Under the pieces are notes generated by a model. It had not been told where the DNA came from and did no database searches. It saw only the letters and a list, made by a program, of their open reading frames with translations. Position numbers and translations under genes: made by a program. DNA of 64,000 nt from an uncultured Alphaproteobacteria bacterium. GTDB lineage: Bacteria > Pseudomonadota > Alphaproteobacteria > HIMB59. Of this stretch, positions 1-64,000 are shown one piece after another. Each line of letters starts with the position of its first letter. The first letter of the stretch is position 1. The DNA lies in the NCBI GenBank assembly GCA_902599045.1, contig CACKEA010000001.1:204985-268984 (forward strand), in the 5' to 3' direction.

Positions 1-2
1 TA

Positions 3-410
3 GCTTCTGAGAAGTATATTAAATCTAATAAAATCAGACCTATAGCAAAAATTTTATCTTGGGCTTCATCAGCCGGAAACCCTGATTATATGGGAGTAAC
101 TCCTATTACAGCAATTCAGAAATTAATGAAGAAAATGGGTGTTAATATTGGTTATTTTGATCTCGTAGAGATTAATGAGGCTTTTGCTGCAACTTCAGTT
201 GCAGTTCAACGATCACTAAAAATAGACCCAAACAAATTAAATATTGCTGGGGGGGCTATTGCTCTAGGACACCCAATTGGTTGTTCTGGTGCAAGAATAG
301 TCACAACCTTGGCTCATCAATTAAGACGAACAAAACAAAAAGTTGGTGTCGCAAGTATGTGTATTGGTGGTGGACAAGGGTTAGCAATTGCCATTGAAAA
401 ACTTAACTAA
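3..410 (+). CDS. Acetyl-CoA acetyltransferase (thiolase), 5'-truncated by window edge
   Basis: Frame open from nt 3; C-terminal thiolase motifs EINEAFAA, GHPIGCSG, CIGGGQG. Confidence 0.93.
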   Translation, partial: ASEKYIKSNKIRPIAKILSWASSAGNPDYMGVTPITAIQKLMKKMGVNIGYFDLVEINEAFAATSVAVQRSLKIDPNKLNIAGGAIALGHPIGCSGARIVTTLAHQLRRTKQKVGVASMCIGGGQGLAIAIEKLN

Positions 411-419
411 AAAATATCT

Positions 420-1310
420 GTGAGTGTTTCTCTTAAAGCAGCTATATTTTTATGTTTTGCTTCCTTATTTTGGTCAGGTAATTTTATAATCGGAAGATTA
501 TCTTCAGTTGAAGATTTAGTATCACCTTTATCTTTAGCATTTTATAGGTGGGTAATTGCTTTTGTTATTTTAACTCCTTTTTGTTTAAAAAAAGCCTTAA
601 ATGATTTACCCCTTTTAAAGAAACAACCCGGTATGATTTTTTTAATAGTTTTAACTGGGCCAACTCTTTTCAATACACTTACATATTTAGGTTTAACTGC
701 TACAACAGTTATTAATTCTTTGTTGGTAATATCAACAACTCCAATGTTAATAATACTTTTAAATAAATTTATTTATAAACATCAAACGAATTTGTTTCAA
801 ATGCTGGGCGTATTAATATCACTAATTGGTGTCAGTTATGTAATTACAAAGGGTAATTATCAAAATATCTTTGATTCAAAATTCTATTCTGGAGATCTAT
901 TTATATTACTTGCTGTAGTTTCCTGGGCTTTGTATTCAATATTCCTAAAAAAAAATGAGACAGGAGTTTCAGGGTTTAGTTTTTTATATCTATCATTTGT
1001 ATTCACGGTAATTTTACTTTCACCTGTATTTTTATATGACATTATTATCCTAAATAATTTCATTAAATTTGATCAGAAAACTTTATTAGTAATTGGTTAT
1101 ACGGGTACGTTTCCTAGCATCCTTTCTTACATGTGTTGGAATACTGGTGTTGCCTTAATTGGCCCCAATAAATCCGGTCCTTTTCTTCATTTAATGCCTA
1201 TTTTTGGAGGAATCCTAGCATATTTAGTCTTTCAAGAGACGCTGCAGAGCTATCATTACGCTGGAATTTTGTCAGTGATTATTGGTATAATGATAACTAA
1301 TAAAAAGTAA
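420..1310 (+). CDS. DMT/EamA family transporter
   Basis: ~10 TM helices in two EamA repeats, starts FWSGNFIIGR. Confidence 0.88.
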   Translation: MSVSLKAAIFLCFASLFWSGNFIIGRLSSVEDLVSPLSLAFYRWVIAFVILTPFCLKKALNDLPLLKKQPGMIFLIVLTGPTLFNTLTYLGLTATTVINSLLVISTTPMLIILLNKFIYKHQTNLFQMLGVLISLIGVSYVITKGNYQNIFDSKFYSGDLFILLAVVSWALYSIFLKKNETGVSGFSFLYLSFVFTVILLSPVFLYDIIILNNFIKFDQKTLLVIGYTGTFPSILSYMCWNTGVALIGPNKSGPFLHLMPIFGGILAYLVFQETLQSYHYAGILSVIIGIMITNKK

Positions 1311-1343
1311 TTAATTATTTCTTTGGATAGGAGGGAAATATTT

Positions 1344-2471
1344 ATGGCTAAAAAGACTAAAAATAGTAAATCAATGAAAAGAAGAAATTTTCTGAAAGGT
1401 GCGGGTGCTGCAGCGCTTGGTGCTGCAGCAGTTTCTTCGTTTCCAACTCCAGCTATATCTGGCGGACACATGGAATGGATCGTATGTTCTGCTTTTGGAA
1501 AAGCAAGTGGTCTTGGTAAAGCAATAGATAGATTTGCAAGTTATATAAACAACCAATCTGATAAATTAAAAATTACGGTTTATCATGGTGGTGAATTAGT
1601 ACCACCACTTGAGTCATTGGACGCAGTAAGATCTGGAGCCGCTCAAATGGCTTATGGTGCAGGTTATTATTGGACAAACATTAGTATGGCTCCATCATTT
1701 TCTGCAGCACTACCTTTTGGTTTAACTGCTCAAGAACAAAATGCATGGTGTTATTATGGCGGTGGCATTGAAGCTGCTGATAAAGCTTACAATTCTATTG
1801 GAGTGAAGTTTCTTCCAATGGGAAATACAGGTAACCAGATGGGTGGTTGGTTTAATAAAGAAATCAATTCTCTTGCTGATTTTGAAGGCTTAAAAATAAG
1901 AATGCCTGGTCTTGGGGGTGAAGTTTTAAAATCTTTTGGTGCTAACACAGTTCTTTTGGCAGGCGCAGATGTTCTTCCATCACTCGCTTCAGGAGCTATA
2001 GATGCAACAGAATGGATTGGTCCTGCAGCTGATTTGGGTAAAGGTTTACACCAAGCAGCTGAGTTCTATTACAACCCAGGTTGGCACGAGCCAGCAACAA
2101 TCTTAGATTGTTCAATTGATATGTTTGAGTGGGAGAAGCTTGATGACGCAACTAAAGAACTTATTACTGTTACTACAAAGGCGGTAAACATGGAAGTATT
2201 ATCAATGTTCCAAGCTATAAATGACAGTGCTTATCAAAAGCTGATTAACGAGCATGCAGTTCAAATGAGGCAGCTTCCTGACCCTGTCATGAATGCTCTT
2301 GGTCAAAGAGCAGGTGAAGTTTGTAGCTCTATTGCCTCAGAAGACCCTGTATCGCAGGCTCTATTTTCACATATTGTTGAATTTAGATCGTCAATTTTAA
2401 GATGGACAAATACATCTGAGAAAGAGTACATGAGAGTAAGAAGTCTTCCATTTACTTATCCATCAGCATAA
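1344..2471 (+). CDS. dctP: TRAP transporter substrate-binding protein (DctP/TakP-like, Tat signal)
   Basis: Twin-arginine signal RRNFLKG; GNTGNQMGGWF and KIRMPGLGGEV motifs; ATG 1344 follows AGGAGG RBS. Confidence 0.9.
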   Translation: MAKKTKNSKSMKRRNFLKGAGAAALGAAAVSSFPTPAISGGHMEWIVCSAFGKASGLGKAIDRFASYINNQSDKLKITVYHGGELVPPLESLDAVRSGAAQMAYGAGYYWTNISMAPSFSAALPFGLTAQEQNAWCYYGGGIEAADKAYNSIGVKFLPMGNTGNQMGGWFNKEINSLADFEGLKIRMPGLGGEVLKSFGANTVLLAGADVLPSLASGAIDATEWIGPAADLGKGLHQAAEFYYNPGWHEPATILDCSIDMFEWEKLDDATKELITVTTKAVNMEVLSMFQAINDSAYQKLINEHAVQMRQLPDPVMNALGQRAGEVCSSIASEDPVSQALFSHIVEFRSSILRWTNTSEKEYMRVRSLPFTYPSA

Positions 2472-2487
2472 ATTCATAAAATCCAAA

Positions 2488-2520
2488 TCATCCCCGTTAA
2501 TTCTTCGGGGATGAGTTTTT
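2488..2520. terminator. Intrinsic terminator hairpin between convergent dctP and dctM
   Basis: TCATCCCCG (2488-2496) / CGGGGATGA (2506-2514) perfect 9-bp stem followed by GTTTTT. Confidence 0.8.
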
Positions 2521-2522
2521 CT

Positions 2523-3899
2523 CTAAAACATTTTATTTGGCAACCATGTTGCTATCTCTGGATAAAAACCGACAATTAATATTGCTAATATTTGTACTCC
2601 AATAAAAGGAATTACACCTTTATACATGTTTCTTGTTTGAATACTATCTGGCGCCACACCTCTTAAAAAAAATAGAGAAAAGCCAAATGGTGGCGTTAAA
2701 AAACTTGTCTGTAAATTTAATGATATAAGAATACCAAGCCATAATGGATCTGCCCCATTTGCTATCAATATAGGGCCTACTAAAGGGACAATTACAAATA
2801 TTATTTCGATATAATCTAGAAAAAAGCCCAAAAGAAAAATGACTATCATAACTAAGATAAGAGCTGCATAAAGACCGCCAGGCAAGTTTCCAAGAAAATG
2901 TTCGATCATCTCATCTCCACCAAAACCTCTAAAAACTAATGAAAACATCGATGCACCTATAAGAATGACGAATACAAATGAGCTTAACTTTACAGTGCCA
3001 ATAGAAGTTTCTTTTAAATTTTTAAAATTTAACTCACCTTTTAAAAGAGCAATTATTGCTGCCCCTACTGCACCGACTGATGCAGATTCTGTGGGAGTTG
3101 CAATTCCAAAAAGTATAGAACCTAAAACCAACACAATAAGAGTTATCGGAGGTATAACCGATTTAGCTGCTTCTAAATATATCTCATTTCTTGTTCTATT
3201 TGTTTCAACTGGTGGACATGATAATGGATTGAATCTAGCGTAAAAGAATATGAAAATAATAAACAAGACCACCAACATTAATCCAGGTAAGATAGCACCT
3301 GCAAATAAATCTATTGCAGTTACAGGATCAGGAGCCAAATTACCAACTAACATAGCTGCTTCTTCATTGGCTCCTTGTAAGATTGTTGCCAATAAAACAA
3401 GCACAATCGAAGGAGGAATGATTTGACCCAGTGTGCCAGCTGCACAAATGGTTCCTGTTGCAATTTTTTGATCATATCCTGCTTTCATCATTGACGGCAA
3501 GGAGAGCATTCCCATTGTAACAACTGTAGCTCCAACAATTCCTGTAGAAGCTGCAAGTAACATACCCACGATTACAACCCCTATACCTAAACCACCTTTT
3601 GTAGATCCAAAAAGCTCGCCAATTGATTGTAAAAGTCCAGCAGCAATTTTTGTTTTCTCTAACATTATTCCCATAAAAATAAACAAAGGAACTGCCACAA
3701 GCGGCTCATTAATCATCGTTCCAAATATTCGTTGAGGAAAAAAACCTAGCATTCTAAAATTGAAAATCTCTAAAGCATTCCCGAGAAATCCAAATAAAAG
3801 GGCCGTTCCAGCAAGTGTGAAAGCAACAGGAAAACCAAAAAGTAATAACCCCAATGTTGTAAAGAACATCACAATTGCTAAAAGTTCAGGACTGATCAT
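2523..3899 (-). CDS. dctM: TRAP transporter large permease
   Basis: Polytopic membrane protein with GTLGQIIPPS and SFLTPPFG DctM motifs. Confidence 0.93.
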   Translation of the reverse strand: MISPELLAIVMFFTTLGLLLFGFPVAFTLAGTALLFGFLGNALEIFNFRMLGFFPQRIFGTMINEPLVAVPLFIFMGIMLEKTKIAAGLLQSIGELFGSTKGGLGIGVVIVGMLLAASTGIVGATVVTMGMLSLPSMMKAGYDQKIATGTICAAGTLGQIIPPSIVLVLLATILQGANEEAAMLVGNLAPDPVTAIDLFAGAILPGLMLVVLFIIFIFFYARFNPLSCPPVETNRTRNEIYLEAAKSVIPPITLIVLVLGSILFGIATPTESASVGAVGAAIIALLKGELNFKNLKETSIGTVKLSSFVFVILIGASMFSLVFRGFGGDEMIEHFLGNLPGGLYAALILVMIVIFLLGFFLDYIEIIFVIVPLVGPILIANGADPLWLGILISLNLQTSFLTPPFGFSLFFLRGVAPDSIQTRNMYKGVIPFIGVQILAILIVGFYPEIATWLPNKMF

Positions 3900-4423
3900 G
3901 ATTTATTAATTGATTTATGGCGATCTGTCAGTACAAGAATTGATTTAGAAATATTTGAAATCAATTGAAGAAATAAGACTAAACAAAACCATAGAATTGC
4001 ACTTTTTAAGATAAATAAAGCAGGCATACCACCAGCTTCTCTTGAAACTTCTCCCATTAAAAAAGAACGGTATACAAAAGGATAACTATAGCTCCAGATA
4101 AGATATAAAAAGGGTAACAATAAAAAAATATTTCCCAATAGGTCCACAATAGATTTATATTTTTTTGATGCCCCTCTATAAAAAACATCAATTCTTACAT
4201 GTTCATTAGCTAAATAAGTAAAGCCAGCACCTAGCATAAATATAAAACTATGAAGCCATACATAAACCTCTTGCATCCAAATGAAACCAATATTGAAGCC
4301 GTATCTAAGTACAACAACTGTGAAAACCACTATTACCATCGATGATACAAAGAATGCACAAAGGTATCCAACAAATGTGTTAAAACGATCAATATATTTG
4401 GATATTTGAACTAAAACAGACAT
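3896..4423 (-). CDS. dctQ: TRAP transporter small permease
   Basis: 4 TM helices, QE..W and HVRID motifs; start moved to ATG 4423 because the upstream part of the track ORF runs through a structured non-coding element. Confidence 0.88.
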   Translation of the reverse strand: MSVLVQISKYIDRFNTFVGYLCAFFVSSMVIVVFTVVVLRYGFNIGFIWMQEVYVWLHSFIFMLGAGFTYLANEHVRIDVFYRGASKKYKSIVDLLGNIFLLLPFLYLIWSYSYPFVYRSFLMGEVSREAGGMPALFILKSAILWFCLVLFLQLISNISKSILVLTDRHKSINKS

Positions 4424-4474
4424 AGCTGGTGAGTATATATAGACAATATAAATAATAAAAAGGGTAAATTCATA

Positions 4475-4555
4475 GGTCGTGGTGCCAACTTTAAAAATAA
4501 AGCTTTTCTCATGCGGGGTGAGATTCGGCACATTTAAACAAAAATGTTCACGACC
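4475..4555 (-). ncRNA. Candidate structured RNA (multi-stem junction) of unassigned family, upstream of dctQ
   Basis: GGTCGTG/CACGACC closing stem, GTGCC/GGCAC, TCTCA/TGAGA, AGCTTT/AAAGTT (G-U pair on minus strand) and ACATTT/AAATGT stems in 81 nt. Confidence 0.55.
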
Positions 4556-4699
4556 AACTCTCACTTTATTAGATTTTTTATCGTTTTCAGACCTCTAATT
4601 TTTACTAAAAGCATATTTGATCAACATTTTTTCCACAATTTGATTAATTGATATAATGCATGAATTAATAAAATAATAGCTTTTTACTATAAGATATTT

Positions 4700-5086
4700 T
4701 TGAATATATTTCCTTTTATGGCTCCTTTATCACCACATTTGCAGATTTATAGACCTTTTTTAACTATGATATTCTCTATTTCTAGTAGAATAGGAGTCAT
4801 TGCATTTGCATTCTCAATTCCTTTTTTTGCAATCTGGTTAGGTAGTGCAAATATACTTCCTCAGCTCAATCTTCTTTTAACTATGTTCATCAACTTGTTA
4901 CCAGTAAAGTTGATATTTATTTTTTGGTTTTTTATTTTCAACCATCATTTATTAAACGGTTTTAAATATTTTCTATGGTCTTTTGCAATTGGAATGGAAA
5001 TAAAAAATGTTTACTTAGTTACATACATTATATTAGTAGCAAATATAATAATGACAATAGTATTTTCATTGATGGTGCTGTTTTGA
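4700..5086 (+). CDS. sdhC: Succinate dehydrogenase cytochrome b subunit
   Basis: PLSPHLQIY motif, HHLLNG heme-ligand region, first gene of sdh operon. Confidence 0.85.
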   Translation: MNIFPFMAPLSPHLQIYRPFLTMIFSISSRIGVIAFAFSIPFFAIWLGSANILPQLNLLLTMFINLLPVKLIFIFWFFIFNHHLLNGFKYFLWSFAIGMEIKNVYLVTYIILVANIIMTIVFSLMVLF

Positions 5087-5394
5087 AAGCCTCGCAAAAA
5101 TGGAAAATTGAAAGAATTTTGTATCTTGTGTTAATCCCAATTAGTTATTGGTTTGTGTTGTTTTTTATAAATTCCCATTCTGATATAAATTCTCTAAATA
5201 TGTTATTATCAAATATGACTAATAAGATTTTACTATTAATTTTTTTTGTTGTATCCATGTTTCACATAAGAATTCAGTTAGGAAAAGTTTACGAGGATTA
5301 TTTTAAATTTAATCAAATGAAAACCTATTCCTTTTTAACTGATGTGGGTATTGGAGTCTCGTTCTTAATTTTTTTACCGGTATTATTTTTTTAA
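5083..5394 (+). CDS. sdhD: Succinate dehydrogenase membrane anchor subunit
   Basis: TTG start overlapping sdhC stop (TTGA); W..ER and H...G..V.EDY motifs; between sdhC and sdhA. Confidence 0.8.
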
Positions 5395-5395
5395 T

Positions 5396-7174
5396 ATGAA
5401 TTTTACTGATCATAAATTAGATGTTGTTGTTCTAGGTGCCGGAGGAGCGGGCTTAAGAGCTGCTTTGGGATGTTCTGAGCAAGGCCTTAAGACTGCATGT
5501 GTTTCAAAAGTTTATCCTACAAGAAGCCATACAGTGGCAGCACAAGGAGGCATAGGTGCTGCGTTAGCTAACATGGGTGAAGACAGTTGGCAATGGCATA
5601 TGTTTGACACCGTAAAGGGCTCTGATTGGCTTGGTGACCAAGACAGTATTGAGTATTTATGTGCAAATGCAGTTGACTCTATTGTTGAATTGGAGCACTA
5701 CGGCATGCCATTTTCTAGAACTGAGGATGGTAAAATATACCAAAGACCTTTTGGTGGGCACATGACAAAAAATGGTAAAGGCGAACCTGCAAGTCGAGCT
5801 TGTGCTGCAGCTGACAGAACAGGACACGCGTTGCTTCATACATTATATCAGCAAAGCCTTAAAAATAACGTTGATTTCTTTAACGAATACTTTGCAATTG
5901 ATTTACTAAAAGATAATAACGATGCAATTTGTGGTCTCTTAGCAATAAATATTGAAGATGGGTCATTGCACCGTTTTATTGCAAAAATGACAATTTTAGC
6001 TACGGGCGGTTACGGAAGAATATTTCAATCCTCTACAAGCGCTCATATTTGCACTGGTGATGGCGCAGGTATTGCGCTTAGGGCAGGACTTCCGTTATCT
6101 GATATGGAGTTTATTCAGTTTCACCCTACTGGAATATACGGTGTTGGTGTTTTAATATCAGAGGCAGCTAGAGGTGAGGGGGGTATTTTAAAAAATAAAG
6201 AAGGTACAAGATTTATGCTTGAGTATGCCCCAAATGCTAAAGACCTTGCAGCTAGAGATGTTATCTCAAGATTTATTAGTAAGGAGATCAGTGCTGGTAG
6301 AGGTTGTGGTCCTAATAAAGATTATATAAATCTTCATTTAGAACACCTTGATGCTGATATGCTTGCTAAAAGACTGCCTGGTATCTCTGAGTCTGTTAAA
6401 GCTTTTTGTGGGAGAGATATCTCTAAAGAACCAATTCCAGTTATCCCAACTGTTCATTATTGTATGGGAGGAATCCCAACTAATTTCAAGGCAGAGGTTT
6501 TGAAACCTAATGACTCTAATACAGAAGAAGTATGTAAGGGATTAATGGCAATAGGTGAAGCGGCATGCGCATCAGTTCATGGAGCTAATAGACTTGGAAC
6601 TAATGCTCTTGCAGAACTTGTCGTTTTTGGAAGAGGTGCAGCTATACAAGCAGGACAAGTCATTGATAGTAACGAGTCATTGAGGATGCCATCCCACTCA
6701 CAAACAAATTTAATAATAGAAAGACTTGAATCAATCAAAAATAATAAAGGCGATGTATCGGTCGGAGAGTTAAGAGAAAAGATGCAAAAGACTGTCCAGA
6801 AAAGATTTGGTGTTTACAGAGAGAGTGAAACCTTAAAACTGGGCAACGACGAATTGTATTCAATGTCCCAAGATCTTAAACATATTAAAGTCAAAGATCA
6901 GTCAGATGTTTTTAATACAGACCTAATTGAAGCTTTAGAGCTTCATAACTTAATGCAAGTCGCAGGTAGTGTCGGTGTTTCAGCTGAACAAAGAACTGAA
7001 AGTAGAGGTGCACACGCCAGAGAAGATTTTCCAGAGAGAGATGATGAAAATTGGCTTAAACACACACTTTTTTGGGGAGATGCTACAGATTATAAGGTCA
7101 CTCACAGGCCTGTAAGAATGACAACATTAAGCAATCAAATTTCTGTCATACCTCCACAAGTAAGGGTTTACTAA
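5396..7174 (+). CDS. sdhA: Succinate dehydrogenase flavoprotein
   Basis: GAGGAG FAD motif, [10 protein letters not shown] covalent-FAD His, QFHPTG, HGANRLG. Confidence 0.98.
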
Positions 7175-7978
7175 ATGGTACAACTCACTCTTCCTAAAAA
7201 CTCAATTCCTGTTAAAGGAAAATCATATTCCAATGTAGATCTTATTGATGAACAGTCCCAACAAAACCATGACATCAGAATTGTAAATGTTTACCGATGG
7301 TCAGGTGAAGAAGATACTCCCCCTCAAATAGATCGATTTGAAATTGATGTAGCTAAAGCAGGGACAATGGTTTTGGATATATTAAATAAAATTAAAGCTG
7401 AGGTTGATCCAAGCCTAACTTTTAGAAAATCATGTAGAGAAGGTGTTTGTGGATCATGTGCAATGAATATAGATGGTGTCAATACACTTGCATGCCAGAA
7501 ACATATAGAGGAATGTTCTGATGAAATTAACATATACCCTCTTCCTCATATGAGAGTTTTAAAAGATTTAGTGGTAGATTTGAAAAAAGCTTTCGAACAA
7601 TTTAAATCTATAAAGCCATGGTTAAATAAAAAATCTCCAAATAATGAAAGAGAAAATATACAGTCAGTCGAAGATAGAGATAAGCTAGATGGCAAATGGG
7701 AATGTGTAATGTGCTTTTCTTGTAGTACCTCTTGTCCAAGTTATTGGTGGAATGAAGATGAATATTTAGGACCTGCTGTGTTACTTCAAGCAAACCGCTG
7801 GATAAAAGATAGTAGAGATGAAGAGAAAAAAGAAAGGTTGAATGAGTTGGATGATAGTCTTAAACTATATAGATGTCACTCAATCATGAATTGTACCAAT
7901 TCCTGTCCGAAAGGATTAAACCCAGCTAAAGCTATAGCTGAAATAAAGCATGAAATATCCAAAATGGATAATAAGTGA
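7175..7978 (+). CDS. sdhB: Succinate dehydrogenase iron-sulfur subunit
   Basis: [34 protein letters not shown] Cys clusters. Confidence 0.98.
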
Positions 7979-8919
7979 ATAAAATTTCACTGATTGGCGC
8001 TGGAAATATCGGCGGTACTCTCGCACATTTAGCCGCTTTAAAAAAACTCGGAAATGTAACACTAATAGATGTTGTAAAAGGAATGCCCCAAGGAAAAGCC
8101 CTAGATCTCAGCCAATCTTCTGCCGTTGAAGGTTTTACAAGGTCGATAGAGGGCACAAATGATTTTTCCAAAATGAAGGGATCTGACGTCATTATCATAA
8201 CTGCTGGTTTACCTCGTCAACCTGGAATGAGCAGGGATGATCTTTTAGAGACCAATGGGAAAATAATTAAAAAAATAGCTCTAGATATAAAAAAATATGC
8301 CCCAAAAGCATTTGTTATTTGTATCACAAACCCCTTAGACGCAATGGTATACGTACTTCAAAAATATTCTAAACTTCCAAAAAATATGTGTGTTGGCATG
8401 GCTGGAGTATTAGACTCTTCTCGAATGAAATATTTCTTATCAGATGCTTTGAACGTTTCTGTGAATGATGTTGAAACATTTGTATTAGGAGGACATGGAG
8501 ATGACATGGTTCCTCTTATTAACTATACAACAATTGGAGGGGTGCCTTTAATGGACTTCCTAAAGCTTAAAAAATTTCCTTACTCAAAAATTGAAAAAAT
8601 AGTCAATCGAACAAGAATGGGTGGAGGAGAGATAGTGAAATTACTTAAAAGAGGATCTGCTTTTTATGCACCTGCAAGTTCAGCCATTGTGATGGCAGAG
8701 GCATTTTTATTCGATCAAAAAAAAATATTACCCTGCGCAGCATTTATTAATGGTCAATATGGTCTTAGCAATATGTATATGGGCGTTCCTACAATTATTG
8801 GAAAAAAAGGAATTGAAAAAATTATTGAGGTAAAACTCACCTCTAAAGAAAAGTTAATGCTAAAAAAATCTGTTAAATCTGTTCAAGGATTAGTATCAGC
8901 AGTCGATAAGCTTTTATAA
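7975..8919 (+). CDS. mdh: Malate dehydrogenase (LDH-like)
   Basis: GAGNIG Rossmann motif, [17 protein letters not shown]. Confidence 0.97.
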
Positions 8920-8970
8920 TTAAAAATAAAATGACTTTTTTATGAGATAAGCGTATACATTATCTTATTA

Positions 8971-11820
8971 ATGAGATCTTATAATTCATTTCTCACAACC
9001 AATAATGTTTCTCAAGTTATTTCTATTTATAAAGATTACATAAAAGACCCTAATCTTGTTGATAAAAGTTGGCATAATTTTTTTGATACCCTCGCGCCAG
9101 AAGAAATTTCTATTTTAGCAGACTATCAAAAAATTGATTGGTCAAAAACCTCAAGAGATAAAGACTTTAATCAAACTTCAATTGATCAAGCAATCACTGA
9201 CTCTTTAAGACTAGTAATGATGATCAGAGCCTACAGAGAAATAGGCCACCTAATTGCTGACTTAGACCCTTTAGGTTTAATGATTAAAAATAGTCCATCA
9301 GGCTTAGACCCAGAGTATTATGGTTTTCAAGAAAAGGATTATGATCGTAAAATTTTCTTATTTGGTTATTTGGGTTTTCAGAAGGCCACTGTAAGAGAAG
9401 TTTTCGAAAAACTCCAGAGTATATATTCTGGAACCTTAGCAATCGAATATAAACACATTCAATCTGCTGAGGAATACAAATGGTTAAAAGACAGAATTGA
9501 AGAAAAAAAAGATATGCTTTTAACCCCTAAGGGGAAAAGAACGATATTGGAGAGATTAATCAATGCAGAATATTTTGAAAAATTTTTAGATACGAAGTAT
9601 AGAGGCACAAAAAGATTTGGGCTTGAAGGTGCTGAGTCAACAATACCAGCACTTGAACAGATCCTAAAAAGATCATCAGAATATGGCGTTGAAGATTTTT
9701 CTTTTGCGTGTGCACATAGAGGAAGACTGAACATTTTGGCAAATATTGTAAAAAAACCGCATGTTCAAATTTTTAGTGAGTTTATTCACGGTGGAGAAAA
9801 TGCTCTTAGCGATCAAGGATCGGGTGATGTTAAGTACCACCTAGGTGCAAGCTCTGATAGAAGTTTTGGAGGGAATATAATTCATGTCAGTATGGCAGCA
9901 AACCCCTCACATTTAGAGGCAGTAAATCCAGTAGTTGCTGGGAAAATAAGGGCTAAACAGACTATTATTCAAGATAAAAATAATTCAAAAGTTTCAGGAC
10001 TATTAATTCACGGTGACGCTGCAATAGCAGGACAAGGTATTGTTGCTGAAACTTTCGCAATGTCTCAATTAAATGGATACAGAATTGGTGGAATAATTCA
10101 TTTTATTATTAACAATCAAATTGGATTTACAACAAGCCCTCAGTACAGTAGGTCAGCTCCTTATTCATCAGAAATAGGAAAAGTTGTTCAATCCCCTATT
10201 TTGCATGTTAACGGAGATGATCCAGAAGCAGTGGTTTTAGCATCAAGAGCTGCAACAGAATTTAGAAATACTTTTAAAAAAGACACACTCGTAGATATGT
10301 TTTGTTACAGAAAGCATGGACATAACGAGGGTGATGAACCTTCATTTACTCAACCATTAATGTATCAAACTATTAAAAAGAAAAAAACTGTTGCCAGTAT
10401 TTATGCCGACAAACTTATAAACCAAGAAATAGTTAATACAAAACAAGTAGATTTTATCAAAGATCGAATATGGGCGGATCTTGAAAAAAAATTTGAAAAA
10501 GCGAAAAATTATAAGCTAAAAACTAAATCCTGGATGGGTGGTCAGTGGAGTGGATTAAGTCGTGCTCCAAAAGATCCTCTGAGAAGAGGAAGAACAGCAG
10601 AGTCAGAAAAGTCTTTGAAAGACATTGGTTTAAAAATTTCTCAGACTCCAAAAGAATTCAACCTTCATCCAAAATTAGAAAAGTTTAATAAATCTCGATT
10701 GAACTCAATCAATTCAGGAAAGGGCATTGACTGGTCTTTTGCTGAAGCTTTGGCATTTGGCGCTCTATTAAAAGAGGGCTACAGAGTTCGACTTGCAGGA
10801 CAGGACTCAGGAAGAGGAACCTTTAGCCAAAGACACTCTGTTTTTTATGATCAAAAAACAGAAGAGCGCTATATACCTCTTAATCATATATCTAAAAAAC
10901 AAAAAGAATTTGAGGTGATTGATAGTTTTTTATCAGAATTAGGAGTCTTAGGTTTTGAATATGGATACACATTAGCTGATCCAAACACTCTCGTTTTATG
11001 GGAGGCACAATTCGGAGATTTTGCTAATGGAGCTCAAATTATAATTGATCAATTTATCACCTCTAGTGAGAGGAAATGGATGCAAATGAGCGGATTAGTT
11101 TTACTTTTACCGCACGGTCATGAGGGCATGGGCCCGGAACATTCAAGTGCAAGAATTGAGAGATTTCTTCAAATGGCAGCTGAAGATAATGTTCAGATAT
11201 TAAATTGCACTACACCTGCGAGTTACTTTCATGCTCTACGAAGGCAAATACATAGAAATTTCAGAAAGCCTCTAATAGTATTCACCCCTAAATCTACACT
11301 TCGCCATCCAAATAATGTTTCTTCTATTGATGAATTTACTGGACGTTCATCATTTCATCGTATTATAGAGGATGAAATAAAAGATCCTAAAAGAGTAATA
11401 TTTTGCACAGGCAAAATATTTTACGAGTTAGATGACTTCAGAACAAAAAATAAAATTAAGGATGTAAAAATTGTGCGTATTGAGCAAATTTATCCATTCC
11501 CTTTTGATGCCATCGGGGATGTTATATTAAAACATAAGGATTGTGAGATTTTATGGGTTCAAGAAGAACCAAAAAATATGGGAACATGGAGTTTTGTTAA
11601 AAGTCGTATCAGACATGTTTTGGTTAAAAACAATTTATCTAATAAAGTTCATTATGTGGGGAGACGTGCTGCTGCAGCTCCAGCAACAGGGATATCAAAA
11701 AGGCATATTACTAATCAGTTACTAATTAAAGAATTAGCTCTTAAATCATCATTAAAAAGTGTTATAAAAGAAAGAAGTGGTGTCAGTTTTATGAAATTTA
11801 AAAACTTACCAAAAGAATAA
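8971..11820 (+). CDS. sucA: 2-oxoglutarate dehydrogenase E1
   Basis: [28 protein letters not shown] motif, WEAQFGDF. Confidence 0.97.
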
Positions 11821-12908
11821 TGAAAAATATTACAGTACCTGAGCTTGGCGAGTCCATAATTGAGGGAACACTGACATCTTGGTTAATTAAAGAAGGTGAC
11901 AGTTTTAAATCTGGCGATAATTTAGCTGAAATAGAGACAGAAAAAATTACGATTGAAATACCTGCTCAAACTTCTGGAACATTAACAAAAATAATTACAC
12001 CTGTTGGAGCCACAGTGAACGTAGGTCAATCAATTGCTGAAATATCTGATCAGATCACGACCGAAGAAATTACTGAAACTAAGACAAATCAAACTACTGA
12101 AACTAAAGAGTTTAAAGAGCAGGCTACATCACCAGTTGATAAGCCTAATATTGTTAAAAAATCAAAGGAAATTGGTGATAAAGATGACAACCTTCCGAAT
12201 TTTGACAAAGAACAAGGATCAGCAAATGAAAAAATTATTCCTATGTCTAAACTCAGACAGACCATTGCAAGAAGATTAAAAGATGCTCAAAACACAGCTG
12301 CAATTCTTACAACATTTAATGAAGTTGATATGTCAGCAATCATGGCTCTCAGAAAAAAAGAGCAAGCACACTTTCAAAAAAAATATGGTGTGAAACTTGG
12401 TATAATGTCTTTTTTTGTTAAAGCATGTACCGAAGTCTTAAAAGCAATACCTGAAATTAATTCAGAAATTCATGAAAATAAAATTATTTATAAAAATTAT
12501 TTTGATATAGGAATAGCCATAGGATCAGAAAAAGGGTTGGTTGTTCCAATAATAAGAAATGTAGAAAATTTATCTAATGCAGATATTGAAAAAGCTATTT
12601 TTGATTTATCCAATAAGGCAAATTCAAATAAACTTGCAATGAGTGATTTATCAGGTGGAACTTTTTCAATTACAAATGGAGGAATATATGGCTCAATGAT
12701 GAGTACACCCATAATTAATCCTCCACAAAGTGCTATATTAGGTATGCACTCAATAATAGAAAGACCAATTGTGGTAAAAAAGAAAATTGTTATTAAGCCG
12801 ATGATGTATATAGCATTAAGTTATGACCATAGACTTATTGATGGAAAGCAAGCAGTAACTTTTTTAGTAAACTTAAAAGAGTTGTTAGAAAATCCAAAAA
12901 TAATTTAA
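11820..12908 (+). CDS. sucB: Dihydrolipoamide succinyltransferase E2
   Basis: Lipoyl domain (IETEK), catalytic SYDHRLIDG; no recognisable E3-binding domain. Confidence 0.95.
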
Positions 12909-15532
12909 TTTTTCAGAATATTTTTCAAAACAAAATTTAATATACCATCAGCTTTGTAGTATTGAAGTTCGTTGACAGTATCAATCCTTAAAGTGCATTC
13001 TAAAACTTTAACATTGTCGTCACTTTTAATGGACACTTCCAAATCTTGTAGGGGTTTAATTTCATTATCTAGTCTTACATCTACAAGGTCGGAAGATTTT
13101 ATATTTAGATCATTGAGTTTATGGCTATTAAGTTGTATTGGAAGTACCCCCATTCCAACTAGATTTGATCGATGTATTCTTTCAAAGCTCTCTGCTATAA
13201 CGGCCTTGATGCCTAATAGTTTTGTTCCTTTTGCTGCCCAATCCCTAGAGGAGCCAGTTCCATATTCTTGTCCTGCAAAAACAACAACGTTTTCAGATCT
13301 TTTTGCATACTCTTTAGCAACTTCATAGACACTCATTTTCTTTTTTTCAGGTTCTAGAATTGAGTAGCCCCCTTCTACATTTGACAGTAACTTATTTTTA
13401 ATTCTTATATTAGCAAAAGTGCCTCTAACCATTACCTCATGATTACCCCTTCTGGCGCCATACGAATTAAAATCATTTTGTAGTATTTGTCTCTCCATAA
13501 AATAGCTTCCCGCAGGACTTTCTGCTTTAATAGCACCTGCGGGTGAAATGTGGTCTGTAGTAACACTATTCCCCAAAAGCAATAAGGGTCTCGCATTTTC
13601 AATTGGTATAATTTCTTTATCATCAGATTGACCAGTAAAAAAAGGGGGTTGCTGCACATAGGTTGAAGAAGAGTTCCATTTAAATAAGTCCCCTGTAGAT
13701 GTATCAATCCTTTGCCATTCTTTTGGTCCATCTAAAGCGTTTAAGTATTGTTTTTTGAACATTTCAGGTGAGACATTTTTTTCAACTGCATCTCGAATTT
13801 CATTATTACTTGGCCATATATCTTTCAAGAAAACTTCATTACCATTTTTATCAATACCTAAGGGGTCCTTTGTTAAATTTGTATACACAGATCCAGCTAA
13901 TGCGTAGGCAACAACTAGAGGGGGTGAAGCAAGATAGTTTGCTTTAACATGTGGATTAACTCTTCCCTCAAAATTTCTATTCCCTGAAAGTACAGAAGCT
14001 ACTGTTAAATCATTTTTTGCAATACACTCCGCAATGTCTTCTTCTAGAGGGCCTGAATTTCCAATACATGTAGTGCATCCATAACCTACTAAATGAAAAC
14101 CCAATTGATCTAAATATTTATTTAAGCCAGATTTATCCAAATAATCAGTAACAACTTTTGAACCAGGTGCCAATGATGTTTTGACCCAAGGCTTTACTTG
14201 TAATCCTAGTTCACAAGCTTTTTTTGCAACTAGTCCTGCTGCAACTAAAACATCTGGGTTTGAGGTATTGGTGCATGAAGTAATAGCAGCAATAACTACA
14301 TTTCCATCTTGCATTTTGTAATTGTGATTTTTTACTTCCTTTTCAACAGGTTTGTTCTTTGAAAATTCTTTAAAATTTAAATTCACACTCTCTAAATTAA
14401 TTCTATCTTGAGGTCTTTTAGGCCCAGCTAAAGATGCTTGAACTTTTTCAAGATTCAAATGTATAGTGTCGTTGTAATCACAAGTATCATCAGCCCATAA
14501 ACCTTGAATTTTATGATATTTTTCGACAATATCTATCAGATCTGAGCTTCTAGAAGTTAACTTTAAATATTTAATGGTCTCTTCATCAACTGAAAAAAAC
14601 CCGCAGGTTGCACCGTACTCTGGAGCCATATTGGCAATAGTAGCTCTATCAGCAAGTGATAAATTTTTTAAACCGTCACCATAAAATTCAACAAATTTTC
14701 CAACCACGCCCTTTTCTCGGAGCATTTGAACAATTGTAAGAACTAGGTCTGTTGCTGTAACACCCTCATTCATCTTTCCCATTATTTCAAAACCAACCAC
14801 TTCCGGTAAAAGCATAGATACAGATTGACCAAGCATAGCGGCTTCGGCTTCAATGCCACCTACTCCCCAACCAAGCACCCCTAGTGCGTTTACCATAGTC
14901 GTATGACTATCGGTTCCAACTAATGTGTCAGGATATAAATAATTTTTTTCATTTTGCTTTGAACTCCATACAACTTCCGCTAAATACTCTAAATTAACTT
15001 GATGACATATTCCTGTACCAGGAGGGATAACCCGAAAGTTTTTAAAAGCTTGTTGTCCCCATTTTAAAAATTCATATCTCTCTATATTCCTTCCAAATTC
15101 CATATCAACGTTTTTTTGAAACGCCTTTGGACTAGCAAAATAATCAACCATTACTGAATGATCTATTACCAAATCAACTTGTGACATGGGATTTACTTTG
15201 GAAGGGTCCTTTCCTTTTTCTGAGACGGCATCACGCATTGCTGCTAAGTCTGCAACCGCAGGTACACCAGTAAAATCTTGCATTAAAACTCTAGATGGAA
15301 GAAAAAATACTTCATGTTTTTTTTCTGGGTTTTCCAAAACATTTCTAATTAGATTTACGTTGACATCTTCACCGTCTTCTAATCTTAGCAAATTTTCAAT
15401 AAGTATTTTTTTTGATTTAGGGAGAGTTTTTAGTTTTGGAAATTCATCTTCTAATAAGGATAAATTATAAAAGTTATATTCCTTTCCGTTTAGAGTAAAC
15501 CTGTCTAAAATCTGAAAACTATTAACTGACAT
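12905..15532 (-). CDS. acnA: Aconitate hydratase A
   Basis: [46 protein letters not shown]. Confidence 0.98.
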
Positions 15533-15587
15533 AATAACTAATTAATATCACCAATTAGTACATTTTTTTATGCATAATACTGATTAA

Positions 15588-16478
15588 TTATCTTTTAAAT
15601 TTATCTTTTAGTAAGTCATATAATTTTTGAGAGTCATAACTAAGATCTCTTCCGGATCTTTTAATTAAGCCAATTGTTCTGGTTACAGATGGATCTATAA
15701 GAGGTCTAAACGATAAAGATGTATAGTCTTTAGAAATAGCCAGTTTTGGGGCTAATGTTATCCCTAGCCCTTGTTCTACCATATTCAAAGCAGTAGGAAT
15801 ATGTCTTACTTCATAAGCCCAATCCATATCTTCTTTTTGAAGTGCTAGAGCATTTTCAATATAAATTCTACTTCCTGAACCTTTCCAAATTGATATAAAA
15901 TTTCGATCTTTGATTTCTGATAGTTTTACTTTTCTTTTTCTCTCTAACTCATCTCCTTTGGGAAATGCAACTACGTAATCTTCCACAAATAGTTTTTCAA
16001 AATTAATTCCTGGCTCTTGAATACCTGTAAAATTGATACCAAAATCACACTCTCCTCCTAAAACACTATCAACAACATTATTTGATGATCTCTCAATGAT
16101 TTGAACTTTACATCTAGGTTCAATTTCTTTAAAAGATTTTAAGGTAGAAAATAATATATTTCTGAGAGCTGAATGCACTACCCCAATTTTAATTATTGAT
16201 GGAAAGCTATATTTTTCATTAAGTGTTTTGGTTGCTGTTTTAACTGCTTCTATAATACCTCTAGCTCGATCATAAAAATTTCTTCCAGAGTAAGATAATT
16301 GAACTTTTCTTGTGGTTCTATCAAAAAGGGTAGTTCCTAACTCGTGTTCTAATTTCTGAATTCTTCTTGAGAGCGCAGGTTGAGATAAATTTAAATTATT
16401 TGCCGCCTTAGCAAATGAATTTGTTTCAGTTAGTTCAATAAATGCTTCTATATCACCAATTTCAATATTTATGCGCAT
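15588..16478 (-). CDS. LysR family transcriptional regulator
   Basis: N-terminal HTH (SFAKAA..L.LSQPALSRRIQKLE..LG..LFDRTTR) plus substrate-binding domain. Confidence 0.93.
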   Translation of the reverse strand: MRINIEIGDIEAFIELTETNSFAKAANNLNLSQPALSRRIQKLEHELGTTLFDRTTRKVQLSYSGRNFYDRARGIIEAVKTATKTLNEKYSFPSIIKIGVVHSALRNILFSTLKSFKEIEPRCKVQIIERSSNNVVDSVLGGECDFGINFTGIQEPGINFEKLFVEDYVVAFPKGDELERKRKVKLSEIKDRNFISIWKGSGSRIYIENALALQKEDMDWAYEVRHIPTALNMVEQGLGITLAPKLAISKDYTSLSFRPLIDPSVTRTIGLIKRSGRDLSYDSQKLYDLLKDKFKR

Positions 16479-16491
16479 GTAACATAAATAT
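16465..16491. promoter_or_regulatory. Putative LysR-type operator (T-N11-A palindrome) over the lysR start codon
   Basis: ATATTTATG-N9-CATAAATAT perfect 9-bp inverted arms overlapping the start codon (16476-16478). Confidence 0.55.
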
Positions 16492-16503
16492 CAAAATATA
16501 ATT

Positions 16504-17994
16504 TTATTTGCTATTCTTTTTTGTAGTAGTCTTCTTTACAGCCTTTATCCATCCTTGATAAAGATACTTAACTTCCTTTTTATGAAGTCTTGGTTTAAAT
16601 ATTTTTTCACTTTGCCATTTTTTTGATATTTCTTCTGTATTCTTGATAATTTTTGAAGATAGCCCTACAAGATAAGCTGCCCCCAATGCAGTCGTCTCAG
16701 TTATTTTTGGTCTATCACAATTTAGGATTAAAATATTCGATAAAAATTGTAGAAATTTTTCATTTGTCACCATTCCGCCATCAACTTTAATTTGTTTAAT
16801 AGGTAAGCCACTATCTTTTTCCATTGCAATTATCAAATCTTTAGTTTGATATGCAACACTATCTATAGCAGCTTTAACATATTCAGCTATTCCTGTATTT
16901 CTTGTCATGCCAAAAATAGCTCCTCTTGCTTCACCATCCCAATATGGAGCTCCTAAACCTACAAAAGCAGGAACAAAATAGATTTGTTGGCTATGATCGC
17001 TTTGGGAATATAAAACCTCTGTTTCTTGTGCCGTTTTTATAACTTTAAGGGAGTCTCTTAGCCATTGAATTGCAGCACCAGCAACGAAAATTGAACCCTC
17101 CAAGGCGTAGGTAGTCTTATTGTTAATTCTATATGCAATTGTTGTAAGTAAATTGTTTTTTGAAATTTTTGGTTTCTGTCCGATATTCATGATCATAAAG
17201 CAGCCAGTGCCATATGTAGACTTAATAGATCCTGGTTTAAAACATGCTTGACCAATTGTTGCGGCTTGTTGATCACCAGCAATGCCTCCTATGTTAATTT
17301 TATCTCCAAAAAAAGTTGTATAACCAAAATCGTCTGCACTATCTTTAACCGTAGGAAGAATTTTACGAGGAATATTGAAAATTTTAAGTAACTCTTTTGA
17401 CCAGCAGTTTTTTTTGATGTCGTATAGCATAGTTCTCGAAGCATTTGTGGCCTCAGTAAAATAAGACCTCCCATTTGTTAACTTCCAAAGCAGCCAAGTA
17501 TCTATAGTTCCAAATAAAAGCCTATCTTCTTTTAAAAGTTTTTTTGATAACTCTATGTTATCGAGTATCCATTTAATTTTAGTAGCTGAAAAATATGAAT
17601 CAATTACAAGACCAGTTATTTTTTGGATCTTTTTTGCAAATCCTTTTTTAGTTAAGTCTTTGCAATAATTTACTGTTCTTCTGTCTTGCCAAACAATAGC
17701 TCTATAAATAGGTTTACCTGTTTGCTTATCCCATACGACAACAGTTTCCCTTTGATTAGTTATTCCTATGCCCAATATCTGGCCTGAATTAGCATTAGCT
17801 TTCTTAATCGCATTTTGTGAGGTTTGTATAACAGAATTAAATATCTCCTCTGGATCGTGTTCTACACAACCATCTTTTGGAAAGTACTGCTTAAATTCTA
17901 ATTGATCACTAGAGATAATTTCAAAATTTTTATTAAAAATGATTGAACGTGTAGAAGTTGTTCCTTGATCAATTGATAGAATAAATTTTTTCAC
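16504..17994 (-). CDS. glpK: Glycerol kinase
   Basis: IDQGTTSTR, GITNQRET, VWQDRRT, YFSATKI, KSTYGTG. Confidence 0.97.
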   Translation of the reverse strand: MKKFILSIDQGTTSTRSIIFNKNFEIISSDQLEFKQYFPKDGCVEHDPEEIFNSVIQTSQNAIKKANANSGQILGIGITNQRETVVVWDKQTGKPIYRAIVWQDRRTVNYCKDLTKKGFAKKIQKITGLVIDSYFSATKIKWILDNIELSKKLLKEDRLLFGTIDTWLLWKLTNGRSYFTEATNASRTMLYDIKKNCWSKELLKIFNIPRKILPTVKDSADDFGYTTFFGDKINIGGIAGDQQAATIGQACFKPGSIKSTYGTGCFMIMNIGQKPKISKNNLLTTIAYRINNKTTYALEGSIFVAGAAIQWLRDSLKVIKTAQETEVLYSQSDHSQQIYFVPAFVGLGAPYWDGEARGAIFGMTRNTGIAEYVKAAIDSVAYQTKDLIIAMEKDSGLPIKQIKVDGGMVTNEKFLQFLSNILILNCDRPKITETTALGAAYLVGLSSKIIKNTEEISKKWQSEKIFKPRLHKKEVKYLYQGWIKAVKKTTTKKNSK

Positions 17995-18015
17995 CTTTGT
18001 ATAATATCATAAGTA

Positions 18016-19449
18016 CTAAAGGTGTCTTTTTAAAATAATTTCTAATTTATCCTTTGCTTCTTTGGGAAAATTAATTCCAAGCTTTGTTCTCCTAAAAAGG
18101 ATATCTTCTGAAGTTCGAGCCATTTCTTCTTTAATGAGATATTTTACTTCAAATTCATAAAAGTCACCAAAAATCAACTCTCCACCAGTTTCAAATTCAT
18201 TATAATACTTGTTAAGTTTTGATATTTTATTTCCATAAGTTTCAACAAGACGTCCAATTATTTTCTCTGAAATATTTGTATTGTCTATTTCATTATTATT
18301 TGCACCCGGTAGTAACTCATTGTAAGTCCATGATTTGCTTGAGAAGCTAAGGTACTTTGATAATTTTTCCATAACTTTTTCAGAGAGTTTTCTATATGTT
18401 GTAAGCTTTCCACCAAAAACAGTAATTATCGGTGCTCCTTTAATATCATCAATTTCAAAAGCGTAGTCTCTTGAAATTTTTGAAGCTTTTTGATTATTAT
18501 CTTCAATCAATGGTCTTACTCCTGAATATGTCCATATAATATCATTGTTATTTATTTTCTTTTTTATGAACGAATTTACTGAATTAATTAGATAGGTTCT
18601 TTCTTGATCAGTAATCTTTGGGTTCTCAAAACTTTTCACTTCATGATCAGTTGTGCCAATTAAAGTATAATTTTTTTTATAGGGTATCATAAAAATTATA
18701 CGTTTATCACTTAATTGAAGTATATATGCTTGTTCACCGTTATATATTTTTTTTACTACTAAGTGGCTTCCTTGGACAAGTCTCAACTTTTTTTTTGATT
18801 TAATCCCAAAAATATTATTTAAAACCGAAACTGTGTAAGGACCCGTTGCGTTAATAATTACCTTTGATTTTAAAATTTCTCCATTCTCCAAATAAGCTGA
18901 CCAGTATTCATTATCCCTTATAACTTTAGTAATATTTGTATTGACATATATCTTTGCACCTCTATTGATCGCATCTTCAGCATTAAGTAGAGCTAGTCTC
19001 GAGTCATCAACAAACAGGTCAGAGTACATATATCCACTTTTAAAATTTTCCTTTAATGGGTTTTCATCAAATTGTTGATTTAAATAAATAAATTTTGATC
19101 TCTCAAAGGAGGATTTGCCACCCAACCTATCATACAAAAATAATCCTATTCTTATCATCCAACTTGACCTTAAACTTGGAACATGAGGTAAAACAAATTT
19201 TATTGGTTTCGTAATGTGGGGAGCAATTTTTTTTATAATATCTCTTTCTTTCAGAGACTCCCTGACTAATTTAAAATCATAGTTTTCTAAATATCTTATA
19301 CCCCCATGGACTAATTTAGTAGACCATGAAGAAGTTTGTGACGCAATATCACCCTTTTCAATGAGGCAAGTATTTAAACCTCTCCCTACAGCATCTCTAG
19401 CTATGCCTACACCATTTATACCACCACCTATAATTAACACGTCGTACAT
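18016..19449 (-). CDS. glpD: FAD-dependent glycerol-3-phosphate dehydrogenase
   Basis: GGGINGVG, TSSWSTKLVHGGIRYLE, GGKLTTYR. Confidence 0.95.
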   Translation of the reverse strand: MYDVLIIGGGINGVGIARDAVGRGLNTCLIEKGDIASQTSSWSTKLVHGGIRYLENYDFKLVRESLKERDIIKKIAPHITKPIKFVLPHVPSLRSSWMIRIGLFLYDRLGGKSSFERSKFIYLNQQFDENPLKENFKSGYMYSDLFVDDSRLALLNAEDAINRGAKIYVNTNITKVIRDNEYWSAYLENGEILKSKVIINATGPYTVSVLNNIFGIKSKKKLRLVQGSHLVVKKIYNGEQAYILQLSDKRIIFMIPYKKNYTLIGTTDHEVKSFENPKITDQERTYLINSVNSFIKKKINNNDIIWTYSGVRPLIEDNNQKASKISRDYAFEIDDIKGAPIITVFGGKLTTYRKLSEKVMEKLSKYLSFSSKSWTYNELLPGANNNEIDNTNISEKIIGRLVETYGNKISKLNKYYNEFETGGELIFGDFYEFEVKYLIKEEMARTSEDILFRRTKLGINFPKEAKDKLEIILKRHL

Positions 19450-19620
19450 TACCTATGAACATCATATATAAAATCAAAAATGTAAAGGGAGGGTAAGACT
19501 ATTTTCTTAGTTTTTAGTTAATATTCTTTAGTTTAATATTGACTTAGACAAATATATTGTTCTTTCTAATTCAAAACATCCAAGTAAGATGAACATTCTA
19601 AATAATATTAATTTTAATAG

Positions 19621-20589
19621 ATGTCTAAAAAAATTTTAGTAGTTGGTGCTGGTGCTTGGGGAACAGCAATTGCAAATGTTCTCTCAAAAAACAATAATAA
19701 GGTTTATCTTTGGACAAGAGACAAGAGTTTGTCTATCAAAATAAATTCAAATAAAATCAACCATAAGTACTATAAAAATTTCAAATTATCCACAAAGCTT
19801 AAGTCTATATCAGGCAGCTTTATTACTAAAGATTATCATTATATTTTTTATATTTTACCTGCAAGTGCATTTGATAAATTTTGCGAAGACTATTTTAAAA
19901 ATCAAAAAATTCATAATTTAGTAATATGCTCAAAGGGAGTCAGTAAAAATGGAGAATTCATTTCAAATCTGATAACAAAAAAACTAAATATTAATAATTA
20001 TCATTTTTTATCTGGACCAAGCTTTGCAGATGAGGTGTTATATGGAAAACCCACTGCACTCAGTCTATCAAGTCAAAAAGTCAATAAAAACATTGGCAAT
20101 ATTTTTAAAGATACAAATATTAGAATTTATTATTCAGAGGGTTTAAAGACTCTTGAGTTTCTTGGTATAATTAAGAATATATATGCTATTGGGGCAGGTA
20201 TCATTGATGCAGAGTCATTAGGTCAAAATGCTAGATCAGCATATATAACAAGATGCGTAGCTGAAATAAAAAGCATGATAAAATATCTAAATTTAAACGA
20301 GAATATGATTTATAGCCTTGGTGGAATAGGAGATTTAATCCTTACATGTAGCTCAAATAAATCAAGAAACTATAATTTTGGTTTTAGTTTTGCTAAAAAA
20401 AGTAAAAATAAAATAATACCTCGTTTTAAGACCATAGAAGGACTAAACAGCTGCCTATCTATAAAAAAAAATAAAAAAATAATAATTGGTAAGCTTCCAA
20501 TAATAAACTCTATCATAAAGATTATAAATGGGAGTCCACCAAAAAAAGAAATAAAAATTTTACTTAATAGAAGATTTAAAAATGAATAA
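19621..20589 (+). CDS. gpsA: NAD(P)H-dependent glycerol-3-phosphate dehydrogenase
   Basis: GAGAWGTA, LSGPSFA, KNIYAIGAG, GIGDLILTCSS..SRN. Confidence 0.93.
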   Translation: MSKKILVVGAGAWGTAIANVLSKNNNKVYLWTRDKSLSIKINSNKINHKYYKNFKLSTKLKSISGSFITKDYHYIFYILPASAFDKFCEDYFKNQKIHNLVICSKGVSKNGEFISNLITKKLNINNYHFLSGPSFADEVLYGKPTALSLSSQKVNKNIGNIFKDTNIRIYYSEGLKTLEFLGIIKNIYAIGAGIIDAESLGQNARSAYITRCVAEIKSMIKYLNLNENMIYSLGGIGDLILTCSSNKSRNYNFGFSFAKKSKNKIIPRFKTIEGLNSCLSIKKNKKIIIGKLPIINSIIKIINGSPPKKEIKILLNRRFKNE

Positions 20590-20988
20590 TTAACGGTAAA
20601 TACGTTTTAATTCTAATCCTATTTTTTTAAATTTTTTCTTAAAACTGTAAAATTCTTTATTATGTTTTGCTGAATTTTGTTTCAGTACTAACTTTTGATA
20701 ATAATGAACCATTTCGTGACCCAGTATTTCTACAAACTCTTGAAAATTTTTAAATTTATTATGAAGAGTTATTTTATAGCAATATTTTGTAGCATATGGA
20801 TTAAAGTCAAATAATCCAAGAGCGCCGTGTATTCTTCTAATACTAATAAATGGTTTTTTTAAACGATTATTAAAAACTTCTCTATTTAATATTTTATATA
20901 CAGATGGGATTTTATTTGCATTTGGTTTGAATATTCTCTCATTACCATAATGTTGGATGAGCGTTGCTAAACTTTTTGTTCTTGGCAT
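20590..20988 (-). CDS. SprT-like zinc metalloprotease domain protein
   Basis: HEMVH (HExxH) followed by H..EF; basic protein. Confidence 0.7.
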   Translation of the reverse strand: MPRTKSLATLIQHYGNERIFKPNANKIPSVYKILNREVFNNRLKKPFISIRRIHGALGLFDFNPYATKYCYKITLHNKFKNFQEFVEILGHEMVHYYQKLVLKQNSAKHNKEFYSFKKKFKKIGLELKRIYR

Positions 20989-21035
20989 AATTTTAGAGAT
21001 ACAATTATTATTTATAAAAAAAAAATCAAGTTAAT

Positions 21036-21263
21036 TTAATCAGGTGTTTTTAATAAATATTCTATGTGCAAGATTATCTCATCAACCTTGTCATCAGATA
21101 TGTCTTTGTAGCTCTGTCCAAATTTTTCTTTAATACTAAGAGCTATATGTGCATATGCATTTCTACCATTTGGATGATATCGAGATGGTTTTAAAAGGGT
21201 TTGAAGTTCATCACCACTAGATTGAATTTTTTTCCATACTTTATTTCTATTAAATTCATTCAA
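21036..21263 (-). CDS. Small hypothetical protein (75 aa)
   Basis: ORF track; co-oriented with SprT-like gene; TTG start overlaps stop of an upstream small ORF. Confidence 0.6.
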   Translation of the reverse strand: MNEFNRNKVWKKIQSSGDELQTLLKPSRYHPNGRNAYAHIALSIKEKFGQSYKDISDDKVDEIILHIEYLLKTPD

Positions 21264-21364
21264 AGAGATAGGCCGCCAGGAAAATAAGACTCAAGTAAAA
21301 GTCTAATAACAGCAAAACTAATTCCACAAAAAATAATTATTGTGATTAACTGTTTATTTAACAT
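21260..21364 (-). CDS. Small membrane peptide, 34 aa (not in ORF track)
   Basis: Manual translation MLNKQLITIIIFCGISFAVIRLLLESYFPGGLSL; single hydrophobic helix; TGA stop overlaps next TTG start (TTGA). Confidence 0.45.
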   Translation of the reverse strand: MLNKQLITIIIFCGISFAVIRLLLESYFPGGLSL

Positions 21365-21384
21365 GATGTATACAATTAAATATT

Positions 21385-21774
21385 ATGAAAAATATTATCA
21401 TTATTTTTTCTTTAATTCTTCCTAATTTGTTATTTGCTGATATTTTAGAAAAATTTCCTCTTGCTTGTATTTGTGATAAAAACATAAATGCACTTAAGTA
21501 CTTTGATTGCAAACAAAAGGTTTCTGGTACCCAATTAAATATCATCAAGAATCAAAAAAGTGACAATATCTTTATGTTTAGTAGTTTTGATGAAAAAAAA
21601 TATCAATTAGTTGAAAAAGAACTTTTAAATTTAGTTTTTGATTACAATACAGATGATTATATATCTTCTATATCAATCAAAGATAATTTAGATCTAGTTT
21701 TTTCAATATCTTATAAGGAATATAATAAAAAATGGTCATACGATTTAAAGTGTGTTTCATTAAAAAAAGAATAA
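21385..21774 (+). CDS. Hypothetical exported protein
   Basis: Signal peptide-like N-terminus, four Cys. Confidence 0.65.
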   Translation: MKNIIIIFSLILPNLLFADILEKFPLACICDKNINALKYFDCKQKVSGTQLNIIKNQKSDNIFMFSSFDEKKYQLVEKELLNLVFDYNTDDYISSISIKDNLDLVFSISYKEYNKKWSYDLKCVSLKKE

Positions 21775-21793
21775 TGTTCCAATTTGTTTATAA

Positions 21794-22666
21794 ATGTTAG
21801 ATAAAAAATTTATTCTTCCTTCGGCTATTTCTTTTACTGGTTTTCTTTTTTTGGTGTCAATGGACGCCGTGATTAAAATTTTAGGTGAAACCTATTCTGT
21901 TTTACAATTATTATTTTTAAATGCATTATTTTCTCTAATACCACTTCTTTTTTTTATCTGTAAAAATCATGGTTTTCATTTTTATAAGAACCAAAATTAC
22001 ACTTTCCAAGTTATAAGAGGAATTGTTCATACAATCGGATTTCTATTTGTTTTAAAAGGGGTTTTGTTATTGCCACTTTCAGTGGTTTATCCAGTTTTAT
22101 TTACTTCTCCTTTAATGTTACTTGTGATGTCTCATTTTTTTCTGAGTGATAATATCAATATAGTAAGAGTCTTAGCTATTTTAATTGGTTTTTTAGGTGT
22201 TGTTATTTCAGCAGAGCCATTCGGCACTAACATTGTCTCAGCCTTAGGAGTTTTATATGTCTTTTTAGGCGCTTTTTGTATTGCTATTACTCATTTAATC
22301 ACAAGAAAATACAACTATTTAACGTCTTCATATTCAGCAGCATTTTTTAGTATGATTGTAAGTGTTATAATTTTTCTATTTTCTATAAAGTTTCACCTTG
22401 AAACAATGACTTTTAGCCATTTAATTCTATCTTTTCTTGGCGGTGTATTTGCTGGTCTTGGTATTAGTGCAGTAATTTATGGATCTCGAACACTTCCTTC
22501 TTCAGTATTTGGCCTATCAAGTTATATTCAGATAATTTTTGGTGTGTTATTAGGCTGGATTATTTTTAGACAGCTACCTACTCTATATAATTATATTGGA
22601 ATATTAATAGTCATATCTGCAGGATTGATGCTTTTTTATTTTGATAAAAGTAAAAAAAATAGTTAG
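21794..22666 (+). CDS. DMT/EamA family transporter
   Basis: 10 TM helices, MDA..K and F.SPL..L motifs. Confidence 0.87.
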   Translation: MLDKKFILPSAISFTGFLFLVSMDAVIKILGETYSVLQLLFLNALFSLIPLLFFICKNHGFHFYKNQNYTFQVIRGIVHTIGFLFVLKGVLLLPLSVVYPVLFTSPLMLLVMSHFFLSDNINIVRVLAILIGFLGVVISAEPFGTNIVSALGVLYVFLGAFCIAITHLITRKYNYLTSSYSAAFFSMIVSVIIFLFSIKFHLETMTFSHLILSFLGGVFAGLGISAVIYGSRTLPSSVFGLSSYIQIIFGVLLGWIIFRQLPTLYNYIGILIVISAGLMLFYFDKSKKNS

Positions 22667-23700
22667 AGCCTTGATATCTTTAGTAATATTATTCGTAATT
22701 TCATATTTAATTTTCATCTTTCCGTTTGATATTCTATCATCTTGGTTGGGTTACCCTTCAAAGTTACATGAGTCATTACTCGCAACCTCAGTAGTTTTTA
22801 CGCTTTGTCTATATTATTTTAGATCCAAAAGTACAAATAAAATAATAAAGTTTTTTTGTATATGAAGGATTTGGAATTGGAACAGTATCCTTTTTTATTA
22901 TCTTACCTCTAGTAGCACTCAGTTATTTTCAAATTTTAATTAACTACCAATTAGTAATTATTTTTTTCTTTATACAAATACCAGCAATTATCTATGGGTA
23001 TATGAATTCTAAAAAATTGAAGATAAAAAAATTATTATTCGAGTCAAAACTTATTAATAAAAGTATTAAATTTGTATTTATTAGTGATGTTCATATAGGC
23101 TCAAATCATCCCTCCTCATTAAAAAAATTAGTATCTAAAATTAACTTACTCGACTTTAATTTCTTGGTGATCGGGGGGGATTTAATTGACAGTAGTGCCT
23201 TTCAAATCAATGATATTTATGAACTAAAAAAAATAGAAAAGCCTATATTCTTTGTCACCGGAAATCATGAATACTATATTCAAAATCATAAAGAACATCT
23301 TCAGGATTTAAAATCAGTTGGAATAAAAATTTTAGAGAATGAGTCATTGCAATTAGACGGAATAAATATGATAGGACTCTCTGACAATATTACAAATAAA
23401 TCAAAAATTGAGTATGTTGAGAAACTCTCACAAAAAGATTTATTCAATCTTTTAATAGTTCATAAACCATCTATTTGGAAAAAAGTATCTAATAATGCTA
23501 ATTTAATGCTCTCAGGGCACACTCATAATGGACAAATTTTCCCTTTTAATTTTGTTGTAAAACTTCAATTTCCTCAAAATTATGGTCTGTATAAAAATAA
23601 AAAAAATCATTTGTACGTAAGCTCTGGATCAGCTACTTGGGGTCCGAAAATTAGGATAGGCTCCAATAATGAAATTATTCAAATAGAATTAAAAAACTAA
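22641..23700 (+). pseudogene. Membrane-anchored metallophosphoesterase, split by a 1-nt frameshift in a T7 run (22851-22857)
   Basis: Removing one T joins ...KIIKFF to VYEGFGIG... and the open frame into ISDVHIG, GGDLID, VTGNHE, SGHTHNGQ; may be an assembly error. Confidence 0.75.
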
Positions 23701-23730
23701 TAATTTCTTTATTGGATAAAAATTTACATT

Positions 23731-24234
23731 ATGTATGCTTTTTGTATGAGAATTATACTTATATATTTTTCACTAATCGGAGCTTTATTTGCTGATAGCC
23801 ATATTTTAGAACAAGAAAATTTTGAAGCTTGGCAATTTACATGTGTAGAAGAGCAACAACAAAAAATTTGTGATTTAAGAGAGTTAGTATTTGACCCAAA
23901 TTCAGAAGAAGTTGTTAGTTATTTATCAATAACTATTAATCCTGATAATTTAACTCAGATGCAAATAGCCTTTCCTCATGCAGTAAATTTAAAAAGCCCA
24001 GTCTCATTACAAATAGATGAAAAAGATCCTTTAGAATTAAATTATGCTTTTTGTAATCAAAGTGCCTGTTTTGTTGCAGAAATAATTGGAGAAAATTTTG
24101 TTAATTTTTTTAAAGCTGGAAATCAAATAAATATAAAAATATTACTGCTTGATAATAGAGAAGCCACTATAACATATTCACTGTCTGGGTTTACAGCCGG
24201 TTATAATAAATTATCGTCTTCTATAATTAATTAG
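23731..24234 (+). CDS. Invasion-associated locus B (IalB) family protein
   Basis: Signal peptide, W...C and C...AC, SL.GFTA C-terminal motif. Confidence 0.78.
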   Translation: MYAFCMRIILIYFSLIGALFADSHILEQENFEAWQFTCVEEQQQKICDLRELVFDPNSEEVVSYLSITINPDNLTQMQIAFPHAVNLKSPVSLQIDEKDPLELNYAFCNQSACFVAEIIGENFVNFFKAGNQINIKILLLDNREATITYSLSGFTAGYNKLSSSIIN

Positions 24235-25765
24235 AACTATTAAATTTAATTTTATTTTTAATTAGCATTAAACAAATCAAAGAAGGGACAACCATTAGAG
24301 CTGTTATAATAAAGAATAATCCCCAGTCACCACCCAATCCATCTACTAGAGCTCCTGAGGAGGATGCCAATAGAGTCCTTCCTGCTGTTCCAACAGATGC
24401 TAATAAGGCATACTGTGTAGCAGTAAAACTGCGATCAACTAATAAGGAAATAAATGCAACAAAAGCAACTGTTGCAAATGCAGCTGCTAAGTCATCCAAT
24501 ATAACTGCAAAAGCAAAGAGGGATTTTGATGGACCTACCCAGGCGAGAATAGAGAATAAAATGTTTGTGGCAGCCATTGCAATACCTGCGATTATTAATG
24601 TTTTAAAAATACCTGATCTCATGGCGATAGCTCCCCCGATTAGAGTAAATACAATGGTCGTAATCCAACCTAATGCTTTTGAAAAAATAGCAATATCACC
24701 CTTTGAAAAGCCTATTTCTTTGTAAAATACTAAACTCATTCTTCCTAAAAAAGCTTCACCAATTTTAAATAAAAATACAAAAGCAAGAATAGCTATGCTT
24801 ATTTTTACACCATTAATGTTAAAAAAACTATTTAAAGGGTTTGCTACTACATTATTTAAATAGTACAGGGTTTGTGAAATAGGATTATCTTCACCAAATT
24901 TTTGTATGTAAAACGAGAAAAGGTAAAATGTTCCACCTAAAATAACAAATGTTAATCCCCCATTCGTAAACCAAATTTTTTCAAAGAACTTTCCAGTTAA
25001 AAAGCATATAACCCCTATAGAGGCAAATAAATATCCTGCATTTCTAACACTATTAACATTTGAATTTGAAGTATCTGTATTTGTAATATCTTGAAATCTC
25101 TCCTTATTAGACTCGGGAATAAAGGTTAAACCTACATTACATAGAACTATAATGGCCATTAAAAAAATAAATGTAACTTGCCAATATTGTTCCACACCTG
25201 ATATTTCAAGTCTTTCAGCTATTTCAAGACAAATAAACCCTCCAAGCTTAAAACCAGTCCACCATCCTACAACAGCCATTGCTGCACCTGCAGCCATGCT
25301 TGAAGTTTCATCTTTTTTTATTTGTTCAATTCTCAGAGCATCAATTGTTATATCTTGAGTTGCAGATGAAATAGCAATAGCCAATCCTACTCCAATAATT
25401 AAGGCTAAGTTTTGAGTTGGCTCTAAAGCGCTCCATATAATTAGACAAATTAAAATGACAGTTTGCATCAACATTATTATTGATTTTCTGTGACCCAATT
25501 TATTAGTTAAAAAAGGAAGTCTTAATCGATCAATTATTGGAGCCCATAAAAAATTGAAAGCATATACACCAAAAATAAGCCCAGCCCAACCAATTGTGCT
25601 TCTACTTAGGCCCTCTTCTTTTAGCCATAAAGAAAGCGCACTTGCGATTAATACCCAGGGAAAACCACTTATAATACCTAAAAGAAGAATTCGTATCATT
25701 CTTCTGTCGTAATATGCACCAAACAATGATTTTAATTTATTAGAATCTAATGAAACAGAACTCAT
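24227..25765 (-). CDS. ampG: AmpG-like muropeptide MFS permease
   Basis: SGFPWVLI, KFLWAP-like FNFLWAPIIDR, SATQDI.IDA.RIE, TATQYALL. Confidence 0.88.
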   Translation of the reverse strand: MSSVSLDSNKLKSLFGAYYDRRMIRILLLGIISGFPWVLIASALSLWLKEEGLSRSTIGWAGLIFGVYAFNFLWAPIIDRLRLPFLTNKLGHRKSIIMLMQTVILICLIIWSALEPTQNLALIIGVGLAIAISSATQDITIDALRIEQIKKDETSSMAAGAAMAVVGWWTGFKLGGFICLEIAERLEISGVEQYWQVTFIFLMAIIVLCNVGLTFIPESNKERFQDITNTDTSNSNVNSVRNAGYLFASIGVICFLTGKFFEKIWFTNGGLTFVILGGTFYLFSFYIQKFGEDNPISQTLYYLNNVVANPLNSFFNINGVKISIAILAFVFLFKIGEAFLGRMSLVFYKEIGFSKGDIAIFSKALGWITTIVFTLIGGAIAMRSGIFKTLIIAGIAMAATNILFSILAWVGPSKSLFAFAVILDDLAAAFATVAFVAFISLLVDRSFTATQYALLASVGTAGRTLLASSSGALVDGLGGDWGLFFIITALMVVPSLICLMLIKNKIKFNSSN

Positions 25766-25802
25766 AAATTACATGATATTGAAAATTGTAGGGATGAAAA
25801 CT

Positions 25803-26321
25803 TTAATCGCTAAGAGAACTAAGCCATTTTATTAAATCTGCCCTATCTTGGTCTTTTTTAATACCGTTATAATTCATTTTGGTACCTGCAATGTATTTTT
25901 TTGGTTTTAATAAAAATTTATTTAGTTCTTCAACATTCCAATCACCACCAAACTCTACCAAAGCACCTGAATATGCAAAACCATCCATAGACCCTTTTGA
26001 CCTATTTACTATACCCCACATTGCGGGACCTACTTTATTCTCTCCACCTTTTACTTGCGTATGACAAGAAGCACACTTTTTAAAAATCTTTTCACCGTTT
26101 TCCATATTTGCAGAGGCAAGCATAGGTGTTATTTCGGGGAGAACTTCAAAAATATCTACTTCTTCTTTAATTTCAGAAGAGATACCTCCTTCAGGGACTT
26201 CAATTTTATAAGCTAATTCATCTGGAAACTCTGGGTGAATAGCCATATCAGCAACTTTTGAGAATACAGCAGCGAGTAGGAGGGCAAGAATTATTGCCCC
26301 TAGAATTTTATTAGTTTCCAT
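25803..26321 (-). CDS. Membrane-anchored cytochrome c (CycM-like)
   Basis: CASCH heme motif, GTKM axial Met, N-terminal TM helix. Confidence 0.93.
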   Translation of the reverse strand: METNKILGAIILALLLAAVFSKVADMAIHPEFPDELAYKIEVPEGGISSEIKEEVDIFEVLPEITPMLASANMENGEKIFKKCASCHTQVKGGENKVGPAMWGIVNRSKGSMDGFAYSGALVEFGGDWNVEELNKFLLKPKKYIAGTKMNYNGIKKDQDRADLIKWLSSLSD

Positions 26322-26381
26322 ATTAAAAAGAGAAGTCTATGTTTAAAAATATACCACTTAAAACGGATATTTGTCGCATTA

Positions 26382-27101
26382 ATGAATGATACTTTAGTTA
26401 TTATACCCATAAGATTAAAGGCATCTAGATTCCCAAATAAGCCTTTTGCTCAAATTGGAGACTTACCAATGCTCCATTATGTATATAATCGTGTATCAGC
26501 TTTCACTGAAAATTTATACTTAGCTATATGTGACCAAGAGGTAAAAAATTACTGTCAAAAAATGGATCTTAAACATGTTATAACCGATCCTGATCATTTA
26601 TCTGGAAGTGACCGCATTGGAGAGGCGCTAAAAAAAATAGAGAAAGATATTAAATTTAAGTATGTCATCAATGTCCAAGGAGATATGCCATTTATTACTG
26701 AAAATCATGTAAACTTATTAAAAGAAAGACTGTTACAATTTCAAATAAGCACTTTAGCTTGTCCATTCATAAACTTAGATGAAGCTAATAATAATTCAAA
26801 AGTAAAAGTCTTGATTGATAAAAAAAATTGCGCTTTAGATTTTTCTAGAGTTTTAAATAACGAATTAAAAGTTAATGAAGATATCTTTCATCATATTGGG
26901 GTCTATGGATACCATAAGCAATTTTTATATGATTTTATATCTTTACATCCAACTAAAAGAGAGCTTGATGAGAAACTTGAACAACTTCGTATTATTGAAA
27001 CCAATAAAATTGGAATTTCTATTGTAAAAGAAGAAATTTTGGGAGTTGATACAAAAGAGGATTTAGATAGAGTAAATCGTTTAATTTTTAATGATGAATA
27101 A
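26382..27101 (+). CDS. kdsB: 3-deoxy-manno-octulosonate cytidylyltransferase
   Basis: IP.RL.ASRFP.KP, SGSDR, NVQGD, HIGVYGY, EKLEQLR. Confidence 0.93.
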   Translation: MNDTLVIIPIRLKASRFPNKPFAQIGDLPMLHYVYNRVSAFTENLYLAICDQEVKNYCQKMDLKHVITDPDHLSGSDRIGEALKKIEKDIKFKYVINVQGDMPFITENHVNLLKERLLQFQISTLACPFINLDEANNNSKVKVLIDKKNCALDFSRVLNNELKVNEDIFHHIGVYGYHKQFLYDFISLHPTKRELDEKLEQLRIIETNKIGISIVKEEILGVDTKEDLDRVNRLIFNDE

Positions 27102-27933
27102 AAAAATATCTTTCCAAGGGGTAGAGGGAGCTTACAGTCATTTAGCTGTTCAAGAGTTTTTTCCTGGAGCAGAGCCATTACCTTGTAAAACATTTGAAAT
27201 TGCTTTGAATGAAGCTGAGTTAGGAAATGTCGATTACGCTATGATCCCTATCGAGAATTCTGCTGCAGGCAGAGTAGCTGATATCCACCGACTAATACCC
27301 AAATCTAATTTGCATATTAACTTTGAACATTTTCAAAAGGTTGAACATAAGCTTTTAATTCATCCAGATAGTAAAATAGAAAATATTAAAAATATAATTA
27401 GTCATGAACAAGCCTTGGCGCAATGTAGTGATAAAATTCAAAAATTGGACTTAGATATTTTAATCGGTGCTGATACAGCTGGTTCAGCAAAAAAAATCTT
27501 TGATGAAAAAATATATGATACCGCTGCGATTGCTTCAAGTTTGGCAGGTAATATCTATGGCTTAAAGGTAATTGATGAAAATTTTGCAAACTCCACAAAT
27601 AATATTACAAGATTTTACGTAATGTCTAAAAATGAAAACTTGAAATTTGATGAGAACAAGACTTATATATCATCTTTTTTATTTTCTGTTAAAAATACAC
27701 CAGGTTCTCTATTTAAAGTGATGGGAGGATTTGCAACTAATAATGTCAATATGATAAAATTAGAAAGTTACAACTATGGAGCCGATTTTGTAATTACACA
27801 ATTTTATTGTGAAATTGAAGGACATCCTGACCAAGAAAATACTAAGTTTGCGCTTGATGATATGGATCATTACTGTTCAAAAGTTAGAAAATTAGGAGTT
27901 TTTGAAAAATCTCCTTATCGAGTAAGACAATAA
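27091..27933 (+). CDS. pheA: Prephenate dehydratase
   Basis: QG..GAYS, PIENSAAG, SHEQALAQC, NITRF, ACT domain KLES. Confidence 0.93.
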   Translation: MMNKKISFQGVEGAYSHLAVQEFFPGAEPLPCKTFEIALNEAELGNVDYAMIPIENSAAGRVADIHRLIPKSNLHINFEHFQKVEHKLLIHPDSKIENIKNIISHEQALAQCSDKIQKLDLDILIGADTAGSAKKIFDEKIYDTAAIASSLAGNIYGLKVIDENFANSTNNITRFYVMSKNENLKFDENKTYISSFLFSVKNTPGSLFKVMGGFATNNVNMIKLESYNYGADFVITQFYCEIEGHPDQENTKFALDDMDHYCSKVRKLGVFEKSPYRVRQ

Positions 27934-27969
27934 CTTCATATTTCTATCTAATACTGTTATAAGATAATT

Positions 27970-28060
27970 TGAGAATTACATGGGCAACTTTTTATGCCAA
28001 TCCGGTCAGGTTCGAAAGAAAGCAGCCGTAACATAAGAGGTTGGGTCGTGTAATTCTCCT
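27970..28060 (+). ncRNA. ffs: Signal recognition particle RNA (4.5S)
   Basis: CAGG-TTC-GAAA-GAA-AGCAGC domain IV motif; closing stem GAGAATTACA/TGTAATTCTC; directly upstream of dnaX. Confidence 0.92.
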
Positions 28061-28071
28061 TTGAACCTGTA

Positions 28072-29676
28072 ATGAAACATCAATCAAATATCCTTGCATT
28101 AAAATATAGACCTTCAAATTTTCAAGACCTTATCGGCCAAGAGTATTTGGTTGAGACCATACAAAAATCTATAGAACAGAATAAGACACCAAATGCTTAT
28201 ATTTTTACTGGTATCCGAGGAGTGGGCAAAACCACAACTGCAAGAATAGTAGCAAAAATGTTGAACTGCACTGTATTTGATAAAAATAATAAACCTGATT
28301 TGACTAATTGTGAACAAGCTAAAGCTATCACTGAAGATAGACACCCAGATGTAATAGAGATTGATGCTGCTTCAAACACAAGTGTTGAAAATGCCAGAGA
28401 GATTATTGAAAACGTAAAATATAATCCTGTATTAGGAAAATATAAAGTTTACATAGTCGATGAAGTGCACATGCTATCTAAAAGTGCATTCAATGCACTT
28501 CTCAAAACACTTGAAGAACCACCTCCTCACTCAAAATTTATATTTGCAACAACTGAGATATCTAAAGTACCAATTACAATTCTATCAAGGTGTCAAAGAT
28601 TTGATTTAAGACGTGTTGATAAGAAAACCTTATATAATTTTCTTATAAATATTTCTAAAAAGGAAGACATTTCTATTTCTAACGATGCATTAAATATAAT
28701 TGTTAAAGCTAGCGATGGTTCCGTCAGGGACTCATTAAGCATATTAGATCAAGCCAATATTTTTAAATCACAAAAGGAAATACAAGTTGAAGAAATAGTC
28801 AATATGTTAGGTTTCGCAAAGCAAAGTGATTTATATGAGTTAACAAAATTTGTTCTTGATAATGATCTTTCTAAATTAATATCAATGCTTGATGAAATGT
28901 ATCAAAGAGGCTCGGAGACAACCAAAGTTATTGAAGACTTAATGAATATAATAAACTGGTCTTGTAAATTAAAAATTAACAACAAGCTCTTAAATGATGA
29001 GTTTTTAACAGAAGAAGACAAGAATTTTGCTTCGTATGTTCTTCAATTTGATCAAGGTAAATTAAATATTTTTTGGCAAAGTTTAATGAAAGGTTACGAT
29101 GAAATTAAAATTTCTCCTCAACCTCACACAACATTAGAAATGGTACTTCTTAGGTGTGCATTTTTATTACATGATAACCAACAAATAGACTCAGAAGAAA
29201 AAAAAAAGCCTGAAATAAATCAAAATACAAATCCAGCCTCACCTAATCTTGATCAAGTAATTCAAAATAAAGTTAATCAAGTATCCAATTTACCCCTAAA
29301 AGATAAAATAGATCTGCACCAACATTTTTTTCAATTTTATGGGAAAAACTTCTCTCCATTAATGGCTGGAATTATAATAGAAAATTGTGAAATAATTGAA
29401 TTTTCTGAGGAAAATAAAATATTAAGAATAAATGTTATTGATGAAAATTTTAATGGAGGTGAGGAGTTATATAGAAATTTGAAAAATGAATACACACTTG
29501 AAGTTATTGTAAAAAAAGAAATTGTAACCCTAGAAGAAATTAAGTCTTTATATAAAAAAGAATTAATTGATCAAGAAATGGAAACCGAGGAATTTAAAAA
29601 AGTTCTTGCTAAATTTCCTAATGCAAAGATTATAGATATAGAAGAAATAGAAAGAGGTGATGACAATGATGGGTAA
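28072..29676 (+). CDS. dnaX: DNA polymerase III subunit gamma/tau
   Basis: LKYRP, GIRGVGKTT, EIDAAS, DEVHMLS, SRCQRF. Confidence 0.97.
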   Translation: MKHQSNILALKYRPSNFQDLIGQEYLVETIQKSIEQNKTPNAYIFTGIRGVGKTTTARIVAKMLNCTVFDKNNKPDLTNCEQAKAITEDRHPDVIEIDAASNTSVENAREIIENVKYNPVLGKYKVYIVDEVHMLSKSAFNALLKTLEEPPPHSKFIFATTEISKVPITILSRCQRFDLRRVDKKTLYNFLINISKKEDISISNDALNIIVKASDGSVRDSLSILDQANIFKSQKEIQVEEIVNMLGFAKQSDLYELTKFVLDNDLSKLISMLDEMYQRGSETTKVIEDLMNIINWSCKLKINNKLLNDEFLTEEDKNFASYVLQFDQGKLNIFWQSLMKGYDEIKISPQPHTTLEMVLLRCAFLLHDNQQIDSEEKKKPEINQNTNPASPNLDQVIQNKVNQVSNLPLKDKIDLHQHFFQFYGKNFSPLMAGIIIENCEIIEFSEENKILRINVIDENFNGGEELYRNLKNEYTLEVIVKKEIVTLEEIKSLYKKELIDQEMETEEFKKVLAKFPNAKIIDIEEIERGDDNDG

Positions 29677-29992
29677 TATGGGCGGCATGATGAAAAAAGT
29701 TCAGGAAATGCAAACGAAAATGCAAGAAATGCAAAAAGAATTAGAAACAAAAACTGTTGAAGCAGAGGCTGGTGCCGGAATGGTTAAAGTTACGATGAAT
29801 GGAAAACAAATAGTTCAATCTATTGACATAGATCCATCCTTACTATCATCAGATGAAAAAGAAGTCTTAGAAGATTTGATCAAAGCAGCATTGAATCAAG
29901 CTAAAGAAAAAGTCGAAGAAATGTCAGCTGAAGAAATGAAGAAAATTACTGGAGGAATACCCCTTCCACCAGGTATGAAGATGCCATTTTAA
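29657..29992 (+). CDS. ybaB: YbaB/EbfC nucleoid-associated protein
   Basis: AGAGMVKV, LEDLI.AA; between dnaX and recR; true start may be one of the next Mets. Confidence 0.93.
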   Translation: MMTMMGNMGGMMKKVQEMQTKMQEMQKELETKTVEAEAGAGMVKVTMNGKQIVQSIDIDPSLLSSDEKEVLEDLIKAALNQAKEKVEEMSAEEMKKITGGIPLPPGMKMPF

Positions 29993-29993
29993 A

Positions 29994-30590
29994 TTGTCTC
30001 AAGACGAACTTCAAAAATTAATTAATCTCATTTCAAGGTTACCGGGAATTGGTCAGCGCTCCGCACAAAGAATTGCATTATATTTAATTAAAAATAAGCA
30101 AGAACTCATGCTGCCCTTAGCTGAAAGCGTAAAAGATACTGCATCAGCAGTAAAAAAATGTACCAACTGTGGAATTTTAGATGTAATCACCCCTTGTAAG
30201 ATCTGCTCATCAGAAAATAGATTTAAAACAACTATCTGTATTGTTGAAGACATGGCCGATGTATGGGCATTTGAAAGATCAGGATATCACAAAGGCCTTT
30301 ATCATGTCATTGGAGGGCTTTTATCAGCTTCAAAGAATTTCACAGAACAGGATTTAAATTTAAATAAACTCAAAGAAAGAATTATAAATGATCAAGTACA
30401 AGAAATCATTCTAGCACTTAGTGCCACCATTGAGGGGCAAACTACTGCCTTAGTTATAAAGGACAAACTAGAAAGTCAAAATATTAAAATTACCCAACTA
30501 GCATATGGTGTTCCTGTAGGAAGTGAAATCCATTATTTAGATGACAATACTTTAGGAGCAGCATTAGAGTCTCGTAAAAACTTAGGTTAA
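29994..30590 (+). CDS. recR: Recombination mediator RecR
   Basis: LPGIG..SA.R, C..C...C..C zinc finger, YHV.GG, TOPRIM EG. Confidence 0.95.
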   Translation: MSQDELQKLINLISRLPGIGQRSAQRIALYLIKNKQELMLPLAESVKDTASAVKKCTNCGILDVITPCKICSSENRFKTTICIVEDMADVWAFERSGYHKGLYHVIGGLLSASKNFTEQDLNLNKLKERIINDQVQEIILALSATIEGQTTALVIKDKLESQNIKITQLAYGVPVGSEIHYLDDNTLGAALESRKNLG

Positions 30591-30665
30591 ATTATCTAGA
30601 GCTAAACTAATAAACTTTGATTTATTGTCTCTAATAACTTTATAAATTAAACTATATTTAATGCT

Positions 30666-31178
30666 ATGTTGAAGCTCATTTATGCACCTGATCCAATATT
30701 AAAAAAAGAGAGTGTGTCTATACCTCAAGTAGACGATCACCACAGAGAATTAATAAAACAAATGTATGAAGTTATGTATTCTGCAAATGGTGTAGGTTTA
30801 GCTGCTCCACAGATAGGTTTAAATATTAGAATATTTGTCCTCGATGCCGGTTCCAGAGATGAAGAAAAAAAACCTATTACAATTATAAATCCAAAAATTA
30901 TTTCATTAGAAAAAAATACAGTACCATATGAGGAAGGATGTTTATCTTTCCCAGAACATTTTGCAGATATTGATCGTCCTGAAAATATCAAGATAGAATA
31001 TCTAGATGAAAATAATTCTAAAAAATCCTCTTCGTTTAAAGGTTTTGAGTCAAGAATTATACAACATGAATTAGATCACTTGAATGGTATTTTATTTGTT
31101 GACCATTTAAGTCGTTTAAAGAGAGATGTCATTATAAGGAAGATGAGAAAGTATAAAAAAGAAAAAGAATTAATCTAA
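30666..31178 (+). CDS. def: Peptide deformylase
   Basis: GVGLAAPQ, EGCLS, QHELDH. Confidence 0.97.
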   Translation: MLKLIYAPDPILKKESVSIPQVDDHHRELIKQMYEVMYSANGVGLAAPQIGLNIRIFVLDAGSRDEEKKPITIINPKIISLEKNTVPYEEGCLSFPEHFADIDRPENIKIEYLDENNSKKSSSFKGFESRIIQHELDHLNGILFVDHLSRLKRDVIIRKMRKYKKEKELI

Positions 31179-32108
31179 ATGAAAAAACAACGCATTGTTT
31201 ATTTTGGCTCACCAGAATTTTCCCTTCCTCCTTTAAAGACACTTTACCTTGGCGGTTATGAAATAGTTGGAATTTACACTCAAGATCCAAAAAAAAAATT
31301 TAGAGGGCAAAAAAAATATAATACTCCAGTACAACAATGGGCAGAGAGTCAACTTCTTCCCGTTTTTACCCCCGAAAAACTCGATGATACATCTCTAAAA
31401 GATTTTAAATCGTTAAAGCCGGACGCTGCAATACTTTTTGCTTATGGAAAAATAGTTCCATTAAATTGGCTAAATACACCTTTACATGGCTTTATTAATA
31501 TACATGCCTCACTCCTTCCAAAGTGGAGAGGGGCAGCGCCTGTTCAAAGGGCTATTGAAAACAATGATAAAAAAACAGGTATTAGTATTATGAAAATGAA
31601 TGATCAAATAGATGAAGGCCCAATATTAGCCCAGCAGGACATTGAAATAAAGAATACTACTGATGGAAAGCAATTAATTGATCAAATTAGTTATGAGTCT
31701 TGCTCGTTATTATTTAACACACTAAAAAAATACTTCCTCGGTCAAGTGTCATTAAAAGAGCAAGATCATTCACTATCTACATACGCAAAAAAAATAAATA
31801 AAACTGAAACACAAGTAGATTGGGGGTTATCAGCAAATATAATTGAAAAAAAAATAAGAGCTTTTTACCCATCACCAGCAATGTGGTTTATACATAAAGG
31901 TCACAGATACAAAATTTTGAAAGCTAAAATTTCAAATAAACAGGACGTAGAGGGAAAAATAATTAATTTACCTCTTACCGTAGCATGTAGTGAGCAAAGT
32001 TTAGATATTTTAGAAATTCAAGCCGAAGGAAAGAAGCCATTAAATATTAAAGAATTTGTTTTAGGCAATAATCAATTTCAATTAAATGAAAAAATTAATA
32101 ATGGCTAA
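31179..32108 (+). CDS. fmt: Methionyl-tRNA formyltransferase
   Basis: FGSPEF, NIHASLLP.WRGAAP, D.GP. Confidence 0.96.
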   Translation: MKKQRIVYFGSPEFSLPPLKTLYLGGYEIVGIYTQDPKKKFRGQKKYNTPVQQWAESQLLPVFTPEKLDDTSLKDFKSLKPDAAILFAYGKIVPLNWLNTPLHGFINIHASLLPKWRGAAPVQRAIENNDKKTGISIMKMNDQIDEGPILAQQDIEIKNTTDGKQLIDQISYESCSLLFNTLKKYFLGQVSLKEQDHSLSTYAKKINKTETQVDWGLSANIIEKKIRAFYPSPAMWFIHKGHRYKILKAKISNKQDVEGKIINLPLTVACSEQSLDILEIQAEGKKPLNIKEFVLGNNQFQLNEKINNG

Positions 32109-32838
32109 TATAAAACTTACAATTGAATATCATGGTTTGCCATATTGTGGTTGGCAATTTCAGAAAAATGAAAAAACTATTCAAGGTGAAATAGAAAAGG
32201 CAATATTCAAATTTTCTGGTGAGAAAAAAACAATACAAGGTGCTGGGCGGACAGATGCTGGAGTTCATGCTATTGGACAATGTGCTAGTTTCGAGTTAGA
32301 TAAAAAATTTGATGATTACCAAATTTTAAATGGAATTAATTTTCATCTTGGCACTGAAAAGATCAGGATCACAAAAGTTGAAAATGTAGATGATGAATTT
32401 AATGCACGTTTTACTGCGAAAAGAAAAATTTATAATTACCAAGTATTTAATAGTTTAGCACCATCAGTAATTGAAAATGACTTTAGCATACATGTTCGAC
32501 AACCTTTAGATTTAGACTCAATGAGAAAAGCAATTAGGTTTTTATTAGGAAAACATGATTTTTCTTCATTTAGGGCACAAGGTTGTCAAGCTAACAAACC
32601 AATTAGAACCATTGATGAAGCTTCAATTGATATCGTAGATCAAAAAATAATTTTTATATTTAAAGCTCAGTCTTTTCTTTATCAACAGATTAGAATAATG
32701 GTTGGATCTTTATTAGAAGTAGGTTCAAAAAATAAAGATATAAATTGGATAAGTGAATTAATTGACGCTAAAGATAGAAGACTTGCTGGACCAACCGTTC
32801 CCTCAAAAGGATTGATTTTAAAGGAGATTAGCTATTAA
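32101..32838 (+). CDS. truA: tRNA pseudouridine(38-40) synthase
   Basis: GWQ.Q, GAGRTDAGVHA, HDFSSF, SFLYQQIR; ATG 32101. Confidence 0.96.
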   Translation: MANIKLTIEYHGLPYCGWQFQKNEKTIQGEIEKAIFKFSGEKKTIQGAGRTDAGVHAIGQCASFELDKKFDDYQILNGINFHLGTEKIRITKVENVDDEFNARFTAKRKIYNYQVFNSLAPSVIENDFSIHVRQPLDLDSMRKAIRFLLGKHDFSSFRAQGCQANKPIRTIDEASIDIVDQKIIFIFKAQSFLYQQIRIMVGSLLEVGSKNKDINWISELIDAKDRRLAGPTVPSKGLILKEISY

Positions 32839-33883
32839 GATCCTTATATACACTCAATGTTTTGCTCCAAAAATAGGGGGCATAGAGTCTGTAATGACAA
32901 ACATAGCTCAGTATGCACACACTTCTCAAAACAAGGTAACAGTTTTATCTGATGGCTCTAAACTTTCTTCTTCAGATTTTGATAATAAATGTAAATTTAA
33001 AATTTTTCGTTTTGACCAAATTAAATTTCTGAGAAAAAGGATTAAATCAAGTTTTGCTCACAACTTCTTAAAAGAAAATAAGATTGATTTAATCTTTTTC
33101 GATAGTTGGAAATCACTAGAGACACTAAATACATCAACAAATGCAAAAAAAATTTGCTTAGTTCACGGTAATGAAATTTTAAACTTAAGGAAAAAAGATA
33201 GAATTTTAAATTCAATAAACAAAGCAGACTTGATAATTTTTAACTCTAATTATACAAAAAACAAAACAATTAAAAATTTTAAAATTTCAAAAAAAATTGA
33301 TCAAAAAATTATTTATCCAGCATTCATTGAAAAGATCTTTAAAATTAAAATAATAAAAAAAAAATATGATTTATGTACTGTTGCTAGGTTAGAGTATAGG
33401 AAAGGTCATCATTTAGTATTTGAAGCAATGTCTATTCTAAAAAATAAACACGATATTTTACTTAAATACGCTATTCTTGGAGATGGCCCAGAATTATCAA
33501 GGCTTAAAGATTTGGTAATTAGGCATTCTCTTCATAGTCAAGTAGAATTTATAAATCAGAGTTGCCCAGTTGAAAAAATTTTCAAAAATTCATCTGTCCA
33601 TATCATGCCAACTTTAACAACACCTGAGAGTGTGGAAGGTTTTGGTATATCTAATATTGAAGCAGCATCTTATGGACTACCTTGTATAGTTAGTAATAGT
33701 GGAGGTACACCTGAATCAGTTTGGGATAATGGAATTATTGTTAAAGAGAATAGTCCAAAAGAACTAGTAAACTCAATTATTGATATTTTTAAAAAGTACA
33801 AAACATATAGTAAAAGAAGTTATATATTTGCAAACAAATTTGACTCTCAAAAAAAGATAAAAGAATATTTAAATATTTTGTAG
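32834..33883 (+). CDS. GT4-family glycosyltransferase (probable ATT start at 32834; first ATG 32894)
   Basis: N-terminal KILIYTQCFAPKIGGIE motif lies upstream of the ATG; C-terminal EGFGI..IEA..YGLP. Confidence 0.85.
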   Translation: MKILIYTQCFAPKIGGIESVMTNIAQYAHTSQNKVTVLSDGSKLSSSDFDNKCKFKIFRFDQIKFLRKRIKSSFAHNFLKENKIDLIFFDSWKSLETLNTSTNAKKICLVHGNEILNLRKKDRILNSINKADLIIFNSNYTKNKTIKNFKISKKIDQKIIYPAFIEKIFKIKIIKKKYDLCTVARLEYRKGHHLVFEAMSILKNKHDILLKYAILGDGPELSRLKDLVIRHSLHSQVEFINQSCPVEKIFKNSSVHIMPTLTTPESVEGFGISNIEAASYGLPCIVSNSGGTPESVWDNGIIVKENSPKELVNSIIDIFKKYKTYSKRSYIFANKFDSQKKIKEYLNIL

Positions 33884-34345
33884 AACTTCTTCGTAGCTTG
33901 TTTTTTTTAATTCTCCTGGTTCATCACAGATTAATCTAATAATTTTAAGATTATCTATCAGTATAATAGAGCGAATAAGTCTATAACCCATAAAGCTTTT
34001 TTCATGATTTCTAATTAATTTAGAAGACTCTAAAAATTCATTATTACCATCAGATAAAAATAAGATTTTTGAATCCCCTAATTCTTTTCTCCACAAATCT
34101 AGCACATAGGGATCATTAGTAGTCATACAGCAAATTAGATCTATTTTTTTTTCAGACATTAAATTGTTTGCACCATTGATGAAGGGGGGAAGGTGTTGTA
34201 TGTGACAGGTTGATGTGAACGCGCCAGGAGCACATATTATCAATGTCCTTTTAAATTTAAGGTTATCATGTAGTCCAAAATTCTTAGTCCCATCTGCAGA
34301 AACAGATCTTAAAATAATATCAGGAATTAAATCTCCCTCTTTCAA
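33869..34345 (-). CDS. Peroxiredoxin (Prx5-like)
   Basis: PGAFTSTC...HLP, NDPYV, LSDGN. Confidence 0.88.
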   Translation of the reverse strand: MKEGDLIPDIILRSVSADGTKNFGLHDNLKFKRTLIICAPGAFTSTCHIQHLPPFINGANNLMSEKKIDLICCMTTNDPYVLDLWRKELGDSKILFLSDGNNEFLESSKLIRNHEKSFMGYRLIRSIILIDNLKIIRLICDEPGELKKTSYEEVLQNI

Positions 34346-35505
34346 TTATGGAAAAAGTTTTCTAATGTTTTATGATATATTTTTTCAGTAGTTTTAAGAT
34401 CATCCACTGAAACACATTCATTAACTTTGTGAAGTGTTTTATTAATCGTTCCAAATTCAAAAACAGGACAAACTTCCTGCATAAATCTAGCATCTGATGT
34501 TCCGCCACCAGTATCTTGACTTGCCTCTAATCCAGTTACATCTTTTATTGCTTTAATACAATGCTTTGTAAATGGGCTATCAAAAGCTTGGAAGGGCATA
34601 CCTCTAAAAGTTAATTTCAAATTATATTTACAATTGTTCTCTGAGCAAATCTTAGTTAAATGTTTGTCAAAATAGTTTTGTATTTTTGCTTGATCCCAAT
34701 GATCATTAAATCGCATGTCACCTACAGTAATTAATTTTTCAGGAATAACATTTTTTGCTTTATTATTTAAATTTATTTGGGTGAACTGAAGAGTTGAAGC
34801 TTCAAAGTATTCCGCTCCATCATCAAGTTTCTGATCATCGAAAAAAGAGATTAACTTAGACATGCAATGCAGTGGGTTTTGAGCTAGTTGAGGGTAAGCA
34901 GCATGTCCTTGTTTACCAATAATTTCAATTTGAACATCTACAGCTCCTTTTCTTCCCACTTTTATTTGATCGCCAATTACTTTCTCTGAGGATGATTCAG
35001 TAGCTATTGAGCCATCAATCCTTATATTATTTTCTTTTAACCATTTTACGACCTTCTTCACTCCGTTAACAGAGTCAGCCTCCTCATCTCCTGTGATAAT
35101 AAAACTTATTGTGCCGTTAAAATCCTTGTTTTCTTTGATAAATTTAAAAACACTCACCATACTAGCTGCAGTACAACCCTTCATATCCTCAGACCCACGA
35201 CCATAAAGATATCCATCTTTAATTGTTGGTTCAAAAGGATGAGTGTCCCAATCTTCTAAGTTACCAGGAGGCACTACGTCAACATGACATAAAAAATTAA
35301 AATGTTTTCCATTAGTGTTGGTTGGTCCATATGTAGCCATGATATTGATGACTTCGTAGCTTCCATCCCCATCAAAATTTAATTGTTTCGTTACAAAACC
35401 ATTTTCTTCAAATGTTCTAATTAAAAAGTCAAAAATATCTTGCTTCGCAGGGGTAACAGAATCAAATGATATTAATTTTTTTGATAGTTCTATTGTGTCT
35501 AACAT
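34342..35505 (-). CDS. dapE: Succinyl-diaminopimelate desuccinylase
   Basis: HVDVVP, GRGSEDMKG, GDEE, QGHAAYP, GGGTSDARF; follows dapD. Confidence 0.93.
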   Translation of the reverse strand: MLDTIELSKKLISFDSVTPAKQDIFDFLIRTFEENGFVTKQLNFDGDGSYEVINIMATYGPTNTNGKHFNFLCHVDVVPPGNLEDWDTHPFEPTIKDGYLYGRGSEDMKGCTAASMVSVFKFIKENKDFNGTISFIITGDEEADSVNGVKKVVKWLKENNIRIDGSIATESSSEKVIGDQIKVGRKGAVDVQIEIIGKQGHAAYPQLAQNPLHCMSKLISFFDDQKLDDGAEYFEASTLQFTQINLNNKAKNVIPEKLITVGDMRFNDHWDQAKIQNYFDKHLTKICSENNCKYNLKLTFRGMPFQAFDSPFTKHCIKAIKDVTGLEASQDTGGGTSDARFMQEVCPVFEFGTINKTLHKVNECVSVDDLKTTEKIYHKTLENFFHN

Positions 35506-35506
35506 C

Positions 35507-36337
35507 TTAATCTCTTAACAATTCATTAACTGAGGTTTTTGATCGAGTTTTTTCATCAACAGTTTTGACAATAACAACACAGTACAAAGATGCATCACCT
35601 GTTGAACTTGGAAGACTACCTGGTACAACTACTGAATAAGGAGGAACTTTTCCCATATAAATTTCTTTAGTTTCACGATTATAAATTTTAGTTGAAGCTC
35701 CAATAAATACCCCCATAGATAATACTGAACCCTCTCCAACTATCACACCTTCAGCAACTTCAGATCTAGCACCAATAAAACAATTATCTTCAATTATTAC
35801 AGGATTTGCTTGTAAGGGCTCTAATACGCCACCTATACCTGCACCACCTGAAATATGACAATTTTTTCCAACTTGCGCGCAAGAGCCAACTGTTGCCCAA
35901 GTGTCTACCATAGTACCTTCATCAACATAGGCACCTAGGTTAACAAAACAAGGCATCAAGACAGCACTCTTTGCAATAAAAGCTGACCTCCTTACAACAC
36001 AGTTAGGAACTGCTCTAAAGCCAGCTGATTGAAAATTTTCCGATGTCCAATTTTGAAATTTTGAGGGAACTTTATCCCACCATGAAGTATTCCCATGGCT
36101 GACACTTGGGCCACCGTTGATCATTTCCATATCCTGTATTCTAAAACTTAAAAGTATTACTTTTTTAAGCCATTGATTAACGTGCCAAATATCATCTTTT
36201 TTTTCGCATACTCGAAGCTTTCCTTGATCTAATAAGTTTAGAACATTCTCTATACTTTTTTTTGCTTCGCTATCCTCAATAAAATTAATTTGATCTCTTT
36301 GATCCCATAACTTTTCAATAACTTCTTGATTGCTCAT
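35507..36337 (-). CDS. dapD: Tetrahydrodipicolinate N-succinyltransferase
   Basis: [39 protein letters not shown]. Confidence 0.97.
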
Positions 36338-36344
36338 ACTACCT

Positions 36345-37028
36345 TTATATTACGTTTTTTAAGAAATTTTCCAAATCATCAGTAACATGAGAAATATAAC
36401 CTTTTTCATCAATAATTTTTTGAATATCTGCTTGTTGGTTAACATCTTTATTTAAGTTGTATTCTAAATTATTAGTAACCCAAACTGTTTGCCATCCCAT
36501 ATTATGAGGCTCTTTTAAATTGATATGAAGATCTTCAAACATAGCCGTTGAGTTGTTGTCTAAATTAAATTTCTCCTGAAATGAGTCATAAACTTCCTTA
36601 TGGGGTTTTGGCATATAATTACTCTCTGAAATATCAAAACATCCATCAAAAATATCTGTCATATCAAGCTTTTCTAATACTTTTTCGACATGATCCAAGT
36701 TAGCATTTGTAAAAATATATTTTTTTCCATTCAAGTTTTTTAATATTTGTGCCAATGGAATATTTGGCTGAACTACTTCATAATTAATTTGATGAACGTA
36801 GTCTAAATATTCATCAGGGTTAACTTGATGCTCGATCATAAGTCCTCTAAGCGTCGTTCCATACTGATGATAATATTTAGATCTGAGAGCTTGAGCTTCT
36901 CCAGAGGCTAAATTTAATTTTTCCTCAATAAACCTACCCATTAGAATGTGAACTTTATCAAACAAACCACACTCTGCTTTATAAAGGGTGTTATCTAAAT
37001 CAAAAACCCAGTTAGTAATGTTATTCAT
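36345..37028 (-). CDS. Pyrimidine 5'-nucleotidase (HAD family)
   Basis: [26 protein letters not shown]. Confidence 0.88.
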
Positions 37029-37071
37029 AATCGTGTTAAACTAATGTTTATTCTAAAAAAGCCAAGAAGAT

Positions 37072-37647
37072 TTACAAAAATTCAAAAACTTTTTTTTGAA
37101 TTTCAAATATATTATTATTTGTTTTTGAACTAACTATGAAGTTCTCAAATTTATGATTTAATTCGTCTATAAAAGGGGATTTTTCTTTTATTTTTTTATC
37201 ACTCTTAGTGTAACAAATAATAACTTTGTCTTTTATTCTTCTCATGGAGTCAATCATCTCTATATCTATTTTTTTTGGCCCCAAAGAATTATCAATTAAA
37301 ACAAATATTTTCTTTAAGTTTTCACGAGATGTTAAATATTGAGATACAAGATCTGATATTTGAAAGGCTTCTTTTTGAGATATCTTTGCAAATCCATAGC
37401 CTGGAAGATCAACAACCATCATTGAGTCCCCATGATTAAAAAAATTAATTTGTCTTGTTTTGCCTGGTGTATTAGAGATATGTGCTAGTTTTTTCATAAA
37501 AATTGCATTAATTAGACTTGATTTTCCAACATTTGATCTACCAATAAAAGCTATTTCAGGAAAGCTTACGTTAGGATATTGACGAGGTTGTGTTGCGCTT
37601 AGTAAAAACGTTGTTTGTTTTTTAAAGTAATTTGAGACAAGGCTCAT
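37072..37647 (-). CDS. engB: Ribosome biogenesis GTPase EngB/YihA
   Basis: GRSNVGKSS, PGKT, DLPGYG, TKSD. Confidence 0.95.
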   Translation of the reverse strand: MSLVSNYFKKQTTFLLSATQPRQYPNVSFPEIAFIGRSNVGKSSLINAIFMKKLAHISNTPGKTRQINFFNHGDSMMVVDLPGYGFAKISQKEAFQISDLVSQYLTSRENLKKIFVLIDNSLGPKKIDIEMIDSMRRIKDKVIICYTKSDKKIKEKSPFIDELNHKFENFIVSSKTNNNIFEIQKKVFEFL

Positions 37648-39335
37648 TAACTCTTCATAATTTTTCTTTGTATAATGTATTGTTGGGCCATTGATAAAAC
37701 ATTATTTGTTGTCCAATAAATAACTAGCCCTGCTGCAAAGCCACCTAAAATGAAAGTAAATACAATTGGTAATAAACCAAAAATTTTTGCTTGCATCTTG
37801 TCTACTGGAGCAGGGTTTAGTTTAAATTGAATATACATAGAGATACCCATTAAAATTGGCCAAATACCAACATTTAGAATTTGTAATATTCCTGGAACAT
37901 TCCAATCTACAAATCCAAAGAGCACCAATATTCCTGCAGGATCTGGGGCAGATAAATCGTGTATCCATCCTATAAAAGGAGCATGCCTCATCTCTATAGT
38001 TACAAATAAAACTTTATATAGGGCAAAAAATACTGGTATTTGTAAAAGAATTGGTAAACACCCAGCAATAGGGTTTGCCTTCTCTTTCTTATACAAAGCC
38101 ATCATTTCTTTTTGCATTCCAGCTCTATCATCACCATATTGCTCTTTTAGTCTTTGCATTTCAGGAGCAAGTTTTTTCATTTTGGCCATTGATTTAAAGG
38201 ATTGTTGTGCAAGAGGAAAAAAACAAATTCTCATTAGAATTGTAAATATGATAATTGACCAACCAAAATTTCCAACATATCCAAATATAAATTCTAATGT
38301 ATGAAAGATTGGCTTAGTTAAAAAATAAAACCAACCAAAGTCCACTGAACGATCAAACTCTTGAACGCCATATTCTTCCATATATTTATCGATAACTTTT
38401 ACAATTTTAGGTCCAGCAAAAATCATAAAATTATGTGAAATGCTTGCATTGTTTGAAACAGCAATTTTTTGCCCAACAATATCTGTTTGAAAGTTATCTA
38501 CGTTGTCAACAAAGCTATAACTATATGTCTGTTGAACGGGTTCGTTTTGATTAGGAATGATTGCTGTTTGCCAATATTTATCTGTCATTCCGATCCACCC
38601 ACCTATTGAGGGATGTTTAATCTTTTTATCGTCTTTTAAATCATCGTAGTCATATTCTTTCAAAACACTGTCAGTTATTGACAGAGGTCCTTCATGTAAA
38701 ATAAAAAAATTTTGCATTTCAGGAATACCCTGTCTTTTCGATAAACCATATGGATAGAGATCAAAAGAAAGCCCAGAATTATTAATTACTCTTTGATCGA
38801 CACTAAACAAATAGTCTTCATCAAGAGAAATTATTTTCTCAAAAGTAATATTCTGATCACTTGTCCAAGTGAGCTTTACAGGATCATTAATACCTATAGA
38901 GTTTTTATCAGCACTCCAAATACTAGTACTATCAGGCAACTCAATTGTACTATCGGAACTTACCCATCCAGTATCTAAATAATAAGCATTATCAGATCCT
39001 AAGGGGTTTAAAAATTCAATTAAGTCAGAAGTTGGATCTAGAGTTTCTCTAAATTCTTCCAAGATTAAATCATCAATTAGCCCACCATTTAAATTAATAG
39101 AACCTTTAATCTTTGAATTATCAAAGTTTACTCTTCCTGTTTCATTTATTACTTCATTCCTCTCAGCTAAAACAGTAGTTGAAGATTTTTGAATACTAAG
39201 ATCAACTAAGCTTTCACTATTTGTTTGTTCTTCAGTAATTGGTGTTCTCTCCGGTTGAGGCACTAGTAATTGAAAGCCAAAAATGATTGCCATGGAAATA
39301 ATAATTGCTAAAAATAAGTTTTTTTGATTTTCCAT
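37647..39335 (-). CDS. yidC: Membrane protein insertase YidC
   Basis: DFGWF, GNFG.SII, NP.AGCLP, ELRHAP-like EMRHAPF, YWTTNN. Confidence 0.96.
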   Translation of the reverse strand: MENQKNLFLAIIISMAIIFGFQLLVPQPERTPITEEQTNSESLVDLSIQKSSTTVLAERNEVINETGRVNFDNSKIKGSINLNGGLIDDLILEEFRETLDPTSDLIEFLNPLGSDNAYYLDTGWVSSDSTIELPDSTSIWSADKNSIGINDPVKLTWTSDQNITFEKIISLDEDYLFSVDQRVINNSGLSFDLYPYGLSKRQGIPEMQNFFILHEGPLSITDSVLKEYDYDDLKDDKKIKHPSIGGWIGMTDKYWQTAIIPNQNEPVQQTYSYSFVDNVDNFQTDIVGQKIAVSNNASISHNFMIFAGPKIVKVIDKYMEEYGVQEFDRSVDFGWFYFLTKPIFHTLEFIFGYVGNFGWSIIIFTILMRICFFPLAQQSFKSMAKMKKLAPEMQRLKEQYGDDRAGMQKEMMALYKKEKANPIAGCLPILLQIPVFFALYKVLFVTIEMRHAPFIGWIHDLSAPDPAGILVLFGFVDWNVPGILQILNVGIWPILMGISMYIQFKLNPAPVDKMQAKIFGLLPIVFTFILGGFAAGLVIYWTTNNVLSMAQQYIIQRKIMKS

Positions 39336-39336
39336 A

Positions 39337-39591
39337 TTATTTTCTTACAGGATCGTACCCCGATGAACCTAAAGGGTTACATTTTATAATTCGAAGAGTT
39401 CCTTTTGTTATCCCTTTTAAAACACCAAATTCTTGAATGGCTTCAATTGTATACTGAGAGCATGTCGGAAGATGTCTACAAGTGTTGGGTAACATAGGTG
39501 ATATAAATAATTGATAGATTTTTATAGGAGCAATAAAAAGTATCTTCCAGAGTTTTTTAATATTATTTTTCATATGATATGAATTTTTCAA
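39337..39591 (-). CDS. yidD: Membrane protein insertion efficiency factor
   Basis: YQ..ISP...CR..PTCS.Y, CNP.G..GYDP. Confidence 0.93.
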   Translation of the reverse strand: MKNSYHMKNNIKKLWKILFIAPIKIYQLFISPMLPNTCRHLPTCSQYTIEAIQEFGVLKGITKGTLRIIKCNPLGSSGYDPVRK

Positions 39592-39892
39592 TATCTTGTT
39601 TTAAATCAATAAAAGGTACTTTCAAAACTGTTTTTTTTAGAATTAACACAAATTTAACTTGATTTAATGTATTTATAAGACTGCTTGTACGAATTGCTTC
39701 TCTGGTTCTTCTTTTAGCTCTATTCCTTTCAACGGCATTTCCAAGCTTTTTACTGGCAATGATACCAACTAGAAAAGACTCTAAATTAGCATCATTGAGA
39801 ATATAACCATTAAAATATGAACTTTTAAAATAGTGACCTTTATTTCTAATTTGAGAAAATTCGGATGATTTTTTTAGAGTTGGGAGTCTCAA
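39563..39892 (-). CDS. rnpA: Ribonuclease P protein component
   Basis: SKKLGNAVERNRAKRR RNR motif; between rpmH and yidD. Confidence 0.92.
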   Translation of the reverse strand: MRLPTLKKSSEFSQIRNKGHYFKSSYFNGYILNDANLESFLVGIIASKKLGNAVERNRAKRRTREAIRTSSLINTLNQVKFVLILKKTVLKVPFIDLKQDIEKFISYEK

Positions 39893-39895
39893 TAA

Positions 39896-40030
39896 TTAGG
39901 CTGATAGTCTAGATCGACCTTTAGCTCTTCTTGCATTAATAACTTTACGACCGCCAACAGTTGCCATTCTAGAGCGAAAACCGTGTCTTCTTTTTCTAAC
40001 TAATTGGCTGGGTTGATATGTTCTTTTCAT
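39896..40030 (-). CDS. rpmH: 50S ribosomal protein L34 (44 aa, not in ORF track)
   Basis: Manual translation [44 protein letters not shown]. Confidence 0.98.
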
Positions 40031-40103
40031 TATTATTACACCTAAAAAATAGGTTCCTACATTTAACAATTATTGATATGAAGTCAATAAATAAAAACAA
40101 ATT

Positions 40104-40934
40104 ATGCTGATAATTAAAGATATTTCTAATTTGCAGTCCTATTTGAGCGCTTATCAAAATCGAAAATATTCAATTGGTTATGTGCCAACAATGGGAGCTC
40201 TTCACAAAGGACATGGTGAATTAATCAAGCAATCAAAAAAAGATAATCACAAAACTATTGTTAGTATTTTTGTTAATGAAAAACAATTTAGTAGTAAAGA
40301 GGATTTTGAAACCTATCCAAGGAATAAAGGTTTTGACTATGATTTCTGCACAGACAATGAGGTAGACATACTATTTGAACCCTCATCTGAAGAAATATTT
40401 AAAAATGATGAAACACTACTAAGTAATAAAAATTTTAAAGATATTCTTTGTGATAAATTTAGAAGAGGACACTTTGACGGTGTTATCACTGTTCTTGATA
40501 AATTTTTTTCAATTATAAAAAGTAATAAAGTTTATTTTGGCGAAAAAGATTATCAGCAACTAAAGATCATAGAGAAATTTATTGAAGAAAAATACAAATC
40601 TTTAGACTTAGTTTCTGTCCCAACACAAAGACACGAAGAGGGAATAGCTTATTCATCAAGAAATGAAAAACTAAGTAAAAAGCAAACTCAAGATTTTGTA
40701 GATTTTCATAAAAAAGTTAAAAATTTTATAGGCTCTCTTGAAGGATCTTTAGACATTGAAACAGCTAACCAAAAAGCAAATGATTTTATGAAATTACAAG
40801 ATATTGATAAGTTTGATTATTTTGAATTCAGAAATGATACTGATCTAAGTTTTGAAGGTACTGTGCCTCAAGCCAGACTTTTTTATGCAATCTATAAAGG
40901 TAAAGTTAGATTAATTGATAATTTAAAAGTTTAA
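40104..40934 (+). CDS. panC: Pantoate--beta-alanine ligase
   Basis: VPTMGALH.GH, SIFVN..QF, R.GHFDGV, FGEKDYQQ, SSRN, RLIDN. Confidence 0.95.
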   Translation: MLIIKDISNLQSYLSAYQNRKYSIGYVPTMGALHKGHGELIKQSKKDNHKTIVSIFVNEKQFSSKEDFETYPRNKGFDYDFCTDNEVDILFEPSSEEIFKNDETLLSNKNFKDILCDKFRRGHFDGVITVLDKFFSIIKSNKVYFGEKDYQQLKIIEKFIEEKYKSLDLVSVPTQRHEEGIAYSSRNEKLSKKQTQDFVDFHKKVKNFIGSLEGSLDIETANQKANDFMKLQDIDKFDYFEFRNDTDLSFEGTVPQARLFYAIYKGKVRLIDNLKV

Positions 40935-40936
40935 AT

Positions 40937-41011
40937 TGGCGGTTCTGCAAGGATTCGAACCCTGAATTCTTGATCCGTAGTCAAGTGTGATATCCGTTTC
41001 ACCACAGAACC
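40937..41011 (-). tRNA. tRNA-Arg(ACG), 75 nt with encoded CCA
   Basis: Full cloverleaf: GGTTCTG/CAGAACC acceptor, GTGA/TCAC D-stem, CTTGA-CTACGGA-TCAAG anticodon arm, TTCGAAT T-loop. Confidence 0.97.
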
Positions 41012-41066
41012 TTAATCAAAGTATATCACCATTATTCAATCGTTGTACTTAATCCTACGAAACCTA

Positions 41067-41083
41067 TACGGGCTCTATACGGG
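41067..41083 (+). repeat. Paired direct repeat TACGGG-N5-TACGGG (putative integrase arm site), cassette 1 left
   Basis: tacggg-ctcta-tacggg, 56 nt from tRNA 5' end. Confidence 0.7.
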
Positions 41084-41105
41084 CAAAGGTTTCAGAAAGG
41101 TGAAT

Positions 41106-41435
41106 ATGGGAAGTATAACTAAACGAAAGATGAAAGATGTAAAGGGCAATCGGTATGTCTTGTTCCAAGCTGAAGTGAACATGAAGGGACAAAGATACTC
41201 CCGTGCTTTTCAATATATGCGGGAAGCAAAGGCTTACATAAGCGAACAAGAGGGATTAATCAGTAGAGGTTGTTTGTCGGGGGGAGGGAACAACGTTGTG
41301 TTTCCTCCACCCTTAGTGTTGCAGAGGTGTGAAATCTTCAAACCTCTAGTTAAAGGGGTAAAGTTCCCAAACTGCTTTGCCATCTGCATCGGCTTCGTAA
41401 GTAAATGCGTAAAATTTACCATTCAGTTCAGATAA
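41106..41435 (+). pseudogene. Tyrosine integrase remnant: N-terminal arm-binding domain only
   Basis: MGSITKRK...FQAEV..KG.RYSRAF....EAKAY...E..I.RG resembles integrase N-termini; no core-binding or R-H-R-Y catalytic domain follows. Confidence 0.6.
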
Positions 41436-41750
41436 CGCTTCAGATGTGGTTTCGAATATAGCGCCGCCTCTAAAAGAAGTGCCTCCATCTTTCCTCTGGT
41501 TTCCGACACCCGTAGCTTTATATGTGGCGACACCTTCTGCACACATTACAACCCCAGCATAGGCATTTCCTGCCCATGAACCATCTGGTCTCATTTCGGC
41601 TGTAAATGAGCCAATAGACTGAACATCATGACCTAGCATCGTTCCGCTCCCTTCAGCAGTAATGTCCATAGCAGGTAAACCATATTTACCAGAGACTATT
41701 GGCTTATTAGTTTCCTGTAATGTCATTGTTCCAATTTTATCACCAAGCAT
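41346..41750 (-). CDS. Hypothetical beta-rich protein (134 aa)
   Basis: Clean ORF with AGGAG RBS upstream; GC-richer than flanks. Confidence 0.75.
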   Translation of the reverse strand: MLGDKIGTMTLQETNKPIVSGKYGLPAMDITAEGSGTMLGHDVQSIGSFTAEMRPDGSWAGNAYAGVVMCAEGVATYKATGVGNQRKDGGTSFRGGAIFETTSEALSELNGKFYAFTYEADADGKAVWELYPFN

Positions 41751-41936
41751 TGTTAATCTCCTTTTCTAAAATTTATATAATAAATAATTATAATAATTAC
41801 TTGCTTATAATAAATTTAAATTTTTGTTATTATTTTATTACAAAGATTTGTAGAGTTTTAAAATTGAAAGCACTAAGCTAATAAAAAAAAATAGAAGAAC
41901 AAAACCAAAGTACTGGCACCCAAGACTTGATTTTTC

Positions 41937-42419
41937 ATGAAAAAAATACTCCCCATCCTTTTACTTTTTTGCCATGTATCGGTGGCCAGTGAAATGAAAC
42001 TAATTGGAGAGGGAACATTGACCGTTCTATTCTTTAAAGTATATGACATTCGCCTCTTATCCGACTCCAAGCTCTTTTCATGGGAGAATAAATTTCAATT
42101 AGAGTTTGAATACAGACGTAACATTACCAAGGAGCGTGTGATTGACTCGTCTTTAAAGGAACTCAAACGCCAGCATAACGTCACCGAGCAAAACCTCGAG
42201 GAATGGAAAACATACCTTGAAGAGGTCATCCAACCATTACAAGAGGGCAGCAAAGCAACAATAGAATGGAACCCCCAAGGAACAATTACGTTTCAAAATG
42301 AAGGGTTGAAGTCAGTGACGATTAAAGATGAGAGTTTTGCTCGCTCTTATTTAAAGATATGGCTAGGTGAGGAAACTTCACAACCCAACCTCCAAAGTCA
42401 ATTATTGGGCGAGAATTGA
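41937..42419 (+). CDS. Chalcone isomerase-like fold protein, exported
   Basis: Signal peptide; G.GTL..LFFKVYD and IWLG..TSQP.L..QLLG patterns. Confidence 0.7.
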   Translation: MKKILPILLLFCHVSVASEMKLIGEGTLTVLFFKVYDIRLLSDSKLFSWENKFQLEFEYRRNITKERVIDSSLKELKRQHNVTEQNLEEWKTYLEEVIQPLQEGSKATIEWNPQGTITFQNEGLKSVTIKDESFARSYLKIWLGEETSQPNLQSQLLGEN

Positions 42420-42536
42420 CAAAGGGTCTAATCAGAGGTTACATATAGCAAAATGGAATACTACTTTAAAAAAGCAATAAATTAATAATGGCAATAGAGA
42501 TTAAAACAAATCTGAAATGCAAAAGGGATGTATTTC

Positions 42537-42691
42537 ATTACGGGCTCTATACGGGCGACATTGATAAAATGTTGTTAAAGCTCCAAGAATAGTATTGATA
42601 ATAAATAAATTAAAGAAACGTAGGATATCCGTAGTCAAATGTGATATCCGTTTCACCACAGAACCATTAGCTTGATTTATATACTCTTTTT
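42537..42691. repeat. 155-bp att-like repeat, copy A (arm + tRNA-Arg 5' half + promoter-side 26 bp)
   Basis: Ungapped alignment to 43681-43835 with 16 mismatches in 155 nt. Confidence 0.92.
42539..42555 (+). repeat. Paired direct repeat TACGGG-N5-TACGGG, cassette 1 right
   Basis: tacggg-ctcta-tacggg, 88 nt before core. Confidence 0.7.
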
Positions 42692-42721
42692 TTAGATAAT
42701 AAACTTTTATACAATGTTCAT

Positions 42722-42738
42722 TACGGACTCATTACGGG
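42722..42738 (+). repeat. Paired direct repeat TACGG(A/G)-N5-TACGGG, cassette 2 left
   Basis: tacgga-ctcat-tacggg, 57 nt from core end. Confidence 0.65.
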
Positions 42739-42745
42739 CAAAACT

Positions 42746-43648
42746 ATGAAAATATTCTTTCTTCTGTTTATTTTTCTACCCAGTTTAGTACTTGGTTCAA
42801 ATTTTAATGAAATAAAAAAAGTTTTAAAACAGGATGGTTTTGGAATTATAATACCTGAGGAGTTTCATTCTTTAAATTCACCAAAAGCAAAAAATCCTAT
42901 TTCAGTAAGTGATATTTCAATAATTGGAGACAAATCTATAATGTTTGAAGTAAACAACGGAGAATGTGGAGAAGGGTCTAAATCAAGCGATTGTGATACT
43001 GATAGAGAGAGGTCTGAAATATATTATAGTCACGAAAAGTGGAAGGAGGAGAAGTGGTATAAGTTCTATATTTTACTTCCAAAAGACTATAACTCTATTG
43101 CTCCATCAAAAATGTCACTAATTCAATGGAAAAGACATAATCCATCTAAAGTTTTAGTTATGTTTCAACACACTCATGCAGGATTGACTTTTAACAGAAA
43201 CGGGACTTCATTTGAGGACTCTCACATAGTTTTAAAAAGCAATGATGACCTTTTAGGACAATGGACAGAAATAATTTTTAACACTAATTGGCACCCAGAT
43301 GAAAATAAAGGCTTCATGAGAGTATGGATAGATGGCATTTTAAAAGTTGATTTCAAAGGAATTAGCAATACATCTGAAGGCGAAGAGTTAAACCTTAGGT
43401 ATGGATTATACGCCTCTGCAATCTCACGTTACAAAAAAGTATTTAATACCGAGATAGTCCCACAGCGAGTCATTTATTTTGATGGTGTGAGTGCGGAGTC
43501 TAAATGTGAAAAGTTACTAGATAAGACTGAATGTAATAAATTATTTTCTCAAACAATCGAAAAATATGAATTATTTATGTATGATAAAAATGATAAAAAA
43601 TTTCATAACCATTCTATTGTTAAATTACCAATAAATTTTTTAAAATAA
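42746..43648 (+). CDS. Exported polysaccharide lyase-like (jelly-roll, heparin lyase I-like) protein
   Basis: Signal peptide; DC..DRERSE, W.Y.F....P.D, QW, W.....N.NW, G.MRVW.DG, ..YGLY pattern; family call from memory only. Confidence 0.6.
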   Translation: MKIFFLLFIFLPSLVLGSNFNEIKKVLKQDGFGIIIPEEFHSLNSPKAKNPISVSDISIIGDKSIMFEVNNGECGEGSKSSDCDTDRERSEIYYSHEKWKEEKWYKFYILLPKDYNSIAPSKMSLIQWKRHNPSKVLVMFQHTHAGLTFNRNGTSFEDSHIVLKSNDDLLGQWTEIIFNTNWHPDENKGFMRVWIDGILKVDFKGISNTSEGEELNLRYGLYASAISRYKKVFNTEIVPQRVIYFDGVSAESKCEKLLDKTECNKLFSQTIEKYELFMYDKNDKKFHNHSIVKLPINFLK

Positions 43649-43680
43649 AAAAGTTTAAATTCAAAAAATATTTTATTTTT

Positions 43681-43835
43681 ATTACGGGCACATTACGGGA
43701 TACATAGATAAAATGTTGTTAAAGCTCTATGAAACGTATTGATAATAAATGAATTAAAGAGACGTAGGATATCCGTAGTCAAGTGTGATATCCGTTTCAC
43801 CACAGAGCCGTTAGTTTGATTTATATACTCTTTTT
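43681..43835. repeat. 155-bp att-like repeat, copy B
   Basis: Matches 42537-42691; contains 39-bp tRNA-Arg 5' half at 43771-43809 (38/39). Confidence 0.92.
43683..43699 (+). repeat. Paired direct repeat TACGGG-N5-TACGGG, cassette 2 right
   Basis: tacggg-cacat-tacggg, 88 nt before core. Confidence 0.7.
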
Positions 43836-44289
43836 AAACTCTAAAATAGGCTTTTACTTGTGGTCGAAACATTAATAAAAGAGCGATAAATTGTATTAAT
43901 GTGTTTAAACTTAAAATCGTTCTTATGCTCATTTCATTAATGCCAATCTCTGGAAAAGGTGAGAAAGGTGCTGAAAAAGAGTGTGATAATGCTCCAAATA
44001 AATCAAAAATCCCAACCGCATTCCAAGCTAGCAAAATTCCCCAAAGTAAAGCTGATGGCTTTTTCCATATCCTATAAGCAAGAAATAATGCAGTAGTGCC
44101 TATCACGAAATCGCCAAGAAAAGCTATAGTCCAATCAGATGAAGCTGCACGTTCACTTCCTATAGCTCCGAGTGTAAGAAAAAGACCAGAGCCAACTGCT
44201 CTAAACACCATCCATCCAGTTGTAAAAATTAATAATTTTACTTGAATATGCATCTTTATAACTCTAGATAAATAATGTGAATTATACAA
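43834..44289 (-). CDS. Hypothetical 4-TM membrane protein
   Basis: Hydrophobic helices; real start probably the internal Met (44253). Confidence 0.7.
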   Translation of the reverse strand: MYNSHYLSRVIKMHIQVKLLIFTTGWMVFRAVGSGLFLTLGAIGSERAASSDWTIAFLGDFVIGTTALFLAYRIWKKPSALLWGILLAWNAVGIFDLFGALSHSFSAPFSPFPEIGINEMSIRTILSLNTLIQFIALLLMFRPQVKAYFRV

Positions 44290-44292
44290 CTA

Positions 44293-45081
44293 ATGAAAAA
44301 AACTTTTTTTAAAATCAGGGAAAGTAAAGTATTTCAATACACAGTTTTATTGATAATCATTTTTAATGCATTTACGATTGGTCTAAATACATACGAATTA
44401 GGTGAAATTTCAAGAATACTTATTAAATATCTAGATTATTTGATAACCATATTTTTCGTTATAGAAATTACAATTCGTTTTATTGGTGAGCCTAAAAAAT
44501 CAAATTTTTTAAAAAATGGTTGGAATATTTTTGATACTATCATTGTATTAGTCTCCTTAATACCAATACCTAATAACTCTAGTTTTTTATTATTTAGATT
44601 ATTAAGAGTATTTAGAGTTTTAAGAGTAATTTCAATTATACCTGAGCTAAAATTAATAATTGAGTCTTTGATCGGATCTCTAAAAAGAGTTTTTTATGTA
44701 AGTTTGTTGTTATTTATTATTCTCTACATTTACGCCACGATTGGCTCAATAGTCTTTTCTGATAATATACCTTCTCGATGGTCTGATGTGGGAGTTTCGA
44801 TGATCACTTTATTTCAAGTTTTAACCCTTTCATCATGGGAGCAGGTTATGCTTCCCCTTCAAGACGTGCATTGGTGGGCATGGATTTATTTTTTTAGCTT
44901 CATAATTGTTTGTGCCATTACAATGTTAAATCTCTTAATTGCAATTTTAGTTGATGTTGTTGTTAATCAGAATGATAAGAAAGAGGATGTTGCTAATATG
45001 AAACTAAGAAATAATGTTGAAAAGTTAAACGAACAATTTTCAGAAGAAATTAACCTAGATAAGTTAAAAAGAGACCAATAA
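44293..45081 (+). CDS. Voltage-gated ion channel, BacNav-like (6 TM)
   Basis: S4 RLLRVFRVLRV, WNIFD, pore TLFQVLTLSSWEQVM, S6 NLLIAILVD. Confidence 0.9.
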   Translation: MKKTFFKIRESKVFQYTVLLIIIFNAFTIGLNTYELGEISRILIKYLDYLITIFFVIEITIRFIGEPKKSNFLKNGWNIFDTIIVLVSLIPIPNNSSFLLFRLLRVFRVLRVISIIPELKLIIESLIGSLKRVFYVSLLLFIILYIYATIGSIVFSDNIPSRWSDVGVSMITLFQVLTLSSWEQVMLPLQDVHWWAWIYFFSFIIVCAITMLNLLIAILVDVVVNQNDKKEDVANMKLRNNVEKLNEQFSEEINLDKLKRDQ

Positions 45082-45293
45082 TGACAGCGGATATATTGAT
45101 GCCAATTATCTATTTAGTTTGTTTACTAATTTTAATTGGTCCTCGTTTCTTAGAAACGAATTCCTCTTTCAAACAACTACTTAATAATCTGAGTATATGG
45201 GCTTTAATAATCATTTTGATATCTTTGGGCTATCAGTTTTATAATTATTTCATTCGCTAAAGTTTAAAAAGCATAGCTTGTATAAATTTTAAA
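45081..45293 (+). CDS. Small 2-TM membrane protein (70 aa, not in ORF track)
   Basis: ATG overlaps channel stop (TAATG); MTADILMPIIYLVCLLILIGPRFL...WALIIILISLGYQFY. Confidence 0.55.
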
Positions 45294-46448
45294 ATTTACC
45301 TCATCTTTAAATGAAGATTGATGGTAATCATCCTCAAGATTTATTGGTACATACATATCTATGCCCCCTTTAAACTGAGAAAAAAATCTACTCTCATAAT
45401 TAAAAGTCATAGCCCTGGTGTTTTTATCAATATCATTTTGTAAAGAAATAAAATATTGTGTGTCATCGATATCATTTAAGATTAACCTTGCTCCATAAAA
45501 TAAATCATTTTGATTACTGTGATGAGATTTAGATCCTCTTGAGTCATAAGTGTACTCTATGATATTTGATAGGTCCCAATTTTTTTCAAATAATCCATAC
45601 AGGGTGTGCTCAGTACCTACAATAAATCCATAATAATCGTCAATATTTCCATCTAAATTGTACTGATTACTTCGATTTATAAATTCTCCCTTATGTAAAA
45701 AATCTCCCTGAGTGGCTTGCAACTCAATTCCAATTTGAGTTATCTCTGAGTAATTAGGAACTAATTGATTTGATGAAACAATTAATGCTGGGTCTTTTGT
45801 ATTTCCTTTATAGAAAGTTAAACCATAATCGTATTCATCAAAATATCCAGACCAACGAAGTCCAATGCCTAAATTTTCTTTTTTTGCTCCTTTAGAGTAA
45901 TTATTTTTGGATTTAATATTTAAAGTTTGTTGTGAGCGAACCTGCGATTTGGGATAAATATTTGTATTAGACGGAAGAATATAAAAATCTAGCTCACTTG
46001 AAGAAAAATATCTTTTGATGTTGAACATTGTTTGTCCTATCTTTTTTCCAGATGCTAGACCAAGAGAATAATCTTTGGAATTGATAATATCTACGGGGTT
46101 GTAAAATTCATTTTTACCCCAAAAAACAATATTGTTACCAGCAAGAATATTGGTATTTTCAAAAGCGTAATCTAAATAAGCTTCGTTAAAATCTAGATTT
46201 TGTGCTGATCCTGGATAAGAGTCTTTAATATTCATTTTAAGCTTCCCAGTTAAATTATCTTTTTCAAAAAAATAGTTATACTCAACATTTGTTGAATTTA
46301 AAAAATTTTTTCTATTATCTCCTTCAATGTCTTCTAAAAATATAGTGGAGCTTACTTCTATTTCGCCGTAGTGTTCGGAATAAAACTCAGCTTTTGAATA
46401 AGAACTAATAAGTAGAAGATTTAATAAAATTAAAAAAAAATTTGTCAT
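45264..46448 (-). CDS. Putative outer-membrane beta-barrel protein
   Basis: Signal peptide, amphipathic beta strands, C-terminal Phe; third gene of MMPL operon. Confidence 0.7.
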   Translation of the reverse strand: MTNFFLILLNLLLISSYSKAEFYSEHYGEIEVSSTIFLEDIEGDNRKNFLNSTNVEYNYFFEKDNLTGKLKMNIKDSYPGSAQNLDFNEAYLDYAFENTNILAGNNIVFWGKNEFYNPVDIINSKDYSLGLASGKKIGQTMFNIKRYFSSSELDFYILPSNTNIYPKSQVRSQQTLNIKSKNNYSKGAKKENLGIGLRWSGYFDEYDYGLTFYKGNTKDPALIVSSNQLVPNYSEITQIGIELQATQGDFLHKGEFINRSNQYNLDGNIDDYYGFIVGTEHTLYGLFEKNWDLSNIIEYTYDSRGSKSHHSNQNDLFYGARLILNDIDDTQYFISLQNDIDKNTRAMTFNYESRFFSQFKGGIDMYVPINLEDDYHQSSFKDEVNFKIYTSYAF

Positions 46449-47251
46449 CTAGCCATTTTGGCTAATTTTTCTGGGTTAAAATCGTTAATTGACAAGTTTG
46501 TTTGAAATTCATAATTTTCCCAGGTAATGTTAGTTGATTTACCTGTTTGCAAGTTCTTCATTTCTAATAAATCTGCTCTCCAAAACTTATCTAAATATTT
46601 CTGATAACTTTTAAAATTTAGTTCTTTTTCGAGGTCACCACGTCTGTTATGAAATTTCACAGTTTGGTATCGTAGTTCACTTACATCAATATAAATTACT
46701 CTTTTGGAGTAACCTGATTTTTTATTTTTTGGAGTGGCTTCAATGACATGACATTGCAAACTAGGGTCAGCTGGACAATTTATATCCTCTAGCCATAAAA
46801 AATTATAATCTTCAGGCTCATCTGTTGATAAATCTTCGTATGAAAATTCCGATGATACAAATTTTCCAGTCCTATTAGATGAGGATATTCTTTTTACTCT
46901 TTTTAGAGCTGGAAGATAAAGCCATTGATCGTCATCTTTTGGTTCAATATTGGCATGAGTTAATAAAGATGTTCCTTTGACATCTCTTGGCTCAGTAAAA
47001 ACAATAATACTTTTATCTCCTAAAGTTTCATCAAGCTCTTCAAATATAAAATTTTTAAAACTTCTAACACTTTCATTGCCTGATTTATCTTTTAGTATCA
47101 TTTTTCCAACAACAGTGCTGTCGACAAAACCGTTATCTAAAGCAATACTTTTTTCAATAATCTCTAATCCTTTTTCTTCTGCGGACTGAGCAAAAATTTG
47201 ACTACAGAAAAGAGTCAAAATTGAAGTCAGAGTTATAATAAATATTTTCAT
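46445..47251 (-). CDS. Outer-membrane lipoprotein-sorting (LolA-like) protein
   Basis: F..P.DVKGT..L, DQWLYLPALKRVKRI, SEFSYED. Confidence 0.85.
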   Translation of the reverse strand: MKIFIITLTSILTLFCSQIFAQSAEEKGLEIIEKSIALDNGFVDSTVVGKMILKDKSGNESVRSFKNFIFEELDETLGDKSIIVFTEPRDVKGTSLLTHANIEPKDDDQWLYLPALKRVKRISSSNRTGKFVSSEFSYEDLSTDEPEDYNFLWLEDINCPADPSLQCHVIEATPKNKKSGYSKRVIYIDVSELRYQTVKFHNRRGDLEKELNFKSYQKYLDKFWRADLLEMKNLQTGKSTNITWENYEFQTNLSINDFNPEKLAKMAR

Positions 47252-49569
47252 GTTGTTTTCCTTTTTAATTTGAAGTTGTCGATCCAGATCAATACGGGAG
47301 GTAAAAGTAAATAATCAACTACTAAGGCAAATACAACAGTAATTGCTGTTAACTGGGCCATATCTTTATTCACAGCAAAACCTGATTGCGCCAAGACGCA
47401 GAAGCCTAAAAAAAGACCTATAGTTGTTGTTGTTAATGCCATACCTACTTTTTCGAATGCTTGTCTAACACTATCTTCAGGGGATTTTCCTTCCTTTCTA
47501 GCTTTAGCATACTTTAGCATAAAATGAACAGAGTCATCGACAACAATGCCTAAAGTCATCGCCACAACAATTGAGACAGCAAGAGTTACGGAGCCTGTAA
47601 AGTAACCCCATAAACCAAAAGCCATTGCTGCTGGAAGTAAATTAGGTATCAGACTCATTAATCCATATTTTACATTTCTAATCACTAGTAATATTATAAA
47701 GGAGATACCTATCAATGCTAAACCAGTACCTTTCAACATGGCTGGAACATCTCGAGAAGATATCTTGGAGAAGACCTGCGAAGTGCCCGTAGATTTGGTA
47801 CTAAGTTCAGGTGCGTTTTCATCAAACCAGCTTTGGACTTTTTTATCTAGCTCAAGGAAACCTTTGGTAGTAGTTTTTGACACATTAGCCGTCACTCTTA
47901 ATGCAGATTTATCGACATTTATTTGATCTGTTAAATCTAATCCATAGCCTAAAGATAACTCATACAGAAATAGGTATTGTGCTGCTTCAAGCTCTGAGTT
48001 AGGTACTTTATAAAAACTCTCGTCATCCTCATTAAAGTTTTGATTTAGTCGTTTCACAACATCTGTATAGGATCTCACGCTTGAAATATTTGGCTGACTC
48101 CTTAAGAAATTCACAAGTGCTTCAACCTTCATTAAATATTCAGGATCATTAACCCCATTTTCTTTACCAGAATTAACTGAATACTCTAATGCATTTAAAC
48201 CTGCAAAATTATCTTCGTAATAATCTATTGATTGTCTGAGTTCATACTCTGGCCCAAAATATCTAAGAAAATCATCCTCTAGAGAAATTTTTGATATTCC
48301 AAAAACTAAAATTGCTATTAATGCTGCGGTAAAAGCTAGTAATGAGTTCTTTCTTCTTATTACAAATTCTGCCAGAAAGCTCATACTCTTGTCCATTGTG
48401 GCTTTCTGATTTTGTTTTTTTAAAGGCAACAAACTAATAAGAGCAGGTAACATTGTAAGTGTATAAAACAAAGCTGCAATTACTCCGACGAATACGATAT
48501 TACCTAATTGTCTAAAGGGAGGTGAGATAGAAAAATTTAAAGATAAAAATCCAATAGCTGTTGTTAAACAAGCAACGGTAATCGCTGGACCGTGATCCAC
48601 TATAGCTCTTCTAACCCATTCATTTCTGTCAGGGGTAATGGTCATTGTTTGCCTGACAGAGGAGAGGATGTGAACTGCGCTCGCAACGGCAAGCGTCATT
48701 ACCATTAAAGGTGCTACAACAGTTGCATTATTAATGTTTGTGCCAGACCAACCCAAGGCTCCAACAGATGAGCCAGCACATAATACTATAATAATAAAAA
48801 TTAACCCTACCCCAAAAATAGTCCTAAGGATTATAGCAACTGCAATTAGTGTAACTAAGATCATCATTGGAGTTAACTTAGCCGTATCGTCTTGACCTGA
48901 GACACTGTATTGATTATTTAAAGGAACAAACCCAACCATTCTAAGCTCAATCTCAGGAAATTGACTCTCAAATTCTTTTTTAAGAATTTCTACTTCATTC
49001 ATGACATAAGGAATTTCAATAATTGCATCCTTGCCTGGCAAACGAAATAAAATATTTACTTGGGAAATTGAGTTATCAGAATTGATAAATGCATTTTTTA
49101 ATTCAATTCGAGAATTAGCAACTTCTTCAGCATAATTAGCATCCTCTTCTGAAATGTTTTCAATGTCTGTTATTAAATCCTCAACGATAAGACTATCGCC
49201 GTCTGCATAGCTATTTTGGTAATTAGTTAATGAGTAAACTGTCCGAACATAAGGCAATAACCATGCTTTTTCAGTAAGTATACCAATAGCATTTAGATTT
49301 TTAGGTGTAAAAATATCGCCATTTTTAGGAGATATAACAAAAGCCAGATTATCATCTTTTGAGTACTCCCCTTCAAAGTTTTCTAATGCTATTCTGTCAG
49401 GATTGTTTTCGTCAAAAAAAACTCTGGCGTCAGTATCAAATTTAATATTAGGGGCTCCTGCCATTAGGGCAAAAGCTATTACAAAACCAATTAGTATAAA
49501 AAAAATTCTTCTTTTAATAACTAACTCTGCAAGTTTGGGGAAAAAATTACTCATTTCGAATAGGTACAT
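47248..49569 (-). CDS. MMPL/RND family exporter
   Basis: Two repeats of TM + periplasmic domain; LTTAIGF, GIVVDDSVH. Confidence 0.9.
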   Translation of the reverse strand: MYLFEMSNFFPKLAELVIKRRIFFILIGFVIAFALMAGAPNIKFDTDARVFFDENNPDRIALENFEGEYSKDDNLAFVISPKNGDIFTPKNLNAIGILTEKAWLLPYVRTVYSLTNYQNSYADGDSLIVEDLITDIENISEEDANYAEEVANSRIELKNAFINSDNSISQVNILFRLPGKDAIIEIPYVMNEVEILKKEFESQFPEIELRMVGFVPLNNQYSVSGQDDTAKLTPMMILVTLIAVAIILRTIFGVGLIFIIIVLCAGSSVGALGWSGTNINNATVVAPLMVMTLAVASAVHILSSVRQTMTITPDRNEWVRRAIVDHGPAITVACLTTAIGFLSLNFSISPPFRQLGNIVFVGVIAALFYTLTMLPALISLLPLKKQNQKATMDKSMSFLAEFVIRRKNSLLAFTAALIAILVFGISKISLEDDFLRYFGPEYELRQSIDYYEDNFAGLNALEYSVNSGKENGVNDPEYLMKVEALVNFLRSQPNISSVRSYTDVVKRLNQNFNEDDESFYKVPNSELEAAQYLFLYELSLGYGLDLTDQINVDKSALRVTANVSKTTTKGFLELDKKVQSWFDENAPELSTKSTGTSQVFSKISSRDVPAMLKGTGLALIGISFIILLVIRNVKYGLMSLIPNLLPAAMAFGLWGYFTGSVTLAVSIVVAMTLGIVVDDSVHFMLKYAKARKEGKSPEDSVRQAFEKVGMALTTTTIGLFLGFCVLAQSGFAVNKDMAQLTAITVVFALVVDYLLLPPVLIWIDNFKLKRKTT

Positions 49570-49654
49570 AACTTTTATGAAAATTACATTAAAAAAAGAT
49601 CTATTTATTTATTCTTTTATATCATTAGCTTTATGCAAGAAATTAATAAATCAA

Positions 49655-50692
49655 TTAAATTTTTCTTGTTTGACCGTGGGCCATATAAGAAAACTCATCT
49701 TTATTTAATTTCAATTTTTTTGATAGTTGTTTAAGTAATTTAATTGGCTCATCCATTGGTTCATCAGTAAGTTGAAAAGTTCCCCAATGCATTGCTATAG
49801 ACTGTTTTGAATTAATATCTTTATGAATTTGAATTGCCTCTTCCACATTGCAATGTGAGTCTTTCATAAACCATCTTGGAGCATATGCTCCAATAGGTAT
49901 TGTAGATAAATCAAATTCACCAAATTTCTTTTGAATGTCTTGAAAATCTTTTGAGTAACCAGTATCACCTACAAAAAAATATTTAAAACTATTTGTCTTT
50001 ACAACCCACCCACACCACAATGTTTTGTTTGTATCGTTAAATGTTCTTTTACTCCAATGTTGAACTGGAACAGAGTAGATTTCTAAATTTTTATATTTAG
50101 ACATTTGCCACCACCCATGTTCAATCACATTACTTGCACCTAGTTTTGAAATAGTTTCTTTTAATTTTAGGGGTACAAAAAAAGTAGGTTGGTTAATATT
50201 CTGTTTTTTTAATAGTAGCTTAATAGTTTGCGCATCTAGATGATCATAATGATTGTGCGAAATTAAAACTAAATCTATAAACGGTAAGTCATCCATATTC
50301 AAACCTGGTGGTGTCGTTCTTGAGGGCCCCATAAAACTTAAAGGAGAGGCTCTTTTAGAAAAATGAGGGTCCGTAAGTATATTAATCCCATCAATTTGTA
50401 TTAAAAAAGTAGAATGCCCTACCCAAGTAATTGTTTTTTCAGATTTGTTGGATTTTAGATAGCTGGGATTATTTTTGACTACAGGAAAGCTCATAGGTTT
50501 TGGCTTATTTGATTCTTTCCTCCATTTCCAAAAATCTTTGAAACTGCTTTTATGCAGCACATAGTTATTAAGAAACATACCATCTTCCATATTGAAGGGT
50601 TTGAAGAGAGAATTTGCCATAGTTTTTGTTTTTAAAGATAAAAAAGATAATGAAAATAATATAATTTTTTTTATAAAATCTCTTCTTAGCAT
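49655..50692 (-). CDS. MBL-fold metallo-hydrolase (NAPE-PLD/RomA-like), Tat-like signal
   Basis: RRDF signal; WVGHST, SHNHYDHLD, GDTGY, PIGAY.PRWFM, HWGTF. Confidence 0.88.
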   Translation of the reverse strand: MLRRDFIKKIILFSLSFLSLKTKTMANSLFKPFNMEDGMFLNNYVLHKSSFKDFWKWRKESNKPKPMSFPVVKNNPSYLKSNKSEKTITWVGHSTFLIQIDGINILTDPHFSKRASPLSFMGPSRTTPPGLNMDDLPFIDLVLISHNHYDHLDAQTIKLLLKKQNINQPTFFVPLKLKETISKLGASNVIEHGWWQMSKYKNLEIYSVPVQHWSKRTFNDTNKTLWCGWVVKTNSFKYFFVGDTGYSKDFQDIQKKFGEFDLSTIPIGAYAPRWFMKDSHCNVEEAIQIHKDINSKQSIAMHWGTFQLTDEPMDEPIKLLKQLSKKLKLNKDEFSYMAHGQTRKI

Positions 50693-50713
50693 TTAAAACA
50701 AGTAATTAAAAAA

Positions 50714-51439
50714 TTAACTTTTGATTATATTAACGAAGTTTTTATACATTTGGTTGCACTGTTGCATCATCGTATCAATCTCTTTGTCTACCATGTCTTT
50801 CATTTGAGGTAAGGCATCAGCGCCAAGAGACTTTTCTAGGGCATTTTTATACTCAGGAACCCTAGCCCAATCATCAACTGTGGTCTTTCGAATTTCTAAA
50901 TGAAATTGAATTCCATAGGCATATTTTTCATAACCAAAAATTTGATACTTAGTTGAAGGCGAAGTACCAATAACTTGAACTTTAGAATTATTTTCCAATC
51001 CAATTACTTCATAAGAGTGCCATTGAAGAGCTTTAATCTTTTTTGGAAGAAAACTAAAGACTAGATCATCTTTAGCATTTGTTTCTATATCAATATCTAA
51101 TACGCCAATTTCTGGAGGTATTGACTCTACAACCTTACCTCCCAGCACTTCACCTAAAAGTTGACATCCCAAGCAAAACCCCAAAAATGGTTTTTTAAGA
51201 TTTAAGACATACTCTGCAATGGCTTTTTTTTCTTCTATTAACCAAGGATATTTATCTTCCATAAAAGTATCCATTGGACCCCCCATGCAAAGCATTGCAT
51301 CATAGCTATCAAGATTTGTTGGTATCACATCTCCCTGGTCTAATTGTATGGTCACGATTTCATGACCATCTGCTAAAAGATAATCTTTAAAAGTTCCAGG
51401 ATCTTCAATTTCAATATGTTGAAGAGATAAAAATTTCAT
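50714..51439 (-). CDS. Class I glutamine amidotransferase-like protein
   Basis: GGPM, GFCLGCQL, QWH, QFHLE. Confidence 0.88.
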   Translation of the reverse strand: MKFLSLQHIEIEDPGTFKDYLLADGHEIVTIQLDQGDVIPTNLDSYDAMLCMGGPMDTFMEDKYPWLIEEKKAIAEYVLNLKKPFLGFCLGCQLLGEVLGGKVVESIPPEIGVLDIDIETNAKDDLVFSFLPKKIKALQWHSYEVIGLENNSKVQVIGTSPSTKYQIFGYEKYAYGIQFHLEIRKTTVDDWARVPEYKNALEKSLGADALPQMKDMVDKEIDTMMQQCNQMYKNFVNIIKS

Positions 51440-51495
51440 AAAAACATAGACTGTTTGAATTTAATTCAAGAGTTTTAAATAGTTTCTTAGTTGTT

Positions 51496-51654
51496 TTAAT
51501 CGTCGCCTGTAACTGCATCCTTAACTTTGTTGTAACCTTTAGATACAGTCCCTGCTACTGCGTCGTAAGCATCATTTGCCTTCTCACTTACACTGGCACA
51601 ACTTGTGGTTAAAAATAATGAAGAAATTAATATTAATAAGAGTTTTTTTGACAT
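51496..51654 (-). CDS. Small lipoprotein, 52 aa (not in ORF track)
   Basis: MSKKLLLILISSLFLTTS-C signal/lipobox-like, then amphipathic ASVSEKANDAYDAVAGTVSKGYNKVKDAVTGDD. Confidence 0.7.
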   Translation of the reverse strand: MSKKLLLILISSLFLTTSCASVSEKANDAYDAVAGTVSKGYNKVKDAVTGDD

Positions 51655-51728
51655 ATTCGGAATTATGAAAAAATCACATAAAAAGTCAATTTATTTAAAC
51701 TGAAAATTAAAATATATTAGAATTAATA

Positions 51729-51908
51729 ATGTTTGATGAGGAAGAGTCTATAAAAAAACCGAAACCATTAGATTTTGATGATTTGAGCATTGAGGAAATT
51801 GAGGAAATGATTGATGATCATAAATCTGAAATCAGCAACCTTGAAGCATTGTTAAAGAAGAAAAAAGATAAGCTAAAGTTAGCTGATACGTTTTTTAAAA
51901 AAAACTAA
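51729..51908 (+). CDS. DUF1192-like small coiled-coil protein, 59 aa (not in ORF track)
   Basis: MFDEE...DDLSIEEIEE.I...KSEI..LE......AD.FFK. Confidence 0.75.
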   Translation: MFDEEESIKKPKPLDFDDLSIEEIEEMIDDHKSEISNLEALLKKKKDKLKLADTFFKKN

Positions 51909-52195
51909 TATCCTTCGATTAAAATTAGGTCACTTTTTGTGCTTTTTTGTCTAATCTCTATGGCTTTTGAATAATCAATTGATTCATAGCACTTTTTAGC
52001 ACTTTCAAAGCTATCAAATTCTACTACCGTAGTTCGATCGACTGGCCACTCTCCTTCGACAACTTCAAATTTTCCTCCCCTTATTATGTATTTTCCTCCA
52101 TATTTCTTCATCACTTCTGTGGATAAAACAGGGTATTTTTGAAATAATATGGGGTCATGTATGGAAACCCTGACAATAATGTATCCTTTTTTCAT
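51905..52195 (-). CDS. DUF1330 domain protein
   Basis: YGGKYI.RGG..EV.EG.W, VEF.S.E.AK..Y.S.DY. Confidence 0.88.
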   Translation of the reverse strand: MKKGYIIVRVSIHDPILFQKYPVLSTEVMKKYGGKYIIRGGKFEVVEGEWPVDRTTVVEFDSFESAKKCYESIDYSKAIEIRQKSTKSDLILIEGY

Positions 52196-52377
52196 AATTG
52201 GAAAATAAGTTAATACTTTTAAACAGAGTTATCCACAGTAATTTGATAGGTGTCTAGTTTATTAAAAAATATGTGATAATTTCATTTTAGTTTTAACAAC
52301 AAAAAAACTAATTATATCAAGTTTTTTTTGTATTTTGTTCTTTTTAAAACAAAACTCTCAATTTGCATGTGTAATTA

Positions 52378-52851
52378 TTGAGAAATAATATTATTCTTTT
52401 AAAAGTTATGCACAGGCAACTCCCTACTCTATTTAAACTATTATTTTATCTTATTTTTCAAGCTTTTTTTGTAATAAATTTGTCATATTCCGATCACCTC
52501 ACAGCAAAAGTTACTGGATTTGTTGATGCAACAAGTCCAATTCACGTCCTTGGATATGATAGGAAATATTTCTTTGAAAAGAACTCTGCACCATTATTTA
52601 TCGTCATAGAGCAAGATATAAACAAATTTAATAAAATTAATTTAAAGGCATTTCCTCATATAAATATTGGCTTGTTTGTTTTTCAAGACACTGACGGAGA
52701 TGGGCAATTCACAACAAATTTTAAAGGACAGCCTTTAGAGCCATTTGGCTTTTCTTTAAATCCTGACTATAAATTTGAAGACGTTGTCTTTGAAAATATA
52801 GTTTTTGATATGACTAAGTTCAATCAAGTTGAAATTCAACTTAAACAATAA
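52378..52851 (+). CDS. DUF2141-like exported protein
   Basis: VFQD.DGDG.F..N..G.P.EPFGFS.NP. Confidence 0.7.
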
Positions 52852-54706
52852 TATTCAATATTTTTTTTACTGCCTCACCTAAAGAAATCTTAGAAGTATC
52901 AATTTCTAAATCTGGATTTATCGGTTTTTCATAAACACTGTCTATACCTGTAAAGTTTGGTATTTTTCCTTGCCTTGCTTTTTTATACAAACCTTTAGGG
53001 TCTCTTTTTTCAGCTACTTTTAAAGGAGTGGAAATAAAAATTTCTTTGAAATCACTTTTTTCAAAAAGTGATCGAGCCATTTCTCTTTCTAATCTGAATG
53101 GCGATATAAAAGCAGTAATGACTATAAGACCAGCATCACACATAAGCTTTGCAACCTCTGCTACCCTTCTTATATTTTCTATTCGATCTTTATCTGTAAA
53201 ACCTAAATCTTTATTTAATCCATATCTAATATTGTCTCCATCAAGAATGTAGGTTTTTTTACCTTGGGAGTATAATTTTTTTTCAAGTTCATTAGCCAAA
53301 GTAGATTTTCCAGAGCCAGAGAGACCAGTCATCCAAAGCACTTGACCCTTATGTCCATTAATTTTTTCTCTAAGATTTTTATTTATAGATAAATTTTGAA
53401 TTTGGATATTTTGGGATCTTCGAAGAGCAAAATTTATCATACCCATCCCAATAGTTTGATTGCTTATTGGATCAATAATTATTAAAGAACCTAAAGTTTT
53501 ATTTTCTTTAAAAGTTGAATAGGGAATGTCTTTATTGAAGGAAACAGAAATTTCTGCAACATCATTAAGTTTCAACTCATCCCGGACATCAAATTCAAGT
53601 GTATTTACATTATATATTTTTTTAATACTCATAATTTTAATACTTGTAGATATATTATGAATTTTGGCTAAGTACGTTCTCCCATTAAAACATTTCTCCT
53701 CTGACATCCAAATAACATTCAAATTAAATTGATCAGCCATTTCTATAACTGATTTTTTTGAACAAAGAACATCGCCTCTCGAGGTATCTATCTCTTTATT
53801 TAATGTAATGGTAACACTTTGCTTTAAACCCGCAGATTTTATTGATTTTTCTCCAATCAGAATATCTTTTACTTTAGCTTTTTGATTAGATGGAAGCGAT
53901 ATTAGTTCGTCGCCTATTTTAATTTTCCCACAAGTAATAGTTCCAGAATATCCCCTGAAATTTAAATCAGGTCGATTAACCCTTTGAACAGGAAATATGA
54001 AACCATATTTATTAGAGTTTTGAGATTTTGTAGTTTCTAAATAATCAAATAAAGTTTTATCAGAATACCATTTCATATTTTTCGATTTATTATGAATATT
54101 ATCTCCTTTAAGAGCTGATATAGGTATGCTTTGAATTTTTTTAAAATTTAATTTTTTTGAAAATGATATGTATTCAGAACTTAACTTTTCATATATTTTT
54201 TTATCATAGCCAATTAAATCCATTTTATTAATTGCCAAGACAATATTTTGAATTCCAAGAAGAGAAACAATAAAAGAATGTCTCTTAGTCTGTGTGAGTA
54301 TACCATTTCGAGCATCAACTAGTAAGATAGCCATATCAGCTGTTGAGGCCCCGGTAGCCATATTTCTAGTGTATTGTTCGTGTCCAGGTGTATCTGCAAC
54401 AATGAACTTTCTTTTACTACTAGAGAAAAATCGATAAGCTACATCAATCGTAATACCTTGTTCTCTCTCAGCTGATAAACCATCAACTAGTAATGCAAAA
54501 TCAATATCCTCACCTTGGGTTCCATATTTTTTCGAGTCATTTTTTAAAGAGGCAACTTGATCATCAAAGATCATCTGAGATTCATAAAGCATTCTCCCAA
54601 TGAGTGTGCTTTTTCCATCATCAACAGATCCACAGGTAATAAACCTCAATAAGTCAAGAGAGGCTTGATTTTTTAAATATGTGTTTATAGTATTTGATTT
54701 GATCAT
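52841..54706 (-). CDS. cysNC: Bifunctional sulfate adenylyltransferase subunit 1 / APS kinase
   Basis: [22 protein letters not shown]-domain; [10 protein letters not shown] and LDGDNIR APS kinase. Confidence 0.96.
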
Positions 54707-56179
54707 TTAAAAATATCCATCGATTTTTTTCATTTCCATAGAACTACTTGAGTCTGAGTCGATAGCCCTTCCTTGTCTTTCAGATGTCTTAGACTGCAGG
54801 AGCTCGAGTACAATATCTTCAAGTGTATTTGCATCTGATTCAATGGCGCCAGTTAAGGGATAGCATCCAAGAGTTCTGAATCTAATTTTTTTTAATTCAA
54901 TCTTTTCATTGGATTGAAGATTAAATCGATCATCGTCGATCATAACAATCATACCATCTCTAATAACTACGGGTCTAACTTTTGCAAAATATAAGGGAAC
55001 AATTGGTATTTGTTCTTGGTAAATATATTGCCAAATATCCAGCTCTGTCCAATTTGATAATGGAAAAACTCTCGTACTTTCACCCTTATTAACTCGAGAA
55101 TTATATAAAGACCAAAGCTCCGGACGTTGATTTTTAGGATCCCATTGATGAGAGGGAGTTCTAAATGAAAAAATTCTTTCTTTGGCTCTTGATTTTTCCT
55201 CATCTCTTCTAGCGCCTCCAAAAGCAGCATCATACTTACACTTGTTTAAAATTTGCTTTAAGCCCTGTGTCTTCATAATATCAGTATGAACGACGGACCC
55301 ATGCTCAAAAGGATTTATATTTGATTTAATACCCTCAGGATTTATGTGAGTAATTAACTTCATACCACTATTTTTTGCAATCCAAGTTCTAAATAAATAC
55401 ATTTCACGAAATTTCCAACGAGTATCTACATGTACCAAAGGGAAAGGAGGAGGGCTGGGATAAAAAGCTTTTTGCGCAAGTCTTAACATCACTGAACTAT
55501 CTTTTCCTATAGAATAAAGCATGACAGGATTTTTAGTTTCACTAACAACCTCTCTAATAATGTGGATACTTTCTGCTTCTAAATCAGAGAGATAGCTGTT
55601 TTGGGGTAAGTTAAATTTTTTTAATAATTTTGTATCTTTGATATTTAATTTATTAATTTTAAATAAATAATCAGGAAAATGAATAGGGTGCTTTAATTTA
55701 TAGTTTGTTATCTTTTCATTAATCTTCTCTTCAACAAAAGTATTTAGAAGATTAATATCTGGAAAAATAATAATATTTTTTTTCCTAAGCTTTGAAAAGT
55801 ATTTTAGTCCATCAGATATATCATTAATTTTTTTAGATTTAACTTTTACCCATAATCTTCCGTTACGTCTATCGTTAGCAAATAAAAATTTTGTATTATT
55901 TACTTCAATATATTGAACAAATAAAATCAGTGATCTTTGTTTTTTAAACTTTTTTATAAAATAATCATGGATTAATTTATTTACTCGCGACTTGTGTATT
56001 TCTAAATAATTATTTAGATTTAGATTTTCTGGAAAAATAGATAACTTTTCCAGCCACCTTTCATAGGACCTCTTTGTTTTAAATAATTTTTGACCTAGAA
56101 GAAATTTATAGTGACTATCGGTATCCCATGCGGGATATTTAATTGATGGGTTAATTTTAAAAAATAAAGTATGATTCAT
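54707..56179 (-). CDS. cysD: Sulfate adenylyltransferase subunit 2 with ~195-aa N-terminal extension
   Basis: [40 protein letters not shown]. Confidence 0.93.
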
Positions 56180-56261
56180 TATAATAAACTATCTGTCGTA
56201 TTTATGGAAAAATACAAAAAATATTTAAAATGTACACAAAAAAAATCCTTTTTTTAATAAA

Positions 56262-57026
56262 ATGCTAAAAAATGACAAAATACGACAATTTGAATTTTAC
56301 AATGAGATTAGTGTATGTCTTGAGCAATGTTCGCAAAAAATAATTGAAATTTATGAGAGTTTTGATGAAAATGTTGAGTATAAAGATGATAAAAGCCCCT
56401 TGACTCAAGCAGATTTAGAGTCACACGAACATATTTCTGCTTTGCTATCATCTATTTCAAATTATCCCATCATTTCAGAGGAGGGCAATTTAAAGTATAC
56501 AAATGAGCCTAAATATTGGCTGGTTGATCCTCTAGATGGCACTAAAGAATTTATTAACAAGAATGGAGAATTTACAGTCAATATTGCTCTTATCGAAAAT
56601 AATTATCCTATTCAAGGTTTTGTCTATGTTCCTAAAGATAAAACATTATTTTTTGGAGGACATAACAAAGGATCATTTAAGTTAAGTCATAATAATATCA
56701 AAGAAATTTTTGCCAAGTCACCCACTGATAATTTAAAGATTGTTACCAGTAGAAGCCATCTTAACGAAACTACAAGAAACTATTTATCTCGATTTAATGA
56801 CTTTGATATATTACAAGCAGGTAGTTCGTTAAAATTTTGTATGATCGCTGAGGGTCTTGCAGATTTATATCCTAGACTTGGACCTACCTGTGAATGGGAC
56901 ACAGCAGCAGCACAGGCAGTGGTAGAGGGAGCTGGAGGTAGTGTTAAAGATCTTAGCGGTGTTAGATTACAATATTCAAAGAAAGAAATACTCAATCCTC
57001 ATTTTATTGTAAGAGGAAAAATCTAA
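56262..57026 (+). CDS. cysQ: 3'(2'),5'-bisphosphate nucleotidase
   Basis: SPLT.AD, ISEE, VDPLDGTKEF, GSSLK, EWDTAA. Confidence 0.94.
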   Translation: MLKNDKIRQFEFYNEISVCLEQCSQKIIEIYESFDENVEYKDDKSPLTQADLESHEHISALLSSISNYPIISEEGNLKYTNEPKYWLVDPLDGTKEFINKNGEFTVNIALIENNYPIQGFVYVPKDKTLFFGGHNKGSFKLSHNNIKEIFAKSPTDNLKIVTSRSHLNETTRNYLSRFNDFDILQAGSSLKFCMIAEGLADLYPRLGPTCEWDTAAAQAVVEGAGGSVKDLSGVRLQYSKKEILNPHFIVRGKI

Positions 57027-57028
57027 AT

Positions 57029-58009
57029 TTATTTACTTGGATTTTTTTCCTTGTATGTCTTTTCTAAACTTATGTCGTCGACTTCAGTGTATAATTGAGT
57101 TGTAGATAAAGAGCTATGACCTAATAATTCTTGAATAATTCTCAAATCCCCTCCATTTTTTAACAAATGTGTTGCAAAACTATGTCTTAAAGAGTGTGGT
57201 GTTGCTGTTTTTGGAAGACCTAAATTAACTCTGGCATTTTTTAAATCCCTTTGAAAAGATGAAGCCTTAAGAGGACTCCCTCTGTCTCCAACAAATATCG
57301 AAACATTTTTAGGTAATTCATAAGGTATTTCGTTTAGATAATTTTCTATTGAGTTTGCAACAATATCGAGAACTGGCACTAATCTTTCCTTATTTCCTTT
57401 TCCCAAAATTGTAAGAGAATTTTTATCAACCAAATGATTCTTAGTAATTGATAAAGCCTCATTTATGCGCAGACCACACCCATATAAAAGATAGAGCAAT
57501 GCAAGATTTCTTTTTTGAATCCAAGTTTTTTTTGAAATTTTTTTTAACTCATTAATTAAAAGTTCTATATCTCCCTCTGATATAGGTTTTGGCAAAGACC
57601 TTGGAATTTTTGGATTTTTTAATAATTGAACCTCACTATAAGCAATTTTATATAAGTCATTTTTAAAAGATGTATACTTAAAATAATTCTTAATAGAACT
57701 AATAGCTCTTCTTCTAGATCTAGCTGACAAGGGTTTTTTATAAACATTTTCATATTCCCTATTTCCACCAAGGTCTGCTAACCATGCTCTAAATGTTTGT
57801 AATTTTAAATCTTTTAAACTGGATAAAGATACGGAATATCCATTATAGTACTTAAAAAAAATTAAAAAATCGCATACATCAAAACAGTATGATCTATAAG
57901 TATTTTCAGAATGTCCTTTTATATCTTTTAAATGTGTGGCCCATTTATCAAAGTCTTGTATTGAGGATTTATCTATTTTTGACCTTTCTAGCAGTTCAAT
58001 AAAATTCAT
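57029..58009 (-). CDS. xerC: Tyrosine recombinase XerC
   Basis: R (GLRINE), K (GKGNK), HSLRH, LGH, Y (TTQLY); next to priA as in many alphaproteobacteria. Confidence 0.85.
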   Translation of the reverse strand: MNFIELLERSKIDKSSIQDFDKWATHLKDIKGHSENTYRSYCFDVCDFLIFFKYYNGYSVSLSSLKDLKLQTFRAWLADLGGNREYENVYKKPLSARSRRRAISSIKNYFKYTSFKNDLYKIAYSEVQLLKNPKIPRSLPKPISEGDIELLINELKKISKKTWIQKRNLALLYLLYGCGLRINEALSITKNHLVDKNSLTILGKGNKERLVPVLDIVANSIENYLNEIPYELPKNVSIFVGDRGSPLKASSFQRDLKNARVNLGLPKTATPHSLRHSFATHLLKNGGDLRIIQELLGHSSLSTTQLYTEVDDISLEKTYKEKNPSK

Positions 58010-58042
58010 TACATTATATTATAAATTAGAATCAAAATTTAA

Positions 58043-60115
58043 ATGGATTATTATTACCAAGTCATGCCATTAGGGCAAATTAATGAGGGTTTGACTTATA
58101 AGCTATCTTATTCCATCCAGGTTGGTTCTATTGTTGAAATACCCCTTAGAAAAAAGAAATCAACTGGGGTAATTATATCTCAAATAAATATCAAAGATCT
58201 AAAATTTAATATTAATAAGGTTCTTTCAATAAGTAACGTGCACCAATTTGCTATTAGTGCAGAAAATTTAGATTTCTATAAGTATGTGTCAAAACATTGT
58301 TTCATTGATTTAGGTATGATTTTGAAAATGGCAGTGCAGCGCTTTCCTGATACACAATTAAAGAGTTATTATCTTTTTAAAAATAAAATATATGAAACTC
58401 AAAAAAGTTTAATTAGTAAATTAAATCTTTCTAAAAAAGATTGGCAAAAATTATCAGAAGAAAAAAAAATTTCTCAAATTACAAAAAGTTTTATTTTTGA
58501 TCAAATGGCACAAAATATTTCATTAAACTTTGATCAAGAAAAAATTTTCAAATCATTTGAATTTAATCAAAAAAATAATTTTCAAGTTCATTTAGTAGAT
58601 GGTGTTACGGGCTCAGGGAAAACAGAGTTATATTTGAAAGCAGTTGAGTCTAATTTAGGCAATGGTAATCAGTCTTTAATACTATTGCCAGAAATAGCCT
58701 TAACTGAGGAGTGGTCAAAGAGATTTTTTAAATATTTTGGCTGCCGACCTTTTATATGGCATTCAAAACAATCAAAAATTCAAAAAGCTAGAATAATGAG
58801 ATCTTTGTTATCAGGTGAGCCATGCGTTTTAGTTGGCGCTAGGTCATCTGTTCTCCTTCCTTTTAAAAACTTAAAATTAATTGTTTGTGATGAAGAGCAT
58901 GACTCTTCTTACAAACAAGAGGATGGACCAAAATATCAAGCAAGAGATATGGCTATATATAAAGCAAAATGTTCAAAAGCATTGTGTCTCTTAATTAGCG
59001 CATCTCCCTCACTAGAGAGTCTTCATAATTCTAGCCAAGATAAATTTAAAATTCATAACTTATCTAATCAATTTCATAAAACTCAGTTACCCTTAGTGGA
59101 AATTGTTGACATGAACCAATCAAAACCTAGTTCAAAGGCTTGGATTTCAAAACAAGTATTCGATGAGACAAATAAGATCTTAAAACAAAAAGGACAAGTA
59201 TTATTTTTTCTAAATAGAAGGGGCTATGCTCCATCTAAAATATGTGCAAGTTGTCATACACCAATACAATGCCAAAACTGTGCAGCAAATTTAGTTTATC
59301 ATAAGAAAATTGATAGGCTTGTTTGTCATCATTGTTCAAATTTTTTTGAACCTGATCAAATATGCAAGATGTGTTCATCTGAAAAGTTTGTGTCAATTGG
59401 AATAGGATTAGAAAGACTCCAAGAGGAGGTAGCACGTCTTTTTCCTGGATACTCAAATCAACTAATTTCTAGTGATACTTTGAAATCTAAAAAAAATAAA
59501 AAAGACATCATAGAAAACATATACAATTTAAAGACTAATCTTTTAATAGGTTCTCAAATAATAGGTAAGTCTTTTCATTTTCCAAATTTGAAGTTAGTAA
59601 ATATTATAGATGCTGACTCAAGTCTTTATAGTCCAGATTTTAGGGCTATGGAAAAAACCTACCAACTTTTGCAACAAGTTGCAGGAAGGTCTGGTAGAGA
59701 GGGGGACAGAGGAAAAGTTTTAATACAAACTTATAGCCCACAGCATTCAATTTACAATTCACTAAAAAACCAGAGTAGAGATCAATTCATAAAATTAGAA
59801 CTCCAAAGAAGAGAGGAAAATAATCTTCCTCCCTTTTATAAAATAGCTCAGATTCAATTAATTCATCCTAACGTCTCAGCCTTAAGAGAGGTTTGCCAAG
59901 AAATTCTCGATATTTCAAAAAATAGTAAACTTGATATTTTAGGTCCTGTTCCCTCATTGATTCCATACAAAATGAGACATTTTCATGAGAATTTCTATTT
60001 CAAGGAGAGGTCGTACCAGGCATTAAGGAAAAAAACTGACATAGTAATAACAAAAATAACCCCTAAATATAGGCGTTTTTTGAATATTGATATTGATCCA
60101 CTATCAATTGCTTGA
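58043..60115 (+). CDS. priA: Primosomal protein N' helicase
   Basis: GVTGSGKTE, DEEHD.SYKQ, LNRRG, Cys-rich zinc region, QVAGRSGR. Confidence 0.96.
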   Translation: MDYYYQVMPLGQINEGLTYKLSYSIQVGSIVEIPLRKKKSTGVIISQINIKDLKFNINKVLSISNVHQFAISAENLDFYKYVSKHCFIDLGMILKMAVQRFPDTQLKSYYLFKNKIYETQKSLISKLNLSKKDWQKLSEEKKISQITKSFIFDQMAQNISLNFDQEKIFKSFEFNQKNNFQVHLVDGVTGSGKTELYLKAVESNLGNGNQSLILLPEIALTEEWSKRFFKYFGCRPFIWHSKQSKIQKARIMRSLLSGEPCVLVGARSSVLLPFKNLKLIVCDEEHDSSYKQEDGPKYQARDMAIYKAKCSKALCLLISASPSLESLHNSSQDKFKIHNLSNQFHKTQLPLVEIVDMNQSKPSSKAWISKQVFDETNKILKQKGQVLFFLNRRGYAPSKICASCHTPIQCQNCAANLVYHKKIDRLVCHHCSNFFEPDQICKMCSSEKFVSIGIGLERLQEEVARLFPGYSNQLISSDTLKSKKNKKDIIENIYNLKTNLLIGSQIIGKSFHFPNLKLVNIIDADSSLYSPDFRAMEKTYQLLQQVAGRSGREGDRGKVLIQTYSPQHSIYNSLKNQSRDQFIKLELQRREENNLPPFYKIAQIQLIHPNVSALREVCQEILDISKNSKLDILGPVPSLIPYKMRHFHENFYFKERSYQALRKKTDIVITKITPKYRRFLNIDIDPLSIA

Positions 60116-60180
60116 TGCGTCATTTGTATGATGCCCGTAAGGCTAGTGATGTGATAAAAAATCTTGATTAACAATACAAA

Positions 60181-64000
<3,820 letters not shown>

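Follow-up and report, generated by a model that had tools for sequence, protein, structure and literature searches.

The window analysed here is a stretch of 64 kb from a SAR11 (Pelagibacteraceae) genome, in which an intact tRNA-Arg(ACG) gene (40937-41011, minus strand; identified by ARAGORN, Rfam tRNA score 60.6 bits) marks the left end of an array of small units. Since the gene is encoded on the minus strand, positions 40973-41011 correspond to tRNA nucleotides 1-39, i.e., the 5' half up to and including the anticodon loop and one further base. This core (copy 1) recurs at 42627-42665 (copy 2) and at 43771-43809 (copy 3), each time matching the tRNA 5' half at 38 of 39 positions. The recurrence, which had been pointed out in the original prediction, was confirmed, and extra copies of the 39-mer did not arise by chance in any of 100 dinucleotide-preserving shuffles. 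The left-hand array junction (40937-41011) is composed of the host 3' part (40937-40972) and core copy 1, whereby the crossover is presumed to locate to the left edge of this copy within the anticodon loop, a known att sublocation for tyrosine integrases. The identity stops at the 3' edge of the anticodon loop, and this boundary was identified in several independent element lineages. Between the window and L047 the core differs at two SNPs, which are too few, and too exposed to possible gene conversion, to place the crossover.

Core copy 2 and its flanks form an attP-like P-core-P' junction (42533-42760) between the two units of the array, while core copy 3 forms the distal array end (P-core-B'), with B' (43810-43835) being the native tRNA-upstream sequence that was pushed outward by the insertions. 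The B' sequence is also found after the last core in L013, L014, L018, L022 and L047. The resulting topology, in which the tRNA represents B-core-P', copy 2 P-core-P' and copy 3 P-core-B', matches the prediction for tandem integration. The anatomy of discrete integrative units stacked at the tRNA 5' half held, as did most of the other points of the original prediction, none of whose refuting outcomes came about. Unit A (41012-42665) comprises 1654 bp and unit B (42666-43809) 1144 bp, in agreement with the sizes of 1.65 and 1.14 kb given before, and both have nothing in common except their att ends. The repeat in which the core copies are embedded is real and ungapped as described, but it extends over 159 nt at 89% identity (42533-42691 versus 43677-43835) and not over 155 nt at 139/155; near-perfect identity at each junction spans about 66 bp.

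Within these junctions, four paired TACGGG-N5-TACGGG repeats were identified (41067-41083, 42539-42555, 42722-42738 and 43683-43699), which the original prediction had missed and which are the only such pairs in the 64 kb, where 0.01 would be expected. In unit A, the P' spacer (41012-41066) is of the type found in integrase-bearing elements (88.5% identical to L025) and carries a -10-like TATACT on the minus strand, immediately upstream of the 5' end of the tRNA. It is followed by the P' arm pair (41067-41083, plus strand; TACGGGC, 11-nt spacing), which locates directly upstream of an integrase stub. At the other end of unit A, the P arm pair (42539-42555, plus strand; TACGGGC) is followed by a P spacer of about 70 nt (42556-42626) of the 'mini-cassette' type, so that unit A is a composite of an autonomous-type P' spacer and a mini-type P spacer. 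The P' spacer of unit B (42666-42721) is a copy of the intergenic sequence that natively lies upstream of the tRNA, and has a -10-like TATATAAAT on the minus strand and a conserved TTGATT-17-GATAAT on the plus strand; the subsequent P' arm pair (42722-42738, plus strand; TACGGA/TACGGG) stops 7 nt before the cargo ATG, and the P arm pair is found at 43683-43699 on the plus strand. The prediction that each incoming element must bring a new promoter was borne out insofar as every unit possesses its own copy of the tRNA-upstream, promoter-like region; a promoter consensus scan did not exceed the background of this AT-rich DNA (21 hits as compared to 14.7 +/- 4.1 expected).

The arm geometry was found to be rigid, with a spacing of 11 nt, a distance of ~53 nt to the right of the core and of ~89 nt to the left of the next core. 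Integrases of the lambda Int family are three-domain (heterobivalent) enzymes, whose arm-binding N-domain recognizes arm-type repeats flanking the attP core. Judged by sequence, the unit ends correspond to such a lambda-type attP layout (P arm, core, P' arm) as it would appear after tandem integration. All elements and cassettes possess matched arm pairs, placed at fixed offsets on either side of a 38-39-nt core, and five or six arm classes can be distinguished, among them TACGGG, TACACAC, TACCGG, TAACACAC and TACCCG. The arm class is identical at both ends of a unit in 8 of 8 non-TACGG units, while across junctions it often differs. The mini-type P spacer is kept in 31 of 31 array junctions irrespective of the arm class and is ~26 nt shorter than that of every integrase-bearing element sampled; as a consequence, the arm geometry of the cassettes and that of the integrase-bearing elements are not identical.

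The predicted content of one or two cargo genes per unit without a complete integrase was found to be correct, as unit A contains the integrase stub and two ORFs and unit B a single ORF. The first ORF of unit A (41346-41750, minus strand, 134 aa) is without family match and shows 96-100% identity across 9 genomes. The second (41937-42419, plus strand, 160 aa) is chalcone-isomerase-like (PF16036) with a signal-peptide-like N-terminus, and its slot in the same cassette is occupied by a cupin gene in other species. The cargo ORF of unit B (42746-43648, plus strand, 300 aa) likewise possesses a signal-peptide-like N-terminus and is polysaccharide-lyase-like (PF14099), with a weak match to the glucuronan lyase 2zzj; the exact lyase-like protein has no record in the assembly index. 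Between the array and a conserved ion-channel gene, a DUF6962-like membrane ORF is located (43834-44289, minus strand). This ORF is probably an old cassette which lost its outer att site, as many SAR11 species lack it or possess other content at this position.

The integrase stub of unit A (41106-41270, plus strand) is a pseudogene of the N-terminal, predicted arm-binding 55 codons only, which was identified through phmmer matches to P0001-P0005. It is the sole member of the integrase family in the window (E 8.5e-23 against the family profile), and the DNA homology of unit A to the integrase-bearing L025 stops near 41281. A word-indexed protein search with the 55-aa stub gave no match, and P0001-P0005 were found by an index-free search. 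The stub led to P0003 and from there to P0006-P0013, all of which comprise 328 aa and possess PF00589 (the tyrosine recombinase catalytic domain); word-indexed searching returned members of this 328-aa family only. Truncated integrase stubs (P0001, P0002, P0004, P0005, P0014 and P0015) end at several different points. In the AF2 model of P0009, residues 1-53 fold into three strands and a helix (E-E-E-H; pLDDT ~80-87), with full-length lambda Int ranking first among the Foldseek matches (1z1b_B, E 2.9e-6), whereby the TM score is low as the domain orientations differ. From the model it is suggested that residues 1-53 represent a lambda-type arm-binding N-domain. The N-domain is the most divergent part of the family (52% as compared to 78% for the catalytic domain).

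Full-length integrases beside the same core were identified in integrated as well as in attP form. P0009 is integrated beside panC and the tRNA in L025, L026 and L029, while an identical P0009 in L027 and L030-L032 is found in attP form, with its own P arm on the left and matching arms on both sides; the two forms of one element are documented for integrase-bearing elements only. The 6.76-kb element L042 is bounded by one core copy on either side, beyond which different sequence follows that is not part of the element. L039 possesses an intact integrase together with CATTACGG arms, which is the arm class of the window cassettes. As L039 and the stubs share these arms but differ in their N-terminal sequences, covariation of N-domain and arms is not strict. 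For the TACACAC, TACCGG, TAACACAC and TACCCG classes, none of the ~20 integrase loci provided a cognate integrase. The integrase-bearing elements comprise about 4.8-7 kb and encode a T7 gp2.5-like ssDNA-binding protein and a 493-aa phrog_4756 protein; in complete elements (4.8-6.8 kb) no structural gene was recognised, and no excisionase was identified. L038 and L040, both bulk-metagenome contigs, contain ~1.9 tandem element copies (99.4% and 98.8% identical, respectively).

Comparison with relatives revealed that the same tRNA carries one to three units in about 22 SAR11 species and close strains, whereby cargo, number and order of the units vary and unit sizes range from 0.65 to 4.9 kb. Within the 8 kb examined per locus, an intact integrase was found in 0 of these 22 arrays. 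Cassettes are 94-99% identical between genomes whose panC and ion-channel genes are 77-79% and ~82% identical, respectively; cassette identity thus lies far above that of the flanking panC, which shows that the cassettes spread horizontally. The lyase cassette is a case in point, as its DNA is 97-99% identical in L009 and L019 despite panC identities of 78-79%, while a 'fixed' lyase copy without outer att site is only 84% identical and possesses decayed arms. Strains with 99.1-99.5% identical flanks were found to carry different arrays; in L047, an extra 4.9-kb unit locates beside the tRNA and the lyase cassette is absent. The variability in cassette number, order and cargo that had been put forward as a check was hence observed down to 99% identical strains, and this difference between near-identical strains renders the tRNA-Arg site a gene-swapping hotspot. 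In L055, another of the strains with near-identical flanks, a polyol-utilisation element was found that spans at least 9 kb and whose integrase is truncated; its arms are degraded where the integrase was truncated in place. In four metagenomes, the lyase cassette showed a depth of 20-95 as compared to 90-1000 for its flanks, while the integrase body reached a depth of 1-4 in the same samples. Overall, integrase-bearing elements are about 1% as abundant as the arrays, and the water samples with the cassettes also contain such elements of the matching arm class. Neither an excised circle of an integrase-less cassette nor a P-core-P' junction joining the two ends of one such unit was seen. The metagenome data consist of short-read contigs and yielded depth and some rearranged joints; excised circles cannot be seen with them, as these contigs break at the repeated core.

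Considering these data, it is suggested, with a rough probability of 0.65, that the locus is an additive island upstream of tRNA-Arg(ACG) built by lambda-type site-specific recombination, with units A and B being non-autonomous miniatures. The parent family would be small integrating elements (about 4.8-7 kb) with a 328-aa tyrosine integrase and an N-terminal arm-binding domain, whose attP is ordered as P arm (two 8-9-mers, 11 nt apart), spacer, core, spacer, P' arm and integrase start codon, the core of 38-39 nt being equal to tRNA nucleotides 1-38/39. Crossover in the anticodon loop, as we infer it, would place the element upstream of the tRNA and would replace the tRNA 5' half together with the promoter region. 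Each unit of the window has kept matched P' and P arm pairs and the core, whereby unit A retains 55 integrase codons and unit B has a cargo gene at the position of the integrase start. Repeated insertion at any of the core copies may then yield a tandem stack, whose units may become fused or fossilised by deletions. The att architecture, the matched arms, the cognate intact integrases in attL and attP form, the horizontal spread and the strain-level turnover are documented. Binding of the arm repeats by the integrase N-domain is suggested. The same holds for mobilisation in trans, which the original prediction had put too firmly: rare integrase-bearing relatives with a matching arm class would excise and insert the integrase-less cassettes. 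A wider proposal is put forward tentatively and may well prove wrong: SAR11 populations would maintain a distributed, integron-like cassette economy, in which a large pool of integrase-less cassettes with one to a few genes is addressed by arm class, rare cognate helpers (about 1% of cells) mobilise it, the 5' half of tRNA-Arg(ACG) serves as one shared landing pad, each cassette renews the tRNA promoter, and diversification of arms and N-domains creates orthogonal mobilisation groups competing for the site.

It was also considered whether the units are dead remnants, spread and reshuffled by homologous recombination with the 100-160-bp junctions as portable homology and with DNA delivered via vesicles, transduction or similar. 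This explanation would account for 0 of 22 arrays containing an integrase and for stubs truncated at several points; moreover, the ~66 bp of near-identical junction sequence could support RecA-mediated exchange, the fused or composite units (the unit A spacers; the swap of the cupin and chalcone-isomerase-like genes) suggest recombination plus deletion, and the mini-type P spacer is unlike that of all integrase-bearing elements. However, functionless arms should decay, while they were found to be intact and class-matched at both ends despite unrelated cargo, and they are degraded exactly in the fixed lyase copies without outer att site and in L055 with its integrase truncated in place. The co-occurrence of same-class integrase-bearing elements in the water samples likewise speaks against the remnant explanation, which is regarded as the less likely one but as a serious rival. 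An assembly artefact or a simple local duplication is practically negligible: 159-nt repeats can confuse assemblers, but more than 20 single-cell genomes, each assembled independently, as well as many contigs from metagenomes show the same architecture with different cargo, which refutes the misassembly named in the original prediction, and units A and B resemble each other in their att ends only.

A true integron, with folded single-stranded attC-like sites and a resident integron integrase, would fit the small one- or two-gene cassettes, the one-directional array and the single site. It is nevertheless extremely improbable, as single-strand folding of both strands of both junctions is no better than that of shuffles (z -0.26 to -0.82), the array holds no integrase apart from the stub, the 64 kb contain just one further tyrosine recombinase, a XerC-like gene (57032-58018) 13 kb away, the related integrases are lambda-like with a predicted arm-binding domain, and each cassette has its own promoter-like spacer. 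The earlier term 'integron-like' is therefore useful as an analogy but fails as to mechanism, for the att sites are double-stranded, lambda-type sites with arms, without a resident integrase or attC-type fold and with a promoter-bearing spacer per cassette. Scars left by integration of temperate pelagiphages (HTVC019P-type podoviruses) share the host and the 5'-side logic; HTVC120P was reported to target a tRNA-Arg (bioRxiv 10.1101/410191), and the integrase-bearing elements carry the T7 gp2.5-like protein. Against this stands that neither the att region (blastn) nor the integrase stub (tblastn) gave a significant match in 50,697 phage genomes, which renders scars of a sequenced pelagiphage unlikely; that no phage integrase exceeds 26.5% identity to the integrase of the elements, with no pelagiphage among the matches listed; and that the elements comprise only 4.8-6.8 kb without a recognised structural gene. 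IMG/VR contained neither an exact match to the P-core junction 19-mer nor a relative by integrase profile, and a phage origin of the scars is thus regarded as very unlikely.

The site-specific, additive island preferred here is a variation on known kinds, namely tycheposon-like islands and CIME-like cassettes, and is not an integron; added here are the paired arm repeats at both ends of each unit at fixed distances from the core. Tandem integration and decay at tRNAs are part of the published tycheposon model (Prochlorococcus; Hackl et al., bioRxiv 10.1101/2020.12.28.424599), with which the locus shares a streamlined marine bacterium as host, rare tRNA-specific tyrosine-recombinase elements, some of them with nutrient-uptake cargo (here the L055 polyol operon), tandem elements with partial tRNA copies between them, fragmented integrases and degenerate remnants, and island growth beside the tRNA, where variability is highest. 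In contrast to tycheposons, the bulk here consists of integrase-less mini-cassettes with complete, class-matched arm sites, several arm-specificity classes use one core, and the target, the 5' half of tRNA-Arg(ACG), does not belong to the seven sites known from Prochlorococcus. For CIMEs (cis-mobilizable elements), and for accretion-mobilisation at the att sites of ICEs, a review is available (PMC5704250). CIMEs are att-flanked units without integrase that either stand in tandem with cognate integrative elements or descend from them, and genes are captured as units accrete at the end of a tRNA or other gene. Like these, units A and B, and over 20 further units, are att-flanked without integrase or transfer genes, L039 being cognate by arm class, but conjugation machinery is absent here, and the units are much smaller (0.65-4.9 kb), outnumber their autonomous relatives by far and occur as multi-unit arrays in many species.

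As compared to integron cassettes, the one- or two-gene units at one site, an integrase that, if any, comes from elsewhere and the population-level adaptive gene pool are alike, whereas double-stranded lambda-type att sites with arms replace the folded attC, resident intI, attI and Pc are lacking, and the role of platform is played by a tRNA gene, of which each insertion renews the 5' half and the promoter. With lambda-type systems the locus has in common the three-domain integrase, the arm repeats on both sides of the core and the identity block ending at the anticodon loop. It differs by its mirror orientation, as the identity block stretches from the loop as far as the tRNA 5' end, for which reason the element must also supply the promoter, and by arm sites that are simple pairs 11 nt apart, with no excisionase identified. 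The use of the 5' half, called unusual in the original prediction, has a precedent, as SAR11 podophages (HTVC019P-type) were reported to replace the 5' part of tRNAs (bioRxiv 10.1101/410191); these share SAR11 hosts and a tRNA 5' part provided by the incoming DNA, while the phage satellites termed VEIMEs (PMC9618062) are by description small integrative elements with tandem or concatemeric copies (here L038 and L040). The integrase found here differs from phage integrases at the sequence level (at most 26.5% identical) and is without match in viral collections. Pelagibacter recombinase-associated elements were noted before (PMC11876622), as were 'gene cassettes' of SAR11 islands that are marked by repeats of partial tRNAs (PMC11796062) and additive flexible genomic islands (PMC10872708). 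The latter two describe the same phenomenon, i.e., tRNA-linked islands with repeated tRNA fragments and without integrase, but provide neither the anatomy of the att sites and their arms nor an integrase family nor evidence that cassettes spread horizontally.

No bacterial group of the ocean is more abundant than SAR11, which is usually described as being without canonical mobile elements. For the movement of its huge flexible gene pool, the locus offers a concrete and testable mechanism, with a defined att site (core plus arm repeats) and a defined integrase family, and yields a catalogue of cassettes that crossed species boundaries and turn over between near-identical strains. The integrases form a natural set with one shared core and apparently different arm specificity, which makes them interesting for the study, and possibly the use, of heterobivalent recombinase specificity. 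Elsewhere in the window, a low-GC region at 19-24 kb was considered as a second island and proved to contain ordinary glycerol-metabolism and transport genes.

The tRNA-Arg(ACG) gene (40937-41011, minus strand; ARAGORN; Rfam 60.6 bits) is the sole tRNA of the window, and its nucleotides 1-39, i.e., the 5' half with the complete anticodon loop and the base after it, correspond to plus-strand positions 40973-41011. Two further copies of this 39-mer core locate to 42627-42665 and 43771-43809, each with one mismatch; a shuffled-sequence control allowing up to three mismatches returned no match. The copies delimit unit A (41012-42665, 1654 bp) and unit B (42666-43809, 1144 bp), whereby cores 2 and 3 are enclosed by an ungapped repeat of 89% identity, measured here as 159 nt, so that the repeat structure described in the original prediction proved correct. 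Absent from that description were paired repeats of the type TACGGG-N5-TACGGG (11 nt start-to-start), which a motif scan identified at 41067-41083, 42539-42555, 42722-42738 and 43683-43699, all on the plus strand, and nowhere else in the 64 kb (chance expectation 0.01). One such arm pair resides about 53 nt right of cores 1 and 2, another about 89 nt left of cores 2 and 3. With P and P' denoting arm pair plus spacer on either side of the core, and B and B' the host sequence at the array ends, the junctions read B-core-P' at the tRNA, P-core-P' at core 2 and P-core-B' at core 3, which is the product of tandem integration of circles possessing a lambda-type attP. The boundary of P arm and core (42617-42636, and likewise 43761-43780) forms a 20-bp near-dyad, GACGTAGGAT/ATCCGTAGTC, and the junction's minus-strand 9-mer ACGGATATC is found once more 22 nt away, within the D-loop of the tRNA. 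At this boundary integrase-bearing relatives instead possess the direct repeat ACTACG-N3-ACTACG, and both are possible core-type binding sites.

Unit A opens with an ORF starting at 41106, just past the first P' pair, the first 55 residues of which resemble an integrase N-terminus before unrelated sequence follows. Its cargo comprises a 134-aa ORF that matched no family and a secreted protein of chalcone-isomerase-like type (PF16036). Unit B encodes a single secreted protein resembling polysaccharide lyases (PF14099), with 7 nt separating the P' pair from its ATG. Apart from the integrase stub, the only tyrosine recombinase of the window is a XerC-like protein encoded 13 kb from the array (57032-58018, minus strand), which matches PF00589 and Phage_int_SAM_1, has XerC as its best, albeit under-cut-off, NCBIfam match and is devoid of an arm-binding domain; it is probably the housekeeping dimer-resolution enzyme. 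Elsewhere in the window a bacterial small SRP RNA was identified (27969-28063, plus strand; Rfam 57.8 bits).

An index-free search with the 55-residue stub retrieved longer stubs and one full-length protein of 328 aa (P0003), whose relatives P0006-P0013 are all of about 328 aa and possess the PF00589 catalytic domain. In the respective contigs the core locates immediately upstream of the integrase gene, with the P' arm pair before the gene, and hence the full-length integrases that the original prediction presupposed beside the same core were found. The family occupies the tRNA-Arg(ACG) site in attL as well as attP form: the identical integrase P0009 occurs in integrated copies with panC and the tRNA 3' half to the left (L025, L026 and L029), and in an attP form with the element's own P arm there, carrying the same TACGGC(C) repeats (L027, L030-L032). 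Arms of other integrase-bearing stretches read TACCCAC (L038), CATTACGG (L039, of the same class as the cassettes in the window), ATGATGCAC (L040, L057-L060) and AAAACGCAC (L033-L035, L041, L042). For the ATGATGCAC lineage, the core of the attP form begins one base later than that of integrated copies, and the shared block is exactly tRNA nucleotides 1-38, with the final base of the anticodon loop as its end. Because of this block, and since the same boundary was found in every lineage, the crossover would, by the standard logic of tRNA att sites, lie in the anticodon loop. For P0009, the AF2 model predicts an N-terminal three-strand-plus-helix domain (residues 1-53, pLDDT about 80-87) and has full-length lambda integrase as its top PDB match; predicted structure and sequence together support assignment to the lambda type. 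The N-domain, for which the arm repeats are putative binding sites, varies most within the family (52% mean identity versus 78% for the catalytic domain), which fits a diversifying arm specificity, although covariation of N-domain and arms is not strict (L039 versus the stubs).

The autonomous, i.e., integrase-bearing, elements also encode a T7 gp2.5-like ssDNA-binding/annealing protein, two small ORFs and a phrog_4756 protein of about 495 aa. Two metagenome contigs hold about 1.9 head-to-tail copies each, with a period of 4836 bp in L038:1-9305 and of 5556 bp in L040:1-10007. As these copies are only 99.4% and 98.8% identical, respectively, they are not a simple circular-assembly artefact and represent either tandem integrations or replicative concatemers. 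A further, integrated element of 6.76 kb (L042) has the core at both ends and different non-element sequence outside. At its left junction (L042:1-130) the core carries four mismatches and the sequence to the left holds no recognisable tRNA 3' half; possibly, this copy occupies a secondary site, or a degenerate one, in a different host. No relative of the integrase family was found in IMG/VR, where the 19-mer of the array's P-core junction is absent too, and identity to phage integrases is at most 26.5%. In metagenomes holding the window's array, the integrase body reaches a depth of 1-4 as compared to 400-2700 for the core and P' region, i.e., roughly 1% or less. The autonomous elements look like tycheposon-like or satellite-like small elements rather than phages.

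Exact matches to the junction 19-mer GTAGGATATCCGTAGTCAA were obtained in 24 DNA stretches from species-representative genomes, 22 of them from SAR11/Pelagibacteraceae single-cell genomes, and wherever the fetched stretch reaches the tRNA, the copy sits at tRNA-Arg(ACG) beside panC. The SAR11 arrays consist of one to three units of 649-2927 bp with cargo nearly all different between genomes (lyase-like, cupin, HNH/HIT and NucS-like nucleases, PLD-like and many small secreted or membrane proteins). The paired-repeat geometry is identical in every array unit, whereby the motif varies by class: TACGGG(C), TACACAC, TACCGG, TAACACAC, TACCCG and, once, TCCGACA. Arms are matched within each unit, the P' class equalling the P class in 8/8 non-TACGG units, whereas the class frequently differs across a junction. 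The units are therefore discrete elements, each being a circular permutation of its own attP, and their att anatomy is of the lambda type.

Integrase-less cassettes have spread horizontally. Identity to most array genomes is 77-79% for the window's panC and about 82% for the ion-channel gene on the far side of the array, versus 94-97% for the left part of unit A in ten array genomes. The lyase cassette is 97% (L009) and 99% (L019) identical to that of the window, and in both genomes it occupies another array position with other neighbours on both sides. Cassettes are also gained and lost between strains, with the att repeats as bounds. Strains with flanks 99.1-99.5% identical to the window carry other arrays, which, starting from the tRNA, comprise a 4.9-kb TACCCG-class unit, unit A and B' (L047), unit A and B' (L052), unit A and a different gene set (L050), or unit A followed by an element of at least 9 kb (L055). 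The latter (L055:8866-18016) holds a truncated integrase of 240 aa, decayed arms of the ATGATGCAC class and a mannitol/polyol uptake and utilisation operon (mannitol dehydrogenase, SDR, ABC sugar transporter, LacI regulator), a type of nutrient-uptake cargo also reported for tycheposons. The lyase cassette has a contig depth of 20-95 in four marine metagenomes, versus 90-1000 for the flanks. The anticipated variability of cassette number, order and cargo hence extends down to strain level.

The mini-cassettes, i.e., the integrase-less units, differ from autonomous elements in their spacers. All 31 array junctions, irrespective of arm class, share a "mini" P spacer of about 70 nt, as found at the right end of unit A, which is about 26 nt shorter than that of every integrase-bearing element. 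The mini-cassette P' spacer copies the native tRNA/ion-channel intergenic region (as in L009 and L017), and contains TTGATT-17-GATAAT oriented towards the cargo gene as well as, upstream of the tRNA, a -10-like TATATAAAT; as was originally proposed, tRNA 5' half and promoter region are therefore renewed with each insertion. Insertion also places the first gene of the unit at the start position of the ion-channel gene or of the integrase. Unit A is composite, having an autonomous-type P' spacer, which together with the stub shares 88.5% identity with L025 as far as about 41281 and has no match beyond, and a mini-type P spacer. When positions 41800-42500 were compared with the unit A homologues in L001-L024, the cassette being otherwise 94-97% identical, the right-hand cargo gene of the window's species was seen to encode a chalcone-isomerase-like protein of 160 aa, that of other species a cupin of 143 aa. 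A cupin-only unit of 649 bp occurs in L022, and contigs of two metagenomes join 42705 back to 42532, yielding an "empty" unit of 174 bp (42532-42705) in which the P' spacer leads straight into the P arm with zero cargo. From these findings it follows that deletion and recombination within the array also shape units. A further metagenome joint connects 43652 via 37 extra bases to 41804, so that in other genomes the chalcone-isomerase-like gene is preceded by sequence matching that directly behind the lyase stop codon.

Rare cognate integrases, acting in trans, would excise and insert the cassettes. As the main rival explanation, the cassettes may be inert remnants which are exchanged by homologous recombination via the junctions, whose sequence is near-identical over about 66 bp. 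Yet cassettes with unrelated cargo have retained intact arm pairs of matching class, and arms have decayed exactly where a unit lost its att end or was otherwise fixed: the lyase homologue that abuts the ion-channel gene without an outer att copy is 84-85% identical and its P' repeats are degraded. Both observations argue against the rival. The array had originally been likened to an integron, but an integron-type mechanism was rejected, as the junctions possess no single-strand fold (z -0.3 to -0.8) and there is no resident integrase. A DUF6962-like membrane ORF (43834-44289) separates the last att copy from the conserved ion-channel gene. It is found only in the window's relatives, other SAR11 species either having another gene in its place or lacking one, and is likely a fossil cassette.

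For Prochlorococcus, the tycheposon model describes rare elements with tRNA-specific integrases, whose tandem integration and decay give rise to islands (10.1101/2020.12.28.424599). Recombinase-associated elements near tRNAs were reported for Pelagibacter (PMC11876622; PMC9618062), SAR11 podophages are reported to replace the 5' part of tRNAs (10.1101/410191), and att-flanked units without integrase are known from ICE biology as CIMEs (PMC5704250). In the literature searched, neither an att anatomy in which several arm classes share a single core, nor this integrase family, nor abundant uniform mini-cassettes crossing SAR11 species boundaries were found. The finding, while not categorically new, holds genuine interest for marine microbial genomics and recombinase biology.

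The architecture is not confined to tRNA-Arg(ACG). In L039 (380-760) a full-length tRNA-Met(CAT) has paired GGCAACGC repeats, 11 nt apart, on both sides and is followed by a second integrase of 316 aa; this element is a sister lineage of the same architecture which targets tRNA-Met. About 7.2 kb on, a tRNA-Arg-type attP with its integrase follows (L039:7224-7884), and about 400 nt before each attP are repeated with 84-100% identity; the two lineages are apparently joined in tandem or as a co-integrate.
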